Made by a program: the position numbers and the translations under genes
Shown here: positions 1 to 58,761 of the stretch, piece after piece
How the letters are laid out: every line of letters begins with the position of its first letter
How positions within the stretch are numbered: position 1 is the stretch's first letter
The notes under the pieces: generated by a model
Told to the model about the DNA's origin: nothing
The model's input: only the letters and a program-made list of their open reading frames with translations
Database searches by the model: none
Virus record (IMG/VR): IMGVR_UViG_3300049193_000020
Coordinates: 1-58,761 of that record
Strand: one strand, 5' to 3'
Length of the DNA: 58,761 bases
Source of the DNA: a virus
Lineage: Duplodnaviria > Caudoviricetes

Positions 1-165
1 AATCTGTTCGTCATCAATCACAATTGCCAATTTCTGCCAAGCATTATGTATATTATTAATATCTGTACTAAAGCGTTCAGCGTCCATAACATCCTCTACC
101 GCATAAATAATATCTTTCGATAGTCCACATGCCTCAATTATGCCCTCTATTTCACTGTCTAACAT
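1..165 (-). CDS. small hypothetical protein, runs off the window start
   Basis: ATG at 165-163 after an AAGGAG SD; open frame MLDSEIEGIIEACG...IDDEQI to position 1. Confidence 0.6.
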   Translation of the reverse strand, partial: MLDSEIEGIIEACGLSKDIIYAVEDVMDAERFSTDINNIHNAWQKLAIVIDDEQI

Positions 166-205
166 TTTTACGTACTCCTTTAAAAATGCGTACTCCTATA
201 AAAAT

Positions 206-490
206 TTATCTACTTATAGTATTGTTATATTTATCACGTGCAGGTATCAAATCTGCATACAGTTCTGCTATTTTAGCTAATATGTTAATGTTATAATCAC
301 TAAGCTCAAATTGGCAGCATGGCTGAATATCAAGTTTAACGCCTGTAGTTGTTGCGTCTAAGTAAAAATTATAAGCATTAGCCGATTCCAAAGCTGTCCT
401 GCGTCGTATGCTATCTGGTACAAAACAAGACGTGTTAGGTATAAATGCTTTTGTATCTATTAATTTGTGGTTAAAATCTTTTACTTTCAT
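206..490 (-). CDS. hypothetical early protein
   Basis: 94-aa ORF with AGGAG SD. Confidence 0.7.
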   Translation of the reverse strand: MKVKDFNHKLIDTKAFIPNTSCFVPDSIRRRTALESANAYNFYLDATTTGVKLDIQPCCQFELSDYNINILAKIAELYADLIPARDKYNNTISR

Positions 491-517
491 AATTTGCGTA
501 CTCCTAAAAAAAGTTAA

Positions 518-730
518 TTATTTACTTGCGCTTTGTGCAAATTGCACACCCTCTAAAAAAGCATATACTTCCGCATAAGTTCCTATATATGCCTTACGTA
601 TTCCACCATTATCATTCTCTTTTGCTACCGCATAACCACCTAACCTACCATCAAGCTGCTTTATCAGGTGATCGGATAAAGTGCTTTTGCATAACTGTTC
701 TAGTTCATTAAGTTTAGTCTTTACGTTCAT
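518..730 (-). CDS. hypothetical early protein
   Basis: 70-aa ORF with GAGGTG SD. Confidence 0.7.
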   Translation of the reverse strand: MNVKTKLNELEQLCKSTLSDHLIKQLDGRLGGYAVAKENDNGGIRKAYIGTYAEVYAFLEGVQFAQSASK

Positions 731-846
731 AATATCACCTCAAAAAAAGTTAAAAGGGTGGCAGCTAGGTGAATAACTTCTAACTGCCTATGCTGCTGAG
801 TGTCAAATGTGGGAATTTGAGACCCTTGTTTTACTCAGCGTTGCAT
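731..846 (-). ncRNA. putative structured intergenic RNA (pseudoknot-like)
   Basis: Stems GCTGAGT/ACTCAGC, TCAAAT/ATTTGA, GGCAGTTAG/CTAGCTGCC and cross-pairing AAGGGT/ACCCTT on the minus strand. Confidence 0.45.
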
Positions 847-1359
847 TTATTCGTCAATTTCGGCTAATGCGTTTAATAATGCTTGCCCCTCTCTCAGAGC
901 AGCATCTTGATTATAAATACCTTTAACTATATAATCACGATCTTTGATTGCATCTTTAATGGTGTTATAAAACCTATCACTATCTGATGACCAAGTACCG
1001 CCGCAAGCGTACTTATTACCGTAATTGCCTTTACTATAACAATTAACCCAGCCATGATCTTTTCGCCAATTTAATAAAATACCTGTATGTTTCGCACCGA
1101 TATATATCGCCCTAAGTTCACCACTGTATTCATTTCGTACATCATCTGTACTTTCTAACATCCATTCATAATTAATTTCTAAAAAATCAGGCAATAGCAG
1201 AGTTTTTTGCGTATACCGCTTATTGCCAATATAGATATATTTACCAATTATTGGCGCATAATCTATTTTAACTGGCTTATCTGTAATTAATGCAATTAAT
1301 GACAGAGTGTCGTCTGTCGCATTAATAATTGCGTCATGTGCTGCTTTAATTATTCTCAT
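847..1359 (-). CDS. hypothetical early protein
   Basis: 170-aa ORF, AAGGA SD. Confidence 0.75.
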   Translation of the reverse strand: MRIIKAAHDAIINATDDTLSLIALITDKPVKIDYAPIIGKYIYIGNKRYTQKTLLLPDFLEINYEWMLESTDDVRNEYSGELRAIYIGAKHTGILLNWRKDHGWVNCYSKGNYGNKYACGGTWSSDSDRFYNTIKDAIKDRDYIVKGIYNQDAALREGQALLNALAEIDE

Positions 1360-1403
1360 TTTGTCAATTCCTTTAAGCCGCCACAGCGGGGGTTATAATA
1401 ATA

Positions 1404-1506
1404 GTAAAGTTAGCCACTTTCTAAGCTGCGTGTGTGTCCTAAGCTGCCTATGCGGCAGTAAAGGCTAACTTTACCATCAGCAGTATTATCTATAGATTGA
1501 TACTGC
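1404..1506 (-). ncRNA. putative structured intergenic RNA
   Basis: Perfect 12-bp inverted repeat 1404-1415/1463-1474 enclosing a CTGCC-GCATA-GGCAG hairpin; adjacent AGCAGTAT/ATACTGCT hairpin. Confidence 0.45.
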
Positions 1507-1517
1507 TTGTGCTAGAG

Positions 1518-2111
1518 TTAAGCTACTTTATACATTTTTTCGTATTTGCGATAAATCGCGTCAGTAATTCGCTGCTGCTCAATATTAGACAGATCAATTA
1601 ATGTATCTGATATTGATTCAATTTCTGATTCTGCGCAGTTATAAGCAGCCATAGCTCTTTTTTCATCTTTCATTTTTTCAAGTTCATGATTGATATATTC
1701 TGCTAATTCTTGTGCTTCTCTTAATTTATCAGATTTTAGTTCTGAGTTAAATTCTGATCGCTTAGGTTCATTTAACTGAATTACAGCATTTAATATATCT
1801 TGCAAACTAGTAGAACGTAACTTGTAATAGTCTATATTCAAACTTGCATATATTTCGCAATTGTTTTCCAAAAATTCATCAATATTATCAGCAATTAATA
1901 TACGTGATTGATTAATACGATTAAAGCCTTTATTTAAATATTGATATACTTTTTTAGTAACTTTATCAACATAAAAACTAAGACTATAGAAATTATATGC
2001 TACTTCTGATGTTGCTATTTCTATTAATTTATTGTTATTAATAGATGATCGTTCTTGTAAAAAGTCGTTAAATTTATTAACTTCAATATTGTTTTTGCTT
2101 AAAAATTTCAT
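1518..2111 (-). CDS. hypothetical early protein (helical C-terminus)
   Basis: 197-aa ORF, AAGGA SD. Confidence 0.75.
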   Translation of the reverse strand: MKFLSKNNIEVNKFNDFLQERSSINNNKLIEIATSEVAYNFYSLSFYVDKVTKKVYQYLNKGFNRINQSRILIADNIDEFLENNCEIYASLNIDYYKLRSTSLQDILNAVIQLNEPKRSEFNSELKSDKLREAQELAEYINHELEKMKDEKRAMAAYNCAESEIESISDTLIDLSNIEQQRITDAIYRKYEKMYKVA

Positions 2112-2142
2112 GATGTAAATTCCTTTTAAAATCCTTTTAAAA

Positions 2143-2301
2143 TTAATGATTTTCTATCAAGCTGATAGTTTTATTATCATTAAACACAAATATAGCATGT
2201 CTGTTAAATAAGACAGCTAGACAGTATGCAATTTTAGAGTTTTTGTCAAATTCAAATCTACTTAAAAAACGGATTAGCGGTAATAGTATTTGATGTATCA
2301 T
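2143..2301 (-). CDS. small hypothetical protein (52 aa, not in ORF track)
   Basis: GAGG SD, ATG at 2301, MIHQILLPLIRF...LIENH*. Confidence 0.5.
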   Translation of the reverse strand: MIHQILLPLIRFLSRFEFDKNSKIAYCLAVLFNRHAIFVFNDNKTISLIENH

Positions 2302-2314
2302 CTTCAAAACCTCT

Positions 2315-2443
2315 TTAAATTAACTCATAATCATAATTATAGTCATGCTCGCTTAACACATCATCAGCTAAGATATGCTTAGCTTCTAATGCTATTTGAT
2401 TGTACTGCTCATCGTCTATGTCTAAGTCTATTATTGTATTCAT
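2315..2443 (-). CDS. small highly acidic protein (42 aa), first gene after the leftward promoter
   Basis: AAGGA SD; MNTIIDLDIDDEQYNQIALEAKHILADDVLSEHDYNYDYELI*; 12 D/E versus 1 K. Confidence 0.6.
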   Translation of the reverse strand: MNTIIDLDIDDEQYNQIALEAKHILADDVLSEHDYNYDYELI

Positions 2444-2494
2444 GTTTGTATTCCTTTAAAATTTTAGAGATCTTTTTTTATCTCTTATAGCATT

Positions 2495-2524
2495 ATTATA
2501 TCATTATATTATACATAATGTCAA
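2495..2524 (-). promoter_or_regulatory. consensus sigma70 early promoter (leftward)
   Basis: TTGACA-N18-TATAAT with TG extended -10 on the minus strand. Confidence 0.8.
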
Positions 2525-2653
2525 CATATTATTACTTTATTTTATAGTTATTTGTGTCCATTTTTACAGACGTATTATTAGCATAAACATCTGATCTACA
2601 ATCATATATTTGTAGATTTGTAAACTCCTTATTTACGGACATAATATTATAGG

Positions 2654-2679
2654 TGTTATAATTGATAATGTGATATAAT
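2654..2679 (+). promoter_or_regulatory. rightward extended -10 promoter(s)
   Basis: TGTTATAAT (2654-2662) and TGATATAAT (2671-2679) upstream of the 2714 ORF. Confidence 0.5.
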
Positions 2680-2713
2680 TTATATGTAAATATTATTTGT
2701 TAAGGAATTAATC

Positions 2714-3328
2714 ATGCAACAGATACTAGATCAAGAATATCTTGTTTATCAACATCGTAATGTAATCATTAATGAAGTGTTTTATATCGGTAGCGGAACT
2801 CGTGAAAGAGCTTCACAATTTGGTGAGAGACAAAGATCAGTTATGTGGAACTTGTACGTTAAAAATAATAATCTTAAAACTGATGTATGGGCTAGAAATG
2901 CTGATGTAGTTAAATGTGCAGCTCGTAAACATCTATTTGCTGATAAAGTAAACGTTGAAATTATTTGTGTTTGCAAAAATAGAGATGAAGCAATTAAAAT
3001 TGAACAAGAACTAATTCAACAAAATTATGGTAAGCAGGGCTATAAGCTAGTTAATAATTTTATGCAGGAACACAGAAGCAGTGAATTGACTAAGCAAAGG
3101 AGTGAAATTGTTAGTAATGCAAGAAGCAAAGCTATTATTAATCTACAATCTAATATTAAATACAAGAATGCACAAATAGCTGCTTATGAATTAGGATTGA
3201 AAAGATCAACTATATCAAAACAATGCAATAATAATCATGCTAGATTGCTAAACAAACAAGCATTAATAGATACAGAAAATGGTAAATTCATATTTCAAGA
3301 TGATGCAACATTAGCAGTAGCAATTTAA
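2714..3328 (+). CDS. GIY-YIG family homing endonuclease with C-terminal NUMOD1-like HTH
   Basis: YLVYQH...FYIGSG..R motif, conserved E (IEQELI) and N (LVN); C-terminal IINLQSNIKYKNAQIAAYELGLKRSTISKQC. Confidence 0.75.
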   Translation: MQQILDQEYLVYQHRNVIINEVFYIGSGTRERASQFGERQRSVMWNLYVKNNNLKTDVWARNADVVKCAARKHLFADKVNVEIICVCKNRDEAIKIEQELIQQNYGKQGYKLVNNFMQEHRSSELTKQRSEIVSNARSKAIINLQSNIKYKNAQIAAYELGLKRSTISKQCNNNHARLLNKQALIDTENGKFIFQDDATLAVAI

Positions 3329-3691
3329 ACATATACTTACTATTATCATTATAATAGAGAGTTTAAATATTACGCTTAGCAGCCTACTTCTGAGGGTTGA
3401 ATTTGGGGTTGGGTATGAACCCCCTCTCAAAAATATACTAAAATTTTGAAGAGTTTAATCTCCGCTACGCTACGATACTGACTACCTGCTGCGCAAGGGT
3501 AGTCGTCATTAGCTCCCGCTGGTCGCTAATGAATATTATAAAGCACTGAATTTATTGTGATCAGTAAAGAAGTTACAAATAAAGAACCTAGTAATAGCAA
3601 GGGGTTTAGCAATATTGGGGAAAATGAGTAATATTAAAAAACAATAATAGTATATAATAATGGCTTATATGTATTTAGTTGGGTTTAATTA

Positions 3692-3811
3692 ATGGATAAC
3701 TCATTTGTTAAAATTGTTTGTCCTAAGTGTAAAGATATTCCTAATAAACAATGCACTAGATGTAAAGGTAGGGGTTATATTATCTCTAAGAGAAATACGG
3801 TTAAACTATGA
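3692..3811 (+). CDS. small zinc-finger protein (39 aa, DnaJ-type CxxC..CxxCxGxG)
   Basis: MDNSFVKIVCPKCKDIPNKQCTRCKGRGY...; stop overlaps next ATG (ATGA). Confidence 0.6.
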   Translation: MDNSFVKIVCPKCKDIPNKQCTRCKGRGYIISKRNTVKL

Positions 3812-4128
3812 AAACTACTAATAGACTTGAGTTAGGATATGGATTCTATAATTGGGTTGGATGTGGTATATCACAGGCTTATTATCGTTATAGCGCCTAT
3901 AGAAGCCTTATAGATTATCTTATAGATCAAATAGGTATACCTAAGAGCGATGCAGAAGCTCAGGAGATTGATAAAATAGCCTCTATAGTGGGTGGCTATT
4001 CTATTAAACCTCATACTATAGATGTATTAGTTAAGTTTCTTAATGATCCAGTTTGTGATTTGCTGAAAAAGCATTCTAAATCTATTTATGATAAACTTAT
4101 CAATGACCAATCTGCCAGTAATCCTTAA
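3808..4128 (+). CDS. hypothetical protein
   Basis: 106-aa ORF coupled to neighbours. Confidence 0.6.
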   Translation: MKTTNRLELGYGFYNWVGCGISQAYYRYSAYRSLIDYLIDQIGIPKSDAEAQEIDKIASIVGGYSIKPHTIDVLVKFLNDPVCDLLKKHSKSIYDKLINDQSASNP

Positions 4129-5341
4129 TTATAAAGAATTCTTTGATACTTTAGTTGATGGTATGAGTATCAATAGCTCTTATATTACCTATAATAATGC
4201 TAGTAAACGTGCTTTACATTATGATTATTATACTATTATCTATAATGATGAAGCCTTTGACCTTAAAACTCGTGTAGAATGGGAACTTTATGTTAAGAAA
4301 TATTTTAAAAATAAGTCCCTATTCAATAAATGGTGCAAAACTAAACGTAATCAGCCTAAAAAATGCTATGATCATATACAATTTATCACTTCTGGATTTA
4401 ATATATATTTTTTACCAGTGGATAACTATCTGGAAGCATATACTAGAACTGAAAAAAAGGGGTTTCAATTACATTTTCTAACTTGTAGCACTAAATTAGA
4501 GAAATTTTGGAAAGAATGTATTACCTATCTGCAAATTAGTGGTAATACTATGGCTTCATACAGTGTACCAGATTATATTCTAATTAATGCTCTTAAAAAA
4601 GCAGTGGCTAATAAAGTAAATTTTATCTCTGATATACGTAAAATCTCTAATATTGTATCCGTTCCTACTCATTTGTATATTGATCTTAATCTACCTAAAG
4701 CTTGTGAAAAACATATCGAAGCTTGGATAATATTTATGAGTCAATTCTCTACAGAGAAAATGCGTATTCAATTTATGTCTTGGATATATGGACTATTCTA
4801 TGATAAAGATAATGATAGACGTATACTTTGGATACAGGGTGATAATGATACTGGCAAATCAAGTGTTAGTAATGCACTTACTAAATTTATTATGAATATT
4901 AATAAACATTCAGTTAAGGATTTAGCTGATAATAAAGACCTATTTAAACTGGATAACTTCGATAAATGTAGACTACTTATTATTGCAGATTTGAAAAATC
5001 CTAATATCTTTGAAAATCAGTTGATATATAATATCACTGGAGGAGACTATCAGGGAATACGTGAACCTAGAGAAGCGCCACGTTTAGTACAGATTATGTC
5101 TAAAATCCTAGTTACCAGTAATATAGCTCCAAATGTTAATAAACATAAAGGTGATCAGGTTAGTAGAATGCTATATATAAATATGAATCAAACTAATATT
5201 TTAGCTGTTAAAGATAAAATTAATGATACGTATCGCCAAAGATTGGAAAATCAATTACCTATGTTTATTAGTTACTGTAAAGAGTTTTATACTAAACCTA
5301 AGCGCTATAGAAAGAAAGAATATGCAGTTAAGCACTATTAA
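4088..5341 (+). CDS. superfamily 3 helicase-like ATPase (D5/P4-primase C-terminal type)
   Basis: Walker A GDNDTGKS, Walker B-like RLLIIAD, ITGGD, motif C KILVTSN, Arg-finger region SRML. Confidence 0.75.
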   Translation: MINLSMTNLPVILNYKEFFDTLVDGMSINSSYITYNNASKRALHYDYYTIIYNDEAFDLKTRVEWELYVKKYFKNKSLFNKWCKTKRNQPKKCYDHIQFITSGFNIYFLPVDNYLEAYTRTEKKGFQLHFLTCSTKLEKFWKECITYLQISGNTMASYSVPDYILINALKKAVANKVNFISDIRKISNIVSVPTHLYIDLNLPKACEKHIEAWIIFMSQFSTEKMRIQFMSWIYGLFYDKDNDRRILWIQGDNDTGKSSVSNALTKFIMNINKHSVKDLADNKDLFKLDNFDKCRLLIIADLKNPNIFENQLIYNITGGDYQGIREPREAPRLVQIMSKILVTSNIAPNVNKHKGDQVSRMLYINMNQTNILAVKDKINDTYRQRLENQLPMFISYCKEFYTKPKRYRKKEYAVKHY

Positions 5342-5909
5342 TATTCCTGAATCATTTAAAAACTCTCTAAGAGAATTATATCTTACATATTATCAACTAT
5401 TAAGTATGAAAAATATGGATGAGTTTATATTAATGGCTTTTACTGCAACTTTAGATATTTTAGATAAACAAAGTAAATATAAACATATTTTGGGTTATAT
5501 AAACTTTGAGAATAAGGATGTTGTTACTGAATATAAACCTGAATATCCTGAGGCTTATATGAATTATGCTGCTACTTATATTAATTCTGATGGATTCTTT
5601 GGATTATATAAAATACCTGGATCATGCAAAACATCATGGATGAAATATCCTGAATGGAAATATGCAGTAGATCTAGTACCCGATATTACCGCTGACTTAT
5701 TAAATAAAAGTGTACAGGCTTTGTCTAATAATCTTAGTGATGTTGGAGATCTTAAGGCTCTTACTACTCTAATTAATAAGGCTCTTGACCTTAATTTTAG
5801 AATCTCTAAAGATAGTGGACACCTTAAAGATGATTATAAGAAAAAATCAGCATCTAAAAATGATAATAAAGATGTTAGCAGTGAAGATATTAACTTAGAT
5901 ATACTTTAA
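5223..5909 (+). CDS. hypothetical protein, possible terminase small subunit (start probably ATG 5322)
   Basis: Position upstream of TerL; helical with charged C-terminus. Confidence 0.4.
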   Translation: MIRIAKDWKINYLCLLVTVKSFILNLSAIERKNMQLSTINIPESFKNSLRELYLTYYQLLSMKNMDEFILMAFTATLDILDKQSKYKHILGYINFENKDVVTEYKPEYPEAYMNYAATYINSDGFFGLYKIPGSCKTSWMKYPEWKYAVDLVPDITADLLNKSVQALSNNLSDVGDLKALTTLINKALDLNFRISKDSGHLKDDYKKKSASKNDNKDVSSEDINLDIL

Positions 5910-5920
5910 AGGAGAAATGT

Positions 5921-6250
5921 ATGTATGCAGTTATCACACCACATAATTTAGTTGTAGGATTTGTGGACTCAGTTATTGAATTCACTGATAAGTATTTTAT
6001 AGCAAATGCTGATTATAGAATTGTTGAAATTTCTAATCAACAAGAAGTTAAAGAGTTATTAACTATTAAACCCATATTAAAAGGCGATATTTTTTATTAT
6101 GATTGTGCATTTAAAACAATAACTGTAAATGTTACTAGATTTCTACATGTTATTAGTATTACTAATGATGAACTACAAGCAATACGAAATTATGTTAAAA
6201 ATGCTCCATTTCTTAAACGACTTAAATATCTATTTACTAGGAGAATATAA
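5921..6250 (+). CDS. hypothetical protein
   Basis: 109-aa ORF, AAGGAG SD. Confidence 0.7.
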   Translation: MYAVITPHNLVVGFVDSVIEFTDKYFIANADYRIVEISNQQEVKELLTIKPILKGDIFYYDCAFKTITVNVTRFLHVISITNDELQAIRNYVKNAPFLKRLKYLFTRRI

Positions 6251-6519
6251 TGCCTACTGAATATACTTATGAAAACTTAATTACTGGTCTATTAAATGGC
6301 ACTATCCTACTTGCATCAGGTAATATAGCTAAACTTACTCGATATACATATTATAATCCTTATAAAAATGATACGAGTTATCCATTTCCTACGGCATATG
6401 TCAATATTACTAATAGCAATATTGATGTTAATAACTGTGATACTAATAATACTTCTTTCTTTTGTACCGATTTTCTATCAACTGTTACGGATTGGATTTT
6501 ACTAAATGCAGCAGTATGA
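6250..6519 (+). CDS. hypothetical protein
   Basis: 89-aa ORF, GAGGAG SD, TAATG overlap. Confidence 0.65.
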   Translation: MPTEYTYENLITGLLNGTILLASGNIAKLTRYTYYNPYKNDTSYPFPTAYVNITNSNIDVNNCDTNNTSFFCTDFLSTVTDWILLNAAV

Positions 6520-8257
6520 TCAATCTGTAATAGATAAATTAAAAGAAAAATATAAAAATAATTCTATCTCTCAACAAGAGTTAAAATATCTATATAAGGC
6601 TCAGATCGAAAACTGCCGTAACTCATTTCCAGCTTATTGCGCCAAAATGCTTCCCTTTATTACTGGGGATAAAACAGCTAAATTCGCTTGGTTTCAACAT
6701 GTTATTATGGATGAGTTAGATGGTGTATTTAATGATCCAAATGACCTAAAAAGAATGATACTGCGTATGCCTGATCAGCATTCTAAAACTATGTTGGCTG
6801 GTTTATGTGCAGCTTCATACCTATTAGGTAAGTATCCTAATGGTAGAGGTGCATATATTACCTATTCAGATAAAAGAGCTAAAACACCCTGTAGTGATAT
6901 TCTAAGAATTGTAAGCTCAGATGAATATAGAAAGATATTTCCTGAGTTTAAATTGCCCGATGATTTAACCTTAGAGCTTAAAATATCCCAAAAAAGACAG
7001 CAGAAACTTAGTGTATCTCATTTTACTAATGCAAATAGTCCTGAGGGGTATCAGGGTGGGCTATCTGGATTTGGTATCACATCTGGTGCAGTAGGTTTCT
7101 CCTATGACTGGATTATTATGGATGACTTGTTTAACGGATTTGAAGAAGCTAATAGTCCAGTTATTCATGAATCTAGATGGAATATTTTTCTTGGTAATAT
7201 CCTTTCTCGTCAACAAAAAAATACTATTATGCTACTCTTTGGCACATGGTGGCATCCAGATGATGTAATAGGTAGGTTAGAACGCCATATCAAAGAAAAA
7301 CAAGAAAATAATGAACCCATGGTAGGCTGGAAAAATATAGTATTTAATGCTCAAAAGGATGAACGAGATTATCCATATGACCATAGAAAAATAGGAGAAT
7401 ATTTGTTCCCTGAACTAAAAATGAATTATTACCTGGATATGAAAGCATTAGCTCCTCTCATGTGGCAGATTAAATGCCAAAATATAGTTGTAGACTTTGC
7501 TAAGAAATTGTTCCATCCAGATGACTTTCAATGGTATATGCAAGAACCAGATCACTTCCAGAAAAAGATTATTACCATAGACCCTAATAATGGTAAACAG
7601 GGCAAGAAAACCGATGATTGCGCAGTAAATGTATTAGGGTTTAAGAAGCCTAAAGTGTATATTGTAGAAACCTTATCTCTTAATATGATTGATGTTATTG
7701 AACAGGCTAGGCAGGTAGCTGAGTTAGTCTCTCGCCATCCTGATTATGATTTTGTCCTGCTCGAAGATAGTGCTAATGGTATGAGTCTGTATACCATCCT
7801 TACTCGTGAATATTTTATTAGATGTAGAATGTTTAATCCTCGTGGTAAGTTTGCTTCAGGTATCAATGAAAACCTTACTGGTGGTAAAATAGGCAAATAT
7901 GAACGGGCATATAGTGTACAATGCTACTTTAAAAATGGTCAGATTGTGTTCCCGCATAAGTCGGTTAATCCGAAAATTGCTAAAGTTTATAAACAGTTTA
8001 TTAACTTTACTGGTGAGGATTATGCAGGATCAGATGATGCCTTTAAAGATGATCATGTGGATTCTATTGTGCAAGCATTGATCGAAATGGAAAAGTTTAT
8101 GCGGGCAGTGCCTCAAGGTAGGCTAAATTGTAATATACCTATAGATATGCCCAAAGTTGGTAATAATATGTCCTACCAGCTTAGCACTAGAAATAATATA
8201 CGTAGACCTATACATATGGCAAATGGCTTTAACTTAAGAGGAAAACTCGGAAGATGA
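6506..8257 (+). CDS. terL: terminase large subunit
   Basis: Walker A-like LRMPDQHSKT, Walker B WIIMDD, motif GTWWHPDD, RNase H-like ITIDP...LLEDSANG...DDHVDS. Confidence 0.92.
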   Translation: MQQYDQSVIDKLKEKYKNNSISQQELKYLYKAQIENCRNSFPAYCAKMLPFITGDKTAKFAWFQHVIMDELDGVFNDPNDLKRMILRMPDQHSKTMLAGLCAASYLLGKYPNGRGAYITYSDKRAKTPCSDILRIVSSDEYRKIFPEFKLPDDLTLELKISQKRQQKLSVSHFTNANSPEGYQGGLSGFGITSGAVGFSYDWIIMDDLFNGFEEANSPVIHESRWNIFLGNILSRQQKNTIMLLFGTWWHPDDVIGRLERHIKEKQENNEPMVGWKNIVFNAQKDERDYPYDHRKIGEYLFPELKMNYYLDMKALAPLMWQIKCQNIVVDFAKKLFHPDDFQWYMQEPDHFQKKIITIDPNNGKQGKKTDDCAVNVLGFKKPKVYIVETLSLNMIDVIEQARQVAELVSRHPDYDFVLLEDSANGMSLYTILTREYFIRCRMFNPRGKFASGINENLTGGKIGKYERAYSVQCYFKNGQIVFPHKSVNPKIAKVYKQFINFTGEDYAGSDDAFKDDHVDSIVQALIEMEKFMRAVPQGRLNCNIPIDMPKVGNNMSYQLSTRNNIRRPIHMANGFNLRGKLGR

Positions 8258-9969
8258 AAAAACAGAATAAAATTACTGTTCCTATAAAGAATAAAAAAAT
8301 AGATTTACATAAAAAATCACATAAACCGGTCAGCCTTATGGATATTGCAGATAAGGATAAACTCGCTAAAGAAAAAAGAGTAATCGTTCCTATCATAAAA
8401 AATAAGTCATTTAAAGAATCTCTAGCCCTTGCAAAGGGCTATGACCCATTAACCAATCAGCTTAGAGAAATGGACTGGGAAAGCGGTGCTAATGAACTCA
8501 TGAAACCTGGTTCTAATGGCACTAAAGTACCATTCGTTGGTACTAATATGGGTAGGTTTGCAGTAAATCCATGTTCAGTTAATCAGTCAACTCTCTTTCG
8601 TATAGTAGAAACCCATGACGTAGTGCGCCGATGCCATGAGACTAATGTATCAACAGTAATTAGTGGTATAGGTGGTTACAAACACCCAGAAAAACATATC
8701 CAGGATTATGGGTTGCGCTTCTGGAAAACTGTGCGTGGCGGGGTCGCAGATGTTACAGCTAAATTAATGACATCTATGATTCAGGGTAACGCTATAGGGC
8801 GTATGCAGTCATTTGTCAATGAGGATGGTGAGCTTATGATGTCTGAAATGGCACATACCCCACCAATCTCTACCGCTTTTACCCTTACCGCAGAGGGCGA
8901 TGTAGAAGATTTATACCAATATGTATATGGCGTTCCGCTAGGACAAGTACAAAACATCTTATCCAGTGGGCAGTCATTTAATAATTTATTTAATCTAAAT
9001 CAGGATATGTTTGGTGCAGAATTAAACCCATATTCTAGCTTAGGTGATTTAACATTCCCCCTGCGCTCCTATCTCATTAATCAATGGGGTTTATATCAAC
9101 TTAATAAAGAGGAATGCGTACATTATGTGTTTGACCGTATCAATGGCAAAATTAATCCTTACGGTTACTCTCTAGCCCGCTCCCTATTTGATGAATGGAT
9201 GGGGCTTACTACCTTAGAAAACCTTGAACTGGGGGCTTTTGCCCGTTTTGCCAACCCTCTATTAGTAGCTTATGCCGATAATATGGCAACTGTTGATATG
9301 GGCGATGGTAATTCAATTCCAGCAGTTGAAGCTCTGTATTATGCTATGCAAAACTGGACGTCAGAAAGCGCTATCATTCTATCAGGCATGAAAGATGACT
9401 TCTTCCACGTAGAAGCTATATCTACTCAGGCAGATTTTAAAGCATTCAATGAAGCGAATAAATATAAAGAAGCTAGAATTGAAAAAGCCATGCTTAATCC
9501 AGCAGGTATATATGATAGTTCTACATCATATGCAGGCATGACTACACAAAATAGTATCTATATTCGTACTATGACCGCTATTGGTAAAGACATAGTTGAG
9601 AATGCTTTAATCGGTCAGATTATGGCTTATTATATTAAACAAAACTTTGGTAAGCATATAACCGATTTCGGTTATTTTGAAACCTCACCACTATCCATAG
9701 AAGATAGACAGAAAGAATCTAAGATATTTTCTGAAATGTCTACAAATGGATATATGTCTCCCTCTTTTATGTTGCAGGCAAACTTTATTTATAAAACCTT
9801 AGGTTATCCTGAATTAGATGAAGCGCAGTTTAAAGAGCTACAGGCAGCTAGAGCAAAAGATGCTGAATTAGGCTTAGTTCCTAAACAAAATAAAGATACT
9901 ACCAGTAAAACAGAAACTAAATCAGATGGTGATTTATATAGTAAACGTAGCATAACGGAAGGATTATAA
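8254..9969 (+). CDS. portal protein
   Basis: Follows TerL; 571 aa; NPYGYSLARSLF motif typical of portals. Confidence 0.8.
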   Translation: MKKQNKITVPIKNKKIDLHKKSHKPVSLMDIADKDKLAKEKRVIVPIIKNKSFKESLALAKGYDPLTNQLREMDWESGANELMKPGSNGTKVPFVGTNMGRFAVNPCSVNQSTLFRIVETHDVVRRCHETNVSTVISGIGGYKHPEKHIQDYGLRFWKTVRGGVADVTAKLMTSMIQGNAIGRMQSFVNEDGELMMSEMAHTPPISTAFTLTAEGDVEDLYQYVYGVPLGQVQNILSSGQSFNNLFNLNQDMFGAELNPYSSLGDLTFPLRSYLINQWGLYQLNKEECVHYVFDRINGKINPYGYSLARSLFDEWMGLTTLENLELGAFARFANPLLVAYADNMATVDMGDGNSIPAVEALYYAMQNWTSESAIILSGMKDDFFHVEAISTQADFKAFNEANKYKEARIEKAMLNPAGIYDSSTSYAGMTTQNSIYIRTMTAIGKDIVENALIGQIMAYYIKQNFGKHITDFGYFETSPLSIEDRQKESKIFSEMSTNGYMSPSFMLQANFIYKTLGYPELDEAQFKELQAARAKDAELGLVPKQNKDTTSKTETKSDGDLYSKRSITEGL

Positions 9970-9970
9970 T

Positions 9971-11296
9971 ATGACTAAATTTATAAAATTAGGCGTTGAA
10001 ATTGGTGGCATTATTCATAATGCTAATGAAACAGCCGAAATACCTATGCGTATCCTTACAACTGGTGAATTTGTTGATATGCATGGTACGGCAGTAACAG
10101 TTGATAAAAGTATGCTCGATAATATCACTCGTAAATATAATGAAGATCTACTTAAAACTTATGAAATAGATAGATCAGCAGGGCGTACAATTCCCGCAGA
10201 TGTTAATGAGTTTATAAATCGTAACGCCCCCATCCAACAAGACCATTTGGCAGGCACAGTCGGTGTAACTACTGGTCATCATAAAGGTAGATTCTCTGTT
10301 AAAGAGCTATCTGATGGCGGGCATGGTATCTTTGGTATAGGCTGCATATACCCTGACTATATCAAACAACTCGGTAAACAACTTATAAATTTATCAATTC
10401 AATTTGATCTAAATACCTTTGAGCACATCGAAACAAGCTGGGTAACTAAAGGTGCGGATGCAAGAGCATTAGCAATATTGGGGAAAGGATATTTTGCCAA
10501 AACAGGCTCATCAGAGCAAATCGCATTGAAATTGTTTCATAATATTGATACAATACGCCTTAAGCAAAACAGAATCGTTGAATTAGAACATCAAATAGGA
10601 ATTAATGCACGTTTAGTAATACTATGTAAGAGACGCAAAATTACTAAAGGCGAATCAAGATTATTGAATAGCGCTTTACTAAAATCGCCTAATGCAGTTG
10701 AAATACTAAACGCTTTAGATGAAATGCTTCCTGTGAAATTTCACAGAGGAAATTTTATTCCACGTGATTCTAATGCAGACTTTTATAAAAAAATCTACTT
10801 TCAGGGAGATAAAATGTCAACCGAATTAAAAGGTAACAGCACAGAAGAAATCCTAAGAAACCTGCCAGCTACAGACACCAATGCAGCATTAGGCACTCAG
10901 CTTGCTAAAGGCTCAAGCGAAGAGGATGAAGACAAAAAAGAATTTGCCCGCCACAAAAAAGAACTTATCAATAAGATGAGTGACTGCTATGATAAAGGCG
11001 ATGCTGAGATGGGTAAGAAATATCGTGAGAAACTCAGCAAACTCATGGAAGATGAGGAAAAAGGCTCATTAAGTGCTTTATCTGACTATGAAGTAGAGCA
11101 GGATGGCGGTAAGGGCGAAGAAAGTAAAAAGCTGATGGCTGAATTAGCCAAGGTTAAAGAAGAAAAGGCTGCTTTAGAAAATGCTAATACTGGTCTAAAA
11201 GACGAGATGGCTAAACTCCAAAGCTCAAAGAATCCAGGAATTAGTGTTAGTGATTTTGTAAAACAAGTGCAAGACCTAGCAACTAGATTGGCTTAA
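9971..11296 (+). CDS. prohead protease/scaffold (Mu gpI-like)
   Basis: N-terminal ILTTGEFVDMHG...PIQQDH protease-like domain; charged coiled-coil C-terminus; lies between portal and capsid. Confidence 0.7.
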   Translation: MTKFIKLGVEIGGIIHNANETAEIPMRILTTGEFVDMHGTAVTVDKSMLDNITRKYNEDLLKTYEIDRSAGRTIPADVNEFINRNAPIQQDHLAGTVGVTTGHHKGRFSVKELSDGGHGIFGIGCIYPDYIKQLGKQLINLSIQFDLNTFEHIETSWVTKGADARALAILGKGYFAKTGSSEQIALKLFHNIDTIRLKQNRIVELEHQIGINARLVILCKRRKITKGESRLLNSALLKSPNAVEILNALDEMLPVKFHRGNFIPRDSNADFYKKIYFQGDKMSTELKGNSTEEILRNLPATDTNAALGTQLAKGSSEEDEDKKEFARHKKELINKMSDCYDKGDAEMGKKYREKLSKLMEDEEKGSLSALSDYEVEQDGGKGEESKKLMAELAKVKEEKAALENANTGLKDEMAKLQSSKNPGISVSDFVKQVQDLATRLA

Positions 11297-11318
11297 TAAT
11301 ATTTAAAGGAGTTTAACA

Positions 11319-11837
11319 GTGAGCAATTTTCGTCCACAAAATAATCAAAATTTTGCCCAACAAACCTTTACGCAACAAGGCTTGATTGGTGATGCGCCAT
11401 TAACTCAATCTTATGCATTAGCTGCAATAAGTGCAGGTAGTGCAGTAACCGTTTATGATAATTATGTGTTAGTTGGTTATTCTAAAACTAATAAAAATTT
11501 AGTGGGTATTTATAATGCTGATGCAGGAGACCCCGATTATGGTACATTTGCTGGATTCTTATTTAGTGATGAGGTAGATTATGCTACAGCTAGTGCAAGT
11601 GGTGCTTTAGCAGTGCCTGTAGCTTATTCCGCTCCAGCAGGTATGCTTGTGCCTTATAGCAGATTAATTGGTTATAATGGCACTACCACTGAGGATGATT
11701 TTACTGCATATAAGGAAATTGATGCAATAATTACTGCTGGCGGCGCTACTAAGCGTTATATTTCTGTAAATGGCGTACAAACATTATATGTACAATTCCA
11801 ACAAACTATTGGCGCTTCTGCTCCAACCATAGCTTAA
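11319..11837 (+). CDS. head decoration/cement protein
   Basis: Ala/Gly-rich 172 aa immediately upstream of the capsid gene. Confidence 0.55.
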   Translation: MSNFRPQNNQNFAQQTFTQQGLIGDAPLTQSYALAAISAGSAVTVYDNYVLVGYSKTNKNLVGIYNADAGDPDYGTFAGFLFSDEVDYATASASGALAVPVAYSAPAGMLVPYSRLIGYNGTTTEDDFTAYKEIDAIITAGGATKRYISVNGVQTLYVQFQQTIGASAPTIA

Positions 11838-11854
11838 TAGAAGAGGTTTTAATT

Positions 11855-13324
11855 ATGGCAAATTTAGATAATGGCTTACAACAACGTAATCGTACTGAGG
11901 GCGTTGTACGCAATTTGTACGATGAAATTACTAGGCACGGTAAAATTCATGATAAAGGGCAACGTGTTGACGTAATTGAAGCTGCGTTAAGACGGTGCGG
12001 ATTTACTGATGATAATATCAATCCAAACTTCTTAAGAGCATTCTATGCCTTATCAGATACCCCAAATGCTCTAGACTCTTTAAGTGCTGCTGATCGGGTT
12101 AGCCCTTTACGGGCTAATAGCAGCTTAAAGTTTAGCAGTAAGACGGCTAAATTCGCCTCAGAGGGTGATCCGCTATTACAGCAAACCTCATTGATTACTG
12201 ATTTAATCTATATGGTTACGCCAGATTCAAGAGCGCCAGAACTTGAAAAACTGTTCCCTATAACTAATTATGGTGCACAGAATTTATTACTAGATACCGT
12301 TGATCCAATTCAAGGTGTTACGGCTCAAAAGTCTGGCTTAAATGATCAGCCATATAGAGTAAAACCACGAAACATTACAACATCTATCTGGACTGGTCAA
12401 ATATGGCAGGAATACATTCAGTTTGATCAGCAATTAGCATTATTTGTGCGTCAGTATGGTAACCAAGATATATCATTACGTGGCTTTGCATTAATATTTG
12501 CATTGGCTCAAGAGCAGTTGTGGCATCGTCATACTACTCTAGTTGACCTACAATTAGTATATAGTATTATTAATAACCAAATTACTTATGGGGGTAACGT
12601 AATTCCTCTAGGTATACCTAATTCAAACATCATCGACTGGAATGATTTAACTGGTTATATTGGTACTGTTGACCCAGCTAACTTCACTTTAACACCAAGC
12701 GGTGATGATGTGTTTCCAATGCTAAATATGATTGATACTATTGACATGCATCAGTATCGTTATAAACGTGGCTATAAACTTGCATGGTTAATGAATGGTC
12801 GTACGCAAGATTTATTTAACCAACATCCTAATGTTACTAATTTAAGTCAGTATTTAAACGCTAATACTTTAGTAGTAAATCCTAGTTCTGGTACAGTTAA
12901 TACCTTTGAAAGTATAATGAAGTACCTATTAACTGGTATGGATCAAGAAGTATGGATCACTAATGCATCATACTATCCTGATGAAAATGATCCTTTTGGT
13001 AATGCAAGCTCGTCTTCATTTACTTCTGGTGAAACTTATCCAGAAGCTGTACCCGTAATGCCAGATGGATACGCCATTTGTACTATTATACCTACTGAGA
13101 AAACCGGACCGGCATTTGAATTTGCTTACCAACCAGTTGCTCAAAATGGTGGCTTAATGAATGCTAAGGGTGCTCCTGCAATGACTATCGTTGATACTTT
13201 AGGTAGCAACACATTCCAGGGGGCTGTTAACCCATCAATATACGCGGTATTGACCGCATTAGGTGGTGTACGTCCTAGGCGTCCATATGATACTTTTGTG
13301 GTTAAAATTGCTGACGTTGCTTAA
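11855..13324 (+). CDS. major capsid protein
   Basis: 489 aa, position after protease and decoration genes, LEKLFP and C-terminal GVRPRRPYDTFVVKI pattern. Confidence 0.75.
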   Translation: MANLDNGLQQRNRTEGVVRNLYDEITRHGKIHDKGQRVDVIEAALRRCGFTDDNINPNFLRAFYALSDTPNALDSLSAADRVSPLRANSSLKFSSKTAKFASEGDPLLQQTSLITDLIYMVTPDSRAPELEKLFPITNYGAQNLLLDTVDPIQGVTAQKSGLNDQPYRVKPRNITTSIWTGQIWQEYIQFDQQLALFVRQYGNQDISLRGFALIFALAQEQLWHRHTTLVDLQLVYSIINNQITYGGNVIPLGIPNSNIIDWNDLTGYIGTVDPANFTLTPSGDDVFPMLNMIDTIDMHQYRYKRGYKLAWLMNGRTQDLFNQHPNVTNLSQYLNANTLVVNPSSGTVNTFESIMKYLLTGMDQEVWITNASYYPDENDPFGNASSSSFTSGETYPEAVPVMPDGYAICTIIPTEKTGPAFEFAYQPVAQNGGLMNAKGAPAMTIVDTLGSNTFQGAVNPSIYAVLTALGGVRPRRPYDTFVVKIADVA

Positions 13325-13341
13325 TTGAAAGGGGAAGAATT

Positions 13342-13845
13342 ATGCAAGAAACTTTAAAAACTACTACTACAGCTCAGGATAAAGTTACCGTGCGGTTTCA
13401 ATATCGCATGCGTAATAAAAAGTTACCAGAGGATTTCTATAAGACATTTTCTGATGAGTTAAAAACTGAGTTTAATAAGCTAAATAAGACACCTAATTTT
13501 AATGTTGCTGCATTTTCAGGCTTAGGTGCTAAAGGTAGACGTGATGCTGCTTTAACAAAGTTAGGGATTTCTACCTTGTATTTTCAACCAGGTCGTGCTT
13601 ATAAAATGACCCGTGAGGAAGCTGAATTATATATTAATGAAAAATATGAAGCTTACTGGGATGATCGTGGTAATGAAATGATGAGATTACGTAACTTTAG
13701 TGACCAGGAAATTGATAACAATGTAAAAACTCATGAAGTAGCGTACATTGTAGAAGATCGCAAGGAAGCAGAGGAAAAGACAAAAAACATTAGACGTACT
13801 ATTAGCTTTAAGAAAATTACTCCATTAAATTTAGGGGTAAGATAA
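13342..13845 (+). CDS. hypothetical virion-associated protein
   Basis: 167-aa ORF in head cluster. Confidence 0.6.
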   Translation: MQETLKTTTTAQDKVTVRFQYRMRNKKLPEDFYKTFSDELKTEFNKLNKTPNFNVAAFSGLGAKGRRDAALTKLGISTLYFQPGRAYKMTREEAELYINEKYEAYWDDRGNEMMRLRNFSDQEIDNNVKTHEVAYIVEDRKEAEEKTKNIRRTISFKKITPLNLGVR

Positions 13846-13846
13846 T

Positions 13847-14266
13847 ATGACTGATACTCAAAATGCATTAAATTATTTAAAGATTAAAAATACTGGCTAT
13901 ATTAAACGTTTCCGTGCCATACGTTTTGGTAAGGTTGAGGTTAGTGGTCAGGTAATAATTATGATTATTGCTGATGCAAGTAATTTTCAACAGCTTGCTC
14001 AAAGAGATGACTTTCTAGGCTATGTTGATAAAGGTGTAGACCGTGGGATGACTAAGTTTTATTTTAAAATTAATGATATTACTTTAGTCGGTAAGATTAA
14101 GCATTTTGTCTGTGTGCCATCTGGAGATATTGCATCCGTAGAAGTAGAGACTGTTAAGATATTAAATCTACCCGTTGAAGAACAAGAGGAAGAACCTAGC
14201 GTGCCGCAGGTAAATATAGAGCCGTCTAAAAGTAAAAAGAACAAGGGTAATAAAGCTGTAGAATAA
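13847..14266 (+). CDS. hypothetical virion-associated protein
   Basis: 139-aa ORF in head cluster. Confidence 0.6.
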   Translation: MTDTQNALNYLKIKNTGYIKRFRAIRFGKVEVSGQVIIMIIADASNFQQLAQRDDFLGYVDKGVDRGMTKFYFKINDITLVGKIKHFVCVPSGDIASVEVETVKILNLPVEEQEEEPSVPQVNIEPSKSKKNKGNKAVE

Positions 14267-14267
14267 T

Positions 14268-14855
14268 ATGAGTTTAATATACAACCCTAAGTATACCAGC
14301 ATTGATGCGGTTAAGCAAGAAATTGGGGCTAAGGTTGGGTATAGTAACTCAGATAGCAGATTTCCTAATGATAATTTGCTTCTCGGTTATATCAAGAATG
14401 CAGAAAACTATATAGAGCGTAAATTAAGTAGGCTGTATCAGACGCCATTTACGGCAGATGATGGTGATACCTTTAATGATATATCAGATGAGGGTACGCA
14501 AGATGCTATTATAGATGCGTGTACATGGCGGGCAGCCATATTAATAATGCGTACTTCATTTGGTGATAGTACGGGTATACGTGGCGAAAGCTTTATTGAG
14601 TATCTGGATCAGAATCTAACTGAATTTATTGACACTCAAACCGCACGCAATAAACAGGGTATGTTTGTTAATCCACCAATGATAGGGTTAAAACTGAATC
14701 CTACTGCTGCATTCTATGAAGTTGCAGGATTGCCTCCTATTATGGTCGCAGGTATAGGCGTAGCAAGCAGTAATATAGGGATTAGGTCTCAGAGACACTT
14801 GACCAATCCTAATAATAGCTGGCAGTATTGGGGTAATGGCAAGAGGCGCTGGTGA
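14268..14855 (+). CDS. head-tail adaptor (Mu gp36-like)
   Basis: YTSIDAV...IKNAENYIERKLSRLYQTPF pattern of head-tail connectors. Confidence 0.7.
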   Translation: MSLIYNPKYTSIDAVKQEIGAKVGYSNSDSRFPNDNLLLGYIKNAENYIERKLSRLYQTPFTADDGDTFNDISDEGTQDAIIDACTWRAAILIMRTSFGDSTGIRGESFIEYLDQNLTEFIDTQTARNKQGMFVNPPMIGLKLNPTAAFYEVAGLPPIMVAGIGVASSNIGIRSQRHLTNPNNSWQYWGNGKRRW

Positions 14856-15247
14856 ATAAAGATAAGGCAGTAATCCTATCTATAGCAGAATTAAGAGAAT
14901 TTGTTTTAACATTAAAGCGAAGTTACTTTAGTGAAAGTGGTAAATTAGGTGCAAACTGGAAACCTTTAAAGCCAGATACCATTAGGCGAAAGATACGAAA
15001 AGAATATAGCAACCCTGCCGCATTTAATTATGCCTCAGGAACGCTTAGAGACTCCTGCAAAATAGATATAAAATATACAGGAAGTCAGTTAATAATAACA
15101 TGTACTTTCGATGGGTTAGAAGATAAGATCATAAAATGCCTTACTCAGTATTATGGAAGAGACTTTCTGACATTTACTCAAGATGAGCAAGAAATTATTA
15201 CACAGGAAGCTGCAAAAATAATTCAGAGAAATTTAGGTAGATCATGA
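14852..15247 (+). CDS. virion morphogenesis/neck protein (Mu gpG-like)
   Basis: WKPLKPDTIRRK...SGTLRDS signature. Confidence 0.75.
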   Translation: MNKDKAVILSIAELREFVLTLKRSYFSESGKLGANWKPLKPDTIRRKIRKEYSNPAAFNYASGTLRDSCKIDIKYTGSQLIITCTFDGLEDKIIKCLTQYYGRDFLTFTQDEQEIITQEAAKIIQRNLGRS

Positions 15248-15966
15248 CAGATACTTCAGTGAACAGTTCACAAAAAGCATTAAGTTTAATGGCTCAAGAT
15301 AAATGGATTACCTATTTACCTACAGCTAACATACCTGATGCAGTAGCTAGTCTTATCTTGCAGAATTCTGAATTAGTTACAGTTTTTAATAAAAGTATTT
15401 ATGCTTATGAGCGTGATGATTTCACTGCTTCCCAGATACCAGGCATGAGTATTTATAATGTTAGAGCGCCTTTAGAATCGCGCCTAGGGGATTGGATAGG
15501 AGATATTTATTTAGATATGTATTTTCCCATTTTTGCCGATAGAACCTTTGGACGTAAGGTCTTTGATCAAACCTATGACAGAGTGATGATGTATATCAGA
15601 GACGGTAGGTTTATGGTTAAAATGAATGATTTATTAGTGCCTACTCCAGATCCAATTAGCGATTTTTATGATGCTGTAGTAGAATACAAGAAAAAAGTTG
15701 GTAGTCCAATGATGGAGTTTGCCAAGACATGCAGACCCGAGAAACCATATATGATAAACCTTAAAGATATAGGTAATGTGTGGTTTGGTAGGATTACAGT
15801 AAACTATCATATCAGTCAGCAAAAATATGCACAATTACAGCAGGCTGTTGGTATTAATAACTTCGGCAATCCTAATAAAATGGTTTATGGTAGCATGGAT
15901 AGCTTCGAATATGATATTGAGGTTAAAAATATTAACGATACTGAATCACTTATAATAGAGGGCTAA
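15244..15966 (+). CDS. putative tail terminator/completion protein
   Basis: Position between neck and sheath; IPGMSIY strand motif. Confidence 0.5.
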   Translation: MTDTSVNSSQKALSLMAQDKWITYLPTANIPDAVASLILQNSELVTVFNKSIYAYERDDFTASQIPGMSIYNVRAPLESRLGDWIGDIYLDMYFPIFADRTFGRKVFDQTYDRVMMYIRDGRFMVKMNDLLVPTPDPISDFYDAVVEYKKKVGSPMMEFAKTCRPEKPYMINLKDIGNVWFGRITVNYHISQQKYAQLQQAVGINNFGNPNKMVYGSMDSFEYDIEVKNINDTESLIIEG

Positions 15967-15970
15967 TAAT

Positions 15971-18229
15971 ATGGCAGCAAATGAATTTGATACAACTACT
16001 CGTGTTCCTACCAATCAAGGTAAGCTAGAGGAGAACTCTGCAACTGGTAATGGTGGAGTTACTAATAATGAATGGATAATAGGAGGTAGACTGCTTCCCT
16101 CTGGACAAACCTATTTAGCGCCAGTTAAACCAGCATCTGGTATTCCTCTATATGAATATTATAGACCATATTTATTGCCAGCGCAATATAATACCGATTC
16201 TCAAGCATTACTAAGTTACTTTCAGTCTGCTGGCTTTACAGTACAGTCAGGGTACACCAACACTACTACTTTATATGATGCAAGCTCAGTAGTTGTAGGA
16301 GATGGGATATTAACTGTTACCTTTGAAAATATTAATGATAGCACTAGCGCATTGATTGATTCTTTAACTAATGGTGATCAGATTACGGGTACATGGGTTT
16401 CTGGGGTTAATTCTGGAGTGTATGTTTCCTGTTCAGTAATTGATGATAATGCAGTATTAGTTTTAAATGGGGATAGTGGGGATATTTCAGTTGGCGGAAA
16501 TGTAACTTTAACGTTTACCGATACTGAAATATTGTATCCTGATGTATTATATACCGACCCATTTGTTGTACTATTATTCTATGCTGTTTTAGTTAATAGC
16601 TTACTTGAAAATACTGACAATACTAATTTTATATCGCCTAATATTTGGTTTACTATTTTACCTGACAGCGGTCATACGCAAGTTGGTAGACCACAGGCTG
16701 CACCTTTTACTGGAATAACAGCACCAACTAGCGTTACTGGCTCAGGAAGCTCTACCGTGCTACAAATTCCAACCGCAAGTAGTACCAGCACTAATCCAGT
16801 AGGATATATTCCATTTAGTAAATTAGGTGTTAGCTCGCTATCACAGAATTTTGTGCTAACAAATACTTTAGTGCCTGACAATGTAAATACCAGCGATCCT
16901 GATGCGGTAGTGCTGTCATTCCTATCAGGTAATGCAAATATAGCAGTAGTGAATAAGATTATAGCTAATCAAGCATTATTTAGCGGAGAGGTAAATGATA
17001 CTACTAACCCAGTAAACGGTACATATGTTTCTGCTGCGGCAGTAACTGGTACATATGCTGCTCAAATCATTATATCAGTTGCTGATATAGGTGATATGGT
17101 AACAGGCGATAGTTTTGTATTAGACTTAGAGGCAACTGTTACTGGTGTGGTTAATAATAGCTATTTATCAGGTAATTATATAATATGTAATATGGTAAAT
17201 GTTGAGGGAACATTCTTAACCGATCAAGCTTTAGTGTTGCAACTAGATGTATCTCAAAGTATATTCTCATTACTTAAGACTAAATTTGCTCTACAGCAAC
17301 TGTCTCTACAATATTTTAATATCCCTGGTTATGTAACCAGTGCAAGCAGTCTAAGTGTTACTTATAAAGATTATACTGATTTTGTAGTAGAAATTAATGC
17401 TGCTACCAATAAAACTAATGGGCAGGGTTTAGCCAAGCTTATATTTGAGGTAGACCCTAGCATTATTACGAGTGAAGATACAGCAGCAGATACTCTGTTA
17501 GCTATAACTGGTTCTACTGGTACTCTGTATTATTTACCTATATATAATAATTATGTAAACACTCCTGCTGATTCAAACAGTATACCTATAATTGCTGGGG
17601 TAACCTCAGCGGCTTCCGCTGTAGCGTTTGGCAATAATGCATATACCGCTGGGAATGCAGCCTCGATTTCATCATTGGTTAATCTGCTCATGAGTGGATT
17701 ACCCTGCACTTCCCCAGATGATGAGACTCCTGGTGCTACTCCTGGCTTGGTATATGCTGATGGTAATGTTGCTGATCAAATTCAAAAAGCTGGTTGGAAT
17801 TGTGTGTGTGTAAATAGCGATTCAATAGCTTTGTTCCCATTTGTAATTACTAACCAATTAAAGGTTAACGGCAGTCCCGATAATGCTTTATATCCAGAAT
17901 ATATATTCCAGGCAGTAGATTATATTATGAAAGGATTACTATATCCTAGTAATAAAATCTACACTGGCGGTAAACAATACTCTGATGAATTCCAGGCTTT
18001 AGTGGCAGATTTAATTGTTGATTTAAATCAGATGCAAACTGATAAAGTATTGATTAATACGGCTACTAATAATAAATATTTAAACGTAAAACAGAATTCA
18101 ACCAATCCGTTTTTAGTTAATGAAACGCTGGTTATACAAGTATATGCTGCTATTTTAGGTTTCTTATATACGATTAATCTATATGGTAGCAATCTAACTG
18201 TAACTGCTTCACCAGTATCAACATTTTAG
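15971..18229 (+). CDS. tail sheath protein with inserted beta-rich domains
   Basis: 752 aa directly upstream of tube; N-terminal RVP..WIIGG; C-terminal QKAGWN..ITN..DYI..NPFLVN sheath-like region. Confidence 0.7.
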   Translation: MAANEFDTTTRVPTNQGKLEENSATGNGGVTNNEWIIGGRLLPSGQTYLAPVKPASGIPLYEYYRPYLLPAQYNTDSQALLSYFQSAGFTVQSGYTNTTTLYDASSVVVGDGILTVTFENINDSTSALIDSLTNGDQITGTWVSGVNSGVYVSCSVIDDNAVLVLNGDSGDISVGGNVTLTFTDTEILYPDVLYTDPFVVLLFYAVLVNSLLENTDNTNFISPNIWFTILPDSGHTQVGRPQAAPFTGITAPTSVTGSGSSTVLQIPTASSTSTNPVGYIPFSKLGVSSLSQNFVLTNTLVPDNVNTSDPDAVVLSFLSGNANIAVVNKIIANQALFSGEVNDTTNPVNGTYVSAAAVTGTYAAQIIISVADIGDMVTGDSFVLDLEATVTGVVNNSYLSGNYIICNMVNVEGTFLTDQALVLQLDVSQSIFSLLKTKFALQQLSLQYFNIPGYVTSASSLSVTYKDYTDFVVEINAATNKTNGQGLAKLIFEVDPSIITSEDTAADTLLAITGSTGTLYYLPIYNNYVNTPADSNSIPIIAGVTSAASAVAFGNNAYTAGNAASISSLVNLLMSGLPCTSPDDETPGATPGLVYADGNVADQIQKAGWNCVCVNSDSIALFPFVITNQLKVNGSPDNALYPEYIFQAVDYIMKGLLYPSNKIYTGGKQYSDEFQALVADLIVDLNQMQTDKVLINTATNNKYLNVKQNSTNPFLVNETLVIQVYAAILGFLYTINLYGSNLTVTASPVSTF

Positions 18230-18239
18230 GAGAATTTAA

Positions 18240-18704
18240 ATGAATAGTTTAGGCTCGTTATTTGATCGAGTAAATGTTACTTTGGCTGGGCAGAGTATAA
18301 TTGGTAATAGTCCTGCTTATGTATTAGGTTGTGATGCCAATATGGATGGTCAGCTAGTTGCAGTAAATGGCTTTAGCGCTAACAAACTGGTGACTGGCTT
18401 TGTAACTGGTAATAAGCAAATAGATGTTAGCATAGAGCTTGCATTAGTAAGTAGTGAAGCACCGCCTAGACTTGATCAGTTGGATTATGATAACAGTAAT
18501 ATTCAAATAGCTCTTACTGCGGCTACAGGCAATTATTTAACAACTGATAATGAAGATGTGTATAATGGCGGATGGATGTTAATATTTATTGGTACAGCGT
18601 GGGGCAGTATGGGATGGTCATTTCCTGGCTCTGGGCAAAATGCTAAAATGCCAGCACACTTTAAAGCTATTAATGCTTACCTGTGGACTCCACCTACAAC
18701 TTAA
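18240..18704 (+). CDS. tail tube protein
   Basis: 154 aa beta-rich protein after sheath. Confidence 0.65.
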   Translation: MNSLGSLFDRVNVTLAGQSIIGNSPAYVLGCDANMDGQLVAVNGFSANKLVTGFVTGNKQIDVSIELALVSSEAPPRLDQLDYDNSNIQIALTAATGNYLTTDNEDVYNGGWMLIFIGTAWGSMGWSFPGSGQNAKMPAHFKAINAYLWTPPTT

Positions 18705-18731
18705 TCAGATTTTTACAAAGGGGAAGAAAAG

Positions 18732-19508
18732 ATGATTAGTCCTGATAACCAGACACTTAATGATATTAAAAAACGTGCTGCCGAGTATGATAGATTAGAT
18801 GCGTATTTTGAGGAAACAAAAAACGAATCTATAAAGTGGAATACAGAATATCTTAAATTAATTCAGTCTTATGACAGTCGTTATCTTAAATCAGACATTG
18901 CAACCGCCATGGGGGCTGAGCCAGCATGGAATCTCCATAGAGTAATGCGTATGATGGATGGTGTATATTTTGCCTATACAATCAATATTAATGGAGATAA
19001 GAAAAAGGTTAGATTGCTTACGGTTAAAGAATTTGAATCATTACAATTAGAAACTATGGAGCTAATGGAAAAGCGTCCGTTGTTAAAAGCTATAAATGGT
19101 ATGTATGATATTATGTTACAGCGCAAAGTATTGAGTCTTGCAACCAGTGTATATATACCACGTCAAGATTTAAAAGGGTATGATAATCCTGCATATCGTG
19201 GAATGACTGAAAACGATATAGCCGAGTTACCGCAGGCGCAGTTTGATCGCATGTGGCAAGCTTATTCAATAATTGAGAATACTTATAACTGCTCGCCAGA
19301 TGAAACGTCTGCTGAGGATTTAGAGCGGTTTATTGCTGTAGCTACTGATGAAAAAAAAACTTCAGAGGAAGAAGTGGATCGTTTGTTGACTGGATTAGAT
19401 TTATTTCAATCACAGAAAGTAGCGAAAGGATTTTGGAAGATGATAATCTTACTAAAGGGAAATATACAGTTTGGTACATCATTAGAAGATTCAATAACCG
19501 AAGCTTAG
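18732..19508 (+). CDS. tail assembly chaperone (frameshifted longer form probably ends at 19582)
   Basis: Between tube and tape measure; VRLLTVKE motif; A9 slippery run at 19351-19359. Confidence 0.7.
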   Translation: MISPDNQTLNDIKKRAAEYDRLDAYFEETKNESIKWNTEYLKLIQSYDSRYLKSDIATAMGAEPAWNLHRVMRMMDGVYFAYTININGDKKKVRLLTVKEFESLQLETMELMEKRPLLKAINGMYDIMLQRKVLSLATSVYIPRQDLKGYDNPAYRGMTENDIAELPQAQFDRMWQAYSIIENTYNCSPDETSAEDLERFIAVATDEKKTSEEEVDRLLTGLDLFQSQKVAKGFWKMIILLKGNIQFGTSLEDSITEA

Positions 19509-19583
19509 AGCTTGAGATTAAAGAGGAGCAACAGAAGCAGCAATCTAAAGCCCTACAATCGAAAATCATAAGAAGAAGATAAG

Positions 19584-21602
19584 ATGGTTGATAGCAGCAT
19601 GACAATCAATATAGGTGGAGGTGGCAATTCAGCCTCTACTATGGATAGTAAAGAGATTGTTAATGCTATCAATAAACTAGCAAATAATCAAATCAAAACT
19701 AACTCTTTAATGGAGCGCTTAGTTAATAATATTAAGCAATCCACAGGTGCATCCTCATCTAGTTCAAAAGATATACAAAGACAAATAGATGCAGCATGGA
19801 GATCACATACTAATGGCTCATCAGAAACAACTAAATATCAGCGTCTTAATAGCATGTGGAAAGAAAAGGAAGCTGCTGAACGTAAGTTAGATTCAGAGAT
19901 TGAGGCTAATGCAAAAGAACACGATAAATTACAGTCTGCCCTAGCACGCAAAAGAGCACAAGAGGAAATAGCCACACAGAAAAGAATAACAGCAGAACGC
20001 CTAAAAAATGAAAATGTTATAACCACAGCAAGAAAAAAACATAATGCAGAAGTGTTTCAGCATAATATTAACTATGCAATGGGTATAGGACAACCAAAGA
20101 GTCAAGATTATCAAGGCTTAATATCTCAAATCACAGGAAGTGATAAATCGCCTAATCAGTCATTATTAAGTTTTGCCAACATATCTAAAGTAGCAGGCGC
20201 ATTATCCATAGGTAAAATCCTTACTGATGCAGCCTCAACAGCCGCCTCTCTGTATACTAATTTTGGTCAGGTGGGTACTACAGTAGGGGGAGCTAATCCT
20301 TTTACAAATGGCTATCAATATGGCGGTACTTATGCTAACCTATTAAATTTACAGCAACAGCGTATTAACATAGGTCGAACCCTATCCTACGAAACTAGGG
20401 GTGCTGCATTTGGCAGTCTTATCGGCTCTCGTGCTGGATTAGTAGGAGTTGGTGTAGGCTCAGCAATTGGATATGTTGGTGGCAGAGTAGCAGCAGGCGT
20501 AGTGAATGCGGCTGCAAGCGCACAAACTGAACAACAAGCCTTAGCAAGAAGTATAGCCATCCAAAACAATGTCAATGCTGGTATGTATATGGCAAGTCAT
20601 AGAGGAGGCTATTTACCTGACTATGACACAAGAACAGGCAGCTACTCTAGTGGAGCGACTGATATAGAAAGACCTGCTCAATTAGCCGCTGCCAGAGGTA
20701 TATCCAGATATGGCGGCGTAACATCCAGAATGAACTTAAATAAATATACAGACTTTGCTTTGGCAACGGGCATGAGTCCTGATCAGATACAGGCACTAGC
20801 AGGAAGTCTAACCTTATCTGGTAGGATGGGTGGTAGCAGTAACCTTGATCGGGCAGGTAATATATTTGCAGCTTATAACCTACAGGGCATGGATGCGGTA
20901 AATAGTGCTAACCTAGCTTCTGTTTTGCAGAGCTTAGGCATGCCTAATGCTCAAGAGCAGGCAGCAAGACTACAAACATCAGCACCTAATTGGACATCTG
21001 GGTTTCAATCCTATAATAGTGCAAATCCATTTCAAAGAGGCATACAGAATATTATTCAAAAGAGCTTGACGACTAAACTATTTGGGTTTGGGTTTAGCGA
21101 TTCAGATATAAATAGTAATACTGCCGCTGGTAAAGCTGGATTAAAAATAGTCAATTCAGCTAGAGATAGATTAAATAGGTTTAGAGATTCAGGGGATATA
21201 AGTAAACTAAATCCTACAGACTTAGCATTAAATAGTCTGTTTGCTAATAATAGTAATATTTTAGGTGGTAATATAGAGAATGCTAATACTGGTTTAAGCG
21301 ATTTAAAGAATGTCACTGAGAGCAGTTCTATAATGCCAAGCCAATATCAACAAACAGAAAACGCAGCGGTTAATGCTCAAAATAGGGCGAATGCCGGCGA
21401 TGGTTTTAATATGTCAACAGCTTCATCTAGCTTAAAAGATTTAAGTCAAACAAGTAATATAGCAACTGATAGCTTGAATAGATTAGCCCAGACAGTCGAG
21501 GGTGTAATCCATAGATTATTATCTCTCAATCTAAATAGCAGCAGTAGTGGGATAAGCACATATTCTGGGAGGACTGACTCCGTAATGGGGTCTCGACCCT
21601 AA
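19584..21602 (+). CDS. tape measure protein
   Basis: 672 aa, Ala/Gly/Ser-rich helical protein, GAAFGSLIG..VGSAIG segment, canonical position. Confidence 0.75.
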   Translation: MVDSSMTINIGGGGNSASTMDSKEIVNAINKLANNQIKTNSLMERLVNNIKQSTGASSSSSKDIQRQIDAAWRSHTNGSSETTKYQRLNSMWKEKEAAERKLDSEIEANAKEHDKLQSALARKRAQEEIATQKRITAERLKNENVITTARKKHNAEVFQHNINYAMGIGQPKSQDYQGLISQITGSDKSPNQSLLSFANISKVAGALSIGKILTDAASTAASLYTNFGQVGTTVGGANPFTNGYQYGGTYANLLNLQQQRINIGRTLSYETRGAAFGSLIGSRAGLVGVGVGSAIGYVGGRVAAGVVNAAASAQTEQQALARSIAIQNNVNAGMYMASHRGGYLPDYDTRTGSYSSGATDIERPAQLAAARGISRYGGVTSRMNLNKYTDFALATGMSPDQIQALAGSLTLSGRMGGSSNLDRAGNIFAAYNLQGMDAVNSANLASVLQSLGMPNAQEQAARLQTSAPNWTSGFQSYNSANPFQRGIQNIIQKSLTTKLFGFGFSDSDINSNTAAGKAGLKIVNSARDRLNRFRDSGDISKLNPTDLALNSLFANNSNILGGNIENANTGLSDLKNVTESSSIMPSQYQQTENAAVNAQNRANAGDGFNMSTASSSLKDLSQTSNIATDSLNRLAQTVEGVIHRLLSLNLNSSSSGISTYSGRTDSVMGSRP

Positions 21603-21963
21603 TAATCCAGCACAATGGGATGCATTAATTGATCGCCTAGAACCTTTAGTGGCAAACCGTGAAAGTAGCGGTGGAAAACGGTTATATGGCTATAAAAATG
21701 GTAAAGCTATATCGTTTGGTAGGTATCAAATACGCCCACAAACAGCTAGTAATATTGAGGGATATACAGTAACAGCGGCACAGTTGTTGCATGATAATTT
21801 TAGTAGAAAAGTATTTCATGATATATTATATCAAGATTTACAGTTAGCACATGGCGATATAAAGGGTGCGCTTGCCTGGTATAATGGCGGACATGTTTCA
21901 TATGAAACTTACCGCAAAACAGGACAAAATGAATATGCAGAAAAGGTTTTAGCAGGAATATAA
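21601..21963 (+). CDS. lytic transglycosylase (SLT-like) domain, probably a +1 frameshift extension of the tape measure protein
   Basis: NRESSG (catalytic Glu), FGRYQI, ALAWYNGG motifs; frame open from 21586; annotated GTG 21649 lacks an SD. Confidence 0.75.
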   Translation, partial: NNPAQWDALIDRLEPLVANRESSGGKRLYGYKNGKAISFGRYQIRPQTASNIEGYTVTAAQLLHDNFSRKVFHDILYQDLQLAHGDIKGALAWYNGGHVSYETYRKTGQNEYAEKVLAGI

Positions 21964-21964
21964 T

Positions 21965-23269
21965 ATGGCAGTTAATTTAACTGATTTAGCATTAGCTGAA
22001 TCGGTAGCCAATGATTTAGGAGTTAACACATGGCAGCTATCACAGGGCAGTTATAATGGCACTGTATTTTTTACTTTAAATAGCATTTGGAATAACTTAA
22101 ATCAAAAATATAATCCAGCCGCTGGAGTAGCAACCGCAGTACAGGGTGCTCTGGGCATAGTGCCCGATTCAGATGATTTAGCTAATAATACTAGCCTACC
22201 TTTTGGAACTCATGTAACTTCTACCGGTGTTCGTGATTCTTGCAGTCAGAAATTGTCTATATATAGATTTTTTAATAATGCAAATGGCTATGAATCAGGG
22301 GGATGGAATGGCGAAGTAATGGAAATTGAATGCTTCATTTGGGGAGCATCGTATCAGCAAGCCTTAACTAATATCTTACAAAACTTTAAAAATGATTCAT
22401 ATGTATATCAAACTAATAAAAATGCTTTACATGTATTAGTTCATCCAGTATATGGAACTATCCCGAATGTCTTATTAAGAGATTATAAGGTACTTCATTC
22501 TCCAACCCAATGGCGTTGTGCTAGGGTAGCATTTCTGTTTGAATCTCTATCTCCTGTTTATGCGATTATTAACAAAAACTCCAATATCATTAGTAAGCTA
22601 GACACTATCATTAGTTCTATCTTAACATTGATAACCGATTTAAACCAGGTATGGGGTAGCTATACTGCAATTAATCAGTCATTTACTAGCACCAGTGGCA
22701 CAAGTGGAAATACTAACCAATTGAATCAAAATCTAAAAGCTGCCAGCGAAAGTGTAGTTGATACTACAAATATATGCGTATATCTTACTCAGAAGTTAGT
22801 AAATAATCTAGCCCCAACTGGCTATATCAATACTGTATTAAATAATACTACAGCAACCATTTCTAATACTGTAGGTGGGATATATTTCTTTAGCAGTAAT
22901 CTATCGCCAAATAATGTAAATGCCTTAATGGAGTTCGTCAATGGCATTATTGATATTACTAAAAGCATTATAAATATAACTAATAATATCTTAATTTACG
23001 AAAATATCGCTAATCTAACTTCATTAAATGCTAATATGGCAGAATTATGTAATCAATTATTAAATGCATATTATGGTTCTACTAAAGAATATACAGTGCC
23101 ATTTGATACTAGCTTATTTAATATCTGCATTCAGGAGGGGCTTAATTATACTAATCAAGTAGAAAAAATCATGTTACTCAATCAGGGGGTTTTACAAAGT
23201 GTGGTATATATACCGAAAGATACTAAACTATTACTGCCAGTTAATCAATCTACTTCTGGTGTGCTATGA
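21965..23269 (+). CDS. Mu gpN-like DNA circularisation / tail-tube initiator protein
   Basis: WQLSQGSYNG and LVHPVYG motifs; C-terminal LysM-like YTVP..IMLLN..IPKDTKLLLP. Confidence 0.7.
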   Translation: MAVNLTDLALAESVANDLGVNTWQLSQGSYNGTVFFTLNSIWNNLNQKYNPAAGVATAVQGALGIVPDSDDLANNTSLPFGTHVTSTGVRDSCSQKLSIYRFFNNANGYESGGWNGEVMEIECFIWGASYQQALTNILQNFKNDSYVYQTNKNALHVLVHPVYGTIPNVLLRDYKVLHSPTQWRCARVAFLFESLSPVYAIINKNSNIISKLDTIISSILTLITDLNQVWGSYTAINQSFTSTSGTSGNTNQLNQNLKAASESVVDTTNICVYLTQKLVNNLAPTGYINTVLNNTTATISNTVGGIYFFSSNLSPNNVNALMEFVNGIIDITKSIINITNNILIYENIANLTSLNANMAELCNQLLNAYYGSTKEYTVPFDTSLFNICIQEGLNYTNQVEKIMLLNQGVLQSVVYIPKDTKLLLPVNQSTSGVL

Positions 23270-25020
23270 TAGATAGCAACGTTCTTAATCCAAGCTGGAC
23301 TATAACTATACAGCCACTTATGACTGGTGGCGACGGAAGTGCTAAGGGTAATTACTTATTGCTTACTAATGGCAATTCCCCTGGTAACACCAATGGTACT
23401 ACCAAAATCAATAAAATTATCTTTGATATAAATGGTACGGCTAATACACAAACCATGATTTTACAAAGCGATAATGGAGATGTGTCAGCAAATTATACGC
23501 AAGTTGTATTAGATATGCCGTTAAATATAGATTTTAGTATATTTAATCCGCTATCTACTGCCTCATTAATGTTTAGATTAAAAAATAGCAGTATATCGTA
23601 TAGCGGTGGCTCAGATAATGCACCTAATTTCACTGATCCTATATTAGATATATTTAGGGGTGGTGATATAATGACTATAAGCTTATATAATTCGTTAGCC
23701 CCCAATATTATTCAAACTGTGTTTACAGGTAGAATTGAGCGATCACAAATTATAAGCACCAATCAGGGTACAACCATCCCGATTAGCTTGGGTGGCTATA
23801 GTAATATTTTAGCTCAGAGTATGTTAGTAAATAACAGTGAAGAGCAAAACATACAGGGAACGTTAGCCAATGAAATGTCTCAGCCATTACAGTTAGGTGA
23901 TTTAATTAGTCAATTAGTAGATGAAACCTATTTAGCTACTTTAGGTGTGGGTATAGACTTTTATGGTGGAATTACTAATAGTCAATCAGAGGTTGTATCC
24001 ACTTCTAAAGTATCGGTAGTAAAAGATGCAAATGGTGAAGTTAGCAGCATCTCTGCATCGTCTGGAAGTGCTTTGATATATGATTCATGGTTATTTGTAT
24101 CTACCCCACCAACATCCAATAAAATGCAAACCATATTACAAGCTATATATCCTTATCAGCGCGTGTTTTATGTTGACCTTGTAGGAAGATTAGTAATAAC
24201 TCCATTACAAGCTTATTTTGATTCAGATGAAGCATGGAACTTTGATATAGCAGGATTGGCAACTGATGAAAATGGTAATCTAGATACTACATCGTATGTA
24301 CCTATTATGGGCATGAGCAGATCTAGTAATACAGCAATTATTAGTAATAGAGTATTATGTACATTAGCACAAGCATTGGTACAGTTTAAGCTTGTCAGCG
24401 GCAGTAGCACTAATCAGGCAACTGTACCGCAGAGCATTATTACGCCCCCTAAGGCTTTCTTCCCTCGTGCTTATGAGATGGTCGCTAGTCAGCTTGGTAT
24501 GCAAACAATTATTAATGTACAATCTGTTGATAGTGATAGTATTTGCTATAATGCTGGCTTATTGAATACTATGTTATTTATTAGTCAAGGTAATAGCATT
24601 CCTGGTCTTCAAACACCATACCCCATTGATGGTAATCAAGCATCTTTACAGGTTAAGGGCAGCAATACTGTTTTTGAACCAATAAAATATTGTACTGCTT
24701 CTTATGGCTTGAGATCATTAGCTGAATCACTAAAAGATGATATGCTAATTGAGATTACTATACCAATTAAATATACTTATCTACCATCTAAAAATACCTT
24801 TAGAACTATTCCAATTAATCAGCTTGTAATATTACCACCAACATCTAATAATGTATTTGATGGATTAAGGCAATACTTTTGCTATGGATTTAAAATTCAA
24901 TTAGATAAAGATCAAAATGGCGCTTCATTTCAGTTGTTAACATTACGTCTCTGCAAGCCTTATACTTATACAGGTTTATGGTGTGATAAAATAGAGCTTA
25001 TTGATAGCGCAGATCTATAA
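23266..25020 (+). CDS. baseplate hub protein
   Basis: VFTGRIER and FYVDLVGRLVI motifs; position. Confidence 0.65.
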   Translation: MIDSNVLNPSWTITIQPLMTGGDGSAKGNYLLLTNGNSPGNTNGTTKINKIIFDINGTANTQTMILQSDNGDVSANYTQVVLDMPLNIDFSIFNPLSTASLMFRLKNSSISYSGGSDNAPNFTDPILDIFRGGDIMTISLYNSLAPNIIQTVFTGRIERSQIISTNQGTTIPISLGGYSNILAQSMLVNNSEEQNIQGTLANEMSQPLQLGDLISQLVDETYLATLGVGIDFYGGITNSQSEVVSTSKVSVVKDANGEVSSISASSGSALIYDSWLFVSTPPTSNKMQTILQAIYPYQRVFYVDLVGRLVITPLQAYFDSDEAWNFDIAGLATDENGNLDTTSYVPIMGMSRSSNTAIISNRVLCTLAQALVQFKLVSGSSTNQATVPQSIITPPKAFFPRAYEMVASQLGMQTIINVQSVDSDSICYNAGLLNTMLFISQGNSIPGLQTPYPIDGNQASLQVKGSNTVFEPIKYCTASYGLRSLAESLKDDMLIEITIPIKYTYLPSKNTFRTIPINQLVILPPTSNNVFDGLRQYFCYGFKIQLDKDQNGASFQLLTLRLCKPYTYTGLWCDKIELIDSADL

Positions 25021-25031
25021 GGGAGGGTATA

Positions 25032-25631
25032 ATGCAGTTTCAAGGCACAATTACGGAAGTAATAATTAATCAGAGCGGTTCTAGTGCATTATGTACTGTA
25101 AGTTTTACTGATTGCGCAGGCAAGACTTACACCAACCAGCCGCTATCACTGCCAGCAGGTATATTATGTACCCCTAGTATAGGTCAATCATGCTCTTATT
25201 CAAGCGTGGGTAGCCCATACACGAGCACGGGAGTGCTGGGAATATATAGTACGCAAGAAGTGTGCCCATTGTTATTTCAGGGCACGCCCATAACAAATGC
25301 TGGTAATGAGAGTGCGGTATTTAGTGCTGGAATAGCGCTTAAAATATTTAAAGAGCAAATGCTTGCTACTTTCAATGGTGATGGCGGGGTTAAAGAAACT
25401 GGTATAATTATTGGATATAACGCAGCTAAGGCTTTAATAGATATACTAGGTTTTTTAGTAAATACGTATCCTAATCATACACATTCAAATGGCAACGGCG
25501 GTTCTCCCACTGGGGCAGTAATTGCCCCTGCGCTAACGGATGCCATTACGGATGATCAGAATTTTTTTGGTAGTGATGCTAATACATCACCTACATATAT
25601 TAACAAAGATGGAAAATTAATAGGTTCTTAA
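25032..25631 (+). CDS. baseplate central spike (gpV/Mu gp45-like)
   Basis: N-terminal OB-like region (PAGILCTPSIG); C-terminal NHTH metal-binding tip followed by GGSPTG. Confidence 0.75.
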   Translation: MQFQGTITEVIINQSGSSALCTVSFTDCAGKTYTNQPLSLPAGILCTPSIGQSCSYSSVGSPYTSTGVLGIYSTQEVCPLLFQGTPITNAGNESAVFSAGIALKIFKEQMLATFNGDGGVKETGIIIGYNAAKALIDILGFLVNTYPNHTHSNGNGGSPTGAVIAPALTDAITDDQNFFGSDANTSPTYINKDGKLIGS

Positions 25632-25632
25632 T

Positions 25633-26013
25633 ATGGCAATTTTATCAGCATATATTGATATTAATTCTGGAAACTTAGTAATGAAAAATGGTATTGTACA
25701 AAATATCAATGAAGTAGTCATGGAGGCTTATTCCAGAATCTTCACTCCAAGAGGTACATGGTGGGCAGATACAGCTTTTGGTAGCTTGCTTGAGAATCTA
25801 TTTGCAAAAGGTACTAGCAATGTTACTGCTAATAATGTAATACAGGTTATCCAAGATTGTTTAAACCCCATGCTATCTCAAAAAAGATTAAAGGGAATGC
25901 AGTGTCAGGTAAATGCAATAGTAGGATTCTTTGTGGATTTCACTGTAAATATAGTTGACGTTAACGGTAATTCATATTCTTTACCGCTAAATTATAAAGG
26001 TGGCACAACATAA
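25633..26013 (+). CDS. baseplate protein (Mu gp46/gp25-like)
   Basis: RGTWWAD..FGSLL motif. Confidence 0.75.
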   Translation: MAILSAYIDINSGNLVMKNGIVQNINEVVMEAYSRIFTPRGTWWADTAFGSLLENLFAKGTSNVTANNVIQVIQDCLNPMLSQKRLKGMQCQVNAIVGFFVDFTVNIVDVNGNSYSLPLNYKGGTT

Positions 26014-27473
26014 TGGCAACTCAAACACAAACACAGCTAACTCAATTAGGCTATGATCAATGGAAAAGTGCAGATCCAAACGCACAGCCTGATATAGAGG
26101 GTACAGATAGTTACTTTAAACTAAACTCAACCGCTGCAATGGGTACTATGGTTGCTCAAGATAGCCAATTAGTGGAAAACAATATATTCCCTGTTAGTGC
26201 TACCGTACCCTATATTGATAAACATGCAGCAGAATTAGGCATGACGCCTCGTATGGGGGCATTACCGACTACAGGAACTGTGTACCTCTATGGCACTCCA
26301 AGCGATTCTTTTATCCCAGACGGTGATTACACTATACCAGCGGACACAGTTTTAGAAAGCTCTTTATCTGGAGTAAGTTATATAACTCTAACTGATGTAG
26401 TATTGCTTAATGGGATAGAATATGAGTTTAATTCATCTGGTTATTTAACTGTAGCATCATCTGGAAGCCTAGTAGAAGTGAATATACAGTCAATTAATAC
26501 TGGCACATCTACGGTATCATCTCCATCTAGCCAAATAACTTTTGATTCACAGCTAAGCATTCCTACTTCTACTGACCCATATATTATTACCGATGCTGCT
26601 ATACCTGATACTGGATTAACACCAGGTAGCAATACTGAGAGCGACCAATTATTAGCTATCCGTATTTATGATTGGATACAAAATCCACACGGTGGCGGTA
26701 GTTCAGGAGATTATATCAAGTGGGGATTTTTGGCTTTATCAAGAATTACTGGAATTGAAGTGGTGGATGCCAGTGTGTCTACTTCAGCTATTTTATATCC
26801 TGTAGCATTAGAGGGCAATGCAGATAAAAACTATTTTATTGATGGCGACGTATATAATGACTTTGCTCAAAGCCCAAATAACCGTAGTGTAAATAGTACA
26901 GATATTGCTACAGTACAGACCTATATAAACTCTCAAGTTCCTGTAAATAGCAGCCCATTAGTTATATCAGCAGATACTTATTACGTGATTTATGATGATA
27001 ATGGTGATGACAATCTTAATATGAATCTTGATCAATCAATAGCTATTACCGTATCTTTAGCTTACGGCTTTAATCTCAGCAGTAATGTTACTATTACTAA
27101 TGCAGACGGTACTACACAGCAGCTAACCGCTAAGAATCTTATCTTGCGGGAATTAAGGCGTGGCATAGTAACTACCCCATATGAGGGTAATCCAGTATAT
27201 TATGGAGAAGACTTATTAGGCAATTATATCAAAGTTGATGACCTACAACGAATTATCATGGAGGGTTTAAGCGCTACAGATAATTTCACTGGTAATTATG
27301 CATCATTAATAACAGGTATTACTATAGTGTATACAAAAGGCGTAACAACTAGCGATTATATTGAAGTCCCTGACCTGCAAAATAATAATAAATTAATATT
27401 TGATAGTAAGGGCTACTTAGTCTATGATATAGATGTAGATTCAAACGCTATTACTATCGCACAATATACTTAA
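26013..27473 (+). CDS. baseplate J-like wedge protein
   Basis: IFPVSA..YIDKHA..GMTPR; GSNTESDQLL..RI...GGS..DYIKW motifs. Confidence 0.85.
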   Translation: MATQTQTQLTQLGYDQWKSADPNAQPDIEGTDSYFKLNSTAAMGTMVAQDSQLVENNIFPVSATVPYIDKHAAELGMTPRMGALPTTGTVYLYGTPSDSFIPDGDYTIPADTVLESSLSGVSYITLTDVVLLNGIEYEFNSSGYLTVASSGSLVEVNIQSINTGTSTVSSPSSQITFDSQLSIPTSTDPYIITDAAIPDTGLTPGSNTESDQLLAIRIYDWIQNPHGGGSSGDYIKWGFLALSRITGIEVVDASVSTSAILYPVALEGNADKNYFIDGDVYNDFAQSPNNRSVNSTDIATVQTYINSQVPVNSSPLVISADTYYVIYDDNGDDNLNMNLDQSIAITVSLAYGFNLSSNVTITNADGTTQQLTAKNLILRELRRGIVTTPYEGNPVYYGEDLLGNYIKVDDLQRIIMEGLSATDNFTGNYASLITGITIVYTKGVTTSDYIEVPDLQNNNKLIFDSKGYLVYDIDVDSNAITIAQYT

Positions 27474-27484
27474 TAGAGAAAAAT

Positions 27485-28918
27485 ATGTCTAGCTTACAAT
27501 TTTATTATAAAGATCAACCGTTTTACCTGAAAACAAATAATTATTTTACGGTTGGATATATTAATGCAAACAATCAATTAATAGATATAACAACTAGCAC
27601 TGATTTAGTTATCACTATTAAAGAGGGCACATCTATAGTTAGTCGTAATGCTGGCAATTATAATGTAATTATTTTAAATAGTAACAGTGCTGCTCAATCT
27701 GTATATCTTAAGCTAGTATATACCGACCCTGATGATGATAGCATAACTATACTATATCAATCATTAGCCTTAGTACAGCCATTTTTAAGCATGAACCCGC
27801 AACGGTTGTTAAGAATATACAATCAACTACTACCATCATTCTATACCAGAGAGCCTAAAAGTAATCAAGCAAACGAAAGTAAAGCCATTATGGCACAGCT
27901 ATTTGCTTTATATGACAATAGCAAAATAACCACTAAGGTAGGCACTACAGATGTTCCTAACGCTGTCTTTAAAGACTTAAACACTATTAGAGGCAACATC
28001 TATCCAAGCGGGGGTTCTACAGCTTGGGAGCAGTATTTAAATAATACTAACAATATGTCTAATAGCTTTAATTATGGTTTGCTTTTAAGATTATTGTATC
28101 GTGTGGCTATGAACAATGATAATAACGCTTATTATTATGCTAAGAATATTTCTGAGTATATTTATCAGCGTTTAGGTTATAACTATTACGCTTTAATTAG
28201 CCAGCATATTACTGACTATACAGGCGCATTTATATTAGACAATAATTCTTTAGGTGAATGTTATTTAAGTCCAGTTTCAGATGATGTGAACGCTCTAGCA
28301 TTTAAGGTGTATATCCTATATGCTACAGATCCAGATGAATTACCTGTAAATCCTGATGCGCCTAATTTTACTGATGATTTTAAAGCAGAACTAAATACAT
28401 TTATTGTTAAATTAACTCCATCTCATTTAAAAGTTACCGTAGACTATACCTATACGCTTAATCAAGCAATTAATGAATTTGGATTAACTTATTTATCTTA
28501 TACGTATCTTGGTGATCCAAGACAAGCAAGCACAGTATGCATACAGTATACACCTGACAGATTAACTGAGACATTAGGCTACGGTGGCTCGTTAGGAAAT
28601 ATAGGTTATATTACAAACTTTGAATTAAATATTAATAATGGCGGAGTAGTAATTAATGGCGATGATATAACTGTACAGATTAGTGCTAATGAGGATTATG
28701 AGATAACCACTACACCAATTTACACTATTTCACCTGGTACTGTTATTTTAGATAATATAAATAATTTCATGCAGTTCTATAGTGATGATAAAATTGAGGC
28801 TGCATTTGGTTACTTAGATAATCTAATAGAAACATTAACGTCTGGTTCTGCTGGAACATATACAGGTAGAGCATATCTTGGACGAATAATGAAAAATCTT
28901 ACGATTGAGGTAACTTAA
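27485..28918 (+). CDS. baseplate wedge protein (gpI-like)
   Basis: Follows baseplate J; QLLP and KLTPSHL motifs. Confidence 0.55.
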   Translation: MSSLQFYYKDQPFYLKTNNYFTVGYINANNQLIDITTSTDLVITIKEGTSIVSRNAGNYNVIILNSNSAAQSVYLKLVYTDPDDDSITILYQSLALVQPFLSMNPQRLLRIYNQLLPSFYTREPKSNQANESKAIMAQLFALYDNSKITTKVGTTDVPNAVFKDLNTIRGNIYPSGGSTAWEQYLNNTNNMSNSFNYGLLLRLLYRVAMNNDNNAYYYAKNISEYIYQRLGYNYYALISQHITDYTGAFILDNNSLGECYLSPVSDDVNALAFKVYILYATDPDELPVNPDAPNFTDDFKAELNTFIVKLTPSHLKVTVDYTYTLNQAINEFGLTYLSYTYLGDPRQASTVCIQYTPDRLTETLGYGGSLGNIGYITNFELNINNGGVVINGDDITVQISANEDYEITTTPIYTISPGTVILDNINNFMQFYSDDKIEAAFGYLDNLIETLTSGSAGTYTGRAYLGRIMKNLTIEVT

Positions 28919-28941
28919 TCTACTTTAATACTGCTGAGCTA

Positions 28942-28950
28942 TGTTATAAT
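28942..28950 (+). promoter_or_regulatory. extended -10 promoter for the inserted gene
   Basis: TGTTATAAT inside an imperfect AGCT...AGCT inverted repeat. Confidence 0.45.
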
Positions 28951-28978
28951 ACAGCTTGCCAGAAAAAATGTAATTTTA

Positions 28979-29269
28979 ATGGAGAATCTAATGAAAAACG
29001 CACTTCTTACTCTTGCTTTATGTTCTGGCTTAGCTTTTGCAAGTACACCATCTATTACGTCTAATAATTTAGGCATGTGGACTGGACATTGGGAAAGTAA
29101 TGTAAGTTATAAACAGAAAACAATTGTTGGCACTTACTACAAGGCTAATCCTATGGTTACTAGAATAGAAAGTGGTGCAATTAAACTGTTTATTTTAAAT
29201 GGTGAGTCTAATGCTGTTAAAGGCACTCCACCTGAATCACAATCTACGGCTTGGGATAGGTTAAATTAA
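28979..29269 (+). CDS. secreted small protein with CBM5/12-like Trp motif (start probably ATG 28991)
   Basis: MKNALLTLALCSGLAFA signal peptide; GHWESNVSY...V...GTPP....W; GGAG SD. Confidence 0.6.
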   Translation: MENLMKNALLTLALCSGLAFASTPSITSNNLGMWTGHWESNVSYKQKTIVGTYYKANPMVTRIESGAIKLFILNGESNAVKGTPPESQSTAWDRLN

Positions 29270-30762
29270 TGGCAGATATTCTTGATAGTCAATTTACGAA
29301 TGAGCATTTTCAAACTCAACAAAACGTAAATCCTGATAATATGAATACCTTTTATCAAGGTAAAGATCAACGAATAGCTGGTTATTTCTCTAACTACAAT
29401 CAAATAGATAGTAGCAATACCAATCAGGTTGGCTCTATCTGTAATGGTGTTGGAGTAATTAATCCAACTTATGTATTAGCATCTAACTTTGGGCAGTCTG
29501 GTACTTCAAAGACTTTTGTTCTTGCTAAAGGCATCATACGCTTTATTGATCAAGATTTAACTTATCCAGCTACTGGATCAGGTACAGTTGATATTTTACA
29601 AGCGGTGTATGCTAATTATGCGGGTGGTTCTATAACTTTGGATGCACTGCCTACTAATGATGGAACTAAATACTACTGCGTGGCAGAAGTTACTATACCA
29701 ACATCACAGGTAGTAGTTGATATTAGTTGCACCGTAAATCAAGAAGTAGTTAGTCAAGCTGATTTGATAACAGATCAATCATCCAGCACTCCTATATATG
29801 TTGCATTGTTCTGGATTTCTAGTAATAATGGTACAAGTTTTACAATTGGTGTAGATAAATATTGTGCTAATAATTATAATGAAGCTCCACAATATGTGAA
29901 ATTTGAGATGGATTTTCGCTTAAGCGATAGCTCTACTAACCCATTAGGAACTAATAGCAATACTGGTTCTACAACTTTATATTTACTGCCTTACGGTGGT
30001 AATAATATAACCTTATTCAAGGATGATCAGCCAATCACTGTTCAATCTAGCGGCACATCACTTGCAATTTCTACTTTAGCAGATAATACTCAATATTCTA
30101 TTTATGCATATTTAGATACTGATAATACTGTTAAATTAGATTATCAAGCATGGTCATCTGGTGAGCCTGCTTTTGATTGGTATATGGGTAAACTCGTAAA
30201 AAATGGTGATACAAGTCGGTTATACATTGGTATTGTGTATGCAAATAATTTAGGTTCTGGTAGAAAGTTCTATGACTGGAGCGGTCAGCGATTAATCAGA
30301 AACTTCTATAATAAACAACAGCGCATGGTGAAAGCTTACCAATCAGGAAATTGGACGTATTCTGGTGTAGATTGGCAGAAACAAAATAATGATGATAATC
30401 CTGGCTTTGGCAGGATTGAAGTTATAATGGATAGCACATCTGAAGAGTTAGTAATAACTTCAATGACTGGAGTTGATATTCAGGCTGGTACAGAAGGACA
30501 GGCATTTACCTCGTTAGCAATTGATACTGATACTACTCCAGCTACAGCAGTTTGTTATGATATTGGCGGTGGTTTTGGGTTTCGTCCTTTAACAAGCATT
30601 AATGCTGATCCAGCTATTGTTAGTAATATTAGCAATGTGCTTTCATTCTCATTTGATTATAAACTTGTAGGATTTCATTTTATACAAAAATTAGAAAAAA
30701 CGAATGGAATTGAAAGTAGATTCTATGACTTAGGCGGTATTACTGGATATATTTCAGGTTAA
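29269..30762 (+). CDS. tail fibre / baseplate-attached protein
   Basis: 497 aa beta-rich; LYLLPYGGN..YSIYAY..RLYIG..RNFYN pattern seen in tail proteins; position. Confidence 0.55.
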   Translation: MADILDSQFTNEHFQTQQNVNPDNMNTFYQGKDQRIAGYFSNYNQIDSSNTNQVGSICNGVGVINPTYVLASNFGQSGTSKTFVLAKGIIRFIDQDLTYPATGSGTVDILQAVYANYAGGSITLDALPTNDGTKYYCVAEVTIPTSQVVVDISCTVNQEVVSQADLITDQSSSTPIYVALFWISSNNGTSFTIGVDKYCANNYNEAPQYVKFEMDFRLSDSSTNPLGTNSNTGSTTLYLLPYGGNNITLFKDDQPITVQSSGTSLAISTLADNTQYSIYAYLDTDNTVKLDYQAWSSGEPAFDWYMGKLVKNGDTSRLYIGIVYANNLGSGRKFYDWSGQRLIRNFYNKQQRMVKAYQSGNWTYSGVDWQKQNNDDNPGFGRIEVIMDSTSEELVITSMTGVDIQAGTEGQAFTSLAIDTDTTPATAVCYDIGGGFGFRPLTSINADPAIVSNISNVLSFSFDYKLVGFHFIQKLEKTNGIESRFYDLGGITGYISG

Positions 30763-30782
30763 AAATTTTAGAAAGAAGAAAA

Positions 30783-31232
30783 ATGAAAAAATTATTTATT
30801 TTAAGTGTGCTTTTATTAGGTTTATTAAAAATATGCTACGCACAAGATTATATTTTTATGACACAATTTGCTTTGGGTAATCCAGAAATACAAGAAGAAA
30901 TATATTCTTGTTATGTTGAAGGAAATGGGGATATTGATAATTGTCAATCTATATATACAATACCACAAGATTATTATCTAATAAGCTCTCCTGTAATAGC
31001 TAATCAGAATTTAATCTTTAGTTATGGTTATGAGAAAGGAGATCCAGGGTATCAAATATTTCAAACATGTCCGATATTGCCGAGTGGAACACTAGGGGAT
31101 TGCACGCAGAACATAATAAATAATGATGGGACTTATCTTTATGGATTTATAGTTGGCTATCAGCAACCCTCAACATCTGCTGATAAATTAAAGTTATCTA
31201 ATACTGAATCTAAAAGTATAGAGATAGCATAA
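30783..31232 (+). CDS. secreted hypothetical protein
   Basis: MKKLFILSVLLLGLLKICYA signal peptide; two similar C-x-(V/I)..G...DC segments. Confidence 0.65.
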   Translation: MKKLFILSVLLLGLLKICYAQDYIFMTQFALGNPEIQEEIYSCYVEGNGDIDNCQSIYTIPQDYYLISSPVIANQNLIFSYGYEKGDPGYQIFQTCPILPSGTLGDCTQNIINNDGTYLYGFIVGYQQPSTSADKLKLSNTESKSIEIA

Positions 31233-32023
31233 TGAAAAGGCTATTTATATGCTTATTATTCATGATAGGGTTAGTTTCGGCTAGTTCTATTAAAGATAGT
31301 TTGCAATTCTTTGAAACTGATTATCTTATAGCTGCCTATGAGCAAGATATATATATTAATAATACATATTTTATAATGCCAAATATTCCTTTATATAACT
31401 CTAGTGATAATTTAATGGTAACTGTAGGTAGTAGTAACTGTACCACTAACGATGATGATTTTATTTGTAATGCCTGGACGCCTGGACAACAATTATTTCC
31501 GCATGATTTAGGTCATATATCTCTAGACTTAAGTTATAAAAACCCTAACTATAGTATACCTGATAAACCTATAGAAATTACTATAAATACAGAATACTCT
31601 ATTAGCGGGGTAGTTTTTAATAAATCTATGACATATGAAGTAGATTTTTACCCATTATTTCAAGGTCAAGGAGGTGATGTATCTACACCAACTTTAGCAT
31701 CGCCAATTATGTTTCAAACATCACCATTAAATGTACAATCATCTTATAACAATGAACCACAATATTTCATGAAATGCTTTGGTGAGCAATCTCTTGAGTC
31801 TTCACCTTATCTACAGTTAAATACAGGCACATCTAAAATTCAATTGCTTAACTTTATAGACTCATCAAGTAGCTCTATTACTTGCTTCCCTATGATAGCT
31901 ATAGTTAATTCTGATACACATTATACATTATCAGTTAATTTTACATATAATGAATACATGCCAAATAATAATCCTGTTGCGGTATCACAGGAATCAAGCA
32001 CAGAAATACATTTGATTTATTAA
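31232..32023 (+). CDS. secreted hypothetical protein
   Basis: MKRLFICLLFMIGLVSA signal peptide; acidic beta-rich body with paired Cys. Confidence 0.65.
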   Translation: MKRLFICLLFMIGLVSASSIKDSLQFFETDYLIAAYEQDIYINNTYFIMPNIPLYNSSDNLMVTVGSSNCTTNDDDFICNAWTPGQQLFPHDLGHISLDLSYKNPNYSIPDKPIEITINTEYSISGVVFNKSMTYEVDFYPLFQGQGGDVSTPTLASPIMFQTSPLNVQSSYNNEPQYFMKCFGEQSLESSPYLQLNTGTSKIQLLNFIDSSSSSITCFPMIAIVNSDTHYTLSVNFTYNEYMPNNNPVAVSQESSTEIHLIY

Positions 32024-32026
32024 ATA

Positions 32027-32134
32027 TTTAATTCGGTGGAATTCCACCGTTTTAATCCCATCAAATTCGATGGGATTAAACTCAACATCTCTATATAGCC
32101 GAATACTTCTCTAAAAAATACACCATTCGGCTAT
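32027..32134. repeat. cluster of palindromes / hairpins
   Basis: CGGTGGAATTCCACCG, TTTAATCCCATC-AAATTC-GATGGGATTAAA and ATAGCCGAAT...ATTCGGCTAT. Confidence 0.8.
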
Positions 32135-32194
32135 CCTTTTCTCAATACTGGGGAATAATAAATTTCTTTTATCTACAGAGTATAACCTATATAT

Positions 32195-32596
32195 TTGATA
32201 AAATATGGTTTTATTAAACTATGGATTATAATCATGCAAAACTCAAAACCTTTCGTATTAGATACCAGTTTAGGCATTGCTACAGTAGAAATATCTAACT
32301 ATAATAGAGAGGATATATTTACTAATCAGATGAGTTTTGAGTTTTACGAAGATGAAGAATTAAATGTTCCTATAGACGCTACTACTATAACTGGTCAAGT
32401 ATCAGTATTTGCTAAACCAAGTGAAAATGCTGCATGGCAAACCGTCGGAGAAGATCTAGACTTATCGGTTATAATAAATCAAATTGTAAACCTAATTGGT
32501 GCTGCACAATTCTATAAAATAACATGCCCAGATAGTGGAGTTGACCAACCTAATGCAGCATTTATAAAGATAGTTCTACAATGGGGATTACAATAA
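32195..32596 (+). CDS. hypothetical structural protein (start probably ATG 32234)
   Basis: Acidic beta-rich ORF abutting the fibre gene. Confidence 0.6.
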   Translation: MIKYGFIKLWIIIMQNSKPFVLDTSLGIATVEISNYNREDIFTNQMSFEFYEDEELNVPIDATTITGQVSVFAKPSENAAWQTVGEDLDLSVIINQIVNLIGAAQFYKITCPDSGVDQPNAAFIKIVLQWGLQ

Positions 32597-35587
32597 ATGG
32601 CAACTGGATATACCACTAGCATAGGATATAATAGCATTGGGCAAAATAGCATAAATGGCTTAACTGGTAATATTACTTTTGAAGACAGCAGTACCATTGA
32701 ATGGGATATAAATTCATCTGCTAAATCATTAACACCATCTGTTAAAGCAGGTTTAAATGCTAATTTAATTGCCGATGGCTCAGTAACAAATCAAGATTAC
32801 CAGAATATAGCTGGTTCTAGCGCAAATCTACAATTACAAATAGATGCTTTAGCATCAGGTAGCACACGCTTTCAAGCTAAAGCAATGGCTACTGTCAATG
32901 TTGATATTAGCAATCCAGCCACAGATACATATGATGGTATTACACTAAATAATGGCGATAGCTTATTTTTAAACCCTGTTGATTCAATCCCATCTGGTTA
33001 CCAGACCGCAGCAAGTGATGGCGGTATTTACACTTTTAATGGAATAGGTGTAGCCTTAACCCGTGTATCTAATATGGATGAATGGGATGAGGTAGTGGGA
33101 AGTCAGGTTAATATACTACAAGGTACGTTATGGGCTGGTAGCACCTGGAATAATCTTAATGTAGACGGTGGCACAATTGATGTTACTGATATAACCTACA
33201 AACAAATATTCACTAACCTAATGATAAGCACTATTAATAGTCAGACTAAATCTGCTAATGGCGCTGTAATTGTCGGCGCTAATTTATATATGCAAACCGC
33301 TGACAGCACATATCCTGGATTATTGACATCAACATTTTATGATCTGTTAAATACTGCAACTTACATGAATAGTCCAGAAACTTTGGTAAAGCGTGCTGAG
33401 GATGGCAGTATTACGGTTCAACAACTTGTTGCAGTGCAAGTAAATAATGCTTCTGCTAACGAAATTAATTTTTTATCGGGTGTTACAAGTGCCATACAGA
33501 CGCAATTAGATGCACGTTTGATAGCGGCGAATAATCTTTCTGACTTAGCTGATGCATCTACTGCCCGTGATAATTTAGGGCTTGGCTCTGCTGCTTTATT
33601 AGATGCAGGCACATCTACTAATAATGTAGTGCAATACTCAGCAGCTAATACTATTACTGTTACCAACCTGAATACATCGGCTATTGATAATTCAGGTGGT
33701 GATATAACTATTGGCGCTAATGCTAATAATGTATATATAGGTAACGTTAATGCTGCTATTACAGTGTTAGGTAGCGTTGAAAATGAGCAAGTTACTAATC
33801 TTTTAGTTAAAGACAAACTAATAACTTTAAATGATGGCGGTGGTTCAGCTAGTGGTGCGGGAGCTGGGATAGAAATTGAAGAGAATGGGAGCATAACGGC
33901 ATATTTCAAACAAAATAGTTCCAGGACTGGCTTTATATTAACATCATCTGCTAATGCTGGTTTAATGCAATTATTGGTTGGTGAAACAGCATTTACAGCA
34001 TCTATAAGTAGCTCTAATTTAACCGCTAATCGTACTTATAATTTACCCGACGCTGATGCTACTATGGTACAGCCTAGTAGTGCTGTAAGTAATCAATTCA
34101 TTACCGCTATTAGCGCAGCAGGCGTAATAAGTAGAGCGCAACCATCTTTATCAAATTTAAGTGATGCAAATAGTGTGGTAACCTTAACTGATACACAAAC
34201 TTTGACTAATAAGACTTTAACCACACCTGTATTAAACGGCATACCTAGCGGCACTGGTGTTTCATCATCTGCGACAGCAAATACGCTTGGGCTTAGAGAT
34301 GCCAATGCTAATATGTTTGCAAATAATTTTATTAGTAACGTTACAAGCACTGTTTCATCTGCAAGTCCTGTAACACTTACTGCGGCTTCAGCACGCTACC
34401 AAATTACTACTGGAACGATAGCCCAAACTTATAAAATGCCTAATGCTACGACCTTGCAAACAGGTGCAACTTATTATTTTGACAATGATTCAACTCAAAA
34501 TGTTACTGTTAATGATAATTCAAATACTCTTATTACTACAGTATTACCAGGAGAATTTGTTTTTGTACAAGTTGACAATATTTCTTCTCCAGCAGGTGTA
34601 TGGGATTATCATGGATTATTGCCTAAAGATAGCAATTGGGGTACTGGGATATTAAATGCTATTAATACAACAGCATCATTTGCATCAGGAAAATTTTTAA
34701 CTTTAGTGCAAATTGGAGATACAGATGCTAGTCATTATATGCAGATAAGCTGTGGAAGTAATTTAACTGCTGATCGGCTACTCACTATTACACCTGGTGA
34801 TGTAGCAAGAACAATTACTTTAACAGGAAATCCTACTTTAGCTGATTGGTTTGATCAACCTGTAAAACAGGCAGCAATTCCTGCATTTGCTGGTTTAATC
34901 TCTCCAGCGCTCACAGGTGGCTCAGGCACTACTCAAGCTCTTACTCTAAAAAGTACCTCAGGTGTAGGTACAACTGGAGCAGATATAATATTTCAGGCTG
35001 GTAATAATGGTGCAACAGAAGTTATGCGGCTGTTGAACAGTGGTAATGTAGGCGTAGGCACTACATCATCAACTGGCTTCAGGATGACTATCAGCGGTGG
35101 AGCGCAGGATACCCTTAAAATTGCAAGCACACAAGGCGTATCTCTAAACATACAAAACACCTCAACTGATACAATTCAGCGTATTTATGGCACTAGCGGT
35201 GTAAATTTCTGGGATTTTAGGGCGTCCAGCACTGTTCTTGCTTTTCGCGTAAATGATCAGACCTATATGTCTGTAGGCACTGGGACGAATGCTGATGTTA
35301 ATTTTACTGGTAATATCAATTTTAGCACGCAAGGTAAAAGTATAAGTTATAAAGAGGGTGGTAGTGCTGCTATGGCTGCACTGGCAACATTGTCTAATGG
35401 CACAGTAACAGTTAGTTCAACAAGTGTAACCGCTGCTTCTCGTTTTACCTTAACTTATCAAACCGTATCAGGTACAACAGGTAATCTAAGTATTAGTGCT
35501 CGTAATGTTGGAGCAGATTTTACAATTTCAGGGGGTGGGATTGGTAATAATTCTACAGTATACTGGGAAATGCATAATAACTCATAA
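32597..35587 (+). CDS. long tail fibre / adhesin-like protein
   Basis: 996 aa Ser/Thr/Asn/Gly-rich; NNLSDL..A.ARDNLGLG, TQTLTNKTLTTP, VMRLLNSGNVGVGT fibre motifs. Confidence 0.8.
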   Translation: MATGYTTSIGYNSIGQNSINGLTGNITFEDSSTIEWDINSSAKSLTPSVKAGLNANLIADGSVTNQDYQNIAGSSANLQLQIDALASGSTRFQAKAMATVNVDISNPATDTYDGITLNNGDSLFLNPVDSIPSGYQTAASDGGIYTFNGIGVALTRVSNMDEWDEVVGSQVNILQGTLWAGSTWNNLNVDGGTIDVTDITYKQIFTNLMISTINSQTKSANGAVIVGANLYMQTADSTYPGLLTSTFYDLLNTATYMNSPETLVKRAEDGSITVQQLVAVQVNNASANEINFLSGVTSAIQTQLDARLIAANNLSDLADASTARDNLGLGSAALLDAGTSTNNVVQYSAANTITVTNLNTSAIDNSGGDITIGANANNVYIGNVNAAITVLGSVENEQVTNLLVKDKLITLNDGGGSASGAGAGIEIEENGSITAYFKQNSSRTGFILTSSANAGLMQLLVGETAFTASISSSNLTANRTYNLPDADATMVQPSSAVSNQFITAISAAGVISRAQPSLSNLSDANSVVTLTDTQTLTNKTLTTPVLNGIPSGTGVSSSATANTLGLRDANANMFANNFISNVTSTVSSASPVTLTAASARYQITTGTIAQTYKMPNATTLQTGATYYFDNDSTQNVTVNDNSNTLITTVLPGEFVFVQVDNISSPAGVWDYHGLLPKDSNWGTGILNAINTTASFASGKFLTLVQIGDTDASHYMQISCGSNLTADRLLTITPGDVARTITLTGNPTLADWFDQPVKQAAIPAFAGLISPALTGGSGTTQALTLKSTSGVGTTGADIIFQAGNNGATEVMRLLNSGNVGVGTTSSTGFRMTISGGAQDTLKIASTQGVSLNIQNTSTDTIQRIYGTSGVNFWDFRASSTVLAFRVNDQTYMSVGTGTNADVNFTGNINFSTQGKSISYKEGGSAAMAALATLSNGTVTVSSTSVTAASRFTLTYQTVSGTTGNLSISARNVGADFTISGGGIGNNSTVYWEMHNNS

Positions 35588-35597
35588 TAAATAAAAA

Positions 35598-36224
35598 ATG
35601 ATGAAATTATTTAAAATACTATTATTTATCTTAATATGTTATTCTGTTTTTGCAGATGACCCTATTGTAGTAAGTTTTTCAGGGGCATTTTTTGAAAACA
35701 ATAGATCACCTAATGTTACTGAATCTTATGTAAATAGTGTATTAACACCTATACCTAATAATTATGCTGGTGAAATTTATTGGTATGATAATAGTAATCA
35801 AACTATTTATTGGTTTGGTGGTGGTACAAATGGCTCATTCGTGTGGATACCATTAGGTTATACTCCACCAGCTAGAGTATTCAGTTATGTTACTCCAGAC
35901 CTCAATAACATATCTCAACTTTCAACAACTCGTGATGTAGATGTACGTTATTCACTAAGTATTACTACTGGATTAACCTTAATTGTCAATACTTCCTCAG
36001 GTACAGCTTATTTAGAAATAGCTGATGATTCTGGATTTACGACTAATGTTAAGATTCTTGCTAAACAAACTCTATCGCCAAGCGGAGTAATCGCGTTTTC
36101 TATTACTGAGGGTAAAACGCTAACAGGTATAATACCTGCTGGCAAGTATGTTAGAATCCGCACTAATGTAGATTCTGGGTCAGCTTCTTTTATGGCAGAA
36201 TCTAGTGAAGAGATACAACTGTGA
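35598..36224 (+). CDS. fibre-domain-like protein carrying an N-terminal signal peptide
   Basis: MMKLFKILLFILICYSVFA-DD; AGEIYWYD and LTGIIPAGKYVRIRT segments resemble fibre domains. Confidence 0.6.
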   Translation: MMKLFKILLFILICYSVFADDPIVVSFSGAFFENNRSPNVTESYVNSVLTPIPNNYAGEIYWYDNSNQTIYWFGGGTNGSFVWIPLGYTPPARVFSYVTPDLNNISQLSTTRDVDVRYSLSITTGLTLIVNTSSGTAYLEIADDSGFTTNVKILAKQTLSPSGVIAFSITEGKTLTGIIPAGKYVRIRTNVDSGSASFMAESSEEIQL

Positions 36225-36649
36225 ATCTAATTAAGTTTATATTAAATAAATTAGCAGCTAAATTCTTATTTTGCTGGTTTTGCTATGAATTCTTTCAATC
36301 TGTACCCAATGACCCTATTTTAACCGTTATATATCAAATTGTTTGTGTGATAAGTAATATCTTTTTAGGGGTCTATCTACTTGATACGCATCCTAAAATA
36401 TGGACGATTACCACTAAACGCTGGTATAGAATGTTAGCTTTAGGCTTGTTTTGTTGGTTCATAAGAGCAATCTGTATAGATTGGGAAAAATATCAAAGTC
36501 ATTTATATATCGTAGTAGATATATTATTTTTATCGGTTGATTTATTTATTATGGATAATATCTTTGGTTGGTTTAAGCCTAATAAAGATATTATTGCACC
36601 TGTATTTTCATTATTTAAAAGAATTTATAATAGGGTGAGACATGCCTAA
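36221..36649 (+). CDS. membrane protein (lysis region)
   Basis: About four hydrophobic segments. Confidence 0.65.
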   Translation: MNLIKFILNKLAAKFLFCWFCYEFFQSVPNDPILTVIYQIVCVISNIFLGVYLLDTHPKIWTITTKRWYRMLALGLFCWFIRAICIDWEKYQSHLYIVVDILFLSVDLFIMDNIFGWFKPNKDIIAPVFSLFKRIYNRVRHA

Positions 36650-36959
36650 TTTAGAATTACTTAATCTTTTCTTTGGTTGGTGTAAAGGGCATATATGTAA
36701 TCTTGTTATTATTATTTTTATATCATCTTGTATGTATATTGTTGATATAAAATTTGCCAATATTAATGAGCACGATAAATTAGCTGATGCTAAAATGGAT
36801 AAAGTGTTAGAAATGGTGCATAATTTAACAATAGGGCAGGCTTTAAGTGCTCAAAACGCACAGCGTTTAGATAAGTTGGAAACCCAGCAAGATATTGATG
36901 ATAAGCGCTTAGATAAACATGATACACAAATATCTATTTTGGAACATCATAGAAAATGA
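36642..36959 (+). CDS. single-TM coiled-coil protein (holin/antiholin-like)
   Basis: One TM followed by a coiled coil RLDKLE..RLDKHD. Confidence 0.55.
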   Translation: MPNLELLNLFFGWCKGHICNLVIIIFISSCMYIVDIKFANINEHDKLADAKMDKVLEMVHNLTIGQALSAQNAQRLDKLETQQDIDDKRLDKHDTQISILEHHRK

Positions 36960-37207
36960 AAATACGATTTCATAGTTTAAGCGGGCTTATTAAGCATGCT
37001 CCTACAGAAAAGAGTACATGGGTAGGCATAGGTATATTCTTCTTATCTATTTTTTTATTTTGGCGGTATACAGATGATGTGGATTTTTTGGTTAAGTCAA
37101 TACTACGCGACCCACAAACAGCTAAAGAATTAATAGCTGGAATAAAAACGCTTTTTATTGCAATTATTCCAACTTTCTGTGTATGGATAAAAACTAAGCA
37201 GGGTTAA
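36956..37207 (+). CDS. putative holin
   Basis: 83 aa, EKSTWVG motif, two TM segments. Confidence 0.6.
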   Translation: MKIRFHSLSGLIKHAPTEKSTWVGIGIFFLSIFLFWRYTDDVDFLVKSILRDPQTAKELIAGIKTLFIAIIPTFCVWIKTKQG

Positions 37208-37229
37208 GTTTTTGTGCTATAATATGTGC

Positions 37230-37321
37230 TTGCAACAATTCGCGAAGTTGTTGTCGATCGTAAGTATATTTTCATGTGTATTTCCTTAAAAGCCTCAGTG
37301 TAGCAATATACTGAGGTTTTT
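37230..37321 (+). ncRNA. candidate small RNA
   Basis: Preceded by TGCTATAAT (37215-37223); 5' hairpin, U/C-rich anti-SD segment, ends in a terminator. Confidence 0.5.
37288..37321 (+). terminator. Rho-independent terminator (possibly bidirectional)
   Basis: AAAAGCCTCAGTGTA-GCAA-TATACTGAGGTTTTT. Confidence 0.75.
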
Positions 37322-37426
37322 GCTGGTTTACTTAATAGCCTTTAATATACCCATTCTAACGGCTTCTTTGTTTTGTCGCAATACAGAAGAAAAAATACAA
37401 GCGATTTATGATATAATCTTGCCATT

Positions 37427-38071
37427 ATGATAGAATTATTAACATCAAAAATCTTTAAAACATTCAGCATATCGCTTATATCTTTTGTTATGGGCTTTGG
37501 TGCAGCTTGGGCACTTAAAGATACTATAGATGATAATAAATACCAAAGATTAATTAATGAACAGCTTACTCAATCCTTAGTCAATCAAAAGCAAATGTTA
37601 GCCAATCAAAAAGCTCAGGAAAATAATAAACTAGAGCGTAAAGATTTAATTATTAATCAATTAAGCACCTCAGATAAAATAGAGGATGCCAGGTTAGCGA
37701 GCTGTCAAGTTAAAGTTAATAAATTAGGAGTGGAGAATGCTAAACTTATTAAACAATCTAATGAGCATAAGAATGATATTGATAGCACCAATGTTGTTAA
37801 TGATTTACTCTTGCGCGCTATTTTCCCCTACGCCACAACCTCAGGACTTGATAGCACAGGAATGTCCGCTATTCCCAGAGACACCGCCGCAGTTTCAGGC
37901 AAAATACGATACTACTGCGCTTCTGACTTTGCCGACGCTCTCAGAGAGCACTTGTATCAGTGCGCCGTCAAACTAACTGAATGTAGCGAGGGTATGGCTA
38001 ATCAGGAAGCCCAGAAGATTAATTTTAATAATACAGTAAGAGCGATTAATAAACAGAGAAGTAAGGAGTAA
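37427..38071 (+). CDS. i-spanin (Rz-like)
   Basis: N-terminal TM, periplasmic coiled coil, C-terminal Cys residues; contains an embedded lipoprotein ORF. Confidence 0.7.
   Translation: MIELLTSKIFKTFSISLISFVMGFGAAWALKDTIDDNKYQRLINEQLTQSLVNQKQMLANQKAQENNKLERKDLIINQLSTSDKIEDARLASCQVKVNKLGVENAKLIKQSNEHKNDIDSTNVVNDLLLRAIFPYATTSGLDSTGMSAIPRDTAAVSGKIRYYCASDFADALREHLYQCAVKLTECSEGMANQEAQKINFNNTVRAINKQRSKE
37761..37976 (+). CDS. o-spanin (Rz1-like lipoprotein) embedded in +1 frame
   Basis: MSIRMILIAPMLLMIYS-C lipobox followed by a Pro-rich segment with Cys. Confidence 0.7.
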   Translation: MSIRMILIAPMLLMIYSCALFSPTPQPQDLIAQECPLFPETPPQFQAKYDTTALLTLPTLSESTCISAPSN

Positions 38072-38074
38072 ACT

Positions 38075-38230
38075 ATGTCTTTGCAACCTTATAATAATAG
38101 TTCTAACCTATGTTTAGAAGAGGCTATTGCGAGATATATAATAGAAAAAGTAGTTGATAAAATAAAGAATCAACTTGTAAATGAAGAAATGAAACCTTGT
38201 GGTAGCCCGTTATTATCTTGGTGGTATTAA
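38075..38230 (+). CDS. small hypothetical protein (51 aa, not in ORF track)
   Basis: AAGGAG SD; MSLQPYNNSS...PLLSWWY*. Confidence 0.55.
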   Translation: MSLQPYNNSSNLCLEEAIARYIIEKVVDKIKNQLVNEEMKPCGSPLLSWWY

Positions 38231-38245
38231 TTATGAAAGGTAAGA

Positions 38246-38698
38246 ATGTTTTTAGCTGATAGAAAAGAACTTGAATTTATCGCTTCATTTGAGGGGGTTC
38301 GCTATAAACGATATAAAGATAGTAAAGGGTTTGATACTATCGGCATAGGTCATTTAATTAAGGTTAGCGAACCACACCTATTAGGAGTTACTTTAACTCA
38401 TGAGCAGGTGGAAGAGTTGTTTTATAAAGATCTAGCACCCAATGAGAAATGGCTTAATACGGTGTCAGCTAATTGGAAAAAACCTATAACCCGTAATGAA
38501 TTTACTGCTTTGATTTCTTTTCTACATCAGTACCCTATCCATAAGTATAAAAATACTAAACAAGCAATAATCATTGGAAATAGACAATTAATTTGCTCTC
38601 AGATGATGTTGTTTCGTGATGCTGAAGCTGCCAAAGATGATAACCAAATGCTCAAGCGTAGAGAGAAAGAAATAGCTCTTTTCAATACGCCTGATTGA
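38246..38698 (+). CDS. endolysin, GH24 phage lysozyme
   Basis: Catalytic E-x8-D-x5-T: FEGVRYKRYKDSKGFDTIGIGH; C-terminal KRREKE. Confidence 0.9.
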   Translation: MFLADRKELEFIASFEGVRYKRYKDSKGFDTIGIGHLIKVSEPHLLGVTLTHEQVEELFYKDLAPNEKWLNTVSANWKKPITRNEFTALISFLHQYPIHKYKNTKQAIIIGNRQLICSQMMLFRDAEAAKDDNQMLKRREKEIALFNTPD

Positions 38699-39181
38699 TT
38701 ATTTTGTGGGTTGTTCCACTGGGTCAGGAGTAAACATAACTAATACTCTTTTTTTAATATCCTCTATTACCATCTGAATAGCATTTTGTTTTTCTTGTGC
38801 ATTTCCTATACCATATGACACTACATTGCCATCAGGCATAAAATAACCGTTAGAACTCATTAATTGGGCAATATGGATCTCACTGTGTACATCAATCAAT
38901 GCCAATCTGCCATGTTTATAAATCGTTCCATTTGGGGCAATAATATCTCCATTAGGCTGCATTTTCATCGTACCAGTTATCGAATTAACAACATCTGCCT
39001 GAGTAAGCAGTTTAGGGGTAATTATTGACTCTTCCCTAGTAACCTGGCTAGGAACTTCTTGTTCTTTAGTTTCTTCCCGCTTCTCAATTATAGGCGACAT
39101 CGTAAACTCTTTTGTTGGTTTATTACGGTTAAGAGCTTTTAGTGCTTTTAGTTCCTTTTGTATTTCCTTTTGTATTTTCAC
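38699..39181 (-). CDS. hypothetical protein
   Basis: 160-aa ORF, GGAGG SD, GTG start. Confidence 0.65.
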   Translation of the reverse strand: MKIQKEIQKELKALKALNRNKPTKEFTMSPIIEKREETKEQEVPSQVTREESIITPKLLTQADVVNSITGTMKMQPNGDIIAPNGTIYKHGRLALIDVHSEIHIAQLMSSNGYFMPDGNVVSYGIGNAQEKQNAIQMVIEDIKKRVLVMFTPDPVEQPTK

Positions 39182-39193
39182 AATTTACCTCCT

Positions 39194-39595
39194 TTAAAAT
39201 GGCATGTGATCTCTGTTTGTTGTTTCTTCATCCTGCATAGATTGTTTTTGCATAGTATCTGATTTTGTTTCATCATTAGTAACTATATCACCAGTTTTAA
39301 ACTGTTCAATATTATTACAAAATATTCTTAATGAAGACTTAGCCTGTCCATCCTTACCAATATAGGCATCCACCGTAGGGAAACCCTCAATCATTACTCT
39401 AGCACCCCTTTTTACGTAACTACGTACATATTCCATCTGTCTACCATATACACTAATATCACACCAGTCAGTTTTAGGATTATCTTTAGTTCCCACTGAT
39501 ACTGCCACGCTAAAACTCACAAATTGTTCACCCGTCTTAGTATTTCTAATTTCTGGGTCTCGCCCTACGTTACCTGTAATAATAATTTTTTTCAT
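39194..39595 (-). CDS. ssb: single-stranded DNA-binding protein
   Basis: IITGNVGRDPEIR, TDW, VKRG..VMIEG, acidic tail ending MPF. Confidence 0.93.
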   Translation of the reverse strand: MKKIIITGNVGRDPEIRNTKTGEQFVSFSVAVSVGTKDNPKTDWCDISVYGRQMEYVRSYVKRGARVMIEGFPTVDAYIGKDGQAKSSLRIFCNNIEQFKTGDIVTNDETKSDTMQKQSMQDEETTNRDHMPF

Positions 39596-40128
39596 TCTGC
39601 TTCATCCATTTTATTTAATATTTGTACAAGGTACTCTAAACAAGCTAAATTCTGCTTAGTACATTTGTATATTTTTCGATCAAGGATTGTGAAACTTTCA
39701 CTATTATCGCTAAATATAATAGATAATACTGGTGAAAGATATTTTTGTGGACTTTCCAACACCCTAGTTCTAAAATCAAAAGACGGTAATTCCTTAAAAG
39801 CAACGCCAACCTTTTTTAAATCTTGTATAAAATTTGTAAAGTTATCATTAGACATGCTACACACAGAGGTATCTTTAAAATGAGTATAATTATATTTGTA
39901 TACTCTTCCTATTCCTACCTTTGATAAGTAATCCTTTGATATAATTATTTCCTCTCCATTTATATTTGTGTAAATATTTGCACGATCATTAGAATCACTT
40001 GTATATCCAGAATATTTTAACACTGCCTCGAAGTTTTGCTCAGTGGTCTCTTGTGTGCTCATAGGTTTCTCCTTAGGTTTCTCTACTTGTAAAAAAGGTG
40101 AATTCATTTTATCCTCATAAATTAACAC
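39592..40128 (-). CDS. hypothetical protein
   Basis: 178-aa ORF in operon. Confidence 0.65.
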   Translation of the reverse strand: MLIYEDKMNSPFLQVEKPKEKPMSTQETTEQNFEAVLKYSGYTSDSNDRANIYTNINGEEIIISKDYLSKVGIGRVYKYNYTHFKDTSVCSMSNDNFTNFIQDLKKVGVAFKELPSFDFRTRVLESPQKYLSPVLSIIFSDNSESFTILDRKIYKCTKQNLACLEYLVQILNKMDEAE

Positions 40129-40321
40129 GTAAATACTTTCTAATCTTTTTAAGAATATATTGACAAGATGGGAATTCCCAATTCTGGTAGCCAGTAAATG
40201 GTCGATGAATTAAATATGCTTTGCTGCTAACAAATTCAACTACCTGCTCTTCAGTTTTACAGCCCTTTATAGCCATTTCCTGTACAAGTATCCTTATATA
40301 TTTAGCCTTACACTGTCTCAC
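40115..40321 (-). CDS. hypothetical protein
   Basis: 68-aa coupled ORF. Confidence 0.5.
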   Translation of the reverse strand: MRQCKAKYIRILVQEMAIKGCKTEEQVVEFVSSKAYLIHRPFTGYQNWEFPSCQYILKKIRKYLRVNL

Positions 40322-41015
40322 AACTTTTTCCTTTCAAAAATAGATGGGGTTGATTTGCTTTTATGTTACATAAAATATGATAAAACTCTTCTACCAGAGT
40401 TTCTACATCTCGCCGCATATTAGGATATGCGTAACATTTAATCTTATTATAGTCATAAATTATCACTTCCTTATCAAGTTCATCCATCTTGGCACTAAAC
40501 ACATCATAGATGAATTCATCTATCCCAGTCAGCAGGCTATATGCTCGCCACTGGTATGAATTCATATACTTTTCTGAATTAAGTGCACTAAAAGTTAACT
40601 TAGCATCGTGGACTTGAGTCACTGACATAGCATCTATTGTACCAGCTATTTGTATGCCGCCTATCATGCCTGATACTTTACATTCTCTTATAGCAGGATA
40701 TTCAAAGTTTATATTTAGGTCGTGAGCTATAGCTATTTCCCAATCTCCAACGCAAATATAAGCATCAGATACTAAATTTCTATAGCCAACCCCTTGAAGT
40801 ATTTTATGAAATGCTGTACCTGCCTGCATTTTTAAGCTAGGTGGGTTTAATTTAAGCACACTATTAATCAGCATCTCATCAGTAAACTCCTCCGGTTCAT
40901 CGCTATAACCAAACACATACCCAGTTTTATACTGAATGAAGTTATCTAACTGCGACGGAGTGATTAAGTTAGCTATTGATTTATCAATCATTTTTAGCCT
41001 CAGGTGGCACAGCAA
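40308..41015 (-). CDS. PD-(D/E)XK exonuclease-like recombination protein
   Basis: ITPSQL, AGTAFH, E..GTIDA..HDAK, YQWRAY motifs; next to Sak4-like gene and SSB. Confidence 0.75.
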   Translation of the reverse strand: MLCHLRLKMIDKSIANLITPSQLDNFIQYKTGYVFGYSDEPEEFTDEMLINSVLKLNPPSLKMQAGTAFHKILQGVGYRNLVSDAYICVGDWEIAIAHDLNINFEYPAIRECKVSGMIGGIQIAGTIDAMSVTQVHDAKLTFSALNSEKYMNSYQWRAYSLLTGIDEFIYDVFSAKMDELDKEVIIYDYNKIKCYAYPNMRRDVETLVEEFYHILCNIKANQPHLFLKGKSCETV

Positions 41016-41919
41016 GCACGTATTTTCCTATGCTTTTATCATATGCAAAGCCTAAGCTAACTGCATGGTCATTAAGTACGACTTTAATTGAGGGTGTCTT
41101 AAATATATAATCACGTATTCCGCTTGGTTCAAAGAATTTATTGACATCTTCAAGGCTTTGTGCGCCTTTGATTAAATCGGAAGCCGCCTCAAATTCTTGT
41201 TCTGCTGCTATTTGTTCCTGAGATTTTCTGTTCATGTTTTCTTTAGCTGTTTTTAGTAGCTCTAACATGAAATATTGATTATTAGCATGATTGGGTATTT
41301 CTTGCTCTTCAATCTGGGCGCTATTTTTGCCAAGGTGGGAGTTGCTAAAATTAAAATCAAGTATACGCTTTCTTTCTCTAGCAAACATATAGCCTATTAA
41401 ATCACTATCCTTATGAATTACTGTTTTAGCAGAATTACCAGAACATGATAGTCTAGTATAACGTTCATCATTCTCTATCTTTTCTTCACTATGTGCAATA
41501 ATGATTATATCTTTATGAAATGATTTAATCTTATTTAGAAACGCACTGAATGCAACCCCTAAATCTCCATATCCCTTTTGTGTTAAAGCACCAGAACGTT
41601 GAGCTAATTTAGGATTATGCTTAATTAGGTCTACTATTAAGCAATTAAGCATACTGCCTAAAGTGTCTATGATGACAGTATCATATTCCGCCAAGTCTTC
41701 TGCTGATATATTAGCTATTTCTGACCAATTATTAATACGTACAGTATGTTTGCGTCCTAATGCTCTTTGTGCGCCTAAATCAAAGTCTAACATTAATGGT
41801 TTACTGGCGCTATATGCCAAGCTCGTTTTACCTACACCAGGCTCACCGTATATAGTAACTATTAAATTAGTTACCTTAATTGGTTCTGATGGTGGAATGA
41901 TATTTATACCCATGAACAC
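40984..41919 (-). CDS. AAA_24 / Sak4-like ssDNA-annealing ATPase
   Basis: IYGEPGVGKTS, LDFDLG, TVIIDT, IIIIAH, DLIGY motifs. Confidence 0.85.
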   Translation of the reverse strand: MFMGINIIPPSEPIKVTNLIVTIYGEPGVGKTSLAYSASKPLMLDFDLGAQRALGRKHTVRINNWSEIANISAEDLAEYDTVIIDTLGSMLNCLIVDLIKHNPKLAQRSGALTQKGYGDLGVAFSAFLNKIKSFHKDIIIIAHSEEKIENDERYTRLSCSGNSAKTVIHKDSDLIGYMFARERKRILDFNFSNSHLGKNSAQIEEQEIPNHANNQYFMLELLKTAKENMNRKSQEQIAAEQEFEAASDLIKGAQSLEDVNKFFEPSGIRDYIFKTPSIKVVLNDHAVSLGFAYDKSIGKYVLAVPPEAKND

Positions 41920-41936
41920 TCTCCTCTAAAAAATCC

Positions 41937-42140
41937 TTAGGCTTTCTTTTTCTCAAGCCAATCTATAATATCTTGCTTTCTCCAAACTGTTAACTTTGTG
42001 CTTAATCTGCATGGCTCTGGAAAATCACCATTCCTTATGTATTTTTGTACTGTGGTTCTGCCAACTTTTAAGAATGCACAAATATCTTTTACTCGAAAAT
42101 ATTCATCATCTGTATTCAATTCATATACTCCATCAATCAC
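41937..42140 (-). CDS. AlpA/excisionase-type HTH protein
   Basis: RVKDIC..LKVGRTTV.KYI..GDFPEP.RL....VWRKQDI.DW. Confidence 0.85.
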   Translation of the reverse strand: MIDGVYELNTDDEYFRVKDICAFLKVGRTTVQKYIRNGDFPEPCRLSTKLTVWRKQDIIDWLEKKKA

Positions 42141-42166
42141 AATAGGCTATTATAAACTATAGTAAC

Positions 42167-42625
42167 CTAATCTGTCAAGTATTTATCGATAATGTTAATT
42201 GCTTCATTAGCAAAATAACATACTGCTACACGATAGCCCTGCTCTCTAAGCTGTTCAATAACCTTAAGTTGAACATCTGATACACCGCCTTTTGATGTAG
42301 GACGAACAGGTTTTAGGCTTGGCTTTTTCATCTCTATGTATAAACCATGATAACCGCCTCTGGCAACCGCTAAGAAAATATCTGGTATTCCTGCTTTACC
42401 GCCAGCAGCTTTCCATCTACCCTGCTGAACTGCTGAAGTTAAGACCTGTGTATTCATATTGCCATATAGCAGGCATTCTAATTCAGGGTGTTGATACAGG
42501 ATAAGTGGATTTGCTGCCCACTCAAATACTTTCTTTTGCTCGTTATATTCCTCATATTTATATTTTTTCTTAGGTTTTTTTATAGCAAAATTATTATAAT
42601 AATCATCTAATGTAATACGTGTCAT
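42167..42625 (-). CDS. VRR-NUC domain nuclease (Holliday-junction resolvase-like)
   Basis: GGKAGIPDIFL, GLYIEMK, GGVSDVQ, GYRVAVC. Confidence 0.88.
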   Translation of the reverse strand: MTRITLDDYYNNFAIKKPKKKYKYEEYNEQKKVFEWAANPLILYQHPELECLLYGNMNTQVLTSAVQQGRWKAAGGKAGIPDIFLAVARGGYHGLYIEMKKPSLKPVRPTSKGGVSDVQLKVIEQLREQGYRVAVCYFANEAINIIDKYLTD

Positions 42626-42816
42626 GCTTGATTACCCTGTATTTTATCAGCATAGCGCTCTCGCATCATCTGGACTGTTTTACTAATTTGCTGTAACATG
42701 ACTCTGTTAATAGGATATTTTGATATGCCCTGCTCTTGAAGCCGCATAAAAAACTCTTCAAATGTAATATTTTCCTCAGAATCGTTTTTAAGCCCGTCAG
42801 GGTGATTGTTATCCAT
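42622..42816 (-). CDS. hypothetical protein
   Basis: 64-aa ORF with SD. Confidence 0.55.
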   Translation of the reverse strand: MDNNHPDGLKNDSEENITFEEFFMRLQEQGISKYPINRVMLQQISKTVQMMRERYADKIQGNQA

Positions 42817-42855
42817 ACATACTTACCTTTCCTCGTTTTTAAGTTTAAAACTCAA

Positions 42856-43749
42856 CTATGCGCTTTTTTGTGGCTCTAGATGCTGTGTTTTATCCCTCTT
42901 TTCACTGTCGATTATCTGCTGACGCTTGTTTATGCATTGTTGACGTGTTAAACGGTTGCCGCGATCATCTTCATAAATTTTCATAAACGGCTTAATGAGT
43001 GCTCGGGTTTGTATGCTCCTAAGTAAGCAGTCTTCTATATCCAAAGCTTCTGTTTTAGCCCACTTTTCAAGTAGAATAAGGTTGGCTTTTATAGTAATGG
43101 GTTGCAAATTAGGCTTAGAGATGGCATACCCGACTATCGCGTTCATTTCATCTGCTGTAAACTCCATCCCCGACAGTTCAATTTGATACTTCCAAGCTCC
43201 TATAGCTGATTTTCTAACTTCCGGTATTTCTGATAGTTGCTGCATATGTTGATTGTTATAACTAACATACCGATCACCCACCGCTACCGCAGGAGTTATA
43301 ATTTTTTCAGGGGGTAGGGGGTTATTACTAATAGATTCAGTTTTATTAATAGATATATTAGTATTATTATATGCCCTGATTTTACCGAAGTCGGTGTTTT
43401 CAGGAATTCGGGTTTTTACCGAAGTCGGTGTTTTCAGGGGTTCGGCTGGTTCTATTTTAGTTTCATTTAGTTGATAATCTAAATAGCCTAACAAATGACC
43501 TTTCTCATCCCGCTGCTGCTGCCTGGTAATCCAGCCTGCCGCTATCAATATTCTGAATGATTTGATTAACGCATCTCTACCTATATCAAGCTGCTTCTGA
43601 ATGTCTGCATTTAATACTTTCCAGCCATCATGTTTAGATACTAAATAACAATAAACTCTAAAAGCTGTAGCAGTAATAGTAATATCACTAATAATACTAT
43701 TAGGTATTACGCTAAAGTGCTTAATTAATCTGTTCTTAGTTACTGCCAT
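42856..43749 (-). CDS. phage replication initiator (lambda O-like, N-terminal wHTH); true start probably 43749/43752 rather than 43992
   Basis: FSVIPN..I..TAFRVYCYL..W...I...L.IGRD...L..AGWI wHTH; internal iterons. Confidence 0.8.
   Translation of the reverse strand: MAVTKNRLIKHFSVIPNSIISDITITATAFRVYCYLVSKHDGWKVLNADIQKQLDIGRDALIKSFRILIAAGWITRQQQRDEKGHLLGYLDYQLNETKIEPAEPLKTPTSVKTRIPENTDFGKIRAYNNTNISINKTESISNNPLPPEKIITPAVAVGDRYVSYNNQHMQQLSEIPEVRKSAIGAWKYQIELSGMEFTADEMNAIVGYAISKPNLQPITIKANLILLEKWAKTEALDIEDCLLRSIQTRALIKPFMKIYEDDRGNRLTRQQCINKRQQIIDSEKRDKTQHLEPQKSA
43380..43438. repeat. iteron pair (putative origin) within the initiator gene
   Basis: TTTTACCGAAGTCGGTGTTTTCAGG at 43380-43404 and 43414-43438, next to an AT-rich tract at about 43321-43370. 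Confidence 0.75.
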
Positions 43750-44143
43750 CATAAATCTCATTGAAATTTTTATATTTATAATTTTGTTTAGCAGGTTTAG
43801 CAGTATATTGCCCAAACCTTTCCCACTCACCATCACAATTTTTGATAAACCCATTAGCCCGCATTTCACTTTCATATTCTGCATGCATGCGTCTATCTTT
43901 TTCCCTCTTTTCACAAACCGGACAGCCAGTCCAGATAATCTTGCCTGACGGCAAGCCGTGTTTTTCGTTTGTATATTGTCCGTGCCGCACACACGTAGAC
44001 TGCCCGACAGCTAAAACATTTGGATATTTAAACCGTCCCTCAGTTAGCTTTCCATTGCTATCTCTAGCTTTATAAACTTTGTCTATATTGCTAAGCGATT
44101 TGTTCAGATATGTATCAATTCTTTGCATTCTATTCTCCGACAA
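43736..44143 (-). CDS. Zn-binding protein resembling the N-terminal domain of phage DnaC-type loaders
   Basis: CVRHGQY...WTGCPVC; no ATPase motifs. Confidence 0.5.
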   Translation of the reverse strand: MSENRMQRIDTYLNKSLSNIDKVYKARDSNGKLTEGRFKYPNVLAVGQSTCVRHGQYTNEKHGLPSGKIIWTGCPVCEKREKDRRMHAEYESEMRANGFIKNCDGEWERFGQYTAKPAKQNYKYKNFNEIYDGSN

Positions 44144-44266
44144 ATAAAAAAGGCATTAAGAACTTTAGTAGCAGATAAAGTTCAATAATGCCTCAATTAT
44201 GTAATTATCCACTCTATTTTAACACCTGCTACTGTGTGATAAGAGAGTGGACATACCGCTATTATA
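44144..44266 (-). promoter_or_regulatory. leader with two hairpins (second is terminator-like) and complementary loops
   Basis: TATAAT at 44266-44261; loops AGTAGCAG and CTGCTACT; stem AGGCATTA/TAATGCCT then a T-run. Confidence 0.65.
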
Positions 44267-44355
44267 CCTTAGAGCTAACAATTCGACCTAAATATTTATG
44301 TATGGTTTTGCGGACATTAATATAGGTGATTCATCTTGTTTGAGTTCAAAATTCA

Positions 44356-45339
44356 TTATAGCTCCTGCAAAATCTTAACAGCTTCAATTATTTTGTCGCA
44401 TTGTTCTTTAGTATACTCCTCCTTTTTCATCTTTAATGCTATATCACCATCAGTGAATCTACATAAATCAATGCCATAAGAGCGCTCAAAGAGTATAGTG
44501 CCTTTTACTCGCTGTAACTTCTCTATTAAATATTCTTCTGCATTAAACTTAGGCTTTTTAGGTAAGCGCTTTAGCTCACCAATAAAAGCCTCTACACATT
44601 TAATAAATTTACTTAAATTATATTTTCGCAAATTGAACTCTTCTCGGACAGTATTATTCGTAAGCCAATTCTTAAAAGATATATCTGCGCCATAATCCCA
44701 AGATATTACGCTTGTGCCTGCTGAATTATTTATTATGTATGAAAAGCTATTGCTTTCACACTCAGTATCACGCTTAAATCCATTATACTCTAATGTTTCA
44801 GCTAAATTACTCATGGTGATTTTTTGGTATTCTTGTTTCATAGTTTTGTTCCTTTCATAGTTAAAATCATCATCAAATATAGTATAACCAAAATCCTTGC
44901 TATTGAACAAATGAGATCTAACACCCAGTATCTCATCTGCGTTGAATACAAAAGGATTGCTTCTTTTTAAATTAGCATTTACACTAACACCCCTTTTGTA
45001 CTTAATTGTAGAATTATCTTTGTGCCACTTTAAAAGGCAAGCAAAAGCATCTATCAAATCATCACTGAATATCCCAGCATTATTTAATGTTTCTTTGACT
45101 GTGTCTAAAGTTACACTCTTAAAAAGTGACATGAATAAAGGGTTCACATCACACCTTTGACAATCAGCAGTCAACACTTTAGGAGCTAGGCAATTCAAAT
45201 CGCCATAAATATTTAATTTATTATGCGTATAAACATATCCCCACACAGCGGATTGATTTCGGCAATAAGGAGCTATAGCCTTTTTTCTATACTCAAACCC
45301 ATTAGCCAATAAAAAATCATGAATTTCTTTTTTAAACAT
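44356..45339 (-). CDS. hypothetical protein (may be two fused genes; internal AAGGA SD before MKQEY)
   Basis: 327-aa ORF. Confidence 0.6.
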   Translation of the reverse strand: MFKKEIHDFLLANGFEYRKKAIAPYCRNQSAVWGYVYTHNKLNIYGDLNCLAPKVLTADCQRCDVNPLFMSLFKSVTLDTVKETLNNAGIFSDDLIDAFACLLKWHKDNSTIKYKRGVSVNANLKRSNPFVFNADEILGVRSHLFNSKDFGYTIFDDDFNYERNKTMKQEYQKITMSNLAETLEYNGFKRDTECESNSFSYIINNSAGTSVISWDYGADISFKNWLTNNTVREEFNLRKYNLSKFIKCVEAFIGELKRLPKKPKFNAEEYLIEKLQRVKGTILFERSYGIDLCRFTDGDIALKMKKEEYTKEQCDKIIEAVKILQEL

Positions 45340-47014
45340 AATTTAATTCCTTAGTCAAGTTAGCTCTAATCTCAGCCAAGCTGATTTTATTAATAAGGTT
45401 GCCATCCTCATAAATGGTCTTAAGTAAGCCTGTTTGCTCTTGCTCTAGTGTACATTGCTGTATTACCTCATAATCTTTAGTAACACATAATAACCCAGTT
45501 GCAGACTTCTTACTACTATCAGTTATTGGACACTTTTGAATATTCTTAGCTACACCATTAATTTGACACCAAGTAGCTTTCATCGCCCAGCTTTGGCTAT
45601 CGCGGGTATTATAGCAGTAGGTAAAGCTACCTACGCCAAACACTATATTGCTTGATGCGAATCCTTTAGCTTCTAAACGCTTAAATATATCCTCTGCGCG
45701 TTCAATAGTGATAGAATCGCCATAGATCAATCCAACTTTAGGATTAAGCACTTTGTAGCCTTTTTCATTTACAGTGCCACCAAACACATCCCAGAGTAAT
45801 TCAATTGCGCCTTTCACTTCGCAAACAGAAACTTGTTCTGTTAAATCCATATATTGACAGCAACTATATCCATCAACTTCCCTTTCATGTGTAGTATATT
45901 TATAATAAATACCATCCTTTTCTATCACATCGCATTCTAAGTCTATATCATCTCTATCACTAGCTATGGTATCATGCCAATATGTTTTAAAAAAAGATAG
46001 GGCATCGTCATAAGACTTAACTCTTAACCCACAAGTAATATCAGCAGGATCACCACTGTCAGGTCTAATAACTACTTTGCTATCACGAGCTAATATTTCA
46101 TCTTTTAATTTAGGTAAAATATTAGTAAGTACATTCCATAAGTCCCAAGTGTCGCTAACTATAGATACTATGCCTGACGGATATAATTCAGTGATAATGC
46201 GTTTAAATGTATCAAGCTCATTATCTATGCCACCGGCACACATAACACTATGCTCTGTGGCTGGCACGCTGCACCCCACTAATTCAGTAGTGATGTCTGC
46301 CTCGTAGTAATATTCTAGCGCTTGAATAGCAGGTATAGTGTCTGTGCCACGGCTAACTAATAAATGTGCCATGCCAGACGCTATAGCAGCTTCTAATGTA
46401 GGCATACCGCGCATAGAAAAATCATGTAGCTGAAAAGGTAAATGCCCCTCATCTGTACATGTTTTATTACTGTAATGCTTGCATAGTTTCGCATATTCAA
46501 AAGCCACGCTTGCATTATTAGACATCATCCAAATGCTGCAACTTAAAACAGTTTCAAGAAAATTAGTCAACCAGTAAAATTTTGTATTAGTGTTTGTAAT
46601 AGTAAGGCATGGCGTACCATATTTAACTACACTACCCTCTTTTAATGCTTTTATCATTATCGGTAAAAACCCTAGATTATGCAAGTCAATAATATGCTCA
46701 ACCTCAGGATTTTCTACAAATAAACAGCTTTTAATAATCCGTCTATATTCATCTAAAACATGATCTAATGGCTTGTTAAAGAAATATTCATTAAACATAT
46801 CTATTAATATATGCTTAATAAAATATTGAGCACCAAACCATACTAATTTATGGTTATATAATGAGCTTTTATTACCCGCAAAATATTTATCATTGCGTGG
46901 TGTAAAATTAGAATATACATATTCCGTGCCTGCTGGATATTGTACTCTGTGCGATATTTTATAAAAGTCGGCTAAAAGCAAAGGTGTAGGTTTAAACATA
47001 TTAATATCTTTCAA
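45332..47014 (-). CDS. nicotinamide phosphoribosyltransferase-like protein (probable NARP1 Namat)
   Basis: LADFYKISH, NFTPR, HDFSMRG, SVPATEHS, SIVSDTWD, VIRPDSG, IYGDSIT, KKSATG. Confidence 0.92.
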   Translation of the reverse strand: MKDINMFKPTPLLLADFYKISHRVQYPAGTEYVYSNFTPRNDKYFAGNKSSLYNHKLVWFGAQYFIKHILIDMFNEYFFNKPLDHVLDEYRRIIKSCLFVENPEVEHIIDLHNLGFLPIMIKALKEGSVVKYGTPCLTITNTNTKFYWLTNFLETVLSCSIWMMSNNASVAFEYAKLCKHYSNKTCTDEGHLPFQLHDFSMRGMPTLEAAIASGMAHLLVSRGTDTIPAIQALEYYYEADITTELVGCSVPATEHSVMCAGGIDNELDTFKRIITELYPSGIVSIVSDTWDLWNVLTNILPKLKDEILARDSKVVIRPDSGDPADITCGLRVKSYDDALSFFKTYWHDTIASDRDDIDLECDVIEKDGIYYKYTTHEREVDGYSCCQYMDLTEQVSVCEVKGAIELLWDVFGGTVNEKGYKVLNPKVGLIYGDSITIERAEDIFKRLEAKGFASSNIVFGVGSFTYCYNTRDSQSWAMKATWCQINGVAKNIQKCPITDSSKKSATGLLCVTKDYEVIQQCTLEQEQTGLLKTIYEDGNLINKISLAEIRANLTKELNYV

Positions 47015-47921
47015 AAAAGGTTAAATCATCAGGGAAGCGTGCTGTACAGTATTCGTAACTATCCGGATTAATAATAATTATCTTACTAATACCAGATTCT
47101 TTTATTGTATCAATTCCATGCGTCAAAAACGCATGATACACCATTAAATAAATTGGTATATCCTTAGCATATTTCTCGCGCAGTAATTTAGCTGCCTCAA
47201 TAAAAGTTCGCCCACCATCGCAAATATCATCACAGATTAAAAATGGCTGTATTCCAATGTCCTCAGGGTGTACACAATTCTCGCATACTGTTGCTATTGT
47301 TGATTTTATACCGCTTTCAGTTCGCTGTTTATCTAGTATTATATAACTTGATGATTCATTACCCCAAAAATGCTTAAAAGCATTTTTATCCGGATAAACA
47401 TATTTATAGCGCCACCCAAATTGTTCGCCACGTAGGCTTACTTTAATACTCTTAATCTGATACTTATTATTAAAGCTATGCGCACCATGAGTTTCAATTA
47501 TTGCATGCTGTAATAATACCTGTAACAACACCTCAGATGGTATACCTAACCCCGCCTCAAACACTCGATCTTGACGTAAATATGGCAGATAGTTAGCCCT
47601 AAGTATAATTTGCTTGCTGTTGCCATATACGCGCTTTATAGCATCTATTTTTAATAGTTGGAGCATCAGGTCTTTTTCTTTAAACCAGTTCCAGCATATA
47701 ACGGCTACTGCATCAGTAATACGCTCTACTAGCTTAACTTCATATTCACCTGAATTGAATTGTTTAATTTCAAACATGCTCTTATCCTCTCTATCAAATT
47801 TATTTCTATTCATGCGCTTGAGAATATCATTAATATCAGCATTTATCTTTTGCATGTGCTTAATGTAGATTATTCTGGGGTCGTTTATATCAAGCATTGT
47901 AATTTTCCAAACAATCAACAA
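47001..47921 (-). CDS. ribose-phosphate pyrophosphokinase-like protein (probable NARP1 Adps); core starts at ATG 47777
   Basis: FNSGE, YLPYLRQDR, HS, PDKNA, ICDDICDGGRTF PRT motif. Confidence 0.88.
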   Translation of the reverse strand: MLIVWKITMLDINDPRIIYIKHMQKINADINDILKRMNRNKFDREDKSMFEIKQFNSGEYEVKLVERITDAVAVICWNWFKEKDLMLQLLKIDAIKRVYGNSKQIILRANYLPYLRQDRVFEAGLGIPSEVLLQVLLQHAIIETHGAHSFNNKYQIKSIKVSLRGEQFGWRYKYVYPDKNAFKHFWGNESSSYIILDKQRTESGIKSTIATVCENCVHPEDIGIQPFLICDDICDGGRTFIEAAKLLREKYAKDIPIYLMVYHAFLTHGIDTIKESGISKIIIINPDSYEYCTARFPDDLTFFERY

Positions 47922-48282
47922 TTAAATACACTGTCTTTTTATCTACCATAACACCAACAATAACAAGATCGCTGGTATGTCCTGGCTCAGCAATGTAAAT
48001 ATCAGTTGTGGCATGCATAGTAAACTCTCCGCCTGTCCAACCATCAAAAGTCTTCCCTACTATAGAGATACACTCACCTAAGAAGCGATGGGTAGTGTTG
48101 CTTTCTACGCTGCCTAATGCTAATTGTGCATAGTTCCCACGATAACTATCAAAAGAACCTGGAGCTTGCAATTGATCTGTTCCCTCAAATGCCGCTAATT
48201 TATAATCATCTCTTAACTTAAAAGCTATCGGATAATCTGGCATAACTCGCAGCGTGTTAATTAATTGACTTAAATTAAACAT
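47890..48282 (-). CDS. conserved-looking phage hypothetical protein
   Basis: PGSFDSYRGNYAQLA..GKTFDGWTGGEF. Confidence 0.65.
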   Translation of the reverse strand: MFNLSQLINTLRVMPDYPIAFKLRDDYKLAAFEGTDQLQAPGSFDSYRGNYAQLALGSVESNTTHRFLGECISIVGKTFDGWTGGEFTMHATTDIYIAEPGHTSDLVIVGVMVDKKTVYLIVDCLENYNA

Positions 48283-48979
48283 TTAATCTATTTCCCGTCC
48301 AAACAAAAATCCGATCGTCATCTGGGTTGCTTGCCCTACTGCATATAAATGATGGTTTATATGCAGTGTGTCGCCGCTTCATAATCTTTTTATCACCATG
48401 TACGCTTAAGTTTCCTATTAGAATGTAATAGTCCACCATATCTAATAACTGCTCCTCATTTACTCCGTGCACTGAACCTCCCTGTGGTGGCGGTGTTTCG
48501 TCAGGAGCTATATATTCAGTAACCCAGCTTGCAATAACTACCTGCGGCTTATACTTATTAATAGCTTCTAGCGCTTCCAGCTCTTCTACGTCATCAGGAT
48601 ATTGGATTACGGGCTGCTTAAGCATCTTATAGAACAATGCAATTTCTGGTCTGCTCTGTAGCTTTGAGTCAGTACAAGGTATATTTAAATGATAGCCTAA
48701 GTCGCCATGTCCTGCGCCAATTTCAATAGCTGTTTTATCGGCTATAAATATTTTCAGAAAATCAATTAATTCTCTTGTAGGTAATCCATATCTGGCATTC
48801 AAATGACACCATGTGAGCAATAATATACGATTATAATCATGATAATCTTTAGCTGATAATAGCTTTAGTTTACCATTGCTCTCTAAAAGAGGTAAATTAC
48901 AATCTTGTTCATTTGATAGTTGTATAGCTTCAATATTCACGTTTCCCAGTTCCTTTACAAAAATGACAGGGCTTATCAT
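48275..48979 (-). CDS. class I SAM-dependent methyltransferase-fold protein
   Basis: AIEIGAGHGDLG motif I; VVIASW. Confidence 0.6.
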   Translation of the reverse strand: MISPVIFVKELGNVNIEAIQLSNEQDCNLPLLESNGKLKLLSAKDYHDYNRILLLTWCHLNARYGLPTRELIDFLKIFIADKTAIEIGAGHGDLGYHLNIPCTDSKLQSRPEIALFYKMLKQPVIQYPDDVEELEALEAINKYKPQVVIASWVTEYIAPDETPPPQGGSVHGVNEEQLLDMVDYYILIGNLSVHGDKKIMKRRHTAYKPSFICSRASNPDDDRIFVWTGNRLNV

Positions 48980-49100
48980 TATATCCCAAGAGTGAGCCTA
49001 ATAATGCTAATAGTCCAACCACTGGTAACAATATTATAGGTAATAAAATTATAATAATACCGCATTTAATTAAAAAAATTACCAATGATTCAAACAGCAT
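48930..49100 (-). CDS. small membrane protein with CxxCxGxG (56 aa, not in ORF track)
   Basis: MLFESLVIFLIKCGIIIILLPIILLPVVGLLALLGSLLGYNDKPCHFCKGTGKREY*. Confidence 0.45.
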   Translation of the reverse strand: MLFESLVIFLIKCGIIIILLPIILLPVVGLLALLGSLLGYNDKPCHFCKGTGKREY

Positions 49101-49115
49101 AAATGTTTACTCTTT

Positions 49116-49424
49116 CTAATCTAAATCATAAATAATTTGTATCGCAAGTGGCATTTTTAAATAAAATATCCCTCTATTTCTTTTGTTTATCCATTTTGGC
49201 AGATGTAATCTATTATTACCCCACTCATAGTTTAATTTACAATTCCACATACAAATTGAAATATCTCCATAAGTATTAAGAGGTAATCCCCAATAGCTAT
49301 AAATAAGATCTGTTAAGTGTTTTGTAAGCTGCCTATTCCTAAACCAATTGACAAACGGTTTAGTTATGAATCTATATAATTTAGTTAAAATATTCATTGT
49401 TACACTCATCCTCACATAAACCAA
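49116..49424 (-). CDS. hypothetical protein
   Basis: ORF with GAGG SD before MNILTK. Confidence 0.55.
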   Translation of the reverse strand: MVYVRMSVTMNILTKLYRFITKPFVNWFRNRQLTKHLTDLIYSYWGLPLNTYGDISICMWNCKLNYEWGNNRLHLPKWINKRNRGIFYLKMPLAIQIIYDLD

Positions 49425-49573
49425 CTAGCCAAGCCCAATATACCCGATAAGACGCTTGCTATAGCTATTAATATCAACATCTCTATTACTCTAGCTTTGA
49501 TGAATTGTTTAATCATGATGACTCCCCTTAACTTCTATCATCTGCTTCATAGCGCTTCCATTCCTTTAATTTA

Positions 49574-49786
49574 TTATTTGCGTCTATAAAAAAACATTCT
49601 TAAAATACAAACTAAGAGAAATGCTGCTAAATATTGTGAGAATGTAAGATATATCTTATGTGCGGGTACTATATAGTTCCATAAACATAAGGCAGCATAC
49701 AGTAAAGCAATGCTTATTAATCCAGATAAAATAAAAATACCGATAGTTATCGAAGCAATTAAAGTGACCCGTAGAATCGTTTTCAT
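49574..49786 (-). CDS. small membrane protein
   Basis: Two TM segments, AAGGAG SD. Confidence 0.65.
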   Translation of the reverse strand: MKTILRVTLIASITIGIFILSGLISIALLYAALCLWNYIVPAHKIYLTFSQYLAAFLLVCILRMFFYRRK

Positions 49787-49798
49787 AGTATGTACTCC

Positions 49799-49975
49799 TT
49801 ATTGTTGAACACAAATAAATTTAACCGTTTTGAAACTTAGAGAGGCTAAATCATCAGCCTGCTTACCAGCAGCTACACAACCCGCTTGACTTTTGAAGCC
49901 AGGCACATTTGTAAGAGCTACACTATCACCCTTAGCTAAAGCATTAGCATATATGTACAGAATTAAGACCCACAT
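49799..49975 (-). CDS. small exported/membrane-anchored protein (58 aa, not in ORF track)
   Basis: GAGGAG SD; MWVLILYIYA...GFKSQAGCVAAG...FICVQQ*, two Cys. Confidence 0.55.
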   Translation of the reverse strand: MWVLILYIYANALAKGDSVALTNVPGFKSQAGCVAAGKQADDLASLSFKTVKFICVQQ

Positions 49976-49976
49976 A

Positions 49977-50378
49977 TTATTTACTCCTCTGAATTATTAT
50001 AATATAGCTGCTTCGTAGCTTATGAATAGTTGCTTGCAATGTTTTACAATGTGCAAAGTGTAAATGTAAATTGATCTCATCCATTAATTTTTCATATAAA
50101 ACATGTATTCTATTCAGATCATGGGTTTCTATTTCAATGCCTGTTAAGTTAGGTTTAGCATTATAGTAACTGGATTGACCAAACCAAGCTAGTTTTACCT
50201 TACGTTTATTGTGTTTTTCAACAAACTTCATATAGCCTACTTTGTCCTCTATATAATATTTATCTATTCCCATTCTTAATAATTTATTTCTCTCTACAAA
50301 CCCATTAACTTTCCTGCTTAGATAGTATAAAGTTTTATTTTGATCTGGTCTTCCGCATATTTCATAACTTATCCGCAT
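49977..50378 (-). CDS. hypothetical protein
   Basis: 133-aa ORF in operon. Confidence 0.6.
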   Translation of the reverse strand: MRISYEICGRPDQNKTLYYLSRKVNGFVERNKLLRMGIDKYYIEDKVGYMKFVEKHNKRKVKLAWFGQSSYYNAKPNLTGIEIETHDLNRIHVLYEKLMDEINLHLHFAHCKTLQATIHKLRSSYIIIIQRSK

Positions 50379-50683
50379 AAAGGATGAATACCTAAGCTAT
50401 ATAAAAGACTTATAAAATCCTTTGGTAAATCCACAATACCTATTTCATTACAAAGAAAATCATGAATCCATGTTACAGGAATTATACGGACGTTGGTTTT
50501 AGTATAAATAACAAATCCAAAAGAAGCTACTATATCAAATTTAATGCAAGTTACATCATGTTTATTACTTTGCTTTGTTAATGCCACTATATCCATATTG
50601 ACTAATCGAAAACCATTTTTGCATAGTATATCAAAAGTTGCTCCAACTAACTCATATATACCTCTTAATTTTTCTAATGTCAT
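50369..50683 (-). CDS. hypothetical protein
   Basis: 104-aa ORF. Confidence 0.55.
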   Translation of the reverse strand: MTLEKLRGIYELVGATFDILCKNGFRLVNMDIVALTKQSNKHDVTCIKFDIVASFGFVIYTKTNVRIIPVTWIHDFLCNEIGIVDLPKDFISLLYSLGIHPLCG

Positions 50684-50846
50684 GCTAATACCCCATAAAA
50701 ATGTTTAATAATTACACGTTTAATCGCACCTAAACAGCGCCTAACAAGCCCAATACGCTTCGGTTGAGCTTTTCTCTCATCTGCTGCTTTGATTGCAAGA
50801 CAGAGCAGCGTAGAATCTATTACGTGGATGTGTTTATTTTGCATTT

Positions 50847-52019
50847 TTAACCCTTTACACAAATAACTTGTTTTAGCGTATAAACTATATCAACTAAGTC
50901 AGCTTGATTATTCATAACCTCGTCAATATCTTTATAAGCACTTGGTATTTCATCGACTACATCATTATCTTTGCGACATTCTATACCCGCAGTTTGCTTA
51001 GCTAAGTCATCGGATGTAAACATTGCCTTTGCTTTAGTACGCGACATCTTACGCCCTGCTCCGTGTGAGCAGCTATAGAATGATTCAGCATTGCCCTTTC
51101 CACGCACGATAAACGACTTTGCGCCCATAGAGCCAGGAATAATGCCTAACTCGCCCTCTCGTGCTGATACAGCCCCTTTACGCGTTACAAATACATTACT
51201 GCCAAAGTGATGCTCCATTTGACAGTAGTTATGATGGCAGTCGACACGTAAGCCATTAAAGCGCGTTGTGTCAAAATCTTTATGCAATATATATGCTAAT
51301 TGCCGCAAAATCAATTTAAGCATATGTTCACGGTTAGCTTTTGCATAACGCTGTGCCCATAACATATCATGTATATAGTTATCAAATTCAGATGTGTTTT
51401 GTACTAAATAAGCTAAATCAGGGTCTGGTAAATCTATAAAATATTGCTTCATTAATCCCTTAGCCTTGTTTATATGTATATCAGCTATTTGTTTACCTAT
51501 TCCACGACTGCCAGAGTGTAGCATTAGCCATGCCTCATTATTCTGGTCGTAACATATTTCTATAAAATGGTTACCACCACCTAGCGTGCCTAATTGATGT
51601 GTGGCTCTTTGCAACTCTTTTGAATTTCTACTAAAGCAGATAGGGTTGTTTAAGTTAAAGAATGCTTCGTCTGCGGCTGTAGAGACATTATTATGTACAG
51701 CAAAGCCTACAGGCACGCTGCGCTCTATTTCATGGCGTAAAATACTTAATTTGTCAGCGATAACATCTATATTAAAACCCAGTTTGATAGCCAGCATGCC
51801 GCACCCTAAGTCAACTCCCACAGCCGCAGGCAATATAGCTCCTTTAGTAGCTATAACAGTGCCGATAGTGCTCCCCTTACCTGCATGCACATCTGGCATT
51901 ACTGCTATATGCTTATGAATAAATGGCAGTTGAGCTATATTTTTTACTTGTGCTAATGCTTCCGCCTCAATATCATTAGTCCAGATTTTGATCGGCTTCT
52001 TTTCATTTATTATCTGCAT
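50847..52019 (-). CDS. rtcB: RtcB RNA 2',3'-cyclic-phosphate/5'-OH ligase
   Basis: MPDVHAGKG, VGVDLGCG, GTLGGGNHF, HSGSRG, HHNY, RKGA, IPGSMG, SHGAGR, DEIPSAYK. Confidence 0.95.
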   Translation of the reverse strand: MQIINEKKPIKIWTNDIEAEALAQVKNIAQLPFIHKHIAVMPDVHAGKGSTIGTVIATKGAILPAAVGVDLGCGMLAIKLGFNIDVIADKLSILRHEIERSVPVGFAVHNNVSTAADEAFFNLNNPICFSRNSKELQRATHQLGTLGGGNHFIEICYDQNNEAWLMLHSGSRGIGKQIADIHINKAKGLMKQYFIDLPDPDLAYLVQNTSEFDNYIHDMLWAQRYAKANREHMLKLILRQLAYILHKDFDTTRFNGLRVDCHHNYCQMEHHFGSNVFVTRKGAVSAREGELGIIPGSMGAKSFIVRGKGNAESFYSCSHGAGRKMSRTKAKAMFTSDDLAKQTAGIECRKDNDVVDEIPSAYKDIDEVMNNQADLVDIVYTLKQVICVKG

Positions 52020-52275
52020 TGGTTATTTCTTCCCATAACTTATCTATGTTTACTTGCTCATCTTTCTTAGCTACATGTGTTAGCATTCCACTTTGTACCG
52101 TAACTATATCTGATACATTGGCAATATAGACCTTAGGTTTTTTATAACCACTATCTTTCCAGAGTAATAAATTATCTTTTAAATTATCTACATCCATGTA
52201 GACATGATCTGGGGCATGTTCAGCAAAAAATACTGTTTCAGGATTATAATCTATTACTTCTTCAATCGTCTTCAT
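52003..52275 (-). CDS. hypothetical protein, paralogue of 55229-55657
   Basis: Shares TIEEVI..NPETVF, VYIA and EQVNIDKLW segments. Confidence 0.6.
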   Translation of the reverse strand: MKTIEEVIDYNPETVFFAEHAPDHVYMDVDNLKDNLLLWKDSGYKKPKVYIANVSDIVTVQSGMLTHVAKKDEQVNIDKLWEEITNADNK

Positions 52276-52525
52276 CAGCTACCCCCTTAATTAATCTATC
52301 AATCTCATCGTTTAGCTTCTGGCGCATAGCTTCAAGTGCTTGCACTTTAGTTAAATTCGCATCGGCAGCAAAGCCTACTATAGCAATAGGTTGATCTATT
52401 ATTGTTAAGTTTGCTGCTGACACTCCGTCTTCATATTGAATAAATTTAAAAACTAATTCACAACAATGTGCATCTTTTATATTATCCATTCTTAGTCTCA
52501 CTTTGTTTAATAAATTCATCTGCAA
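52262..52525 (-). CDS. hypothetical protein
   Basis: 87-aa coupled ORF. Confidence 0.55.
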   Translation of the reverse strand: MQMNLLNKVRLRMDNIKDAHCCELVFKFIQYEDGVSAANLTIIDQPIAIVGFAADANLTKVQALEAMRQKLNDEIDRLIKGVADEDD

Positions 52526-52644
52526 AAATAAACGCTAATTTAACCTTATCTTCTAGTGATGCTGTGGCTACTGCTATAATTATAGCTGGCAACACAGCTA
52601 AAGCTATCTCGTCCCTAAGTGTTTTATTCATAATATAATCCCTA

Positions 52645-52875
52645 TTATTTACCACAACATGAACATTTTATCCAACGATAAATACCTAAGCCTTTTTTAA
52701 GTCCTTTTATTGAAAGAAAAAACGGTCTAGGATTTCTTGGATTACAAAAAAACTTGAGCCCTATATCCATACTTTGACACAAAAAGGTTTTACATATATA
52801 TTCCTCAAACTTCTCATATGAATTAAATACTTGAGTGTCCTCATTGTGCAAACGAAGCTGTATGATTTCAGCCAT
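52645..52875 (-). CDS. hypothetical protein
   Basis: GAGGTG SD, 76 aa. Confidence 0.6.
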   Translation of the reverse strand: MAEIIQLRLHNEDTQVFNSYEKFEEYICKTFLCQSMDIGLKFFCNPRNPRPFFLSIKGLKKGLGIYRWIKCSCCGK

Positions 52876-53004
52876 AATATCACCTCAAAAAAAGCGTAAG
52901 CCCTTGCAAAGTCTGGAGCGTAAAGCAAGGGCACGCTTACCCCACATACGAACGCCACTACCAAGCGTACGTATTCTCACCGTCAGGAGAGCGGGGTAAT
53001 GTTG
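52876..53004 (-). ncRNA. putative structured leader RNA with terminator-like 3' hairpin
   Basis: Three-way junction closed by TTACCCC/GGGGTAA, then GCGT-GCCCTTGC/GCAAGGGC-ACGC and T7. Confidence 0.5.
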
Positions 53005-53232
53005 TTAAACTATAATAAAATCTAAATAACCACACTTCTCGCACTTTACTTGCCGCTGAGATGGGTTGCTCATGCGTAATATGTTATCTGTAAAAAGTAA
53101 TTCTTGCTCACCTACACAAATAGGGCATTGAACATGTGTATGCTCTCTTTTGTTATAAAACTCCATAACTTCGCTGTTATGCTCCTCAATTGATCTTAAT
53201 TTAGTCATTATTATTATCCTCATTATCCTCAT
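53005..53232 (-). CDS. zinc-ribbon protein
   Basis: CPIC...CEKCG. Confidence 0.6.
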   Translation of the reverse strand: MRIMRIIIMTKLRSIEEHNSEVMEFYNKREHTHVQCPICVGEQELLFTDNILRMSNPSQRQVKCEKCGYLDFIIV

Positions 53233-53348
53233 TAGAGCTATTTACTAACAGTTTCCGAAAATTATCCCTAAACACCTTTTCAAACTCAGGGGTAGTATCT
53301 TGCTGAGAGCTTATAAGTTTTTCTGCAAATTCTTTTAGAATTTCTGTG

Positions 53349-53588
53349 TTAGTCATGATTATTATCCAATATGCCTTGACCGTTGCACATACTACATCTA
53401 TATTGCTCCATATCTCCCCATGTAGTTCCAAATGGCGTGCACTTTTTATATCCTCGTCCACGACAATAATTACATTCTTTAGGTTCAATCTTAAAGTTTT
53501 TACCTGTCCAGAGTTCATTTGGCATTCTGTCTAGTTCACGCTTCTTCATTTCTAACCATTTATTAAAATTTTCTTCGTTAGTCATCAC
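53349..53588 (-). CDS. DnaJ-type zinc-finger protein
   Basis: CNYCRGRG and CSMCNGQG. Confidence 0.65.
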   Translation of the reverse strand: MMTNEENFNKWLEMKKRELDRMPNELWTGKNFKIEPKECNYCRGRGYKKCTPFGTTWGDMEQYRCSMCNGQGILDNNHD

Positions 53589-53982
53589 TAGCCTCCTGAA
53601 ACTCCCAGATGTCGGGGTCTGCGGGTATGCATATTATATTACCCTCTTGGTCTATTATTTTATAAATATTTTCATAAGTATATTGTATATTATTCCAACC
53701 AGTATCTAATTGGAAGTCACCATTTTTATCTGAAGAGGTATAAAACATATCCCCTTTTTTGCAAGAAAATCCAGGTATTTTATAATCAGCTTTAGCTACT
53801 AATTTGCTTGGTTTTTGTGCAGAAAGTAGAATAGTAAGACTAATATCAATTACAATTGGTTTTTTGCAATTTTCACATAATACTATTATTTCAATTTGAT
53901 CAAAATCAGCATTATCAAAATCCATATCAGTAGTATCTACATCTTGCTCATATTCACAATGAGGGCATCTAATATTATTCAT
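53578..53982 (-). CDS. zinc-ribbon-containing hypothetical protein
   Basis: CPHC...CENC; GAGGTG SD. Confidence 0.65.
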   Translation of the reverse strand: MNNIRCPHCEYEQDVDTTDMDFDNADFDQIEIIVLCENCKKPIVIDISLTILLSAQKPSKLVAKADYKIPGFSCKKGDMFYTSSDKNGDFQLDTGWNNIQYTYENIYKIIDQEGNIICIPADPDIWEFQEASDD

Positions 53983-54308
53983 TTATTCACCTCTAACTTT
54001 AAAAACTTAATTAATCCATTAATGCCACGTCCTCGTTTACCAGTAGTCTTGTCAATCCACGTACCAGTTATTGCCCAGTAGTCAACACTTTTAATACGCC
54101 AATGCTCAGAGTAAATATCTTTATGAATAAAAGTAACATTAAAACCATTATCCTTAAATATTTGCAACAATTCCGAACGAGTTTTATCGTAGAAAGTAGC
54201 ACGGCGTTGAGCTTTGTGAGCTTGCTTATACTCTCGCCACTCTCTGAATAAGTCGCCTAATTCACTCATCAGCTTTACCTTTCCAAAATGCTTTATATAA
54301 GTTACCAT
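53979..54308 (-). CDS. conserved-looking phage hypothetical protein (start probably MSELGD)
   Basis: MSELGDLFR...VDYWAITGTW...GRGINGL. Confidence 0.6.
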   Translation of the reverse strand: MVTYIKHFGKVKLMSELGDLFREWREYKQAHKAQRRATFYDKTRSELLQIFKDNGFNVTFIHKDIYSEHWRIKSVDYWAITGTWIDKTTGKRGRGINGLIKFLKLEVNK

Positions 54309-54678
54309 CAGTATCTATTATGCCAAAGTCGGTTTCTTTTGTTAGTTTTTGAGCTGGAGCATATGATATATAACCTGTAAAAGTCTTTAAATATGTGCTA
54401 AGATCATAAAAATTATCATCAATCTTAACTATATTAACCTGATCTGCGGCTATTCTATTAATCTCTACTCCATGCCCACCATCATCAACGATAGACCAGT
54501 GCTGGCGGAATGGTTCTTTCGCAGGTTCTGGCTGGGGTTCTTCTATGTATAAACTATTTTTAATTGTAGGGGCTAAATGTATATGTATATCGCCAATTAT
54601 TATTGACGTCTCATCAAATTTAGCCTTAACCCAAACCTCATCACTTATGTTTAAATCTTTTATGTCAACTTTCTTCAT
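54262..54678 (-). CDS. hypothetical protein
   Basis: 138-aa ORF, GAGGA SD. Confidence 0.6.
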   Translation of the reverse strand: MKKVDIKDLNISDEVWVKAKFDETSIIIGDIHIHLAPTIKNSLYIEEPQPEPAKEPFRQHWSIVDDGGHGVEINRIAADQVNIVKIDDNFYDLSTYLKTFTGYISYAPAQKLTKETDFGIIDTDGNLYKAFWKGKADE

Positions 54679-54860
54679 TATTTACTTCCTCAATAGTATA
54701 AAATTTAGTATTTGGACTAATACCCACCATACCAAATGGATTTTTGTCAGGTTTAAACTTAAATCTACATTCACATAATATTTTTTTACATAAATATTGT
54801 GATAATTCATTCATCGGTATCTCTTTTAACTCTACTAACATTACTTAACTCCTAAAAAAT

Positions 54861-54934
54861 TGGCAGGGGATGCAAGAATCGAACTTGCGCTACCTGAATC
54901 AAAGTCAGATGTACTACCGTTATACTAATCCCCA
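54861..54934 (-). tRNA. trnQ: tRNA-Gln (TTG)
   Basis: TGGGGATTAGTATAACGGTAGTACATCTGACTTTGATTCAGGTAGCGCAAGTTCGATTCTTGCATCCCCTGCCA: cloverleaf, GTTCGA T-loop, encoded CCA. Confidence 0.92.
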
Positions 54935-54939
54935 ATTGT

Positions 54940-55236
54940 TCATCGTTCCTCAAAAATAAAGCCTATTACACTACTTTTACCCAATTCAGTTAGTGGTGTA
55001 TCTTTGATAGTAACTATAAATAACTCTTGCTTGCATCTTTTATCATATCCATAATAAGTTATATTTATCTTTTTATATAAGCCGCCTGGAATAAATCTCT
55101 GACCTAAACGACAAGGCATGTTTATAATAAGATCACTATTCATTATATAATCAAAAAACTCCTTCAAACTATCAAACTCTTTCGCAGTAGCTAAACTATC
55201 CTCAAGACTACCACGTTGCCAGCGGAATTTAATCAT
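54940..55236 (-). CDS. hypothetical protein
   Basis: FRWQRGSLEDSL..YYGYDKR..VIGF. Confidence 0.65.
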   Translation of the reverse strand: MIKFRWQRGSLEDSLATAKEFDSLKEFFDYIMNSDLIINMPCRLGQRFIPGGLYKKINITYYGYDKRCKQELFIVTIKDTPLTELGKSSVIGFIFEER

Positions 55237-55657
55237 TAGACTGCTCCATTTCTACTTTAATTTTATTCCACAGGTTGCTTACGTCTACTTGTTCGCCGTG
55301 CTCATATAATTGCATATGCTTACTAATGCCATCATTTAATGCAGCAACAATAGACGAAATTTGTTCAGGTAATAAAGATTCCATAACATTCGCTGGATCA
55401 TCCTCATATTCACTATCACGATAATAATCTGCTAATATATCATAAAGCCTATCGTAAACATCCTCTTGTCTAATAACGCTGGGTTTCGCTAAATATACAG
55501 TTGATGGCAGACATGGTAGTTGATCAGTTTCTGTATCATCTAATGATAACTCTAAATCTTCATCTAAATCACTAGAGACCATTTCATTACCCTCAATTAT
55601 AAAAACCGCATCTGGATTTTCTTTGATTATTTCTTCGTATGTTCTTAGTTTAGTCAT
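55229..55657 (-). CDS. acidic hypothetical protein
   Basis: 142 aa, D/E-rich. Confidence 0.7.
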   Translation of the reverse strand: MTKLRTYEEIIKENPDAVFIIEGNEMVSSDLDEDLELSLDDTETDQLPCLPSTVYLAKPSVIRQEDVYDRLYDILADYYRDSEYEDDPANVMESLLPEQISSIVAALNDGISKHMQLYEHGEQVDVSNLWNKIKVEMEQSND

Positions 55658-56071
55658 TTACTCACCCTTTCCAATCTGCGTTACAACTCTATATGATGTC
55701 TCTCTTAACTTTTTTAAAAACGCAAAATCATCCAGAGTTATTGGTATGCATGTGCCATACCGTATCGCAACTAACCTAGGATGTACTATTAGAAAAGTCA
55801 AGTAATAATAATCTTGATTATCTTGATTTTCAGGTCTAAGATTATGCTCCTCGCATTCTTCAATAGTTAAATAACTTCCATGTACTCCGCTGGTTGAAAA
55901 TAAAACAAAATTTAAATGATCAGCTTCGCCATTTAAAAACATATCTCTAAGCCCTTGCATCCCTAAATTACTATCTTTAATTTCAGCAATTGAGTAATGT
56001 GCTGAACTGCTTACACTGGATTTTATAGCTCTCCAATTTGATTGTTCCATTTCTTGTAATTCATTTTCCAT
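55658..56071 (-). CDS. conserved-looking phage hypothetical protein (start ATG 56071)
   Basis: GAGGT SD before MENELQ; NFVLFSTSGVHGSY motif. Confidence 0.65.
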   Translation of the reverse strand: MENELQEMEQSNWRAIKSSVSSSAHYSIAEIKDSNLGMQGLRDMFLNGEADHLNFVLFSTSGVHGSYLTIEECEEHNLRPENQDNQDYYYLTFLIVHPRLVAIRYGTCIPITLDDFAFLKKLRETSYRVVTQIGKGE

Positions 56072-56170
56072 CGTATACCTCAAAAAATAGGGTGCTGCAC
56101 CTGCCGATCTAACGCAAGTCAGGCGCTTAAGAGCAGGGTGTATGCGTAATAAGCGCATACCGCAGCGTTG
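56072..56170 (-). ncRNA. putative structured intergenic RNA
   Basis: GCTGC/GCAGC closing stem, GTATGCG/CGCATAC and CCTGC/GCAGG arms; GC-rich in AT-rich context. Confidence 0.45.
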
Positions 56171-56602
56171 TTATTTAATTAATAATAGCTGTTCTTTTTT
56201 AAATATTCCTGACACATCTAATCCTATCATGTTATTCATAATTTCTATTTTATTGTTAGGAATAGATTGCATTTGTTTATCCACATATCCAAAAGGGGAC
56301 GTTACCGCTATAAATAAAGTATCTTTATTCTTGTTTATCGTTCTAAGTGTATATCCAGAGTTACTAATTATCAAGTACCATTTTAAATAATTTTCTTTTT
56401 CACAGCCAAAGAGAATTTTAGAGTGTTCAGAAATATTAATTTTTTTAGCAATTTCTTTATTAATATAGAATTTTAAAGCAGTAGATCCTCTTTGTTTATT
56501 ATAAGTTATTGAAAAACTAATTAAATTACCACTATCCTGTCTTAATTTTGCTGGACTGAAAATTAACAGCTTATTCAAATCTACTGATAGTTTATTTTCC
56601 AC
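56171..56602 (-). CDS. hypothetical protein, possible AbrB-like fold
   Basis: FYINKEIAKKINI..HSKILF pattern (weak). Confidence 0.45.
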   Translation of the reverse strand: MENKLSVDLNKLLIFSPAKLRQDSGNLISFSITYNKQRGSTALKFYINKEIAKKINISEHSKILFGCEKENYLKWYLIISNSGYTLRTINKNKDTLFIAVTSPFGYVDKQMQSIPNNKIEIMNNMIGLDVSGIFKKEQLLLIK

Positions 56603-56622
56603 ACTATATACCCTTTCTAAAA

Positions 56623-56805
56623 TTAGTATCCCCTAATCGCCATAAACGCTATACAGCCAAACACGCCTACTAATGCTATTGCAATGCCCAGCATAAACCT
56701 ATCGCCTATACGCTGTATCTTGTCTAGCCATGCTTCGTTGTGTAGCGTTCTTAAGCGTTTATCTTCTGCTTGCAAGATTTTAAGTATTGTTGGATGTGCC
56801 ATCAT
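56623..56805 (-). CDS. small protein with C-terminal TM
   Basis: 60 aa, AAGGA SD. Confidence 0.55.
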   Translation of the reverse strand: MMAHPTILKILQAEDKRLRTLHNEAWLDKIQRIGDRFMLGIAIALVGVFGCIAFMAIRGY

Positions 56806-56867
56806 GATATTATTCCTTATTAAAAATAAAACTAATTGTTATTGACTTAAATTTAAATCTCATAATA

Positions 56868-57200
56868 TTACCCAATCCTATTCAAAATATGCGCAGATAG
56901 ACTAGCTTCAGTCCGTTCGTCCTCAATAGACATTACTTTAATATCTTGTAGAAGCTCTATTGTCTGCTGTAATTCATCAATAAAATTATAGTTTTCGATT
57001 ACAAAAGGCAACGCTGAAAGTGATAATTTAGATGTTTTGATTGCATCTTTTAGCAATTGTTTAATTTTTTCGATATTAAATTCAATGCTAGTTATATCCC
57101 AATCTAAGTATGTATATAAAACACTATAATAATCAACAATTGATTTGGGATTATCTTCTTTATAATCCTTGATAAATTTTGATAGTCGCATCCTGCACAC
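56868..57200 (-). CDS. hypothetical protein
   Basis: 110-aa ORF directly after promoter. Confidence 0.6.
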   Translation of the reverse strand: MCRMRLSKFIKDYKEDNPKSIVDYYSVLYTYLDWDITSIEFNIEKIKQLLKDAIKTSKLSLSALPFVIENYNFIDELQQTIELLQDIKVMSIEDERTEASLSAHILNRIG

Positions 57201-57225
57201 CCCTTTAAATAAGCTAATAAGTGCT

Positions 57226-57258
57226 ATTATAAGCTAAAATAAGCCATCTTGTCAAGAT
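57226..57258 (-). promoter_or_regulatory. consensus sigma70 promoter with palindrome over the -35
   Basis: TTGACA-N18-TATAAT; ATCTTG-T-CAAGAT inverted repeat at 57246-57258. Confidence 0.75.
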
Positions 57259-57261
57259 AAA

Positions 57262-57510
57262 TTAAAGATATTGCTTATAAATAAATACACAAGTTCTTAA
57301 TTTGCCAGCTCTAGTGCGTGTAGCTCTAGCACCCTTAGCATCTTTAACTATAATCTTATCGCCATATTTAGCGCAGGTTAAACCCTTTTTGTGTTTATTA
57401 AGCTGTCTATAAATACTAGCATTGGTATATCCTGTAATTTCCGCTGCTATTGCAGTAGTTGGATACTCTTCATTGCTCACTAAATCAACAATTATTCCTT
57501 TATTTTCCAT
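57262..57510 (-). CDS. stand-alone NUMOD1-like HTH protein
   Basis: IIVDLVSNEEYPTTAIAAEITGYTNASIYRQLN resembles the C-terminus of 2714-3328. Confidence 0.55.
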   Translation of the reverse strand: MENKGIIVDLVSNEEYPTTAIAAEITGYTNASIYRQLNKHKKGLTCAKYGDKIIVKDAKGARATRTRAGKLRTCVFIYKQYL

Positions 57511-57649
57511 CTATCTCTTCCTCTAAAATGTTATTATTATTAATTGCAGTATTTTCAGACTGTTTTTTACCAGCAAGTAAAATATCTGCAAACTGCATAA
57601 CGGTGTCTATGTGTGCTTGTATAGTTTTAAGTTCTTGTTCATCTGTCAT
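57500..57649 (-). CDS. small hypothetical protein (49 aa, not in ORF track)
   Basis: GAGGTGATATT-ATG; MTDEQELKTIQ... Confidence 0.55.
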   Translation of the reverse strand: MTDEQELKTIQAHIDTVMQFADILLAGKKQSENTAINNNNILEEEIDGK

Positions 57650-57668
57650 AATATCACCTCATTAAAAA

Positions 57669-57872
57669 TTAAAACTTATCCGTGTCCACGATCTTTATTA
57701 TTTTAGTGAATAGTTTATATATCTCACTAATACTTTTACCTTGCACATATATAGTAGGTGGGTCATTTGATAAATTAATAATTGCATATTTATATTTACC
57801 TACTTGCTGTTTATATGTGAATAACCCGTTATATTTTTCAGCTAAAAAGCGTTTAAGTTGTTCTTCGTTCAC
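57669..57872 (-). CDS. hypothetical protein
   Basis: 67 aa, GGAGG SD, GTG start. Confidence 0.55.
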   Translation of the reverse strand: MNEEQLKRFLAEKYNGLFTYKQQVGKYKYAIINLSNDPPTIYVQGKSISEIYKLFTKIIKIVDTDKF

Positions 57873-57981
57873 TTCTTACCCTCCCCATCGGCACTATCTT
57901 AACCATGCTTAAAGCCAGCATGGTATAAAGAGCTTGTGCGGCTTGTTTGTTTTTGCATTTTAGTTGTACTCCTCTTTAAAG

Positions 57982-58431
57982 TTATCTTATAATTGTATAT
58001 AAATAGTCATCCGCTCCCCTGTCAAAATCTATACCTTGCCTCCCCTCATAATGAGCGCTATGTATAGCTTTCAAGTCATCTACAACTCGTTTGACTTGAG
58101 CGTAATATTCCTCATTATAACGCCCTAACTCCTCACCCTCTAACCCATCATTAATAGGTAATGTATCTCGGCAATAGTATTGATTATCGTAACCGTCATA
58201 AAACAAAACCTGTTCACACTTTTTCATTAAGTCCCACAAAAAATCTGGTGAAGTTTCTACTCGTGCATACTCGGGTGTAACCTCATCATTAATCATGTTC
58301 CTATAATCCAAGTCAAATTGCGTTATAATCTGTGGCATATTAACCCACTCAGCTACTATTGTGCGCTCTATAAGTAAACTGCCTTTAATATTTGCAAGTT
58401 TGCGTTCTCTATATAGTTTTAGTATTAACAT
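57982..58431 (-). CDS. hypothetical protein
   Basis: 149 aa, AAGGAG SD. Confidence 0.65.
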   Translation of the reverse strand: MLILKLYRERKLANIKGSLLIERTIVAEWVNMPQIITQFDLDYRNMINDEVTPEYARVETSPDFLWDLMKKCEQVLFYDGYDNQYYCRDTLPINDGLEGEELGRYNEEYYAQVKRVVDDLKAIHSAHYEGRQGIDFDRGADDYLYTIIR

Positions 58432-58684
58432 TGTTGTACTCCTTATTTAATTTAGCTACATAATCCCTAACCATTTCAGTAAATTGCTGAGCAGTTAAAG
58501 TGCAAGTCTGACCTCTGGTAGTAAGCTCTATTTCAATCTTTAACTCAGTAGGGTTCATTTCTATTTCATAATCAACCGCTCTTACGCCTATATTTATATT
58601 ATCAATATTAATGTATGCGTACTTCAAACCCTCTTGCCAAATCGGGCTGCGCTGTTTTAATGTTTTGCATGTGATATTAATCAT
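58409..58684 (-). CDS. hypothetical protein (start ATG 58684, MINITC)
   Basis: AGGAG SD upstream of 58684. Confidence 0.6.
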   Translation of the reverse strand: MINITCKTLKQRSPIWQEGLKYAYINIDNINIGVRAVDYEIEMNPTELKIEIELTTRGQTCTLTAQQFTEMVRDYVAKLNKEYNNVNTKTI

Positions 58685-58761
58685 ATTCTTTACTCCTAAA
58701 AAATTAATCGCATGGTGCGGCAGCCTAGCTTGTGCTATGCCAAGCAGCCGCATGATACGCC

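Follow-up and report, generated by a model that had tools for sequence, protein, structure and literature searches.

The window analyzed in this work is a 58,761-nt stretch of DNA from a soil phage (Duplodnaviria; Caudoviricetes), and the locus described here comprises a tape measure protein (TMP) gene, a stretch open in the +1 frame that covers its end, and a baseplate hub-like gene (Table 1). The TMP ORF closes with CGA CCC TAA (21594-21602, read from the sequence), and its last 17 nt (21586-21602) overlap the +1 stretch, which is bounded by TAA at 21583-21585 upstream and TAA at 21961-21963 downstream. Translation in the +1 frame gives WGLDPNNPAQWDALIDRLEPLVANRESSGG...GRYQI...WYNGG. The TMP end and the +1 frame running open into an SLT domain agree, in coordinates and letters, with the original prediction for this locus. 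The ATG of the hub-like gene is found 1 nt past the SLT stop; the 434-aa product also shows a weak match to PF07157 DNA_circ_N (E 0.011) that falls below cut-off. For a shift at CCC-T the computed product is 792 aa long with the junction ...MGSRP/NNPAQW: nt 21598-21960 would code for 120 residues added after P672, and the predicted junction peptide of the 792-aa form spans ...MGSRPNNPAQWDALIDR.

Table 1. Positions of the genes, codons, and predicted elements at the end of the TMP gene
Feature	Position	Strand	Remark
TMP ORF (P0001), zero frame, 672 aa	19584..21602	+	ends CGA CCC TAA
Open stretch in the +1 frame (P0002), 125 codons stop to stop	21586..21963	+	
CCC TAA T, proposed site of the +1 shift	21597..21603	+	SPP1 gene 17.1 ends in the same heptamer
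Tandem zero-frame stops TAA TAA	21600..21605	+	taken from the sequence itself
First helix of the SLT fold, P0002 residues 8-27	21607..21666	+	AF2 model, ends in Glu-Ser
GTG, start in the gene call (104-aa P0004)	21649..21651	+	no SD-like tetramer upstream
Next gene, 434-aa baseplate hub-like protein	21965..23269	+	phrog_184, E 1.1e-9

The genes in this region are arranged in the order of a 752-aa ORF with a sheath-like structure (TM by row 0.59-0.83), a 154-aa ORF, a 258-aa ORF, the 672-aa ORF, and the phrog_184 hub gene, with gp46-like and Baseplate_J genes further downstream; the 672-aa ORF occupies the TMP slot of this contractile-tail module. Neither Pfam nor PHROG TMP profiles matched P0001. 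Its Atlas feature scores to TMP clusters (0.91-0.92) were taken as a lead only, and no homology was detectable between P0001 and the TMP portions of the TMP-SLT fusion family described below (hhalign probability 0.65%). TMPs are made up of many unrelated families. P0001 is taken to be a TMP from its gene order, composition, and length.

The SLT domain and its possible start codons

The +1 stretch matched phrog_2013 ("lytic tail protein") with an E of 9.6e-6. Against the Pfam SLT profile (PF01464) it scored 14.1 bits (E 0.035), which does not reach the gathering score of 21.3, and this match begins at profile position 20, corresponding to residue 22 of P0002. The AF2 model of P0002 (pLDDT 95, pTM 0.88) shows a lysozyme-like SLT fold with a first helix at residues 8-27, and the predicted catalytic Glu (E26, 21661-21663) followed by S27 is placed at the end of this helix. 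Structural alignments of the model to Slt70, Pseudomonas aeruginosa Slt, and MltC gave Z of 11.5-11.7 and rmsd of 2.4-2.6 over 110-113 aligned residues; these three begin at model residues 8-10, and most rows of the structural (VIA) alignments begin at residues 7-13. In the alignment to 5ohu, model residues 10..125 correspond to 487..619, and E26 would coincide with E503 of P. aeruginosa Slt given an ungapped helix; the title of PDB entry 6fc4 names an inactive E503Q mutant of the same enzyme. Foldseek returned a probability of 1.00, yet an E of just 0.011, and a sequence search of PDB chains gave 0 matches at E up to 1. The Glu is nearly invariant across a 19-sequence alignment. On the evidence of sequence and model, the +1 stretch encodes a lytic transglycosylase domain, which is predicted to cleave peptidoglycan.

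When the +1 stretch was used as a HMMER query, we observed 22 matches (E 4e-14 to 7e-5, 31-49% identity). Proteins of 513-609 aa that carry the SLT at ~336-536 account for 15 out of the 22, and PHROG tape measure families were matched in the N-terminal parts of 10 out of 11 homologues scanned. This indicates that the TMP-joined SLT is the usual in-frame form of the domain.

We then asked where translation of the domain could begin. The GTG at 21649 precedes the catalytic Glu by four codons and is the only ATG, GTG, or TTG before the Glu in that frame, with none found from 21586 up to it. The original prediction that a start at this GTG would remove the helix before the Glu was largely borne out by the AF2 model, in which 14 of the 20 helix residues precede the GTG. 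This upstream stretch is modeled with a pLDDT of 96 and keeps a family motif, W-D-x-x-I-D-x-L-x-P, common to P0002, P0021, P0006, and P0017 in a MAFFT alignment; in 3 of the 22 matches the phmmer alignment extends as far as query residue 7 or 11. Taken by themselves, the 21 codons free of stops ahead of the GTG do not reach significance (P ~0.20). Since they form most of the Glu-bearing helix and align to relatives, the sequence and model evidence marks them as real coding sequence, and GTG 21649 is probably an internal Val codon. The prediction had also relied on the missing SD sequence. No SD-like tetramer was found at -18..-4 of GTG 21649, but the argument is weaker than claimed: among 72 mechanical ORFs an SD-like motif is present in 38 by a loose rule and in 24 by a strict rule, so its absence before this GTG is weak evidence because 34/72 ORFs also go without one by the loose rule.

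We consider it unlikely that the SLT is made as a separate small protein, started at GTG 21649, at ATT 21628 (a rare start codon), or by re-initiation after TAA 21600, with the homologous upstream stretch being the leftover of an older fusion. It is true that the gene callers chose the GTG (P0004), and that genes here are tightly packed with about half of them having no SD-like motif, so that starts by coupling or of a leaderless-like type may be frequent. The ATT codon, with GGGA 7 nt upstream, might conceivably initiate a shorter product. However, the GTG start has the above-mentioned cost to the Glu helix, and the ATT start would drop 7 of the 20 helix residues, the conserved Trp included. 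The motif and the confident model before the GTG would be unexpected for untranslated DNA in a genome of 34.6% GC, and the 15 long HMMER matches hold the domain in-frame. In addition, GTG is not the called start in the one close relative, whose SLT ORF begins past the Glu position.

The closest relative of the TMP gene

The sole close relative of the TMP ORF is P0003, with 47% identity (328/702 columns), and only two lineages were found in the collections searched. The relative ends in TYSGRTDSTMGSRP and the TMP here in TYSGRTDSVMGSRP, both closing with ...MGSRP; compared as proteins, the same TMP end is kept in both lineages. This C-terminal match of 13/14 is one of 4 such islands (22/689 windows), and the TMP stretch just before it is identical at 15/40 positions. 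The conserved C-terminus may reflect hub docking rather than shifting. The relative also has a separate SLT ORF that is 73% identical to the domain here and 93 aa long as called. Its called start aligns to residue 34, which is 12 codons beyond the GTG and past the catalytic Glu, and as called it has no catalytic Glu. The SLT identity of 73% versus 47% for the TMP indicates purifying selection on the SLT since the two lineages split.

This comparison bears on the possibility that the SLT is a dead remnant, in which an old one-base insertion broke an in-frame fusion and the CCC-TAA is coincidental. Such a history would fit the fact that in-frame fusions are the common form, as well as the lack of a stimulatory structure in three RNA folds. 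It is nevertheless quite unlikely, given the stronger conservation of the SLT than of the TMP in the relative, the 125 stop-free +1 codons (P ~7e-5 at the composition of the DNA here), the retention of Glu-Ser and of a confident complete fold, and the unchanged TMP end in both lineages.

Further relatives were sought in several collections. Four scans of viral contigs by protein or alignment gave nothing related, and 50,697 phage records gave no blastn or tblastn match. In metagenome contigs, 4 stretches fitted the back-translation of the best-conserved TMP peptide, 0 of which matched TMP or SLT by tblastn, and a pattern built on the C-terminal TMP peptide gave 0 stretches in viral contigs and 0 in genome contigs. 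The search for shorter TMP fragments was also negative, as none of its 769 candidates scored. One apparent relative, L001, was rejected as spurious: its 140-aa ORF shares only the word LYGYKNGK with the domain here and has neither the Glu-Ser nor the WYNGG motif.

The CCC TAA T site

CCC is a rare Pro codon in this genome, being used in 51 out of 586 cases (8.7%) compared with 259 out of 586 for CCT. It appears once among the 12 Pro codons of the TMP gene, as its last codon, and only one of the 72 ORFs ends in CCC-stop. At 21597-21603 the CCC stands directly before the stop with CCU available in the +1 phase. A rare CCC, a common CCU, and an open +1 frame with a meaningful extension (the SLT fold) are among the features of the CCC-stop +1 class.

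One member of this class is Bacillus phage SPP1, in which a +1 shift at CCCUAA yields gp17.1 and gp17.1* at a product ratio of 3:1, as given in the relevant part of PMC6316719. CCCTAAT is indeed the end of SPP1 gene 17.1 (2010-2016 of the SPP1 stretch compared, record X97918.2), so that the original prediction was right in naming CCC-UAA as the SPP1 shift site. In both phages the identical CCC TAA T ends a tail structural gene, a rare CCC overlaps a common CCU, and an accessory C-terminal domain is carried by a fraction of the virion-protein copies, as described in the same part of PMC6316719 for SPP1 and predicted here. The two differ in that the gene encodes the tube protein in SPP1 and the tape measure here, and in that the added domain is an FN3/Ig-like decoration there and an enzyme (SLT) here, in a contractile tail. 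The product ratio is reported for SPP1, and both products are predicted here.

A +1 shift at CCC_UGA is described, in the sections of PMC5009743 on these genes, for tsh of the Listeria phages PSA, A118, and A500 and, at 15%, for Escherichia coli pheL. According to these sections they share with the site here a P-site Pro CCC beside a stop in a low-GC setting with rare CCC; the stop there is UGA and here UAA, and both the gene and the added domain differ. The original prediction had placed CCC-stop shifts in capsid and tail genes of Listeria phages alike. This holds for the tail gene (tsh) and does not hold for the capsid gene, as the PSA capsid site given in PMC5009743 is ACA_CCC_UCC with a pseudoknot.

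Three RNA folds around and downstream of the site showed no stimulatory structure (z -0.22, +0.47, and +0.18 versus shuffles). On grounds of spacing we rejected a prfB-like SD stimulator: none was found 3 nt upstream, and GGGG at 21587-21590 is located 6 nt from the CCC. A fusion would result from entry into the +1 phase at any point of 21586-21602, and the same fusion could be reached by a shift at a neighbouring codon, by a -2 shift, or by a short hop. We regard these other routes as improbable: CCC_UAA_U is the sole site in the 17-nt overlap that matches a proven +1 site, and the sequence at the overlap lacks any homopolymer run of a length that would allow transcriptional slippage.

The record is a metagenome assembly, and an indel error splitting a plain in-frame fusion had been named as a point to check. 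Logan contigs from 3 other soil runs in 3 studies span 21586-21602 (X2 21291-21659, X4 21544-21694, and X5 21463-21613), with 0 other letters and 0 gaps at a low junction depth of 2.7-4.2, and identical 672-aa and 104-aa proteins are each found on 2 contigs. On the contig evidence the junction is not an assembly error, and an indel is most improbable in view of these identical contigs and of a relative of just 47% identity that ends at the same residue.

A proposed +1 frameshift in a TMP gene

Every computational test run supports the core of the original prediction, a +1 shift at CCC-TAA that fuses the SLT to the TMP, and the prediction as a whole, in which virions would carry both forms so as to dose the enzyme sub-stoichiometrically, is partly supported. 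The core reading draws on the real sequence in independent runs, a folded and homologous pre-GTG stretch with no start codon, nearest SLT homologues that are in-frame in TMPs, the SPP1 heptamer, and the same TMP end in the relative. We therefore propose that a programmed +1 frameshift probably yields, in addition to the 672-aa TMP, a 792-aa form fused to the SLT. The majority of ribosomes would terminate at CCC TAA (TAA) and release the 672-aa TMP. In a fraction of ribosomes, the peptidyl-tRNA-Pro in the P site would let go of the rare CCC and re-pair with the common CCU that overlaps it, with the stop codon still occupying the A site; AAT would be read next, and +1-frame translation (AAT AAT CCA ...) would continue for 120 residues, giving a 792-aa TMP with a C-terminal SLT. 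The long form would become part of the tail lumen or hub alongside the ordinary form, and at infection it would exit with the ordinary TMP and cut peptidoglycan locally. We infer the slipping itself, its rate, the entry of the long form into the virion, and its role.

TMPs with wall-degrading domains are known, among them P1 Sit, a TMP with an SLT (part of PMC9024508) located in-frame at about residues 750-900, and TMP-borne lysins in general are treated in part of PMC6116005. The in-frame TMP-SLT fusions (PHROG 2013/2276, P0006-P0024) have a homologous SLT joined to a TMP, as proposed here. In those proteins a conserved tail of 60-100 aa follows the SLT, which is in-frame and internal, whereas here the SLT is terminal and lies in the +1 frame after TAA TAA, and their TMP parts are not detectably related to the TMP here (the hhalign comparison above). 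The locus thus falls outside the in-frame fusion class, its SLT being in another frame and its TMP part non-homologous. Lambda gpG/gpGT offers another likeness, in that recoding in a tail module fixes the ratio between a short form and a long one (as outlined in part of PMC5009743); it differs in using a -1 shift in a chaperone gene, with products absent from the virion. TMPs with in-frame wall-degrading domains and CCC-stop +1 shifts decorating tube or capsid proteins are known already, and the combination of a TMP-borne lysin with a CCC-stop +1 shift is what would be new here. In a literature search that covered sources outside subscription journals, no frameshift in a TMP gene and no frameshift-appended lysin was found.

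We lean slightly toward a broader reading, in which the +1 shift in this TMP gene is conserved and programmed and a fixed minority of contractile-tail TMPs bears a C-terminal SLT. A fixed minority of SLT-bearing copies would mean few wall-cutting domains per virion, and the tail lumen may not hold three or more folded 13-kDa domains. The slip rate at CCC-stop depends on the supply of tRNA-Pro and release factor, so the armed share could track the state of the producing host. There is also a consequence for annotation: a truncated "orphan" SLT ORF is called both here (104 aa) and in the relative (93 aa), and split calls after TMP genes may hide further cases. If the proposed shift is true, it would be the first described recoding event in a TMP gene and the first case in which frameshifting supplies a virion lysin, and it would mean that phages use recoding to control the number of enzyme domains inside the tail.

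Reading frames and a proposed slippery site at the end of the tape measure gene

A programmed +1 frameshift at CCC-TAA, predicted originally to fuse a lytic transglycosylase (SLT) domain onto the tape measure protein (TMP), probably occurs and would explain all of the observations. The 672-aa TMP ORF closes, as described in that prediction, with CGA CCC TAA; a second in-frame TAA comes next. The +1 frame is stopped at 21583-21585, after which it stays open as far as 21963 and shares just 17 nt with the TMP frame. If CCCT is read as one step, the product would be a 792-aa fusion with the junction ...MGSRP/NNPAQW. Ahead of the catalytic Glu, the +1 frame offers a single ATG, GTG or TTG, namely GTG 21649, which lies four codons upstream of that Glu. 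The 21 stop-free codons before it are unremarkable alone (P about 0.20); the whole 125-codon stop-free run is remarkable (P about 7e-5).

SPP1 gene 17.1 has the very same heptamer, CCC TAA T, at its end, with 17.1* annotated across the site (X97918.2), and the SPP1 genome paper (PMC6316719) describes ribosomes that pause at the rare CCC and shift to the frequent CCU within CCCUAA, with two products in SPP1 tails in a 3:1 ratio. The precedent invoked from SPP1 thus holds. The Atkins review (PMC5009743) gives CCC_UGA as the shift site of tsh in three Listeria phages, and a shift level of 15% for CCC_UGA in pheL of E. coli. Among the 586 Pro codons in the window, 51 are CCC (8.7%) and 259 are CCT (44%); the TMP ORF uses CCC for one of its 12 Pro codons, namely the last, and a CCC-stop ending is found in one of the 72 mechanical ORFs. 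Peptide release is slow after a C-terminal Pro, and this would make slipping at ...Arg-Pro-stop more likely. Neither a stimulatory RNA structure nor an SD-like element at prfB spacing was found.

Coding upstream of the GTG and relatives of the SLT domain

The 125-residue stop-to-stop translation (21586-21963) was modelled by AlphaFold2 with 18 homologues (mean pLDDT 95, pTM 0.88). The model contains a 20-residue helix (8-27) with Glu26-Ser27 at its end; the GTG is residue 22, and a start there would remove 14 of the 20 helix residues. Comparison with solved lytic transglycosylases gave Z of 11.5-11.7 and rmsd of 2.4-2.6 Å over 110-113 aligned residues, the matches including E. coli Slt70, P. 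aeruginosa Slt, MltC, MltE and T7 gp16, and in most of the 50 rows listed the alignment begins between model residues 7 and 13. In the P. aeruginosa Slt row, 10..125 pairs with 487..619, which puts Glu26 on Glu503, the residue changed in the "inactive mutant E503Q" structure entries, if the helix is ungapped. Local alignment extends to query residue 7 or 11 in three of the 22 HMMER hits (homologues P0021, P0006 and P0009), and a W-D-x-x-I-D-x-L-x-P motif ahead of the Glu is shared with P0021, P0006 and P0017 in an alignment made with MAFFT. In a sub-threshold Pfam SLT match, residue 22 pairs with profile position 20, leaving 19 positions for the upstream stretch. On this key point, model, structural alignments, homologue alignments and Pfam register agree that the stretch before the GTG is coding.

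Each of the two ORFs has one relative only in 5.8 billion clustered proteins, and the two relatives share a 54.5-kb contig from another assembly. The TMP of this sister phage (P0003, 675 aa) is 47% identical overall (328/702 columns). Its C-terminus, TYSGRTDSTMGSRP, matches the TYSGRTDSVMGSRP of the window at 13 of 14 positions. Islands this well matched number only four in the TMP alignment (22/689 windows), and the 40 columns before the C-terminal one hold 15 identities. The SLT ORF (P0005, 93 aa) is better kept than the TMP, at 73% identity, and its called start, aligned to residue 34, falls eight residues after the catalytic Glu. At the protein level, this relative shows a split arrangement that is old and has been maintained, purifying selection on the SLT, and a GTG that is not kept as a start. 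As annotated, P0005 would be an inactive fragment. A called start past the Glu points to recoding hidden behind split calls of this kind.

If the SLT were instead initiated separately, from the GTG, from ATT 21628 or through re-initiation, the protein would lack the conserved helix, and neither the conservation before the GTG nor the start called after the Glu in the relative would be explained; we regard this as unlikely. The GTG does lack an SD, as had been argued against it, but this adds little, since 34 of the 72 ORFs also lack one under a loose rule. Both the conservation and the length of the open frame contradict the reading of the SLT as a dead remnant, which is quite improbable.

One of the 22 hits, from a search of 1.84 billion representatives, is the ORF of the sister phage, and 15 are 513-609-aa proteins whose SLT falls at roughly residues 336-536. 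Eleven hits were scanned against PHROGs. In ten, the N-terminal 250-350 residues match tape measure families (phrog_2276, 8125, 9570 and others, with E as low as 8e-40), and phrog_2013 "lytic tail protein" is matched as well; P0008 (271 aa) matches lysin families only. Since ten of eleven match, this SLT subfamily normally sits in frame within tape measure proteins, in agreement with PMC9024508 (P1 Sit) and PMC6116005 (virion-associated lysins in general). The TMP parts of this in-frame family (P0006-P0024) and of the window are not detectably related (hhalign probability 0.65%), and the family carries a conserved 60-100-aa tail after the SLT (N-x-x-L-P-x-V-x-x-P-x-x-F ... F-S-x-G-x-x-A), which the product of the window lacks. 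For the SLT, IMG/VR yielded a single "relative" (L001 3944-4366), and this was a false lead, a 140-aa ORF sharing the word LYGYKNGK and lacking the SLT motifs.

Integrity of the junction

The same fusion made by another recoding route is very unlikely. An assembly indel is scarcely to be entertained: the CCC-TAA junction is unchanged in contigs from runs of three other studies, and an indel common to three studies and to a relative only 47% identical is not credible. In an index of public runs, nine soil metagenome runs from nine studies contain part of 19000-24000, and four, none of them the likely source, were compared with the window. The site lies outside the coverage of X3; the spanning sequences in X2, X4 and X5 are short contigs of low depth (2.7-4.2) rather than raw reads. 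Over 21000-22400, all 17 compared pieces, in four soil runs of four studies, had 0 differences.

The tail module and a neighbouring candidate shift

The window is complete (58,761 bp, CheckV completeness 100), has a GC content of 34.6%, and matched none of 50,697 deposited phage records at the DNA or protein level. Its sole tRNA gene is a tRNA-Gln (UUG) at 54861-54934 (-); there is no tRNA-Pro.

Late-gene and tail features of the window, and contigs of other soil runs across the junction
Feature	Position	Strand	Evidence
Large terminase	late genes	+	phrog_38, E 8e-55
Portal	late genes	+	
Several head and neck genes, no family assigned	between portal and 752-aa protein	+	
752-aa protein, tail sheath-like	after head/neck genes	+	Atlas model, TM by row 0.59-0.83, clusters carrying PF04984/PF17482
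154-aa and 258-aa ORFs	between sheath-like ORF and 672-aa ORF	+	
672-aa ORF	19584..21602	+	slot directly before SLT ORF
SLT ORF	after 672-aa ORF	+	
Baseplate hub protein	3' of SLT ORF	+	phrog_184, E 1.1e-9; DNA_circ_N weak, sub-threshold
gp46-like and Baseplate_J proteins	3' of hub gene	+	
X2 contig	21291-21659		0 other letters, 0 gaps
X4 contig	21544-21694		0 other letters, 0 gaps
X5 contig	21463-21613		0 other letters, 0 gaps

The gene order resembles that of a Mu/P2-like contractile tail module, which puts the 672-aa ORF in the tape measure slot. This ORF matches no tape measure family in Pfam or PHROG; it is assigned as the TMP by module position, length, a Gly/Ala-rich hydrophobic segment seen in its translation, and language-model feature scores of 0.91-0.92 against tape measure clusters, which are a lead only. 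Elsewhere, residues 77-214 of a 996-aa protein (32597-35587, +) are head-decoration-like (phrog_2647) and its C-terminal residues 898-994 are polysaccharide deacetylase-like (phrog_24355); this protein is possibly a tail fibre or spike that carries an enzyme modifying sugars.

Just upstream of the TMP gene, the 258-aa ORF (18732..19508) contains an in-phase heptamer A_AAG_GGA at 19454-19460, from which the -1 frame is open to TAA 19580-19582, 1 nt before the TMP ATG. The candidate resembles the -1 chaperone frameshift usual for the gpG/gpGT type and would give a product of about 283 aa versus 258 aa, an extension of only about 25 codons past the zero-frame stop.

The shift mechanism and the TMP-SLT domain combination are each already known. 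The two combined, a tape measure gene recoded so as to append a virion lysin, did not appear in full-text searches of papers mostly outside subscription journals, and this is to be read as not found rather than not in print. If the -1 site is real, -1 and +1 shifts would lie in adjacent genes of the module, as in SPP1. The putative TMP-SLT frameshift, a computational result in two lineages, offers a clean and testable case.
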